Below are positions 1 to 64,000 of a stretch of DNA of 64,000 nt, piece after piece (the first letter of the stretch is position 1; each line of letters starts with the position of its first letter). The stretch is from Tubulanus polymorphus. Lineage: Eukaryota > Animalia > Nemertea. A model generated the notes under the pieces. The model saw nothing but the letters and a program-made list of their open reading frames with translations, searched no databases and was not told the DNA's origin. The position numbers and the translations under genes were made by a program. The stretch is taken from positions 7,782,485-7,846,484 of the forward strand of contig NC_134027.1 in the NCBI RefSeq assembly GCF_964204645.1. Direction: 5' to 3'.

Positions 1-341
1 CGTACTGAGATTGCGTTTAATAAGCCTCGTATTTCAATACGGAACTGAATAAGCCGCGAATAGGCCTCGAATAATTTTTCAAGTGTGAATGCGTAATACC
101 GTCCTGAAATCCTAGTGCGAACGCAGCTATTGACGTACACAAAGCTTCTTGAATAATTGATAAAGAAAAATGCTCTATCAACAGGCAGGCTGTAAGCCTA
201 TAGAACTGAAAATCTAGAAAAGAGATGCTTTTTCAGAAGGATGCAGCAATTTCTGAAATTCAAATTAATTTCATTAGTTCAGCATTAACTCCATACACAT
301 GGCAGGCCATAAGTTAACTTTTTTTGTTAAATGAAACAACT

Positions 342-552
342 AACCCTTTCAGTGTGTCTACACCGTAGAGCAGTGTGTAAATCGGTGATGGACTTAGCTA
401 ATACACCACGGTCAATTGACCATTAGCTGCATCGCAGTTTAGATGCACTATAGCGGTATGCCCATTATACAACGCACTGGGACAGAATCCTCCAAAATTT
501 TCAAATCATCTCCAGCACTTAAGGGTAAGAATCAGTCAGCACTGAAAGGGTT
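342..552. mobile_element. MITE with piggyBac-like CCCTT termini, in a DSTYK intron
   Basis: Inverted termini AACCCTTTCAGTG (342-354) and CACTGAAAGGGTT (540-552). The expected TTAA target duplication is degenerate (CTAA/TTGG). Confidence 0.5.
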
Positions 553-931
553 GGTTGAACTGCTGGAATAACTTTACAAGAACAGGTTAACAAACACAAT
601 ACAAACCAATTTGTTTATCCAGAGTTCTCAATACTGTTATACATAAGAATAAGATATCAGATTGAATGATTTATGATGTCGCCAGGTTAACCTTAAGTTT
701 TAAAACAAGCAACATAAATGAAGCCGCAAGTTATTTAATACAGTTCATAGATAGGCAATATATGTTTGCAGCATTAAGAACTTGATAAACTTGTAATTGT
801 ACTTCTCTAAAGTCAATAAAAATGTGAACAAGTGAACTAGAAAAGTTGAGCTCAGCACTTAGGTTCATGGCGTTGTTCAAAAATGACATGTGGCAATTTT
901 CTAGTTTGGTTTCTTTAAGAACAAGACTTAC

Positions 932-3900
932 TTTGTATAATAGAATTCTAATGCGAGATCGTTCCAGTGTTTGTCGTCGGGTGGTACAACCGATTTGATG
1001 GCGCACGGAGAATGTCCTGCCCAGTTTTCGCATGAATACACCACGCCATACTGTCCTCGACCGATTTCCCGCCCCATCTGTGGCATACCTATAAGAGACA
1101 AAAAAAATGAATTAAGTACGACATTTGATTGAATCTAACTAAATGTCATGCAGGATTTATGAATATTTCCATCATGAAAAGGTAACAGACAGGTTCTGAA
1201 ATCAAAAGAACTACTTACCAAACATGATCATATCTTTAAGCGAAACACTTTCCAGAGCCATCCTAGCTACGAGTGGTGCGTGTACTTTCCGCACACGTAG
1301 TCGTTGTTCTTCAGTTTTTTCGAGACGACCGGAATGACGCGCTTCAAGTTGACGCAGAGCGGTGGCGAACGCTTCATGCGAATTCTTCAATCGCTCTTTG
1401 ATCTGAACACATATACTCTTTGCTAATCTGTAATGAATATGTGATGATATAATAGACATAAGGGTTAAAATAATAATCCAGGTCCCAGTTTGAGTATGAT
1501 TGAGCTGCAAAGAAACCTGTTGGTCTTACTTTGTTTCACTGAGACTGCTGATCATATCACAAGCCACTGTTTTCTTCCATTCTCGGTCAATTTTTGGCGG
1601 CGTATTCCAAGGCATTGATTGAACGAGCTGAAAAAGAAGTTACATCATGTCAGCACTATCAGGCAGAAACGATTCAGTCTTCCAAGGTAGTATACATTAG
1701 GAATTCCCTTGCTCTCCCTGATTATATTGATACTTAGGGGTGAAGCTTTTAACGTCATTCGATTTAAAATGCAACCACTTATTGAAAACTGTTGTTGAGA
1801 AGACATAGATTGAAGTTCGAGAAGAGAGAAAAGTGGCAATTAACAAGACTGGGGAGCATAGAGCAGGGACTATGTATCATTTTTTACCTCTTTCATTTTT
1901 TCAAGAAGTAGCATCATTAGTGATGAACTAGTTCGCACTGTTATTTCCACTTGATAAGCTGCATTGAGAATCTATGTAAAATAAATATATCGTATGAAAG
2001 TATTCAAAAATGAAGCCTCAAAGTGGTTCAATCTTAGCATCTGTACGGCCCCTTATCTAAAGGTAAATATATATATCTAGGAAGTCTGCAGATGTTGTCC
2101 CCCATTTCCAAGTTATTACTTGCTTCAAATTAACTAGTATATCTAGAGGGTTCATTCAATGGAAACATGTCCAAAAGGCTTCATTTCCTCACAAGATTAC
2201 AGGTCAACATTCTTTTTAATTTGATACACCTCGTGTCAAGAGTCAATTTAACTGTCGTCATAATGTATTTCAACAAAATGAAAGGTCAGACTACCACTGA
2301 TGAATCACAAGTGTCAATTCAACTGTCATCCAAATTTATTTCAAAATAAAAGGTCAGACTACTACTGGTCTCATATCAAAATGTTTCGTTATCTCCTCCA
2401 ATTGAAATGGCCTGGAAAATTCTGTCTAGCGTCACATTTCAAATCTCTTATCACAATCAATGAGTTGACTAAAATTCTCTCTTTTTCATTTATTCTTATT
2501 AAACAGTTAGATAATGCTAGGGAATAATTCTGAAATTTTCAACACGATCTATCGGGCTTGTCATTTATGTATACTAAGCTCAGGAACTGTACGGTATAGG
2601 CCTGTGCCAATGAGGTATAAAATCAATAGGCCTATATTTATATAGGTTAACAGCCTGTAGACTATGGGTATGACAAATATAAAACTAACTACATTGCAAC
2701 AAGCCACTTTTTCTATGATACATCATGAAATTCATGAAAACATTCGAACAGATGATCTAGTGCAAATGAAGCGCAAGAGTCATCATACGTACCAAAAACA
2801 AAATTTATGGAAAAACAACATTTTCCAAATCTATATGATAACAGTATATAATAGAAACCACATACGATAAGATATTCATCTATGTCATGGCTATTGTTTA
2901 ATAGTTGTAGATTTAGATAAATGGCAGCGGTCTCAAGAAACACATAAATAAGAAACATGTACGTCATGAACTAGGACAATTTCTGGAAAATACAGTAATC
3001 AACGACCTGGAAATTCACCGCAGTCATCTGAGAACGTATCATGAGCTTTTAATGTTGCAATCGATTGTGGTCATAAAATATGCATCAGTAACAATATAAA
3101 TGGAAATACCACGTTAAATGACTGAAGTCTCAATTGAGCTAAAAATTAGCATATTTTCACACTCCATAAAATGCATTGATTTATGAAATTCTTTGCTCAT
3201 TCAACCTAACGGTATTTCTCAAACTATATAGAACCTTTTAAGGTGAATGGTTACTGAGTTTGACCTCGGGTTCTATTCATGTCAATTATGACCACTATAA
3301 ACAGTAAACACTCACAAAGGATTATTCTAAGTAGTAGAAGGAATGCCTTTCTTTATACCTGTTTCAGTGCCTCCGATGTATTCATTGATTCACCATTTTC
3401 TCGGTCATTTCGTTCTAAGCTTTCCAAACATCTCGTCAGCGTTCCTGGTTAATAAATCACCAATATCAATATACATATTTAACATAACTTGACTGTCACA
3501 TTAACCTTTTAAGTCTCACAAAAAAAGAGTTCAGAAAAATTAGATAGTCTACAACTCTACATTTCGTCACAAAATGGAATATACAAAGTTCACAAAACAA
3601 CAGGAAATAGATGAACTTTGCTTGTTGATTGAACTTGTTGCAGGTATTCAATAATCACTGATTGTTTTTGTCAAATTTTGATCAGATTCAAAGAATAAAA
3701 ATTGATTACTTGAAAAGGTTGTTTTTAATTCAAATCGGTAGGAAATTGATTGAAAAGTTCATATTTTGAACGAAATTCTATACAAAATGAGGAAGGGATC
3801 AATAGATACTGTTTGACTAGTAAGTAGGTCTGTGTCAAAGTTATTTCAGCAATTTGAGGTCAATTTTTAGATTAATTACCTGTATAGCTATCTCGTAGTA

Positions 3901-6900
3901 CATCCACTGAGCCGACCAATTTAACCGCAATCGCATTATTCAATTTACCCAGTATCAACTCTTTAATTTGTCCTGTACAGGTTTTGATATCTTTGGCTGA
4001 AGTTATTTGACCGTCCTCTGTACTGTCTATACCTGAATAAATGTAACAACATTCAATATTCAACATTCAATGAAATGCATCGCAAAATTTATCTATTATT
4101 TCAGGAGAATTGAAGTATTAATGTATAAGAATAGGTAATGAACAATCTAGATAGGAATTTGAAATTCCATTTGATGAAACTTAATCAGTTAAATCATGGA
4201 CGTAAAACGATATCATCTATTATACATTCATGGTTTAATGCAAAATGCAGTGATGAGCTGTTACACGTTAAATCAGTCAGTCACACTTCGTTGAAATCAG
4301 TTCATATGCAATTAATAATGACAAAGATATTCACGCTTTACAGCTGCGAGATATTGCATAGATACACACAGTTCTGACAGTCTTTCATTGGCATTATTTC
4401 TTATTCATTATTGATTTGTCTGTGAGGATGTCGGACAGATTCTAATTACATTTAGGCCTACTGAGAAAAAAATTGTTGCTAGCAAACCAGACAGATCTTC
4501 ATTCGCCAGAGTACCGTAACCAGACTCAATGACTTTGATAAACAGGTCAAAAAGCAGCTCTGAAATACGGATGACAGAATAAAGGTTCAACGTACCGTTA
4601 AAATCATATTCAGCGGCCATCGTTAACAAAGTATCCTTCATGTTTGAGATAGTATCGATGATCAACGTACGTATTTCATCCTGTTTTTTCACGGCTATGT
4701 CCATTAACGACAGATAGAGTTCATTTTCTTTTTCGCGGGCGAATTCCAACTTTCGCGGCGTGACCATCATGTCGCGCGCCATGTCGAACGCGGTCATTAT
4801 GAAATTACGCAGGCAACGTGTGTGCGCGATGTTCAATAATGTCGCCGCGCGAATCAAGTGAGTTTGTAAGACCTGACGCACAAATAATAATAAATAAGTA
4901 GTGAAGTTTTCGAATTTCTCCACATACTCGCTGTCCATTTCCGCAGTTGTCGTGTCGCCAGAACTTATTCGCATACGAGTGTTGTCTTTTGGCACCAGAC
5001 TCAGGTATCCGATATCGCATAGTTGGTGGAAGATGTTCACCGACGCGTGGTCACGTGACGTCGACGACGGAGCCGTTTGTTGGTATTCCGTCGCAAAATG
5101 ACGCGACGATACTGGTACAGATTTACCATGACGTGCCGATTCGGTGAGTTCTACTGAGTCCGCATAAGACGGAACTTGCACAAAAAACACAGGGGTTTTC
5201 GGAGCCATAGTTTTCAGTTCTTTTAATTCTTCAATGTCCTGAACAGAAGAAAACAAAAACACAATGAAAATAAACAATATGAAAAACATTTAGAGCAAAC
5301 ATCATCAGAAAAGCACCAGTCTCCAAAATCTAATTTTGAATTGAAGGTGCCATGAATGGAATCAAAATCAACAACAAATATATCACATACCTTTTGATAT
5401 AATTGGTCAGCACCAATCGCATATATAAGTATTGGCAGTACATCCTCCGTACATTTCTGATAAACTTGTTCGATTGTTCCCTCGTAATCCATTCGACACG
5501 GCGACATGACGACCTGCGTGCCGTCCTTCAACAGCGGATGATTCAGCGTCACCTCCAGCGTCGCTCTACCGTGCGCAACGTCCTTCGTATCATCGTCGGA
5601 GATTTTAAGGTCGGCGATGGGTACTGTACGCCATGACTGATTGTACGCGGCGAGGTTATCGACGAGTTCGTAACTACCCGGCAAACTCAAACTCAAATTG
5701 TTCTGATTGCCGTATTTAAAACGTACCATGCGCCACGTCACTTCCTCGTGGTCTTCGACCAACGGTAAAATAGTCTGCGAGAATAGATCGTTAATGATGT
5801 TCGCTTTCGCGTTCGAAGTTTGACCCAAAACGACTATGCACTGTGGCTGGTTGATGATGTTCTCAATTTCTTCTTCTTCTTCCGGATAGAGATCGGCGGA
5901 CAAAATCTGATCTGAAAAAACCCGATTCAATACACTATGAGAATTCAATACACTATGAGAATGAAGAAACGCTGTCTACACTGGCATTATTATTAATCCT
6001 CGCTTGGTATAAACCCATTTTGGTTCTATAGCCAATTCAACCACTTAAGACTTATGAACAGGTGGGATATTGAACCACAGATTGAAGAGGTCTCGATTAT
6101 TAGTTACCACAGGACCTTACGAAACGATGAAAGTTGGGACCTGAGCCTGCCCAATAGATTCACCAAGGTTTTGCCATAAATCTATTGGATATGTTACTGT
6201 TTTATGCATAGGTCTTCTGTCTAGCAAACAAACCACACTATGTATAGGCAACAATATGAACCCTAACAAGTCTTCATAAGTAGGATAACATATATGCAAT
6301 AGTACTGCCCTTCTTTGGGTTCCTCTGCCAAAATTCAAATGCTAGGTACGATCCTAATATTGTGTATTTTTCTCAATATAATCAAATCAATTGGCAGCAA
6401 AATGGCTTCGATACGCAATGTATATACTAATCTCTCAGCTACAGCCACGCCCCATGCTGCATTACGTCCATTCATTTATGAATGAAAATCATTTTTCACT
6501 GGCATCTGTTCTGTACACGACATCAACATCGAGTTAACACGTGAATGAACGAGTACTATACTACAGTGTTAGACAGCTGATTGCATAGGGTGCAAATTGA
6601 AAATCGATAAACAGTTTTTCAAACATTAAAGCATTCCTTTGTGTCGACTATCATTCACCTTTTCTTGTCATTTTCGACCAAGGAAATACAAATATGTCAT
6701 AGGCTCCCATACAGAAATTTTTAAAAGAGAGATGGCGAAATCATCAGAACATGCTGTCGATACAAATGTCCACCTATCATGATAAAGCCTAACCAAAGGA
6801 TTAAGGACATTTCGAAATGTCAGAATTTCATCATCGGAAGTTTTTCAGTTTATGTATGGCTTAAACAGATGTTTCATCATATTGTCCACCGACATGAACC

Positions 6901-8757
6901 GTGTTAAAACACATGTGGGGAGGATTTATTTAAAATACGGAATATAAATAATAACAAAATGTCGAAATCAGCAAGAATTTCAACATTCCTTGCATAATCA
7001 CAAGGCCTAACGCTCGTCACAATTCACAAAAGGCCTAGTGTGTACATTGTACGTACCTAATAACAGAAAACACAAACATGATTTCTATGGAATTTTAGCT
7101 ATTGCTGACAGAAGATTTTAACATCTACTATGCCAAGGTCTCCATGAAAGAAAGGAGTTTCGATTTTCATTTCAATGATAAAGCTACGCTATTCGGGAAG
7201 ATACAAACAGCTCGGATGTAATATGATCATTCTATTAATATTGCAACGAAGAATATTTCAAGGAATTTTCTAGGAATCGCATTTAATTGACGTCAGGAGG
7301 AAAAAACCTCATAAACAAAGAACATCTGGCAGAAAATATGTTACATTTTATGAATTCAGAGTGCCACTCCGGCCTTGCGTTCGGCTATTATCATGATTAT
7401 AAATGAGCTTGAAATGAGATTCTAGGAATTCAGATTTGTTCACTTAAAAAAACAACCACGGAACAATCATTAGCCCAAATGATGATGACAATGATGATGA
7501 TGTCTAGATTTTCTCGAGCAATTGAGAATTGAAGAAGCGGCTAGGCTACCAAGATAATCGCTAAAGATCATATCACAGTAGTTTGTTATATCGTCTTTTT
7601 TGGTTTTCTGATAGAAACTGGGTAAATGAACCACGTAAAAAGAATAAACCCACGTGCAATGGAATGGATAGAAGAGGCCCAGTAAATGGTTTGGGATCTC
7701 TAGGCCTATGCCAGGATTCTGGCACCCTTACCACAGGTCTGAAGCATCACCGCCACCACATGAGAATTTAAGCTAGTAGAGCTACCACCAACACCTGGTC
7801 CAGATTTTCTTTTCCTGAAATCTAAATCATTGAAATATGTAACGCACAGGCATATATAGATATCAATTTTCAATGTCATATTTTAGGACGTAATCATGAC
7901 CTTGAGCGGTAACGTCATATCATAAACTGTGATATCCTAAAACAGTCACAAATACAGCTCCATAGAGCTAAAAATGTCCCGAAAATAATTTTGTCACACT
8001 GATTGAAGCAATTGAAATGCTAATCTTATTTTTGTATAGGCCTATCTAGATTTCATACAATGTCATGTCTACACAAACTATGGTACGGTATTGTGGGATT
8101 AGGATTTGACCCATGACTGACCGAATGACCTGTCTCTATCTGTGGTTTAGTTTCATTACACATTAGGTAGGCTAACTAATTAAAATTTGTCTAGACTGAG
8201 TGAAGACCTCTACACAGTTCCGAGGGAGTGCTTTAGTGTAAGCAGGCATATGTGAGGAAAGTGTTTGGCAGAAATAAAAGGGATCAAACTAAAACACCAA
8301 ACACTGTCAGACTGAGATTCAGTCAGTTCAGGCTTGTCACAAGCTTGGCTAGTGTAAGTGTTGACGTACTAATTTTACCTTACCTACCCGATGGGCATTA
8401 TGATTGTGGGCTTTAAAATGGGGATTTGCCAGGACATTCAGGCCAGCGACTTCCTTGACAGGGCCGAAGTCATAGGCATGAACCTGGAAGGCTTCGTGAC
8501 AATACCTTTAAATCCTTTTTGACAGGTCGAGTTATGAGTACCTGGCCAACACATCTCTACGTTATTCTTTCAGCCATACCATTTTTTATTTCTCTGTCAT
8601 GCAAATACGTACCCTTCCACCAACGGTACCTACCTCCATCTTGATAACCGCATTGGTTTATGTCTTGAAACGTGCATTTCGTGTCCCTTAAAATGTGTCG
8701 TAGTTGCCTGGTATGTCTGCAAAATTTGCTAAGCTCGTACGGCAAATTCGTAGCCAT
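932..8757 (-). CDS. DSTYK: Dual serine/threonine and tyrosine protein kinase, 5' part; the gene continues beyond the window start
   Basis: Phase-consistent GT-AG exons 8757-8634, 5911-5391, 5238-4596, 4032-3880, 3444-3359, 1971-1888, 1627-1530, 1427-1219, 1088-932. Translation has DSTYK hallmarks: [68 protein letters not shown] and the kinase N-lobe [37 protein letters not shown]. Confidence 0.95.
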
Positions 8758-9034
8758 TTTCTTCTCCTTCCTACTAGCGCCAGCTGTTTTGGAGTGGTTA
8801 CTGCGAAGTTGCGGCCTTCCCGAAAACGGTGAACGTCGCATAACTCGAGATATCAAAAATACCGGTTGAATGTTCAATTTTGTCACTGATTATGCTTTCA
8901 TAAATCCATTTTATGAGAATATCGCATCGAATTGAATAAATCTTCGATAATGACCGACCGAATGGCAGAAACGTGGACTTTGCACTTCGACCTAAAAGCT
9001 TCAATTTAGCTTCGCCTGAATGACGACAGCATCG

Positions 9035-9145
9035 GTTCAACCAATTAAAACCACGCGCACAATGACCCGCCCACCTGAATTACAAAAGACGCCATTTGAT
9101 TGGCCAGTTCCCTGCTAGCAGACAAATGCGGAAGTACATGGAGTA
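9035..9145. promoter_or_regulatory. Candidate bidirectional promoter between DSTYK and the POMGNT1-like gene
   Basis: CCAAT boxes in opposite orientations (CCAAT 9041, ATTGG 9099), GC-box-like CCCGCCC at about 9066, YY1-like CGCCATTT at about 9089 and ETS-type CGGAAGT at about 9129, lying between head-to-head genes. Confidence 0.45.
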
Positions 9146-9161
9146 AAGTTACTTGATTGAT

Positions 9162-12100
9162 GTCTGTCTGCAGAGTTTCCGGAACCTGTCATGTCAGGTC
9201 TTAAGACCTGACATGACAGGTCTGACCTGTCATGTCAGGTCCCGAAAAAACCCAAACTCATGACAATATTTGACGAAACGGCGAAATATCTAGACATGTG
9301 CTAGACGAATGGAAGAACATTTTGAGTTGAATGAATATTCTGACCCGTCGTTAATATCGAAAATGATTCAACAATAACGATAAGGAAAATGTTCTGACAA
9401 ATAATTCATTTGAAAGGCTGATTTATAAGAAGAAAATATTAATGTGTAAACTATGACTTATTACTGTATTTAAGGGAAAAAAATAAGTTTTAATTTAGTA
9501 GATGAATTAATTAATGTAGAAGTAAGAGCACATTGTAAGAGAATATTTTCGCTAGATGAATCGAGGTCTTGATATTTCGTTTCCGCAATAAGACACTGAA
9601 AATTAACTGCTCACTATCACAGTTCGGCAACACTCCTCACTGTCATCAGTCATGAAGTCTCACTATTTATATTCATTGTCTTTATGATGTACATGTAAAA
9701 GAGCCGAATGCAATATAGAAACTGATTTTATTGAGACTGATCATCAATTTAAAGCATGAAGTTTTTTTTCAATTTATACCAGTTTTAATGCAGACCTGTC
9801 ACCTCAGGTCCCGAGAAGCTCTGCAAAATGGCGCGAGCTGCCGTGTGAGGTCTCACTTCATAATTATTGTTTTATAGTAACTTAAGATTAACTCTATCAA
9901 TGGTTAGCAATTTATATCATACTTATTACTATATAAAGGTTATAAAAAGTAAAGTTTTTTCCAATTCATCAGTTTTAGTGCAGACCTGTCACAACAGGTC
10001 CCGAGAAGCTCTGCAAAATGGCGCGCGTTGCCGTGTGAGGTCTCGCTTCAAAATTATTGTTTTATAGCAACTTAAGATTAATTCTATCCATGCTTAGCAA
10101 TTTATATTATACTATTTACTATAAAGAGACCATAAAAATTAAAGTTTTCCTTCATTTCATCAGTTTTAATGCAGACCTGTCACCACAGGTCCCGAGAAGC
10201 TCTGCAAAATGGCGCGCGTTGCCGTGTGAGGTCTCGCTTCAAAATTATTGTTTTATAGTAACTTAAGATTAACTCTATCTATGGTTAGCAATTTATATTA
10301 TACTTATTACTATATAAAGGTTATAAAAAGTAAAGTTTTTTCCATTTTATCGGTTTTAGTGCAGACCTGTCACCTCAGGTCCCGAGAAGCTCTGCAAAAT
10401 GGCGCGAGCTGCCGTGTGAGGTCTCGCTTCAAAATTATTGTTTTATAGCAACTTAAGATTAATTCTATCCATGCTTAGCAATTTATATTATACTATTTAC
10501 TATAAAGAGACCATAAAAATTAAAGTTTTCCTTCATTTCATCAGTTTTAATGCAGACCTGTCACCACAGGTCCCGAGAAGCTCTGCAAAATGGCGCGCGT
10601 TGCCGTGTGAGGTCTCGCTTCAAAATTATTGTTTTATAGTAACTTAAGATTAACTCTATCTATGGTTAGCAATTTATATTATACTTATTACTATATAAAG
10701 GTTATAAAAAGTAAAGTTTTTTCCATTTTATCGGTTTTAGTGCAGACCTGTCACCTCAGGTCCCGAGAAGCTCTGCAAAATGGCGCGAGCTGCCGTGTGA
10801 GGTCTCGCTTCAAAATTATTGTTTTATAGCAACTTAAGATTAATTCTATCCATGCTTAGCAATTTATATTATACTATTTACTATAAAGAGACCATAGAAA
10901 TTAAAGTTTTGCCTCATTTCATCAGTTTTAATGCAGACCTGTCACCTCAGGTCCCGAAGCTCTGCAAAATGGCGCGCGTTGCCGTATGAGGTCTCGCTTC
11001 AAAATTATTGTTTTATAGTAACTTAAGATTAACTCTATCTATGGTTAGCAATTTATATTATACTTATTACTATATAAAGGTTATAAAAAGTAAAGTTTTT
11101 TCCATTTTATCGGTTTTAGTGCAGACCTGTCACCTCAGGTCCCGAGAAGCTCTGCAAAATGGCGCGAGCTGCCGTGTGAGGTCTCGCTTCAAAATTATTG
11201 TTTTATAGCAACTTAATATTAATTCTATCCATGCTTAGCAATTTATATTATACTATTTACTATAAAGAGACCATAAAAATTAAAGTTTTCCTTCATTTCA
11301 TCAGTTTTAATGCAGACCTGTCACCACAGGTCCCGAGAAGCTCTGCAAAATGGCGCGCGTTGCCGTGTGAGGTCTCGCTTCAAAATTATTGTTTTATAGT
11401 AACTTAAGATTAACTCTATCTATGGTTAGCAATTTATATTATACTTATTACTATATAAAGGTTATAAAAAGTAAAGTTTTTTCCATTTTATCGGTTTTAG
11501 TGCAGACCTGTCACCTCAGGTCCCGAGAAGCTCTGCAAAATGGCGCGAGCTGCCGTGTGAGGTCTCGCTTCAAAATTATTGTTTTATAGCAACTTAAGAT
11601 TAATTCTATCCATGCTTAGCAATTTATATTATACTATTTACTATAAAGAGACCATAAAAATTAAAGTTTTCCTTCATTTCATCAGTTTTAATGCAGACCT
11701 GTCACCACAGGTCCCGAGAAGCTCTGCAAAATGGCGCGCGTTGCCGTGTGAGGTCTCGCTTCAAAATTATTGTTTTATAGTAACTTAAGATTAACTCTAT
11801 CTATGGTTAGCAATTTATATTATACTTATTACTATATAAAGGTTATAAAAAGTAAAGTTTTTTCCATTTTATCGGTTTTAGTGCAGACCTGTCACCTCAG
11901 GTCCCGAGAAGCTCTGCAAAATGGCGCGAGCTGCCGTGTGAGGTCTCGCTTCAAAATTATTGTTTTATAGTAACTTAAGATTAACTCTATCTATGGTTGG
12001 CATTTTATATTATACTCTTTACTTTAAAGAGACCATAAAAATTAAAGTTTTCCTTCATTTCATCAGTTTTAATGCAGACCTGTCACCTCAGGTCCCGAAG

Positions 12101-12758
12101 CTCATCAAAATGGCGCGCATTGCCGTGTGAGGCCTCACTAATTAATCAGTGTTATGTCTAATTTATCTATGTCAACTTATAAGCTTGGACTGAAATGTTT
12201 TTAAATTGTATGTACACTTGGTTAATTAATTATATTGCGAGTAATTAATAAAAATATATAATAATATAGGGCCTAATCTTAATGAGTATAATGATTGTTA
12301 TTAATACTGATTATGATTACATAAGGCACTACTGGTATCATTTTGCCTGATCTTGATATTTTTATGTTTCGTGTTACAAAAAAATAAATTAATTGTAAAC
12401 AATTCGTTCAATGTTCTCCAATAATTCACAATCATTCCATCTTTATTATCATAAGGCGATATAGTTCAACAACTTTTTATAAACGGACAAACATAAATTC
12501 TTAAATGAATTCATAACACATCCTAGTTTGTTTTTTGTTTTTGAATAATATATTCAGAAAGCACTACAATATGTTCTTTGTGTTCTTATCGGCTATCATT
12601 TGTTCTAAATCCGCGCCTATCATATCTTCTAATCGCCTATCATCGGTTCAGTCATAACGATTTTCATTTTAGCGAATCGACCTGTCACCTGAGGTCCCAC
12701 CTGTCATGTCAGGTCTTGGGCCCTGACATGACAGGTTCTGGAAACTCTGCAGACAGAC
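9162..12758. mobile_element. Non-autonomous TIR element, 3.6 kb, containing a tandem satellite array
   Basis: 37-bp inverted termini 9162-9198 and 12722-12758 match at 36/37 positions. Each end has three copies of an ACCTGTCA..CAGG-type motif. No transposase ORF. Confidence 0.8.
9757..12138. repeat. Tandem satellite, about 12.5 units of 190/191 bp organised as a 381-bp A/B dimer
   Basis: Core CAGACCTGTCAC at 9791, 9981, 10172, 10362, 10553, 10743, 10934, 11122, 11313, 11503, 11694, 11884, 12075. The AT-rich parts alternate between two variants, and the dimers are near identical. Confidence 0.97.
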
Positions 12759-13425
12759 CTAAATGAGTTACTTCCTTGTTTTGGAATTGGAGATGTTTTG
12801 TTGATGTTGGTCTTTCTAAATTGTGTAATGTAGCCTAATCCTTGTTTCTCGGGACAAACTCATGATGCCGAATCTGAATGCAAAATGACCTAATGATCTT
12901 CTTAACTTAAGGTTAGGAAAGTTCCAGAAATTCCATGAAAATGTCCACTACACACTGACACCCCAGCCAGCTTCTTCTTAGAAACTAAAGACTAGAGCAA
13001 AATGCAGACTTTCTTTCTGGTTGGTAATTCATGCCACCTAAATGCTAGGCCTACTACAAAACTACCCACTTACTGGTTGTTGATCAGCGATTAAGAGTAC
13101 TATATATAGGTTTAGCCTTCAGACTCAGTATTTTAGCCTGCTGGTTGATGCAATCCAGAGGCCTACTTCCGTCTGGGCTGGGCGGAGGAGTCTGTACCGA
13201 CCATCCATCAGGTTCAGGATTCTGGTCATGGATGCAATAGCAGAGTATTCCTGAGTGGTGGAAAAATCAAAACCTGTTTAACTTGCCACAATTATCTGGG
13301 TGCAGATTTTATTTGTAATTTCAAAATCATCTTTGATTTCATAATTCATGCCCTGCACACAGAAAACCAAATTGATGCAGAAAATTTTCTCAAAGTGAAT
13401 AAAAAAACCATTTTGCCTGTTTCAG

Positions 13426-27395
<13,970 letters not shown>

Positions 27396-30130
27396 GCAGA
27401 CGACACATTACACACAATTCTCGTCTGTCATATCAGAAACTGTACAGTCGAAAAACCAACAATCACATGGGTCGAGCCCAACGCGCACGACGCACGGAAA
27501 CACGAGACAGACATATGTTTTCGAGCGTTTCCCTGCGCCGTGCGCGCTAGGCCTAAAAATGAAATGAAGTATTGCCTAGCCTGCTCTGCTTCACTGTAGC
27601 AGTGTTGGAAATTAGGATTAGGGTTGAATTTTACTCATGTAATTCAAGATGTATGGTTATTGAATTAACAAGAAAACTAACATGAATGTTTATTGGCGCC
27701 TTGAAAAATAACAGAATATATTGCGTAATATTGTCGACAATGAATAATATAATGTAAATTATATGCGATTTATATTCAGGATCGACGAAGTTATTTTGGA
27801 TTTGAATATATCGATCATTGCACTGAATCGGCCGGCAACCAGTCTAGCCCAAATGTATGACGTAGTGGATGGACATCCTTTCAAAAACAAAAAATAATTG
27901 TTGAAATTTATCAAAAAGATAAGGGTTATTAAATATTTTCGATTACAAAATAAGCGCCAAAATTCACAATTGTGATTGTAGTTTTAAAATTGTTATTTTG
28001 TAACGCCAATATTGATGACGTAGTGCACATCGACTCACGCAGAACCCCTAATATATAACGTATACTAGGTATATAAATATTATTGTAACGGTTTTTACGG
28101 CGTCAAAAAACTTACTGAAAACTTAGTCAGTAAATTCAGAGTGAAGTGTAACGACACGGCCATCGCTACTTATGACGCAAGTATGACGACGTTATTGATT
28201 TAAAAAAGGCTCCTGAGTTCAACCGTTTTTCGAGTGAACCCATGACTACCGCGGATCCTATAGGTTCTATGAAAACTAACCGAGTTAAAAGGGTGCTGGT
28301 TCACAAATCTCGTGCACTACCGACTAGTTTTCCCGCGCGAGAGGTTGCCCTCAACGTGAACTGCGTATGACTTTTCGATCATCTAGATATGTACATTCTG
28401 CAAAAAGACGTTTCAGTTTGATCTTCTGAAAATGATTTGTAATCGGCGATGTAGTGGTTTATTTTTTACTGATGTCGCCTCCTTTAATTGAATGACTGAA
28501 ACTTCATGTTCGCGCTTGTCGTTCCTCTTTAAAACATTTATGATAATGCCCTATTGCAGTGACAATAATCAACCCAGTGATACAAAAGTGATAACAAATT
28601 AGAATTGATGTGTCGACTATTCATGACTATTCTATCGCAAAATCGGTTCAATTCCAGTTATCTAGCTATGAGCCCTAGGGTCTTCAGTTAAACAACTCGA
28701 AGTCCCACATTCAAAATATTCTTATCAAACAATATACGGTAATTTAGAATGCAACCTTAAAAAAATCCATCGTCGCTCAAACTATGGCTGTCCCGACATC
28801 GACCCTGGTGCGCTGTGTTTCTTCATTCAGTGCATGTAATAACTCTGTAATGTCCTTTGGGGGAAATCTTCATTCTTTTTTATATAATTTGAATTATGTT
28901 CGTTCTTTTCACGCTAATTCTCGGTTGTGTCTCAGAAGAAAAGAGTGCGCTTCATCATTCTGTGTAATGTTTCCATTTTGAAAGAATGTATTTCAATCTT
29001 GTTTTAATGCTTTCATTGATGAATCGGTTGCAGCGATGTTTTAGAATCTCTCTGTAGACAAAAACCGTGGTCGCAATAAATATGATATAGTAGTGAATGA
29101 ATCGATTGAAATAATGTACCCGTTATACATGTATACATGTATTTTATAATAAAAAATATAATTTATATATTTTTTCTAGTAAGCAAACGTACATTGTTCT
29201 CGTTCTCTTGCGGGCTTCTTATTTTTTCAATCTCTTGTTTCAATTGAAATGCCGCAGGCTGGTTCGCTCCCTCTCGATCGTCGGAACTACTTAACTGTTG
29301 AAGTTGAATACATTTTGCGTTGTAAATCTATTCGTATGAAAACGCCCGTGATGAAATCGGATTTGTTGTAAGTCCATATCAGTTTGCCACGACAGTTGAA
29401 AATGGTGAGACTTTAATCACGCTATTGTTTACTGGCTTTATACTTCAGTAAGGCACTAACTTCATCTTCACCTTTCGAAGGATTCGAACCCACTCAGCTA
29501 AAGTTCCCCGAACGTCGGTGGAAGCGAGTTCGGGGAGCGATACCGGACCCCCGGCAAGCGAGGATGCACTAACTTAACGGTAAATACGATGCACTATGAC
29601 GTCACGTGAATATCTTCTGGACACATCTTATCTTAATCAAATAATTACTCCAAGGTAACAACGTAAACATGTGAAGAGACTGGCGCTGCTATCCAACTTC
29701 ATGAGATATTTGTTGGCCAAGTACCGACTACATATATACTTAATGTCCTATCCCACAAAATGATCTGTAGAATAAATAGTTGTTGCGAGCGCTGTCGAGA
29801 ATCCGCACACGGTTATACGAACGTAGATTGAGAAAGTAGATTTTTCAAATTCAGTACACTCGGTAAATGTCAATATTTCTTCGAACTTATCTCAATTGTG
29901 AGGAAATATCGTCGAAAAGAGGATACGAAAATATTCACGCGCGTTTTAATATTTAAAGCGAACACAGAAGAATGATAAGAGATAAATAGAATAACGAAGA
30001 AGTAAATTTACCAAAACTAATGTCGTTACAGGGCAATTAATCATGTGGTATGTGAAACGGCTGACACGTTTCTGATTCGATAAAACTTTTCATTCGAACT
30101 GGCTCCACCAGTAGTTACCAGACTCCCAGA

Positions 30131-30408
30131 CGAATTTTATCGAAATGTACTCAATTCTGAGTACCTCTTCAAGTATGGTACTCTCGGCACATTTATCTAA
30201 GGGTATACTCAATTTTGGGTACTGTATTTGCCTTACCACGCTCAACAGCATGTTAATAGCTAATAGAAAAATGGCGGCCACCGATACGCAATTCGGCTAT
30301 ATTCGTTGCAATCATTTTACCTCATTTATCCACAAAAGATACTCAGGTTTGAGTACCCTAAACTTGTCTAGTACCGTAACCGGAATAAGGGGGTGTTTTG
30401 ATAAATTC
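30131..30408. mobile_element. Degenerate MITE-like element
   Basis: Imperfect inverted ends GAATTTTATCGAAA and TTTTGATAAATTC, plus internal TACTCA..TGAGTA palindromes. Confidence 0.35.
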
Positions 30409-31663
30409 TCCTCCATTTTGGTGCTATAGAAAGCTAGAAATAAAGCCCTGCGCTGTGGAAGCCGGTTTAACCGTAATTTCCGCTGGGAGCTGGTTTAATG
30501 GCTCCTTGTAGTTTTAACCCTCGCGTTCAGTTAATCTGTCGAATCCTCCACTAGCGTGTTATACGGCATTGACTACCTTTAGATCATACTCGATTGATTA
30601 TGAACCAATATACCCATAGGTTTGGTAGCTGTCAATCCCCGCAATGTTTATGAAAATCTGAGATGATTCTAGAAAACTGGTAGAAACGGTACGTGATGGT
30701 GCGCGTTCTCGTTCATGTATTAATTGTGTCTGCAATTTAAGTATTTTTTGAACTTTAAAAAAAATAATTACCGATTAGGAGCTATGGGAATTGTTACGTG
30801 CATGTTTTCCGATCTGGCATTTGGTATCCGTAAATCTATCTCACGCTGTTCATGGTGTGAATGAAAAACTAGATATTCCCGTCAGTCGTTTTGGTATCGT
30901 TTTGGGATTTGAGTGACGGATTATGCGAATCATATCGTGCTGTGACGGGCTATTGTGTACGCTTCCGCTAAAACCTTCACATCGACCTAGACCTTCAGAA
31001 TTACATTTGAGAAATGCGAACGTAAATTGCCTAAATGATATGTTTACATAATGTTTCAACTACTGATCGATGGAACGATAGAATATGCGAAAGAAATTAA
31101 GTATATTGGAGAAAAATACGTCAGCTTTCTCCTAGGTTCTGTAAATGGGATTGTTTTTTATCAAATGATTCTTCATCTACGTAAGAAAATTTGCACGAAT
31201 GGTTTGATCTGGTTGCGTGTTCACCAGGACCATAGCCATGACCTCATCACAAATCAAGTACTGGTCGCTTGATTGAATTTCTTGTTCACCACCTGGGTAA
31301 CTTTTTAAATGGCACACCTCTCTTCGCCGACACGACAACATTGCTAATGAATGAACTAATGGAGAATACGTTCGGGAGAGAATCCCTTGTTGGTAACAAA
31401 CCACCATTCCTAAGCTTGAACGAGTTCAACTAATTATGAGTGCACATAATGTCGGCTGAATTCAATGCAACATTAATTGCAGCATTTCTAAGGCAGGCAT
31501 ATAGACTGAGTATAAAAGTAAACCTGAAAGTTGAAACAATTCCGCTTTCCTAATTGGTGTTTAGGTTCTCCTGAAATCTTTTATAAAAATCATCAGTTTA
31601 TTTATTATCCTCCAATCCGGCTTAGAATAGTCGACAAACCATTCCCATCAACTCTGCAAAATA

Positions 31664-31870
31664 TAAAGAGGATCCCATAATTTATACATGTGATAATGAA
31701 AATATTCCGAAATGTTTCCTTGAGCTAGTAGTTTATTCAACATTTTGGCTACATCCTAATAATCTTCTTCGGGAATATGACTATTAGGATATAGCCGAAA
31801 CGTCGAATAAACTACTAGCTCAAAGAAAACATTTTCGGACTATTTCCGTTATTACCATGGGATTCTCTTT
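31664..31870. repeat. Imperfect palindrome of about 205 bp, possibly inverted Penelope-like terminal fragments
   Basis: Arm TTGAGCTAGTAGTTTATTCAACATTTTGGCTACATCCTAATA matches its inverted partner at 38/42; the match extends outward with an indel. Contains GCCGAAACGTCGAATAAA. Confidence 0.7.
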
Positions 31871-32178
31871 ACATCATCGTCACAACACGGATATGATGTC
31901 CTATAAATGGTAAACTCTGAGAAATGTATAAGATCCAAACTTACTCTCGACAAAGACAATAGTTCCGTAGAAACCGCATATTTATTGAATTTTCAGCTGT
32001 AATTCAAACAGTGCAAAAAAGATCCACGTCCCCTTTTCGATTATGGCCGACATATATTCAAAAAATCAGTATATAAATAAACGAATTCTTATTCGACTTT
32101 CTAGATAACGCAACTGCATTGTATATTTCCATCCGAGAAAATTCAATTCAATAACATTACTATGTAGCTATCTCACAA

Positions 32179-32301
32179 CGGTCAGACTTGCCGAATAAGT
32201 AGCATGGATAATGATGTTTGAAATTAAATTCCATGAATGCATAGACATTGAATTGTAGAAATTGGGATAAATTGTGCATTACTTTTCGGCAGGTCTGACC
32301 G
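32179..32301. mobile_element. Small MITE-like inverted-repeat element
   Basis: CGGTCAGACTTGCCGAATAAGTA and TACTTTTCGGCAGGTCTGACCG are inverted copies with 2 differences. Confidence 0.5.
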
Positions 32302-32872
32302 AGCTGGATTTTATCCGCGCGGCTTACTAAAATTACATAGCGCTTTACCGAAAAGCAGTCCAGTTAACTTTGTACATTAGCTTATAGGTGCATTTAACAA
32401 AGAATCTTTCTTGAATATAGAATATGTATAATCGTTCGCATAACAAAAATACTTTTACTATGAAGAGCATCAGAGGATTTTCCAATCTTTAGTAAGTTTT
32501 AGAAGAGTTCTGTATACGGAGGAAGTTTTATGATTTTCCATTTCAAAGTTCAAACAAATGAAAGTTTTAGACGTAAACATTGAATTCCTAGCATATCGGA
32601 TTTAAGCATATTGTTTCATAGCCATGGATCGGTATATATTGAAAAACCAAGGCGAATGGAAGCAGTACTGTGAGGGACGACGAGAAACACGTTCAACTAA
32701 AGATTGTAGGCAGTTCATCCATGACTTCGAAACTCACAGTGAAATGATGAACGTAATCGGAACAGTAATCATATACTTCACTACCGGTAAGGCAATTACT
32801 AATGCATATTCAACAAAACAAGACATATTTACAGAGTTTGTCAACCATAAGCTCACATCGCAAATTATTGAA

Positions 32873-33129
32873 TTATTTTCCGGGGAATTCGGAGAAACGC
32901 TTTTTTCCACCAAGGAACTCGGAAAAACGCTTCTTGCCGCCTAAAAATTCGCTAAATCGCTTTTTGCCACCGAGAAATTCACTGAAACGCTTTTTCCCGC
33001 CTAGAAATTCACTGAACCGTTTCTTCTTTCCGCCCAAGAACTCACTGAACCGTTTCTTTCCACCCAAGAATTCGCTGAATCTCTTGTTGACGAAGCCGTG
33101 CAGTTTTTCGTGGACGTGGTCTGTAGAGT
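32873..33129 (-). CDS. EFLGamide / TRH-type neuropeptide exon (6x FSEFLGamide, 1x FSEFPamide); last exon of precursor isoform B, about 148 aa with the shared signal-peptide exon
   Basis: Acceptor TTTCTGACATTTATTTGTAG (an in-frame alternative AG lies 9 nt downstream), phase 1. Reads DSTDHVHEKLHGFVNKR-(FSEFLGG-KKR)x6-FSEFPGK*, with one linker being KKKR. FSEFLGamide is the known annelid (Platynereis) ligand of the TRH-receptor orthologue. Confidence 0.92.
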
Positions 33130-35674
33130 CTACAAATAAATGTCAGAAAACGATGTTTTACATTCGAACTCAGCCACAAGAATACGTTTCGATCGATCAG
33201 AAAATAATCAAAATGCAAAATGTTAAAATCGTTATGAGCAATATAAATACGTAAGAAATACATAATTTTCTCTAGAATTCGATCGATCGAAATGATTGTT
33301 GGAGGACAAAAGAAATGATATATGAAAATGTCTTGTCTACTAAAGATACTAATGGAGTATCGGTTTGAACATGCAATGTAAAGCAGACGAGCTGGTTAAT
33401 GCTGACGAATTTCTCATTTGAATGTTCACATTTTTCAAGGTGCGTTCGCACGTTGTGAGCAGCCAGATTTTTTCTTCACTAATGACTTACAACTACCGAA
33501 GAGAGAATGCATGAAATATGCACAAGGTGTAACGTTTATTCCGAAATGGAAGTGTTGCACCGAACATGAGATGCATTAGTGTTTCCCTATACTAACTTAT
33601 CACGAATATGCAAGAGATGAAAATCAGTACATACTTAACCCAAATGACCTTTTCTTGTTACATAAAGAAATATTCGAAAATATCATCGATTAACAGAATT
33701 GAAACAATAAAACTCAATGTTTAGATGATACATAATTGCATTGTAAACTAGGAATTGATTCCAAATCAAAATTCGACATGTTCTATCAACCGGAGCGCGG
33801 CGTATCAATACGCGTCCTCCACGTCAGAGCTGTTTGGCGCACGGCGACCAGCAATGCAAAGAGCTTCGCTGCCGGAAAAAAGCATTCAGTAGTTATTATG
33901 TCATAGTCTTTATAATGAAGAATCGTGGAAATCTATGCAATTTGTGTCAGCTTTTGGAATTTGAGCGATTTTGATTTGAAATAATCGGCCATAGTTTACA
34001 ACACTTTAACGCGGAATGAAGCATTCACCGTTTCCAGAAATGGTGCTTAGAATTTTTTGAATACCTAATGAATGCTTTCGACACCGACAAGAATCCACAG
34101 GCGGTGGCACATTAATTGATAGTATTACTTATACACAATGACTAAAAAGCATCAGATGTGAATCAAAACCACTTCAGAAAAATGCGACGCTCAGCAAGAT
34201 TCCAGGAAGGAGTTTATACACGGTTCCCAAAAAGAAACCTACAAATAAATATTTGATCATGAATGTGGCGAAAGAATTTGCTCCAATTCGCACAATAGCA
34301 ATTTTTCGGAAGTGATGTTGGATGGTGCTGGACAATTAACTGATGCTTCCTAGTTTCACCTCTTGATAGAATCATGGGTATGGGCAGATGGGAAATTATA
34401 CATAACCATATATTCAACAGTTACTGGAACACAACAAATTACTAGCGAACATAGACTGAATGTACAGATGAAACAAGTGATCTAATTGTTCGGAGTTTTA
34501 TTCGTCAAAATATTTTTACGGACTACAGGACCCCGTATTGTATGGCTGCTTTATAAATGTCGTCGTGATGGCGGGGCTGTTTTAATTCTATTCTAAAAGT
34601 CAAGATGATCAACTATTAAACTTACGTTAGACTTCCCTGAAAAGAGAATCAGTACAAATTTGCGTAGATTTGCCAAGCGATTGCCGTTTGAATGTTTGGC
34701 GTCAATCGGTGACATTTTCATCCGCGGTGCGGATGTAACTCCGCGTAATCATATTCAATATTAGACAGCACACGATTTAATGAATTTATTGAAATATGCT
34801 TTTCATATCGGGTATATGGATATAATTGATACTGAAAGTCTGATTGATTGGCATATTTGCTTTCCAAGTGGTCATTATATCGTGGCCGTGTCGTTTTTTC
34901 ATTAAAGCATGCAGGATTGAGAGCCGAGTATTGTTAGCGAATATTTGATAGGAGGACAAAACTGGGTGGAACGAACGCGATAGTCAATGGGAAGTTTAGC
35001 ACCTTGGGTATGTTCTGAAAAGGAAGGACGAAGAACGCAGCATTAACGACATTGGTTATACAGCGTTAAGTCTGAAAGAGAGCTAAAGTCATCTATTAGG
35101 GAGTAAAGAAAATACCCAGAATAAGCGTTGATTTCAACCATCTCAACAGCAACCTTAAAACCTTTGTAATCGAAGTTTTTAGTTTAGGATCTTGCCGGCC
35201 TATTAGAACACATTTGAAATGAATTGCATCTTCCATACATCTTTCACTTGCAGTGAGTATTCTACTATATTCTGAGTGCCATGACCCTAGTTAGGTCCTA
35301 TTGACCCGTGATTGATGATTGCTTTAGTTCTTAGCAGTCCTGTTGAGACGGTTTTTAATCGAGACTATAATGCAGTCGACCAATAGTGTTACTGAGATAG
35401 GAAAGAGAATGAAGTCATCGGACGATCAGTTGGATCGTCAATTACTGGAATAGAATTTAGGATATAGACATAAGGAGATAATAATCTATTCTACCATGTG
35501 ATTAGAGTAGGCTATATATGCGCGGATAGAGAAAGAATCGTCCCATGAGAAATGGAACTGCGATAGATCTACGACCTTCGTAGCGCTTTAGCGGTCATCT
35601 TGTATTAGCAGTTGATAGAACGGTTGTCTGTATACAAACCAAGGACTGACAGTATCCGGGAAGTTAGATAGTTA

Positions 35675-35717
35675 GACAGAGAGAGTTAGAGAGAGAGAGA
35701 GAGATAGAGAGAGGCAG
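35675..35717. repeat. GA-rich simple repeat
   Basis: (GA)n-rich tract, which is pyrimidine-rich on the gene strand, just downstream of the PxFI exon. Confidence 0.7.
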
Positions 35718-35745
35718 AGTCCGAGGCTTCAATGGTTACCTTCGA

Positions 35746-36188
35746 TTACATTGATTTTTTCTTTCCGGCATTCAGCAGAACTTTTCTATTTTGCGAAATA
35801 GAGCGTTTGCCAATGAAACCAGGTTTTCGTCGCTTGGCTTCGGCCGTTTTGGCGTAATCATTTTCTTCCGCATCAAACATGTTCTTTGTTTGTTGGGGCA
35901 CGCTCAAAAAATCATCGTCTTCACTCCCTCGTTTGCCGAGGAATGAAGGCCTCCTTTTACCGATAAACCCAGGGGTAGGACGCTTTCCTAAATAAGCAGG
36001 TCGCCCAGTTAATGAATGTGACCACCTATTTCCATAATAGTTTCCCAGAATTACGCCAACCCGTTTGCCTATGAAAGAAGGTTTTCGTCGTTTGCCGATA
36101 AAGCCGGGCCTCCGACGTTTGTCAATACTGTCTTCACTTCTTTTGCCGATAAAACTAGGTCTTCGTTCCGTAATCTGGATAGCGCCAT
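35746..36188 (-). CDS. PxFI/PxFV-amide (FVamide / Mytilus inhibitory peptide-like) neuropeptide exon; isoform A, about 210 aa
   Basis: Acceptor ..CCTAATATAG, phase 1. Seven G-KR-terminated peptides: RRPSFI, RRPGFI, RKPSFI, ..GRPAYL, PTPGFI, RPSFL, RKPGFI. Stop at 35748-35746. Confidence 0.9.
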
Positions 36189-36604
36189 CTATATTAGGGC
36201 AAGAAAATTTAATGAAGCAGCAGAACATTTATGCACTCAAGAATCATTCAACTCTCTGAATACAAATTTGATACAATTATGGGCAGATCGGGCGTATTTG
36301 GTTTCATTTAACATTCAACACGTTATCCATATGTAACGGCAGGGTAAATACAAACATTTATTTTTCTATCATCTCCAAACCATCAGAATTTTTGTGCGTG
36401 TACTTTTCAATAATACGTGAATGATACGATGCGTGAAACAGTTAAATTTTCTGTGAACAGACATATTTTGCAACGAGCGCACACGACAGATCGCGGTGTG
36501 TGTGCGTGTCTTTCAAAACATTAACATCATTAATGGTTGCGTGTAAGTGATGGCAATTTATATCGAAAACAATGAATCGTATTTTGAAAATCTGCGCTGC
36601 TTAC

Positions 36605-36794
36605 CGTCGTTATCGAGTTGGCCTTCGTTGATCATGTGGTCTAAATATCCCCTGTATAAATCGGATTCTAATCTGTGAAGTTCTTCATCGTCGGGACTCG
36701 AAATTTCTTCTGACGAAGTTGACGACGATACGATTGCTAGTTCAGCTACTAAAGCCAGCAACAGTACAACAAAAGCTTTATAACTGTGATTCAT
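36605..36794 (-). CDS. Shared signal-peptide exon of the neuropeptide gene
   Basis: MNHSYKAFVVLLLALVAELAIVSS followed by an acidic spacer. TTCCAG acceptor 2 nt before the ATG. Donor G|GTAAG is phase 1 and fits both downstream peptide exons. Confidence 0.9.
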
Positions 36795-36882
36795 TTCTGG
36801 AATGAGAAAACAATTATAAAAAGCGTTTGCCATTTCAACAAGACTAGTCACAGCAAGAACGCAGTTCATAACGTTAACCGAT

Positions 36883-37108
36883 CAGGGGAGTTTGATTCAG
36901 GAGGGGGGGATGTACACCCAAACTTTCATACAATTAAAAGGACATCCCGAAATAAAAACTTATCGGAAAACATTACAGAGAACAATAACATGAATCTAAA
37001 CTTTTTTAAGTATCAGTTTTACATCTTTTATTTTCATTGCAAATTGACCTTTTTTTAAAGAGGGGATGCGCATCCCCTGCTGCACCCACCCCCTTGTATC
37101 CACCCCTG
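36883..37108. mobile_element. hAT-like MITE remnant (CAGGGG...CCCCTG)
   Basis: CAGGGG start, G-rich subterminal run and GTATCCACCCCTG end, the same pattern as the copies at 57125 and 58344. Confidence 0.45.
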
Positions 37109-37593
37109 ATTAGCAATACGCTTGGTTTGAGGCCATGCTATTTAAATGTTAAACCTTATGCGCTTTGGGATGTCTCAATGGTTTATTCCAATATCACAAT
37201 TTATGTTTTCGCTTCAAGATACATATATCACCATAACAAAACCTTTCGATCCTAATATAACTTCTCCTTCAAGGCATTGAATCGACCATTTGCTGAATTC
37301 GCTGATTTGCCTTCGTTGGTTTAACATTTCTAGTATATGAATCGCCACTTCAAAAAATCACTTATTTTCTATCATTTCAAATAATAAGATAATGATTGGT
37401 CTCTCACCACCCGTGTTTTACTGATACATTCAATTAGCAATATTCTTTGAATAGACCCTATTTGAGTACCAATATATATCAGTGGAGTCAGAATTTTTAA
37501 AGTATAAAAAATGACGTTTGTTGTTTATCAAACAGCAATTTTAGCCACAGGCCTCAATTTGATCTCGACATTGAGACCGATTTTATGTTTAAC

Positions 37594-37770
37594 CTGGACC
37601 AACGCTGCAGGCATTCTGCAATACGATTTCAAACATTATTGAGAATGCTTCTTCCAATATGAAACGGTCGCGGCACAATGCCGGCGATAATTCAACAAAC
37701 ATGCACACTCGATAAGAAAATAGTTTTATATCATCGCTAAGTCAATAACATTTGTTTATCTGACGCACGT
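37594..37770 (-). promoter_or_regulatory. Candidate promoter and first exon of the neuropeptide gene
   Basis: TATAAAA at 37730-37724, CRE-like ACGTGCGTCA at about 37770-37761 and donor CAG|GTTAAA at 37594/37593. The upstream ATGs stay in frame with the ATG at 36794 after splicing. Confidence 0.35.
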
Positions 37771-40700
37771 CTGCACTCGGGAACTTTGTTTTAAAGGAAA
37801 AGCGAAGCGTGTTCGAAACGATGGTGAGTGGCGTTTCGCTTGCGGGTTTTGCTTTTTTGCGTTCTGAAAAAGGCGACGACGACGTGTCACACAGATTTTG
37901 TCGGATCTCGTCGGCAGAACAGTTCAAACGCATATCATACCATACTGTTCAGATGCGGAAGAACCCGATGTTTGTTTTAGGGCGCGTAAACACTCGGCGA
38001 AAAAAACATAAAATCCGCATCGTGCAGAAGCATCAAAATGACATAAAAAGATGCCAACCTGATGATAACTTTGAACTGATATTTTGATATTTTTTTTCTT
38101 GTCAAAAAACCAAAACTTGTGAAATAGCCTTATTTTGTTTCAGGTAAAATAACAATGTAATTTTCACAAATACGTGAATTTAGATCATTGGTATTTGTAA
38201 CAATCTTCTTCTATTTGAAATTTAGGAAATTCCGAGTTTATCGTCATTTTCCAACAATGGAAAACTCGCGCCCTTAAATAAGACGAATAGATATCTATCA
38301 CTGAGTTTTGGAAAATTAGCAAATCTTTGCGCAATACGAACGAAGTCGAAATAAGAAAAGATGTTAATTTCCTCATAAGCTGATATCAAGAAAAACGTCG
38401 TATCCTCAGAAAAAAATTCTCGCATTTCGATGTCGTTGGAACCAGTAGATATTGGAGCTCCACCGTCAAAGCGAAATATATAATATATAATAGCATGTAC
38501 GGAAACTGATCTGTGATAATTATTTCCTCAGTTGGACAATATGTGAAAAGGAGGGCTATTGTTTCTTTCACTTTGAAACGGATTTTTTGATGGAGTTCTC
38601 AACGGCCGGTTTTCTGATTAGTCCTTTTACCGCATTTGCTATCGGTAAGTATACATCAGTCCCCGATAGAGAGCATTTGGTTATTTTGTGTTTACATAAG
38701 TTAATTAATTGCTTGAGAAAAAATCGGTGTTTGTTCAGGCTTATAATTTCAATACTTAATTTAGTGTTTAAGTATATTATGTTGTTCGATGCGATATGCT
38801 TCTTAAGTATACATCTTATTTGTGTGAAAGGTGTGTATATCAATTGAGTGTTGACACGGTTGGTTCGTAGGCGTGGGGATAGCTTTCGAGTTGCCCATAT
38901 TCATTTACTGTTTATCAGCCACGCATGTCTTTTTGAGCACTTTTTTGTTGTTGTACGGAATTCATCTATTTTCGGATAATTTCTGAGCTAGATCCCTTGG
39001 TTAAGCAGTGGGACGGTTTTATGGCGATGTTGTAAAATCATGAGTCTGATAACTAATGGAAAATATATTTCCCTAGCTAGTTTTACAAGGACCGGTGATG
39101 GATGCACATTTCGGTTTATTTAGACTCAGTTTTATGACCATTCCCGTTTTATTCTGATCGGCTTTTTATAATTATTGTCTTTTTTACAAAGTCCGATCAG
39201 CGCACCGCGTACCACTAAGTATAACCGTGTCACCTAATGGCCGAGGCGGGCGACAAATCAACCGCAAACATACCAATTGAAATATTATGTATCTAAATAA
39301 ATACGGCTCTTAGTTAATGCACGTAGATACATACTGTGTTATGTTTGATGAACAATGGGTTTTTCATCGTAAAGATAATGCGGAACGATTTGATTGAATA
39401 CAATTATCATCGGTTACAACAAGTCTCTATTACTTCTGCTCTATCCATCCGAATTGTTGTCAATTTTACAGGCTTTTTGTTTTATCTTTCGGACTGTTTG
39501 ATTATCGAGGGAAGCACCGCCAAATATAAAAGCATCACTTTGTCAGTATGGTTTGTATTTCATATTCAATCATATACATTTCTAATTACGCAAATATCTA
39601 ACATAAAGTATAACCTTCGTGAAGTAATAAGAAAATTCCAAATACGATGAATATCAAACAAGATAGTATATCTATAATAAGCGGGTGCTGTAAATCTTTT
39701 GGTGTTCGTTTCCAGCCAATTTTCATCAACCAGTTTTGATAGATATGAAAGTTTCCGTTTCACGTCAATTCCCACCATACTCGACTTCAACCCCCTGACA
39801 AAAAACCTGATGTCATATCGTTCAAATATTTGCAAACTTTTTCCCCAAAGAAATCGTTCGATCGTGTCTGCAGCTGTAAGTTTGAATTAAAATAGATTCT
39901 GTAAGTTTGAATTTAACCAGATTGGTCCGACCTTTGTCACACATTCCGAGAAAACATACTTTCCAACTCTGAACCAATGCAATAACATTATGTTTCCGGT
40001 CCGTTGAATTTCCAATTTTCGCACTGAAAATTGGTAATGCACAAATTTAATCTAGAATAAATTGTATTATATCATGTAAGACCATAGACCCCAGACAGTA
40101 TGGATTTTGATCGTTTCATTTCGCCGAACTGGTTTTTTTCATGATAGATTTCAAAACGTTCCGATATTAAAATCTTCCTAGCGGGAGTCGATTTGCCGGG
40201 TGTCTGATGAAAATTCGTAATTCGTAACCGGGTGTTGAAAAAAGACAACGAAACAAATAGTAGTTTATAGGGTTGGTATTTGATGCACGAGCTTTCGCTG
40301 TAGTGTATAGTGCTTCATCAGGTGAATGAGTATAGTCATTATAGTATTATGACATTGTCACTCTGCCTATAAATGCCGTTGTTTTTCCATTGAATATTTA
40401 TCTCGTTGATGCAAAAAGAGATAACAGGCTTTAAAGTTACAAGAAGTTCACGCAAAAGCTACAGAAGCTGCATCAAATTGTACGAGATTATATGGCTATA
40501 TCTGATTCGCATTTCTGATTCTATCACAAATTCAGGACACATTGGGGACACTGTCTAATATAATGTATCACTTGCATAAATCCGTTACGGAAGGTAATCT
40601 GGCTTAGGGCGAAAAAACGACGTCTAAGTAGGATAAAATCGAAGATTTAATTGGGATTAGGCTGGCGTTTATTAATTATTCAAGTGTAAATTGAATCGTG

Positions 40701-43595
40701 AACGATGAAACCGTGAAATTGCCCCCGGATATCGGCCGCCACGAAGCCAAAAATTGCCATGGAACGAATTAAGATCGTCACAGGCAGTATAAATAAAATG
40801 AATTGATTCTGAACACATCATCACAGGTGCTAGAATTCCCTGTTATATGAAATGTATGAAAACTTAATATCACAATGTGGTCGCGGAGAAAGATATGAAA
40901 AAAAGAATACATGAATGTATGAAACCCGATTAGGTGGGGATGGGTTTATATCCCTCGGGGGTGGCTTTGAGTTCAAACACTGCATTCTTTCATACATTAA
41001 TAGAAGAGCTACGAGCATGGAATTCTGAAAGAATTAAACACTGACTACAATGAATTAATCCTTTTCGAAACGAGTAAGTACTTGGTGTTTAGATCTAAAC
41101 AGGAGTGGTCTCACAAAAGGTTTATACATCGGAAAAAAAATTTGGATTTGCAAAAAAAAAACGATTTTAGAAGCTTAAACTTGTCGTTAGTCACACCCGG
41201 GGGCAAAATATTAAACTTTTTCTCGAATTTCACTATTGTTTCATTCTTTTCTTTTTATGTTTGAGAATCAATATTTTTTCAAAGCGATTGATTTGGACCT
41301 AAACTTTGCATATTGTTTCTGCTAAAACAGTAGTCGTGGGTGTCAGGTATTCTTTCGCAAATACGCGTATATAAATGGTTCAAACTGACACCAACCTTTA
41401 GGCGCTGTGAGGAAGAACGACAAAGCACGCCAAAACAAACAATTCTGCAACGATGAAATCGAATCCCACCGGTTCGTAGCATCCTATTAAATCATGAGTA
41501 TATGTATTTTCTGTATTTTCTCGTATATTCATCGTATCGTTTTTCATACAATGGTATAAATATTTATCAATTTTTAGTATCTTGTTACCGGCCTATGATT
41601 CAACAATCTGGATCCAGTTTTGGTAGAATAGCCCATACACTCTGATGTGGAGAACAGATAATAAGTTTAAAAGCTTACTACTATATGCTAAATCTATAAG
41701 ATTAAAAACGAATATAGTGGGTTTTAAACTTATTGGATTTAGTTCTATCTATGGCATTTTCGGGGAGGACAAAATATTATTTTCCTAAGTATATTTCCTA
41801 TTTGGAATCATGCCTTCTTCGACTATACCATCCATACCTTCGGTGCTGGTTATGATTTATGATACATAGTGAATATTTCTAATGACTGGGTGAAGGCTAT
41901 TACAGAATGGTGGACGGCATTAAACCCCGCCCTAACGCGGTAGTGCTGCAGTACGGGCTATCTGATATTGCTCGTTTGCTATGATACGTGACTACTAATG
42001 GACAAGCGGACGTAAACGACGGAATTATTTTATCAGCGTGTCTGATCATTATTTGGAATAACAGCTGGGATGCAGATATAGCGTGTCACTTGAATATACC
42101 GTGCCAGTAATACGGGTTAGTTTACAGAAAATGATCACGATTTGCTTCGTTTTTCGGAACACGAAGATATGAAGTGCGTCAGCATCTGGCAGATTCAACA
42201 GATGTGCCGCAGAATTGAATTTACGCCGTTTCGGAGTCCACGATCAAACCTCTCACACTCGGCTACCTCGGAATCAAATGTCAAAAATCGTGACTCAAGA
42301 TAAGATATGAATTTTGTGATACTTAATTATATTTGAACATTATTTCTGATTATCTCCAGGCATACGTATCTAACGAAGATCCAGAAATAGGATTTTTTTC
42401 AACCGAAGTTTCCATCAATGGTTCTATCAGTTAATTTGACGACGTTCCATGGATTCGACTATGCTTTACCTTGGTAGTTGATACTATGTGTGGATTAAAA
42501 AAATGAAAATGATGCATAAACGTCCATGGTTAACCTCGCACGCATTGGTTTGTCATTATAACTAAAATAAATAATGAAGATATTTTGATATAGAGAGCCA
42601 TTAAGGCATCGGCAGACAGTTCGTACGAAAAAGTACGATATGAAATAGATGGAAGCTGTGGACAGTGACCGAAAATTCATTCTTTGTTGCTGAGAGGAAC
42701 AAACGCCGTGCAGTTGCAATGACGGCTACAGATCAGCAGCGCGATGGCAGAGCTAGCGGCAGATGATGTAATTGGTCTCATGAGCTTTCCATCGTCAACA
42801 AATTGCCATGGTCGACAGTAAATCTCCGGACGCATGTCTTTCTGATGTTCGAATAAGTAGCGCCCTCCGTGTCCTTTTGCCGCAGGAAAAACCATTTCAA
42901 CATCAATTCTGCACCACGAACTCCACATTTTTTAAGGTGGCTACAGAATGAAAACCTACCAATCCACCGGTTGTACATTTCTGGTCTCACGAAAACTTAA
43001 TGATACTTTCGATTGTGCTCTGTAGAATATTGCTTTTTCGGATGACGTCCAAATATTTTCAGCATAAAATACAAATATCAAAATCGAACGCGGAACCACC
43101 ATTTCACGAGTCTCCGCGCTAGACGGAAACAAGTAAATATTTAAACACTATACGCACACTTAACGTCGTCCCTATTGATTGTTCAGGAAAAAGAATCGTT
43201 TAAAGAAATCGCCAGAAAGTGGCGAGAGAATTCCCTTATGGTCACTAGAAATGAGTCCCATTGCATTCTTTTGTTAATCATGCATAATTTGTGCTTAGTT
43301 AAAAACTGGGAACCTATTTATTTTGGTTTTGAGTATCTCTCCTGTGATGCCATTTGAATATCATCTACAGTCAAAATGTTATGTCTTTTTTTGTGGAAAG
43401 TGAATCAAACAGCCAATTCTTCTTTAAGCCAAGTCTTAGATCGACTTCTATATCTGGCGATTGAAAATGTCTCATTCGCACGGGAATTCTGACCGCGCCC
43501 ATTATTGATGTATGAGCTAACAAACCAGTGTGTCCCAGAGGCTTTGAAATATTACGCTAAAAGTTGTGTTTTTTTACCAAATCTTTCTTGCCTTC

Positions 43596-43755
43596 GGGTA
43601 ACGATCGTAATGGTAAAGCAACTATTACCAAGATGGGCCACATGTAGTATCGACTACTTCCCAGGGAGCGTAAAAGGGTAACGATCGTAATGGTAAAGCA
43701 ACTATTACCAAGATGGGCCACATGTAGTATCGACTACTTCCCAGGGAGCGTAAAA
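43596..43755. repeat. Perfect 80-bp tandem duplication
   Basis: GGGTAACGATCGTAATGG...CCCAGGGAGCGTAAAA at 43596-43675 and 43676-43755. Confidence 0.95.
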
Positions 43756-46700
43756 CGAAAAAGAACCTGAGTCCGGTTCCACATTTCTGAGCTAAGTTTG
43801 ACGGGAGATAAATCTAATTCACAAATTAAGATTAAGTATTCGAATATTTGTTGCTTGAAAAGGCAACTCCCTGTGCATACTCCTTTCCAGTTATTCGATT
43901 ATCGAAAGCGTTTGATCAACTATAATCTGTATTAACAGCGACGCCAAATCACATCAAAATTCAATTTATTCGTGTGACAGTTTGCACTGTGGCGTGGCTC
44001 GTGCATCCTTGTCGCGTTAAGTGGAAAACATCTCGTTTATACTGTTGAGCACCGATTAGTTTACTATGCGATTACTTGCCAACGGTGTTATTTGGGGATG
44101 TCTTCTTCAAAGGTTTATTCATCCATTATCATTTATCCATTGGCTCTTAAAACAAAGTTCGTGCTTAGATAGGCGCTTAAGTGGCCATAGGTCTCGAGTA
44201 AAGAATTACAGATACTTCCGTCAGTAATAAAATATCGTTGATTTATCCTCGTTTTCTCAAAACTATAGAACTGAGTTTAGGTTGATATTGAACTGGAACC
44301 GACATCATTTCCAATTGTACTTCGATTTAAACAAAAAATTCTGTAAATTCGACTGCGGATCACAAAATTTCCGATTTCAAAATCAAACCCCCTGTTTCAC
44401 TCCCGGCAGGTTTGGTGTGTTCTGTAAGGGACACCAAATAAAAACAAATCAAACGAAATCTACCGATCAAATAAATAACAGGGTCAATCTCTATCTTAAG
44501 ATCGAATAGAAATGCATGTACATTAACCTTTTATTAATTGAGTCTAAACCGCGAATAATCTCAGGATTCCCACGATTTGTTTCGTACTGGATAACAGTAA
44601 TCCTGGGTCGAATCAGTACAAAAACGTACATCGTCGCGGCATTGTTTTAAAATGTACCATTTGGCTGCGTTTCAGGAAGTCATCCTAGTCGGTAGATTGC
44701 CGTTCGGGTACACTTATCTCCTCTGTTACTCTCTGATAATCAATAGCGAACATGTTGTAAATAGAAAATATCGATGATTGATGAAACGAACTTTCAATTC
44801 AATGACAGTCGAGTCGGAAGAAAAAACTAACGCCCAAAAAGCAACGAACGTGAAATTAGAAATGTCAATTCTAAGACATCTGACCTGATAATTGTAGGTT
44901 TTCGATTCAGCGTCATAAGTCTTAAAAGACTTTCGCCGTTGAAAATCGTTAGCTCCGGACGCGTGGAATCGAAAACGTTTTAAGTTCTTTTCGATTCAAC
45001 ATTTTCGTATTGATGGTCATTAGAATGAATTCTAGAATTGAAAGGAAAGTCGACATTGATCGCGCAGAATTTGTATTGGCTCGTCTTTTCTTAACCCCCC
45101 GCATAATGCGAATCGCGAAGAAGTGTTGACAGAATATATTCAAATATCAATCATAATGTATATATTCCTTGAAGAAATAACCGTTTGAAAACTAAGAATC
45201 ACCAAAAACTAATAATCGCCTTTATCTAAAAAGTCGTTCGCGGAGAACAATTTCTATTCGAGCGAAAAGAACGCGTATAAGTCTTACTTGCTTGATACAT
45301 AATAAAGTATCAGTGGCCCGCAAAATATATATACGTCACGGCCTTCACGATATTCCACACACGCCGTACAATGAAAGCCTTTTAGGCATGGACTCTACAT
45401 TATCCTAGATAAGTTTTATGCGACCGAGTGTCGTTCAGTGACAGGACTTCATCGTGCGATTAATGGTGCGTCAGTCTCACGAAATTCATAACAACACTAA
45501 ACCACTAAGTATCCACCATCAGAATTATTTATTATTTAATCTGGCCCCGCATAAAAGTGTCGCCAAAGTACTGTATTGAAATGTGGAAGCACCTTGCGAA
45601 TAATGAGACGAGTAATTGGCAAACAGAAACGACATGCGTCTGCGGACTACCAAGAACCCTCCTATACTTTACCACAAACGAGAGGTATGGTTTGTACTGG
45701 CGGGTAACGCCTTGCTCGACATCACGCGCCGAGCCGAATACCATTCCCGGGGAAATTATAAGGGATGATCACGACAATGCGGTGTAAAATGTTTAGTCTA
45801 TACATTACCACAACGTATGTACTGAAGCAATCCTAAGTATAGTATTAATTTTTAGTATATATTCATTACTCGTCACAGTAACACAGACTGGTCTGGTGGG
45901 ATACGCGATTAATTTACAAGAAACTGCCAGATGGCAGTCTATTGAAGATAACGGAATAAGAGTAAGGAAATCAATATATAAAAGTTATACAAAGAAGGTT
46001 GATTTCCTTATAGTTGTTCTTATAGTTAGTATTGTTAACCTGGACTCGAAGTGAACCAATTTGATCCGACGAACAAGGCCTCTCGATGGACTGCATTTCA
46101 ATAAGTCAAATATGAGAAAAAATGAAATTGTCAAAGGGTCACGGAGTTGTTATTTCAAAACGAAAAATACGAAACAACAACGGAAATGGCTATGCTTGCG
46201 GGTTGTTTAAAATGTCACCGACTGGTCGAAGGCATGTTTTCTGCCCCCGCTAACGTTGGTTAAAAATGTTGTATTTCAAATATCACCAAGAATGATATAT
46301 GATTTCTTTCACGATAAAGCACTTCCGACGCTGTTTGAAAAATTGTGCCAGTAGTGGGATAGGCCGCTTTGAAAAAAACATCTCGTTTTCGTTTTGTATC
46401 CGTTACCATTGGTCTATTATTATTCGGTCTTCCGCTCGCCAATAGGAAATTATTGATAAGTATATAAGCATTTGTCAAGTTGTTGGGTTTTTATTGACTT
46501 AGCGAGTGAGTTGTCTTGTGTATAGTGGTCATTATTGCATCCTAGTCGACATTTTCACCTTTCACTACTTTTTTCTTTTTGAGGGGCATGTCTTATATAA
46601 ACTATTTCTTAGTTTCTACTACGGGCCTCTCCAAGTCTAATTGACTGTATTTTGTATTTTGCATCTGTGTCCACTATGCTATGAATTATATTTGAAAATA

Positions 46701-49700
46701 AAGTATTCATTCGTTCAAATTTGACTTTTTCTGCCGAATTCACATCGCCACACCGATTTGATTTTCACAGACTTCAATACTACAAGCATCAATCTGTTCA
46801 ATTTGTAGTTCCTCAAAAACAACGATTGATCGTCAAAAATAGAGGCCAAGATATTTTTCTGTGTTTACCCGCGGAACGTTAATGGGTAAGATTGATAAGC
46901 AGCAACGAGCTAACATTCCTTAAACTACCGGCATTGTCATCTCGGCGTGGCACGAGTAGAATGTACACAGAAGTGATAAATGCCGCGCTGTTTGCTTTGG
47001 GAAAAAGTGGTAATTTGACAAGCGCACAGGTAGTTGTTGGACAAACACTCAGACATCGCGCAGGATGTCTTTATAACCGGAGTTTGATTTTTATCAGGAT
47101 ATCTCTACGCGCCAGTGGCGATTACCGACGTTGTTGATTGTTTTTCTTAGTACGATATAAGACCGGATTAAGAAATTACTGGTCGCAATCTGGCACTGTA
47201 CGTGCGGTTGACCATTTTATCGGCTATCCGCGCGACACTTCAAAATCGCTTACATGATTGCCACCAGAGATGATAGACAGTAAGCAAACCAATAATTATT
47301 TTGATATCGGTGAATAACAAACAAGAGCGTATTATTCATCTGATTTATGTGTTTTACGTGAGATTTTAGCACTCTCTAATTGTCCAGCAAAAAGGAAAGG
47401 AAATTTGATTATGAATATCATATTTCCGTTGTATTAGTTGATTTAGTTATTCCACTATTGGAGGATTAAGTCATCGTTTATCAAACGGTATAGTTAATTT
47501 TTTTCAGTAACATTCCTCATGTCATGATAATCTAAGAAATAAATATAAGATTGTCAATTTACACCTAGATACTTTTCATTCGGCCTTCATTGATCCTAAC
47601 AAACCAATGTTCTTCAAACATCGCGAAATTTATGTAAAAACACGGACTCGTAAATATCACGTAAAGAATATTGTATAGATATTATATTGTTTCTCTTTAT
47701 CCTTTATTGTTTTATTGTTCATCCTTTTTTCATTTACAATCATGTTCTTTTATGATGAACAAAATGAATTTGAATTTTGAATTTTGTTTCGTCAACGAAT
47801 TACTTAATCACAACTTCGTTTATCTAAATTGAAATAATCTTAGCACGACGTCATATTATGTACGTACGCTAATACGATGCTACATTTACTACATATATTC
47901 ATTCATTATCAACGGTATTTTTTCAAAATAGATGAAAATCATTTAGACGATAAGCTGCACATTGCCCTTTCCAGATTTGTTTCTAATTCGGATGCCGTTG
48001 TCACCTGATGATGATCCATCTAGGTTTGTCGACGCTAATCGACATTTCGTAGTGGTTTCATTAGTTTCTATTTTGCCCTGTCATCGGCTCGGTTTACTCG
48101 ATTAGTACTAAATGATTTCTTACATCGACCGAGTAGACCGATTATCCGCGCATCCAACGGCGCACTTTTTCAAATTTTCGACTGAGTTTTCATACACGCC
48201 GTGATGCGCGATATTTCTTTTCCTCTGAACTATGAACCATCCATAACTTAAGCATCCATACCTTGTTTCTCCTAATCGGCCGGGTTGTTGTGTAAACCGC
48301 AATAAAGTAATGTAATAAGTTCTATAGCTGCCGGGTCTGTTATGGTCAGCTTGATTATGATCAAAAAAAGTTTTGTACATGATAGAAAGGCGGCCGGCCG
48401 GGTGAACTTTTAAGTGCAACCGAAAGAAGAAGGTATCAATTTTCTAGCCTTGTACACTTTTGACTTGTAATTCCACTGCTAGATACATGATCGAATATTT
48501 CACCTTAAGTTTTGAGATTTTTAGATTTCGAGGTCAGTTCTGGAATTTTGATGCGTTATCTCGGTAATATCAAGTGGCTCAGCATACAATTCACATCTTC
48601 AAAAATCATATTTTCAAATTTAATCACCCTATATATCTGGGGAATTGAATTGTGTGTATAAAAATACTCGTGTTATTTTTACCCAATATTCACACATGAT
48701 GGTATTACAGAGACTTGTAGGAAGCACTCCGGGTCCTCGACGAATCACAGCGACACTAATTACCCCACGAAACCGACAGGAACGGGAAATTTAAGTACGT
48801 CTTTGAGTAATTCAATTGAAGTTTTCGGGCACTCATAAGATTCTCGATTTGTTCGTAACTCGATAAGATGGACGTGTGTACAATGCTCGCCGCGTTTCTA
48901 ACAGCATTCTCGCGCGCGAGCAATTATTATTTTCTCGAAACCAGCGCAAATGACCGCGGCTCTGCAGCGGCCCATCGCGCCTCATTTATTTTTCATCCGC
49001 CCGCAAGCACGATATTTTTTGGTACAAATATAGCCGTCACACGAAACTGTCCTGGCAACAAGTTGACGTGTTGCTACATTAAATGATGTCTAATGGCCGA
49101 ATTAATGGCATAATCACTTTCCTGCTATCATTAGCTACAGTGTTTAAATGCGGTGTACTTCTATCACGTTTGACTTTTATGGTAATTTTACATGAAGCTC
49201 TTCGTATGCCCACGAACGAATGGCCACCGTCGTTCGGAACAAGGTGATACCTATATGGTGAAGGATGTTGGAATAATATGCAGCTAAAACCAAATGTTTT
49301 TCTCGCTTCACGCATTTCTTCATTTCCATGATTAAGGCAACATTGTAACGGTAACGACTGAAGTCGTATCCGACTTCGGACTTAGAAAGCCGAACCCTTG
49401 CCGAATTGAGCGTCGAATATATTTAGCACGTCAACCCCATGCGTACTGACATTGCTGTTTATGGCTACTATGGCTACTTATGAACTTAGAGTTGACTGCT
49501 GCCGTTTGACTAGTGAAGAATCATCCACGCAAGCTTAGATTTACACATCGGAACGGTCATCGTTACTGGTTATCGGTTTCGTCTTCGTATGAAAAAATTG
49601 GTAGAACTGAACGGATGTTAAATAAAACCAGTCACATACAAAAACGCACCGGACCAACGCACACAGACGACAAGGAAACATATAGAGCATATGTAGTTGA

Positions 49701-49909
49701 TTATACCCCGTATAGATTCTCCGGATGTCCAAACACAGTAACGGTTACGACAACGTATGTATCATCGACGATTGTGACATGATTAAGAAAAGCCGAGCTT
49801 GATATCGCATTAATACACTTCACCCAATAAGGTTTCTAGTAGAGGCAATCGCAGTAACATTTCGTCAATGCCGATTACCCTCTAAGCACACAAAAAAACC
49901 AACTAGAAA

Positions 49910-50154
49910 CAGGCTCGTGCCGAGCTTTTTTGAGGGGCGGTTCCTTTTCAGGAGAAAGGATTTTTCACCTTGAAAAGGGGCGCTTCTTTATTAGAAAAGG
50001 ACTGATCTTTAATAAGTACCGGAATAATTCATTTGAGAATGGATTACTTTTCAAAATTTTTAAGAAATCTTGAGCCGAATATTTTGACACTGCCTTTTTG
50101 AAGGGCTGTGTGAAAATTTTAGGGGGTTCGTACACCACCTTCGGTGCAGGCCTG
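49910..50154. mobile_element. MITE with CAGG termini and a 5-bp target duplication (hAT5-like)
   Basis: CAGGCTCGTGCC ... GGTGCAGGCCTG, flanked by AGAAA on both sides. Confidence 0.6.
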
Positions 50155-53100
50155 AGAAAGGACTAAATGCTTCCAACGGTTATCATTAGAAAGAGATTCC
50201 GTACATGATTTTAAGATTGATTTGCACAATTCGCGAAATAAGCAGTGTTTTACGCATGTTTTATCGTTTTGTTACAAAGCTGAAAATCCTTATGAAATCT
50301 CTCGTAAATATATCGGTGAAGTTCAACTTGTAAACCTCCATTCGCGGCACTTGTTCGGAGGCAGAGATTATCTGGCAATCGATACACGAATTGTAAACAC
50401 GGGCCCAACCCTTCAATCACTCGTATCGACGTGTCGACTTTCTCATTATTACAAATCATAATCCATTTTGATCGGCCTCTTTTGTTTGGCCAGTATGTCC
50501 AATTGGAATACAACCGCATTTGATAAATTCTTGATAATGCGTACATTGTCCGCTCGTGAGGTATAGTTTTGATTTATCAGTATACATAGTAATTCGCTGA
50601 GCTAAGTATCACATAAGCTTCGATACAACCACAACAATAGTCGATTCTTCATTTATCTGTCGCTCCCAGATTCATCTAGTGATAATCAGAGTTCGTATGA
50701 CAATCTTGAAACATCTGTGCGACGATAAGAAGATTTTGACGTCTAAAAATAACGCTAACGCATTCTATCGTTGGATTTGGTTTCATTTCATAATCACCGT
50801 AAATACGTGCTTATATAACTGCACCAAAGCTATTCGATTGAAATCTAACCTTTTATTCTATAATATTTGTCAAAGTATCGTTTACAAAAAACGCCTTAAT
50901 CACCTGCAATCGATCGATACTCAAATTATGGAACACACTATTCTCGACTTACGTTTAAAGGATCATTAATAAACATGTGATTGATATTTTCAAGCATTAA
51001 TAATTTCAGCAGAGGTTCAAACATTATAGTTGTTGTCATCGTTATGAATTTTATGCTCTATGGTTGTTTAGAAATGATATCATAAGTTTACGTATATTAC
51101 TATCAAAATTAGAATTAAAATTAGTACAACTTTTCAATTTTTAACAGAATAAAGGGCCCTGTTTTAATGGAAAGGTACTTAGTACAATGCCTTAGCCGGT
51201 AACATCTATATTTTGATAAGCGAATATTTGGTATACAGATTATCAAATGCTTTTAGTTCCATTATGCGAATGAAACTGCGAACGTTATTGAGATACTTAA
51301 TTGTACGACTAGTCGATATTTGTCTACTGTTTCAATGAATCGCATAATTCGCGAGTGTGTCTGCAACCTACGACAATTGAATTTGAAGCCTAGCGCGCAA
51401 ACGAGCGTTTCTTTTTTCAAGCGTTTAGGAAAATAGTGTCGCTCGTTTCGCCCGAAACTATGCGAGGCATGCGCACAGACACAAACCGTCGTATATAAAT
51501 CTAAATCTTTTACTCGAAAATTCGTTTGATACTCGAAGTTTTCAAGACGAATATATAAATCTTAAGTAGTTTGTCTTTGTTGAATTATTGAGGACAGATG
51601 TTGTTAGAGAAGATGAACCTAAAATCGTATTCAGAAACTGCGCAAACTTTGTGGGGGTTCTTCTATTTTGAAAGTCTCCAATCCCCGAGAACGGAAAAAG
51701 TCTTTCTTGCCTACCTGCACATATTTCTACATTTAAATTGAATTCACACGGCTAATGGTACCCTTGACAACAAGGCACTCAATTCTTCCTTCGTATCAGT
51801 TTTTAACAGGAATTAACGACTTCTCAGAAGAAAATTCGTGATATATATCACATACAATAATTAACGTATAGTCAATGTGCTTTGAGTTTCATCGATTTTA
51901 GAATTAAAACTGTTCTCAGCAGTTAAATCTGCTTCTATGATCGGCAGTCACCTTTTACCTGAGCACTTCAAACAACGCGTTGACTGGTTGGAAATGATTT
52001 AACCAACCTAGAATGAAGTATCCCAAACTCCTGCTGATACTATCGCGTCGTTTAACATTTACGTTCAACCGACCAAATTTTAAATTGGCCTATATGAAAT
52101 CTATGTATATAAAAACTAGAAATTATTGTCTTATCATCACCACTTCAAATCGATATAAAAGATGATGCGAACATTACAATTTCCTAGGATTGTGAAAACA
52201 GATAATAACGACAGATGATTATTATAACAGATATGCAGATCAACATTTTCTAGTGTTTCATCCTATTTTTAAAAGAAAAAACGGTGTTTATTATTATGAA
52301 TGTAGAACACATTACCTATTGATATCTATTTCCGAGCTTTAAAGTTGAAATTCTGATCGGGTTTTCGTTCGGTGATTCGTAGCTAGTCGCCGATTCCCTT
52401 TAGACCGTCGTGATGGCTTATCCCAAAGAAACAAATATTCGCGCGTTGGTTGCCTCTCTCTCTCTCCCTCTGTGTGTTGATGGCGCTTTCTGTTCTCTCT
52501 GTGTTGTTAGATCGAAGTTTTCGCTGAAAGCACCATTCCTCGCAGCCCCGCCTGCACAATTCTACCGATTTTATGATTGGTCGAAAACGACGATGACGTG
52601 AGCAACGGTTTGGCGCGGCACCCGATGTTGCCAACTTTTCCCCAATTGGCGACGCATCATTGGCGGGAAGCGGCATCGGCATGCAGTCATGCAACACCGT
52701 GGATACGTACATATATTAAACGGATTATTTTCGAAACTCGAAGGCTGATTTGCCCAATTAAAGGCATCTAGATTAGAACACACTTGGGCATTGGCGACGC
52801 GAGTTTGGAAATGAAATTATAAATATCCATGAGTGACGTTGCGAGTTGAATTATTAATTAGCAATTTTTATCACCTTCGCGTCGATGTCGTTTGCCTCCC
52901 ACTTCCCAAATTGACATCAAAGCGTGATAAGGTGTAATTCGGGGTATTATTTAATTATTCATCGTTATATATACCCGCCGGACAACACTGATATACCTAC
53001 CGAATTGGCACCAATATCAATAATTATTAGGGACCCATGTTTTCTTGAATTCAGAAGCTATCAATTTCTTTATAATTTTGGTTAGATACGTATCACGTGA

Positions 53101-54646
53101 GACGTTTAACCCCTCGAGACCACAAGAACGAATTTCTTATTCCCGTCAAAATGTCATCCTCCGCATGGACTCGAACTGGCTGGCATCCAGGAAGGTGCGA
53201 ACCCTGCCACTTGGTTTGCCTATGGTGATCGTACGAAAACCTTCAGTGTTCTCAAAGATATTATCGACAGTTTTCTAAAACCCTTACGAATGACACAGAG
53301 ATTTCCATGATTATATCATTAGCTTGTAGTTAATCATTTATTTGGAGAATGTGTGATTTTCCAGTTCGGTTATCTGAGCAGTTTGTTTTTTCCTTTGACA
53401 TCGTCGACCTGGGACCGTCTCAGGATGTTAAAGATGCGTGTTGTTATGACAGCTTTTATCACGACACTCTTTTGACACCCCAATCACCGAGTCAAATCGT
53501 TAAGCCGAACGAAATCTGCATATTCGTGACACAACTACTCACGAGTGGCACTGAATATATTCTGTAATGGTTAATCCTCTTGCTTAATCAGTTAGTTATT
53601 AGTCTGGATGATTTCGAAATCATTTCATACTTACGCTCTAACCTTTAAAAAGCAGTGCAAACGCAATTAGCCCACCATTGGTTGACATTAATCAATTATC
53701 TATGTATAGAGTTTCGACCATCAGTGACTATACATGTATATGTACCATTTTTCCCTTGTAAATGCATTACACTCTAATTGTCATTATGTAAATGACCTGA
53801 GTTTATCGGAAAATTAAGTAAATTAAAGTATCTTTATGGCGTCCGTCTCAAATCTGACTTCGTATATATATATTCGTAAATTGCGACATGAAAATCATTC
53901 TGATAGAAAAAGAGACTTGATTTAGGGCAATTTGAGCCCGGACATAATTTGTTCAGTGCTGTTCTCTCGATGTCATCGTGTAGTGCTGCTGGACCCAATC
54001 TTAGTGACCGACTACGTTCTGTAATTAATTTCTGATACTGACAATGCAATGTAATGAGTGTGACACGGACTCCGAGAATATAACAGTATGAGACGTATAT
54101 GTATATGCATAATTTATCACTAAATTCTATACTAACAACGGTGAGCATAAGTAGAACTCAAATACCAAAAGTATGTGCCGGTTTCTCGTGTTTCTTTGGT
54201 ATGGAGCAGCGTCAATAATTTTTCTAGTGAATTTTCGATATATAGATATCTAGTCTTGTAAAAAGATATAGAAAACCGAAAATGTTTAAAAATGTTTCCC
54301 GTTGACATCCGGTAGAGAAATTCCAATTGGTGATACGAGCTCATGATGCATATTCGCGTATTGAAACTGTGTCGTGATATCGGTAACGGCGCCACGTAAC
54401 ATCATAACATAATTAGTATATATCACATAATTCTGGAAAAACGCTTGAAATTCCCAAATCTATCCTGTCTCTAGGCTGGCGTATCAAAGCGTTCTACGTA
54501 TGTGAGCTCTGGCGTATACGTACGTCGTGTGAATTATTAATTTCTCTAACAGTTTTGATAATGTCCGAGCAAAAAATGATTATGGTATTATTTCGTTTTG
54601 TAACGGTATATTGTATTCAAAATTCAAAAAATGATTAAACGATTAT

Positions 54647-54918
54647 CAGGCCCATGCCGAGGTGGTTCAGCCGAAGCGAACAAACCCCCCATATATTTAT
54701 CAAGATCATGATTTATCAAGATTTATCAAGATTTTTCAAAATTTGGATACAATTTTCGTCATTTTTGGGAAATGAAAAGTAATCCACTCTCAAATGATTT
54801 ATTCAGATAGGCCTACATATTTAAGATCTGTCCTTTTTCGATAGGAAAGTGCTCCTTTTGACGGTGAAAAAATGAAAGAGAATAGAACTGCCCCTCCAAA
54901 AGGTTTGGCATGGGCCCG
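54647..54918. mobile_element. MITE with CAGG termini and a 5-bp target duplication (hAT5-like)
   Basis: CAGGCCCATGCC ... GGCATGGGCCCG, flanked by ATTAT on both sides. Confidence 0.6.
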
Positions 54919-55344
54919 ATTATACAATCTACGACTCGATGTGAAAATTGAGATAGGTAGGGCCTACCATCCACCAACTAAACGTTATGTTTTCTTGTGT
55001 ATATACATATGTTATTTCTATCTGTTTTAAGATAATAAAGTAATATACACGTATGTATCGTATATAACTTTGCGACAGGTTCATATTAGTATAATACTCA
55101 CGCGTAAAAATCTTATGTAACGGTTAAGTTTTATCTTTCATTTATTGCTGATGAAATTATTCATGAATTATTTTTTTTGGAGATTTATTTAGTGCGCGAA
55201 ATATTCTAATAGTCTTTTTTTTCATAAAATCACGCGTCATATCAGGAGCAGTCACGTTCACCGATCCCGCTGAAAGTCAATACGTAGATTCTGCCACCCG
55301 AAGAAGCCCCGAACACAAATTTGGAGGTCGGGGTCGGAAGAAGA

Positions 55345-55964
55345 ATGGCGAACGAATTTCTCATTCCCGGTTATCCAATGATTTGGCTGGCGCGTAATAC
55401 TGGCCAACCAGCAACGAGCGCAGTAACACTCGCTTACCAAAACGACGCCGGACCTTTGTATCTGGCCGTGGCAGATACAAACATCGGACGCATCCCCGGT
55501 AAAGCGATGAAAGGCACTTGTTGGTATTCAATCAACGGCAAAGAAGAGGAAACGGCTGCGTTTTGGTGGATATGTGCCTCTTCGCAGCTCAAGTTATACG
55601 TAAGACCATATACATTTAATTCACGATCCAATTGTGCAAGACGTAATTCTAGAGTTCAGTATATATAGCTAGTTTTAGCGTTAGTTTTAATTTGATAGCA
55701 TTCTACTTGAATCTTTATAGAAACTGCATGCTTCAATTACGTCATCATCAACCTATCATTTCTTTACAGCGAGGTGATTTTCCAAGGGGGCCACTGGCCA
55801 GTGGTTACCAGCACGATGGCTCCGGTTTGTACTATAGCGTCGTCGCAGATACAAGTTACGGAACTATACCGGGAAAGATCTGTGCCTCGAGTCGTTTGTG
55901 TAGTTATCCGTATGGAGGAAAAGAGCACACCACTGACAACTTCTCATACGTTATTTTCGTGTAA
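55345..55964 (+). CDS. DM9-repeat lectin-like protein, copy 1 (149 aa)
   Basis: Exons 55345-55599 and 55770-55964, phase 0. Two repeats of the DM9-type pattern G-x-LY-x(8)-G-x-IPGK...C-x-Y-x(3)-GKE. No signal peptide. Confidence 0.8.
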
Positions 55965-56070
55965 TGAGAAAATATTTTCATTTTTGAATATCTTTGAATG
56001 TGTACCTCAAAATCATGTAAAGAAGTTAGTACATTTTGTAACAAATAATTGTAGTGCCACATAAATGTGA

Positions 56071-56245
56071 CTGATTCGGGCCATAGTAAAAAATTTCTGT
56101 TCGGCTAGAGGTAGATAAATATTTTGTTTACATGGCCCATATTGTTTTCTCGCACGAAAAAACCAAATCGTTTTGTTTTTTTTTTTCAAAAGAATGGGCC
56201 AATGGGCCTCTAGCCGTACAGAAATCGTTGTATGGCCCGAATCAG
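56071..56245. mobile_element. MITE with long inverted termini
   Basis: Perfect 15-bp CTGATTCGGGCCATA / TATGGCCCGAATCAG, plus inner inverted blocks ATTTCTGTTCGGCTAGAGG / CCTCTAGCCGTACAGAAAT. Confidence 0.65.
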
Positions 56246-57124
56246 CCACCATGGTGTCACATACAAAGATATTTATAAATTAATTAATTTTCAAATAATT
56301 CGAATATTCGTACCGTGATTTCTTTACCATTTGGATGGTTGTTGCAGTAAAGTAACTTTACATATAATCCTAAACAACAAAACGTGTGTTGTATTAAAAC
56401 TTTAGTGCAAACAACATTCGATTACTCTTATTGCTTGTAAATAATCTGGCTCTGAAACATGCTGACAAACGCACGACCGATAGACTTGCACCATGTCTTC
56501 TTCTCCGAGGGCATTCTATGCAAACTATATTGACTCGAAATGTCTTAAAAATTTCCCGCTCCGACAGATGTCCATAAGGTATTAAACATCGTTTTGGGTA
56601 CATGTACATAGGTACATATCCTTGACTCATACTATGTAGCGATCGAGCACGTCGTTTTCACGAACGGCGCTGCTATACGCGGAAGTTCAGCATATCAAGC
56701 AGTAAACAACAGGCAAGTGCGGATTAAATTTTGTTTCAGAATAAGGCCCTTATTATTTTGTGTTGGTCTACTTTGCAACGATGAGAATGTCAGTGAGCCT
56801 CTAGGGCTTCGATTGGGACACCACCACTTCGGTGGGTCCACTTCAGTGGTGAATTATGGACTGGCTAGTAGTTATTATATGGGTTGTAGTATTACAAGCC
56901 ACTAGTGTACTAACTCCACCTACGCTCGGCTGGTAAAGTCTATAATACTGGTAGTATAATAGGACGAAGTACTGTACACTATTGATTTGCGACACTGCTT
57001 GATTCGAAACAGCTAATAGCGGGAATTACAAATTGTGTCTATCGAGAAAAAGTATTAAATTGGGCACAAAACGGATAACTCGTGTCGGTGACACGTGCCT
57101 CGACGTAATCGGTTTATAGGGAAT

Positions 57125-57386
57125 TAGAGGGGATCCAGGGGGTCCTAGGGTTCCAGACCATCGTGTCGGTGCACTTATTAGTATAAAAAAACACTACTTG
57201 CAATCGCACCACAACGATGGATGAGGGATCAGAGCAGCGCTTTTCTAGACTATTAAAGCCATGGGTTTCTATTGCAAACGGGTCTTTTGCCTCCAAAACC
57301 CGTCAGAATGTCTCAAAACCATCTTTGATTTTCAACAGTTTTAGTGCTCTTTGTATCATTGAACACAGGCCCTGGATCCGACCCTG
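57125..57386. mobile_element. hAT-like MITE remnant (GGATCCAGGG...CCCTGGATCC)
   Basis: Inverted GGATCCAGGG motifs near both ends, similar to the element at 58344. Confidence 0.45.
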
Positions 57387-57582
57387 GGGTTCAAACTTTT
57401 TTATTCCACTTTATTGAATGTCATTATGGATTCAGGGTCCATAGCACATTGTTTTATTACACCCGTGCGATCTATCTGAGTGCATCTGCGTAGGCTACGT
57501 GTTTGGTTTTATTGTGCCATTCCTGCCAGAAATCATTTCAATAGTCTGTGCTCCTATGTATACGGTCATCTCTTGCAGATCG

Positions 57583-58142
57583 ATGGCGAACGAATTTCTC
57601 ATTCCCGGTTGTTCAACGATTTGGCTGGCCCGACACACTGGCCAGGTAGCAATGAGCGCGGTAACACTCGCTTACCAAAACAACGTCGGACCTTTGTATC
57701 TGGCCGTGGCAGATACCCCTATCGGACGCATCCCTGGTAAAGCCATGAAGGATACTTGTTGGTATTCAATCAACGGCAAAGAAGAGGCAACAAATAAATT
57801 CTGGTGGATCTGTGCCACTTCACAGCTTAGCCTATCTGTAAGCCACACGTAACGAAGTCTTTTTGACATGAAACCTCGATTACTTGTTTGTTTCGATTCT
57901 ATTCAAAAATAAACCTTGGCTAGTATTCCAAATAACTTTCTTTACAGCGAGGTGATTTTCCAAGGGGGCCACTGGCCAGTGGTTACCAGCACGATGGCTC
58001 CGGTTTGTATTATAGCGTCGTAGCAGATACAAGTTACGGAACTATACCGGGAAAGATCTGTGCCTCGAGTCGTTTGTGTAGTTATCCATATGGAGGGAAA
58101 GAGCACACCACTGACAACTTCTCATACGTTATCTTTTTGTAA
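57583..58142 (+). CDS. DM9-repeat lectin-like protein, copy 2 (149 aa)
   Basis: Exons 57583-57837 and 57948-58142. Same exon sizes (255 and 195 nt) and intron position as copy 1. Confidence 0.8.
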
Positions 58143-58343
58143 ACTTTATTGTATTACGTAGATATGCCTATTACAAAATGCGATAAAATATATATGTTGT
58201 TGCTCGAATTTGGACCAAGGAATCGCAGGATTTCCGTATGATTGTAGCATAATTTCATCGCATTATAGCACCATTCCTTTCGATCTTATTGTTGCAACAG
58301 TGACAAATTGGGTAACAAAACTAAATGCAAACGGTCCTATAAG

Positions 58344-58563
58344 CAGGGGTGGATCCAGCGAGTAAATGAGACTATATTTTAGATTGCTCATGATCTACCG
58401 ACGCCGGGGAAGATTATTGAAGGGGGTTTGGGGTTAGTCCTACAAGACAATTAGAATGGCTAGTCTTATCCGTTGGGCATTCTGGACCTATCTCTTCTAA
58501 AAACATATTGGTAAAATTTTTTTACCCTGGGATACAATGGAATATATATTGGATCCGCCCCTG
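58344..58563. mobile_element. hAT-like MITE
   Basis: CAGGGGTGGATCCA ... TGGATCCGCCCCTG, 13/14 inverted match. Confidence 0.6.
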
Positions 58564-58808
58564 ATATATTCGTCAGCGTCATGCCACGGTTTATATGTTG
58601 ATATTTTAATTCAATAAAATCGCTGATTATCTTTTAGCTTTTTCATGGAAAATTCCAAATATTTTGTACATGTTATGAAAATAAAATCTGAAACAATGAC
58701 CTTTCTACATTCATTTACGTTCATATCAGGAAGTCGCGAATATTAAATCAACAATAGGATTCGAACCCACATTCACCTGGTTGCCATAGATGGACTATTT
58801 GTTTAAAC

Positions 58809-60970
58809 ATGGCGGACACGCTCTTGCTGAAAGCGCTACGTTCACAACCAAAGTGCTTAAATTTAACGTCAAAAAGACTCAAAAAGGTTCCAAAAGCAAT
58901 CGGACAGCTAAATAAAGTGACGCAAGTTCTACTTAAGAATAACCAGTTGACGGATTTACCGAAGGAATTCGCGTCATTAGCACAGGTAGGTAACACCTTC
59001 AGATAAACATGTAATTTCGATGGTGGTGGCAGCACTATACGGTACACAACGTTGCGGGCTTGATTTTGCTGAATCTGTTCTTTTCCACAGTTAGAAGGTC
59101 TCAATTTGGGGAACAATAACTTGGAGCAAATTCCGAACGCTTTACAGTATCTAGAAAGTCTCCAAACCTTGCATTTGTTCAACAATAACATAACTACACT
59201 ATCAGCTGATGTTTTATGTAAGTTTATGCAAACGGCAGTGGATTTCAGATTTATTATGTTTATATATTTCATTGTAACATTATTTTCTCCTACAGGGCCA
59301 CTTCAGAATTTGAAACTTCTAAACTTAAACCAAAATTGTCTCCAAAAGTTACCAGCAGAGATATGCCGGTAAGTTTTGATTAGAAACTATTCCTTGATTT
59401 TCGTTCAAAATGAATAGGATATTTTTTCTAATGTTTCTTCCGTTATGGAAAGGAAATTTCTGTCAGATCTCCATAACCTATTAAGATATCTAATATTTTC
59501 TATTTCCGAAATATTGAATTACAAATCTTTTTCTGTCTTCAGACTGACAAATTTGGAACATTTGAGCCTGGATAACAATGAACTTGTTGAGCTTCCAGTG
59601 GAGTTATGTGCATTGACGAATCTTCGCGAATTACATATAGCTTACAACCAACTGACTACCCTACCGCTCGAATTCGGATTTCTGATGAACTTAGAACGGT
59701 TGCATTTACAAAGAAACAAACTCAAAGAGTTACCAGAGGTAGGATTCAGGAGGATGTCATTGGGAATCATTGAAATTCCTTAGCCTATTCCTTACCCTTC
59801 CTTAAACTGTATACTTTGGTGACTCATAGACCCAGCTGGCCATGTGTTAAAATCTTTCTATCGAAAATAGTTACAAAGCAATATCTTTAAGACACATGGC
59901 ACATTAAAGAAGTCTTCTATCTGTCTATCTAAAGTTTGTATTGTATCATTTTTCTTTTAGAGTATGGGGAAATTGTATAAACTGAAAACCTTGGATATAG
60001 CTGCAAATGAATTAAGAATCTTTCCAACAGAGGTATGCTATTCATTCCTTTGGTGATCGTTTTTCAAATCATTATTGTAGACTTACTTACTGAAGACCTC
60101 TTTTATTGTATTCCTCAATGGGTTTGCTATCATTTTCTTTCAGATAACGAATCTTCCATTGAAAGAAATATACTTCGAAGCGAATCCTCTTTTACAACAT
60201 CTACCAGTGCATTCTATTCAAGAAGAAGAAGTCCTTGGGTTAAAGGTATAAAAGAACGACATTCTGATATCTAGTTTAATCATTCAAAATTCCAATAGGG
60301 GTCATTCATTCATTACCTACGCATTGGGGGATGGGGAGGGGTGTAATTGCGTACTGTAATGCTTAATGTATGGCTGAGTTTGCGTACAAGGGGCGAGGGG
60401 TGAGATGAAAAATTCAAATTTTATGTACACCTGATATGAATAATCCCATACCAATTTTCTCTGCGGATCAACTGCCATTCATACTCATTTCAGGAAATGG
60501 TGGCAAGGTTTATAATGAAAGAACTGAAAGATAGGTACGGGTAATTTCAACAAATATTTTTTTATCCTCAAATTTCGTTCTATAATACAATGTTAGAATT
60601 AATGATTCTTTGGCTCTCTTCCGCTTGTAGGTCATCGTACTTACGTGTCCAAATCAAATATCACCCGCAGGTTCGTGATATTTTGGCACAGTCGAGTAAA
60701 TGTTCAGTTTGTTCGGAATCATTTCTCAATACATGGTTAGAATGCGTTCAGTTCATCAACACCAAAAAGGTTCGTACTTACCTGAGCTGAAAAAAATATG
60801 AAAGATTTCCATAACATGAATCTCGGTCTGCTCAGGTCGTATTTTATTCTTTTCGATAGACGATGAAAACATCGAATGGCGGTGGCGTTATTCCAGTACG
60901 TGCTTTACTCTGTTCGTATAAGTGCTTCAACAGCGCCGGACATCAGTATTACGGAGTGGCTTTTCCCTGA
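58809..60970 (+). CDS. LRRC69: Leucine-rich repeat-containing protein 69 (345 aa)
   Basis: Exons 58809-58985, 59091-59217, 59296-59368, 59543-59738, 59961-60032, 60144-60245, 60494-60534, 60631-60769, 60860-60970, all in phase. N-terminus LLLKAL, LRR array, C-terminal CSVCSESFLNTWLECVQF..LLCSYKCF as in LRRC69. Confidence 0.88.
60297..60450. mobile_element. Degenerate MITE in LRRC69 intron 6
   Basis: TAGGGGTCATTCATTCATTAC start, G-rich interior, TGAATAATCCCATA end (weak inverted match). Confidence 0.35.
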
Positions 60971-61570
60971 GTCCAACGCAACGATGGAACTATATAAGAA
61001 ATTTCTGAACTAGCGGCTGTGGAAATTAATTTTCGTAAAATCCTTTTCGAGTAGTTCTCAATTGGTTTTATATAAATCATGTGGAACAGCGAATCGGCAG
61101 CGAAAAGACGAACACTTTTTTCTGGCTCGAAATCATTGCGTTGTTTTTCTTTAATTTGTGATTACAACATAATATCGTAATGTTTATATGTTTTTTCGTT
61201 GTAAAAGAATAATATTTTATTTGTAAAAAAATGTCTAATAAACTTTTTGATCGTGTGTACGACAGTCGTTTCAGCGCGGTTTATGTTGGTGCCGGAGCAC
61301 TGATCCACCACGTTATCGAATTCAATATTCATCCTGCATCACATTTTGAAATGAAAAATATTTCATTTTACAGTTTTTGGAGCTCCTATTCATCTGCCCT
61401 TTTCAGTTAATTGCAGTTAAATGGCTATATCAATCCCCACGACAAACATTTGAATTTGAGTTTCAAATTAACCACCATAGCATTATTTACATTGTTAAAT
61501 TTCCGTTTCTGCGCAACGATGACTTTTTGACAGCGACTTCATTGTAATAAAATATTGGTGGTCACCCGAA

Positions 61571-62815
61571 ATGAGACAAAAACAAAGAAGCGCTGGGAGA
61601 GGCCGGACGAGAAGCTGTGAAGTTGAACCGACAAAAATATATAATTCTCGAAATGTATTCGAAACCCTTCGCGAGCATCACGGTCGAAATTGCTTCGCCA
61701 ATTACAGCACAGCCGGAAAGGTCAGGAATGCGCTTTACCGTTTTATACGTTTACAAGGTAACTACAGCCGGGTCGTGTCAGGATTGATCAAAGAAGCTAT
61801 TGACTATTTCAGTAAGATGAGCTTTTTGAACGATATCGGCGCGTCCGATGAATCGTCCACGTGTACAAACGAGGTTTTATACTTGGCAGCTCATGTTTGT
61901 TACAAGTTTAACGTCGAAGACTCGGATTTGGTTTCAGCCGTTTTCGAAAAAGTCATGGCATCTTGCGGCAATTTCGATCGGTTTTTTGAGTTTCTCGACC
62001 CGATGTCCTTAGTGTTTGAAATCGAAAATAATCTTTATCCGTATCGTTACAACGAAAAAGACGGACACATAACCAAGGCGAGGCTTCGGGCTTTGGAATA
62101 TTTCATTCCTTATATTACCAGATACAAGGCCACCCAGATGTTTTTCGATCCACTATCGTTGCTGCCTTCGGAATCCGATGATTTCGTTCTTACGGCTAAA
62201 CGTGTCCGGGTGGCTTTGATAGATTCGCCTCTGAATAGCTGTCGGGGTTCGACCCCGATTTTACTGGCGTGTCATTCGTGCAGTCCAGAAGCAGTGCAAC
62301 TACTGCTACGATACGGCTGCAAAGCGATGCCGGTTGAGGCGAATGGACCCGGTCTAGTGCAGCCCGACATCAACACTAGACATTTCCAACCGATCTACCA
62401 AGTCACCAGCAAACTGAACGCGTTAGTGTTTTGGCGATCGCGAAATGTTTTCGATCATCTTACCGAAGAGGAGAATGACGAACTACAAAATCAACTGCAA
62501 AAACGCGAATCTGTCCTCGTCGATATTCTGAAACTGTTCGGCGCGGCTGTTAGGAAATTACCAGTAAAAATTGCCGCGGGTGATTCCCTGGTTTCTACCC
62601 AATCGACGTCGTTGATGTTTTATTTGAATCCGTATTACGCGAAATATCCAGATCTCGTGTTAATGTGTTCGCCCGGACCGTCGCCGTTAGTTCATTTGTG
62701 CCGTTGTGCCATCCGGGAAACAATGCGTGAGTGTGAAACTCTGCCGTCTGGTATCAATAAATTACCGTTGCCGAAAATGATACAGAAATACTTGGATCTG
62801 CATTTGCAGTACTGA
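61571..62815 (+). CDS. Intronless protein with one ankyrin repeat and a C-terminal SOCS box (ASB17/STOPS-like), 414 aa
   Basis: Single ORF. Ankyrin-like GSTPILLACHSCSPEAVQLLLRYG; SOCS box PSPLVHLCRCAIRETM...INKLPLPKMIQKYL. Confidence 0.8.
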   Translation: MRQKQRSAGRGRTRSCEVEPTKIYNSRNVFETLREHHGRNCFANYSTAGKVRNALYRFIRLQGNYSRVVSGLIKEAIDYFSKMSFLNDIGASDESSTCTNEVLYLAAHVCYKFNVEDSDLVSAVFEKVMASCGNFDRFFEFLDPMSLVFEIENNLYPYRYNEKDGHITKARLRALEYFIPYITRYKATQMFFDPLSLLPSESDDFVLTAKRVRVALIDSPLNSCRGSTPILLACHSCSPEAVQLLLRYGCKAMPVEANGPGLVQPDINTRHFQPIYQVTSKLNALVFWRSRNVFDHLTEEENDELQNQLQKRESVLVDILKLFGAAVRKLPVKIAAGDSLVSTQSTSLMFYLNPYYAKYPDLVLMCSPGPSPLVHLCRCAIRETMRECETLPSGINKLPLPKMIQKYLDLHLQY

Positions 62816-64000
62816 TTTTTTGTCGCATAGATCTTGGAGTAATCATTAGAGCAGCACTGTTTGGACGTCCACAAACTAGCCTAGTTCATGTTGAGTTGAG
62901 TTGCGAGTGAGAGAAAGCCTGGACAGATATTCACGAAGGTGGATTTTCGTTCGTTACGATGATAGTTTGTAAATGTGATAAGACCTTGATTGTTGTTATC
63001 TATTTCATTAAATGATTATTAGGATTGAAAGGTGTTTTCGACTCTTATTCAAAACGGTTCTTTTCCGACGGCAAGGGCGATATTTAGACGAACGGCTTGA
63101 ATGTCTATTTGAACACAAATATTCAATAGTCTTCCGTATTGATAAATAAGTCGACATTAATCTTAATGAAACTTCAGAAGTTGTACGATACATTAGCTAT
63201 AAAAATATGTGTTATATATAATCTGCTTTCTATCTTTAGCAAAGCTATTTTCTGTCCTATTCTCGAAGAATGGTCGACGTCGGAAATCCGGAGCAGAGCG
63301 AAGAGAGTGAGACTTAACTAACAGCTTGGAATACCAAAACTGGAACTGATTTATTTGTACACACAAACTATTTATATACATTGAGATACGAGACAGGTGG
63401 AGACATGGAAAATGATACAAAAACAAAGGTGACGAGTAGTGACATGACAGTGAGACAAACAACAATTAACACATTAGACACAGACAAACTGTCTCAAGAA
63501 ACAAAGAGCTAATTCACGTAAAAATTTAAACATTAAAGGAATATAGAATATAGATGAAATGTATACAACAATTATTGGACATTTAGTGTTGTTAAATATC
63601 TACAAGTTTCGATGCTTTCTCTAAACTAGCTGGATACCTACTATCTTCTGTTCTTCTGTATCGATTCTTATATTACTTGATCTATTCTGCTTGAGCTATT
63701 TACGCTATTTGTGCTTATTTCTTGAGCTGATGCGCTTCCTACATACAACGAATGCAATGACTACACGAATTCTTATCATCAATCTTGAACTTGAAACTTT
63801 CACTTAATTTTCCGATAGAACTAAAGACATTTTAATCTGTTAAATTAAACTTTAATGATACTGTCACAAGCTATCTAAACATTCTGTTGAATTCTCGTAA
63901 TATATTTGATACAATTACCATTACTAGTTTTGAAATAATAGGCAGATATTGCCTTGCTTCTCAACATTCAATGTCTCTTGCTTGTCAACAGGGTGGAGTA

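What the first reader, a model, noticed from the sequence alone, without database searches (positions are those of the whole stretch)
32873..36794. One gene, two neuropeptide families: a stop-containing cassette exon switches PxFI-amide versus TRH/EFLGamide output
Seen: there is one signal-peptide exon, ending in phase 1, and both peptide exons begin in phase 1 and stay in frame with it. The PxFI exon has a good donor AAG|GTAACC at 35740/35739, only 6 nt after its stop. Inference: including the exon gives the PxFI precursor with the whole EFLGamide exon as untranslated 3' UTR, and the stop is close enough to the junction to escape the 50-nt NMD rule; skipping it gives the TRH-type precursor. 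Known: alternative splicing linking FVamide and EFLGamide precursors has been reported in annelids, so the linkage is not new; the cassette and NMD-escape layout is what this sequence adds. In situ probes to the EFLG exon would also detect cells making only PxFI peptides.
Basis: partly seen in the sequence, partly recalled or inferred. Interest (0 to 1): 0.82.

Follow-up and report, generated by a model that had tools for sequence, protein, structure and literature searches.

The report
Ribbon-worm two-neuropeptide cassette-exon gene
This ribbon-worm gene splices a stop-containing exon for FI-amide neuropeptides in front of an exon for thyrotropin-releasing-hormone-like EFLG-amide peptides, and likely makes the second family by skipping that exon; oysters are already reported to do the same.

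Summary
On the minus strand, a signal-peptide exon (36796-36605, phase 1), a PxFI exon (36188-35740; stop 6 nt before its donor) and an FSEFLGG exon (33129-31966) form one gene; a non-coding first exon at 52316 was missed. A spliced 1,915-nt contig carries both inclusion junctions exactly, with the EFLG exon out of frame in the 3' UTR. The inclusion protein is RefSeq XP_074646151.1, Tubulanus polymorphus. The skip junction was not seen in this animal's one spliced run, but a published Tubulanus transcriptome has both isoforms, diverging at the homologous residue. The cassette layout is not new: it is described for oyster (PMC8398477). What this adds is modest: a genomic case in Nemertea; stop-to-junction distances of 6-58 nt in nine lineages (most inferred), consistent with but not proving NMD avoidance; and a shifting EFLG reading frame, which argues against the stop-read-through model proposed for Platynereis. 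New member of a known kind; interest 0.28.

The parts
52316..52425 (-). E0, non-coding first exon (5' end approximate); donor TAG|GTAATG; 15,519-nt intron follows
36605..36796 (-). E1, shared exon: ATG at 36794, signal peptide and acidic spacer, ends in phase 1
   Evidence: hydrophobic core 3.42 mean hydropathy over 10 aa; covered by X3 contig
35740..36188 (-). E2, cassette exon: seven PxF(I/L)/PxYL-amide motifs, stop at 35748-35746, donor 6 nt after the stop
   Evidence: both flanking junctions in X3 contig; E1+E2 = XP_074646151.1
35661..35727 (-). CT-rich tract starting 12 nt into intron 2; candidate splicing-regulatory element, untested
   Evidence: function is speculation
32873..33129 (-). 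Coding part of E3: phase-1 acceptor, 6 x FSEFLGG plus 1 x FSEFPG; translated only in the skip isoform, 3' UTR in the inclusion isoform
   Evidence: out of frame on inclusion; congeneric skip isoform
31966..32872 (-). Common 3' UTR with AATAAA at 31986-31981; contig ends at 31966

Best explanation
One ribbon-worm gene splices its signal-peptide exon to a stop-containing FI-amide exon and then to an EFLG-amide exon that is left out of frame in the 3' UTR, and it likely makes its TRH-type EFLG-amide precursor by skipping the middle exon. Shown here: the inclusion mRNA E0-E1-E2-E3, coding a 210-aa PxFI-amide precursor. Inferred: the skip mRNA E0-E1-E3, coding a 148-aa FSEFLG-amide precursor, probably the minor form and probably made in a subset of the expressing neurons; convertase cleavage at KR/KKR and amidation from the Gly (established neuropeptide processing, not tested). 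Inferred more weakly (about 0.5): the stop of the cassette exon is kept within about 50 nt of the last junction because junctions further away would trigger EJC-type nonsense-mediated decay. It is the nemertean member of the FVamide(MIP)/EFLGamide(fulicin) gene known from molluscs and annelids.
For: Both inclusion junctions and the 3' end in one spliced contig. E2 and E3 acceptors both phase 1, E1+E3 open through all repeats. Of 2 ATG-to-phase-1-donor candidates found in intron 2, neither has a hydrophobic core (0.56 and 1.04 against 3.42 for E1). Supplement of PMC8557429: Tubulanus component comp26466_c0 has seq1 (F[V/L/I]amide precursor plus a second, out-of-frame FSE ORF) and seq2 (same N-terminus joined directly to the FSE repeats), splitting at the Asp homologous to the window's E1 end. 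Three lineid transcripts have signal peptide plus FSE repeats with a similar N-terminus. Oyster: same three-way layout with mass-spectrometric detection of the second family (PMC8398477). Two genomic relatives (L003, L023) have phase-1 acceptors on both exons and their best donor-like site 42 and 54 nt after the stop.
Against: The congeneric transcriptome is a different sequence from the window (a related species or population), so skipping in this animal is inferred. In Platynereis, Illumina reads showed no skip transcript (PMC3890597). L023 has its donor candidates at 54 or 58 nt, at or past the 50-nt boundary given in PMC6173133. 4 of 6 related loci with 5 kb or more upstream of the EFLG exon show no FV-type exon there, and none of the lineid F[V/L/I]amide precursors listed carries the FSE-type N-terminus, so the cassette may be lost or distant in some lineages. 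EJC-dependent NMD has not been shown for nemerteans in anything I read.
Confidence: 0.9

Rival explanations
1. EFLG-amide peptides come from the inclusion mRNA by stop-codon read-through, as proposed for Platynereis.
For: PMC3890597 found FVa and EFLGa regions in frame on one mRNA, no alternative transcript, and EFLGa immunoreactivity in a subset of neurons. L008 and L036 are also in frame; L023 would be in frame with a single stop if its weaker donor at 58 nt were used.
Against: In the window the EFLG repeats are in frame +2 after the stop; read-through gives an unrelated 44-aa tail. The frame varies: +1 in L001 and in the congener (hand count), +2 in the window, L003 and L004, 0 in L008/L036, where a second stop intervenes, as in the published Platynereis sequence. 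A skip transcript exists in the congener.
Confidence: 0.02
2. Calcitonin/CGRP-type choice of terminal exons: PxFI transcripts end at a poly(A) site in intron 2 and the donor after the stop is incidental.
For: Intron 2 has AATAAA/ATTAAA hexamers (first at 35359). The calcitonin/CGRP model is recalled, not looked up.
Against: The one long X3 contig uses the 35740 donor and runs through E3 to 31966; no contig extends E2 into intron 2. Five cDNA-like relatives (L001, L004, L005, L008, L036), oyster and Platynereis carry both regions on one transcript.
Confidence: 0.03
3. In this species the EFLG exon is translated from another first coding exon, or is not translated at all.
For: No 148-aa isoform among proteins found with E1 as query.
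Against: No signal-peptide exon in intron 2; seven intact repeats with synonymous variation; RefSeq calls the inclusion protein 'isoform X1', implying another isoform on record; skip form in the congener.
Confidence: 0.05

Closest known systems
Crassostrea gigas MIP (PxFV/Iamide)/fulicin gene LOC105328755 (PMC8398477, section 2.5.1 and Fig. 3 legend read)
   Same: PxFV/I ORF with the EFLG-type region out of frame in the 3' UTR; exon skipping gives the second precursor
   Different: Oyster has a third isoform from an alternative 3' splice site and (F/Y)S(E/D)FL(M)amide peptides; the passages read do not mention stop-to-junction distance or NMD
Capitella teleta EFLGamide gene (Veenstra 2011; not read, known only as cited in PMC8398477 and PMC3890597)
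   Same: Cited as having the same structure and splicing
   Different: Annelid; details not seen
Platynereis dumerilii FVa/EFLGa precursor (PMC3890597, passages and supplement files 9 and 10 seen in part)
   Same: One mRNA with FVa ORF, stop, then EFLGa repeats; identical FSEFLG peptide, the ligand of the Platynereis TRH-type receptor (PMC5818035)
   Different: In frame with two stops and explained as read-through; the window is out of frame, so read-through cannot apply
Tubulanus transcriptome component comp26466_c0 (supplement of PMC8557429)
   Same: Orthologue with both isoforms, split at the homologous Asp
   Different: Listed under two family headings; a term search of the main text found no remark on splicing; stop about 38 nt before the junction, not 6
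Hemipteran/locust Prohormone-4/EFLa gene (PMC7294237, passages read)
   Same: A TRH-type exon borrows the signal-peptide exons of another neuropeptide by alternative splicing
   Different: Different partner gene; described as an independent insect novelty

Membership tests
Lophotrochozoan FVamide(MIP/PxFV)/EFLGamide(fulicin) dual gene | Signal-peptide exon followed by an F[V/I/L]-amide repeat ORF | tested here: met
Lophotrochozoan FVamide(MIP/PxFV)/EFLGamide(fulicin) dual gene | EFLG-type repeats downstream of the stop on the same mRNA | tested here: met
   X3 contig
Lophotrochozoan FVamide(MIP/PxFV)/EFLGamide(fulicin) dual gene | Skip transcript joining the signal-peptide exon to the EFLG exon | tested here: inconclusive
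   Frame-compatible; not seen in the one spliced run; present in a congeneric transcriptome
Lophotrochozoan FVamide(MIP/PxFV)/EFLGamide(fulicin) dual gene | Both peptide families are processed in vivo | not testable with these tools
   Needs mass spectrometry; reported for oyster
Protostome TRH-type (EFLGamide) peptides | FSEFLG-amide core flanked by basic cleavage sites | tested here: met
   6 copies identical to the Platynereis ligand
Protostome TRH-type (EFLGamide) peptides | Activates a TRH-type receptor | not testable with these tools
   Reported for Platynereis; no genome held to look for the receptor
Pfam TRH (PF05438) | Score above the curated cut-off of 27.8 bits | tested here: not met
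   16.1 bits for P0021, no hit for E3; not filed under this family, the TRH label rests on receptor pairing
Stop-codon read-through precursor | Second peptide region in frame after a single stop | tested here: not met
   Frame +2
Calcitonin/CGRP-type alternative terminal exons (recalled) | Internal exon is terminal, with its own poly(A) site | tested here: not met
   The assembled transcript splices E2 to E3; minor forms not excluded
EJC-type NMD-escaping transcript | Last junction under 50 nt downstream of the stop | tested here: met
   6 nt; rule as given in PMC6173133
EJC-type NMD-escaping transcript | EJC-dependent NMD operates in this animal and would hit a longer distance | not testable with these tools
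   No such data found

The most novel reading that the evidence does not exclude
The stop-cassette is an ancestral annelid-mollusc-nemertean design held in place for over 500 million years, with the FV/FI stop pinned within about 50 nt of the last junction by EJC-type NMD while the EFLG frame drifts freely; so the 'neuron-specific stop-codon read-through' reported for Platynereis is rare neuron-specific exon skipping, with the junction predicted 46 nt after the FVa stop, and spiralian TRH-type signalling is gated by a splicing decision inside FV-amide neurons.
Probability: 0.5. Interest if true: 0.5.

Novelty: new member of a known kind. Interest (0 to 1): 0.28.

Why it matters
It extends a known oyster/annelid gene design to a nemertean genome, so the linkage likely predates the split of these phyla. 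It gives a cheap test of a published claim: Platynereis EFLGa is cited as a read-through case (PMC3890597, PMC5100048), whereas the comparative frames point to skipping at a predictable junction. In practice, in situ probes and 3'-tag single-cell counts on the EFLG exon cannot tell TRH-type neurons from FV/FI-only neurons, and longest-ORF annotation hides the TRH-type precursor.

Tried and rejected
No genome is held for this window, so paralogues, the receptor and genome-wide 3' UTR intron distances could not be examined. Run search: no RNA holder listed; of 4 runs laid, only X3 gave spliced contigs. No 36605>33129 joint in X3: not evidence of absence, as contigs drop rare variants and it is one sample. 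Protein searches with E1 found only the inclusion protein (1 of 181 candidates; P0021 plus one unrelated weak hit); I cannot tell whether minor isoforms are held in those collections. Pfam gave nothing above cut-off for 4 of 4 precursor queries. P0023 (Lineus 'PRQFV-amide-like') has a different N-terminus from the lineid FSE precursors and is probably another gene. Oyster supplement gave no exon coordinates, so the oyster stop-to-junction distance is unknown. A tblastn of stored precursor N-termini against the loci (output cut at 6,000 characters) showed no inclusion/skip pair from one species in the part seen. A second in-frame AG at 33121 is not used by the X3 contig. Three look-ups of earlier findings returned nothing. 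Read-through and alternative polyadenylation were considered and rejected (see rivals).

Full report
Observation. On the minus strand an ATG at 36794 opens a 190-nt coding stretch with a signal peptide that ends in phase 1 at 36605. A 449-nt exon (36188-35740) continues it to a 210-aa precursor with seven amidation motifs (five PxFI-G, one PxFL-G, one PxYL-G), stops at 35748-35746 and has a donor AAG|GTAACC 6 nt later. A third exon from 33129 also starts in phase 1 and, joined to the first, gives a 148-aa precursor with six FSEFLGG and one FSEFPG between basic sites. The 210-aa protein is identical to RefSeq XP_074646151.1, 'uncharacterized protein LOC141902365 isoform X1', Tubulanus polymorphus, a nemertean.

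Transcript evidence. Four runs hold the region; none is on record as RNA. One of the four, X3, gives spliced contigs: a 1,915-nt record with no mismatches covers 31966-33129, 35740-36188 and 36605-36798 across two GT-AG introns. The contig ends 15 nt after an AATAAA at 31986-31981. So the donor after the stop is used and the EFLG exon is 3' UTR in this mRNA, in frame +2 relative to the PxFI ORF. The skip junction was not among the joints (3 listed; 15 shown and 9 withheld). Contigs from one sample cannot show absence.

Is the exon skipped? Intron 2 has no alternative signal-peptide exon: 2 candidates passed the ATG-to-phase-1-donor filter and neither is hydrophobic. The supplement of PMC8557429 (parts 12 and 13 read, part 11 seen as search passages) lists a Tubulanus component, comp26466_c0, clearly the orthologue though not identical to the window. 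Its seq1 codes the F[V/L/I]amide precursor and a second, shifted ORF running into the FSE repeats; its seq2 joins the same N-terminus directly to the repeats, at the Asp homologous to the window's E1 end. Three lineid entries have a similar signal peptide joined to FSE repeats. I put skipping in this animal at about 0.9.

Relatives. A scan of metagenome contigs gave 44 loci; 7 of 44 hold an FV-repeat ORF upstream of EFLG repeats, of which L004 and L005 are the same sequence. Two are genomic: in L003 and L023 both peptide exons have phase-1 acceptors, and the best donor-like site in the 400 nt after the stop lies 42 nt (L003) and 54 nt (L023, a GC donor; a weaker GT at 58) away. In the cDNA-like loci the junction, placed by homology with genomic acceptors, lies 32 (L001), 48 (L004/5) and 46 nt (L008, L036) after the stop. 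By hand from published translations I count 38 nt for the Tubulanus component and 46 nt for Platynereis dumerilii. With the window's 6 nt that is nine lineages, eight under 50 nt and one at 54-58; only the window's value is shown by a transcript-to-genome match, and three of the nine (L008, L036, Platynereis) are close kin by sequence. A donor-like site falls within 55-60 nt by chance with probability 0.06-0.15 per locus, but I had no proper null for 3' UTR introns. The pattern fits the rule that junctions 50 nt or more downstream of a stop elicit NMD (PMC6173133, passages); it does not prove it, and that review notes lineages where the EJC mode is uncharacterised. Against universality: 4 of 6 loci with at least 5 kb upstream show no FV-type motif there, and no listed lineid F[V/L/I]amide precursor has the FSE-type N-terminus.

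Read-through. PMC3890597 (passages) explained Platynereis EFLGa by neuron-specific read-through after finding no alternative transcript, and PMC5100048 repeats this. The frame of the EFLG repeats after the stop is +2 in the window, L003 and L004, +1 in L001 and the congener, and 0 with a second stop in L008, L036 and Platynereis; L023 is +2 or 0 depending on the donor. A drifting frame with a constant phase-1 acceptor is what skipping predicts and read-through does not. A skip form confined to 2-4 neurons could have been missed in whole-animal reads (inference).

What is known. The oyster paper PMC8398477 (section 2.5.1 read whole, Fig. 3 legend as a passage) reports a PxFV/Iamide ORF with the fulicin region out of frame in the 3' UTR, exon skipping that yields the fulicin precursor, mass-spectrometric detection of its peptides, and the same in Capitella (Veenstra 2011, which I did not see). 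So the cassette layout is in print. FSEFLGamide is the ligand of the Platynereis TRH-type receptor (PMC5818035, passages); the window's peptide is identical, but Pfam TRH is not reached. Insects couple EFLa to Prohormone-4 in a similar but independent way (PMC7294237, passages). I found no paper on the stop-to-junction distance or NMD for this gene, nor one revising the Platynereis model, in searches; the library lacks most subscription papers, and 5 of 16 Platynereis supplement files were not searched.

Mechanism and verdict. Shown: the inclusion mRNA and its PxFI precursor ORF. Inferred: skipping gives the TRH-type precursor (0.9); processing and amidation follow the usual route; the short stop-to-junction distance protects the inclusion mRNA from NMD (about 0.5). 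Since Platynereis EFLGa neurons are a subset of FVa neurons, add-on co-expression is at least as likely as a strict switch. The finding is real and well read, but it is a new member of a known kind. Its residual value is the nemertean genomic case and the testable challenge to the Platynereis read-through claim. Interest 0.28.

Noticed in passing
window 32873-32900 (-): The last repeat is FSEFPG-K-stop, predicting FSEFP-amide; the congener has several FSEFPG-KR copies and Cephalothrix has EFLPG. A Pro-amide end recalls vertebrate TRH (recalled, not tested).
   Followed up: partly
window 35661-35727 (-): CT-rich tract just inside intron 2, after the cassette donor; could bind a polypyrimidine-tract protein and set inclusion (speculation).
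   Followed up: no
window 33115-33129 (-): A second in-frame AG 9 nt into E3 could give a 3-residue-shorter skip product; not used by the X3 contig.
   Followed up: partly
supplement of PMC8557429, lineid entries: Lineid FSE precursors carry the E1-like N-terminus but no listed F[V/L/I]amide precursor does; the cassette exon may be lost or unsampled in heteronemerteans. Their repeats are often FSEFLGVG or FSEFLAPG.
   Followed up: partly
L018, L030, L033, L041: 5-6 kb upstream of the EFLG exon without any FV-type motif: long intron or cassette loss in that group.
   Followed up: partly
L023:5186-5190: Two donor candidates after the FV stop: a GC donor at 54 nt (EFLG out of frame) and a weaker GT at 58 nt that would put EFLG in frame behind a single TGA.
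   Followed up: partly
window 61523-62815 (+): 430-aa open frame with an ankyrin-like repeat and a C-terminal SOCS box.
   Followed up: partly
window 4408-5975 (-): Two long coding exons without Pfam hit; they resemble the N-terminal part of DSTYK-type kinases (recalled, untested).
   Followed up: partly
window 9764-12136, 25405-25539, 43596-43755, 55345-55964/57583-58142: 190/381-bp satellite array, long AT microsatellite, exact 80-bp tandem duplication, and a dispersed two-part duplication.
   Followed up: no
window 31700-31880: Very high-copy short repeat just downstream of the gene's poly(A) site, with related copies near 40300 and 41650.
   Followed up: no
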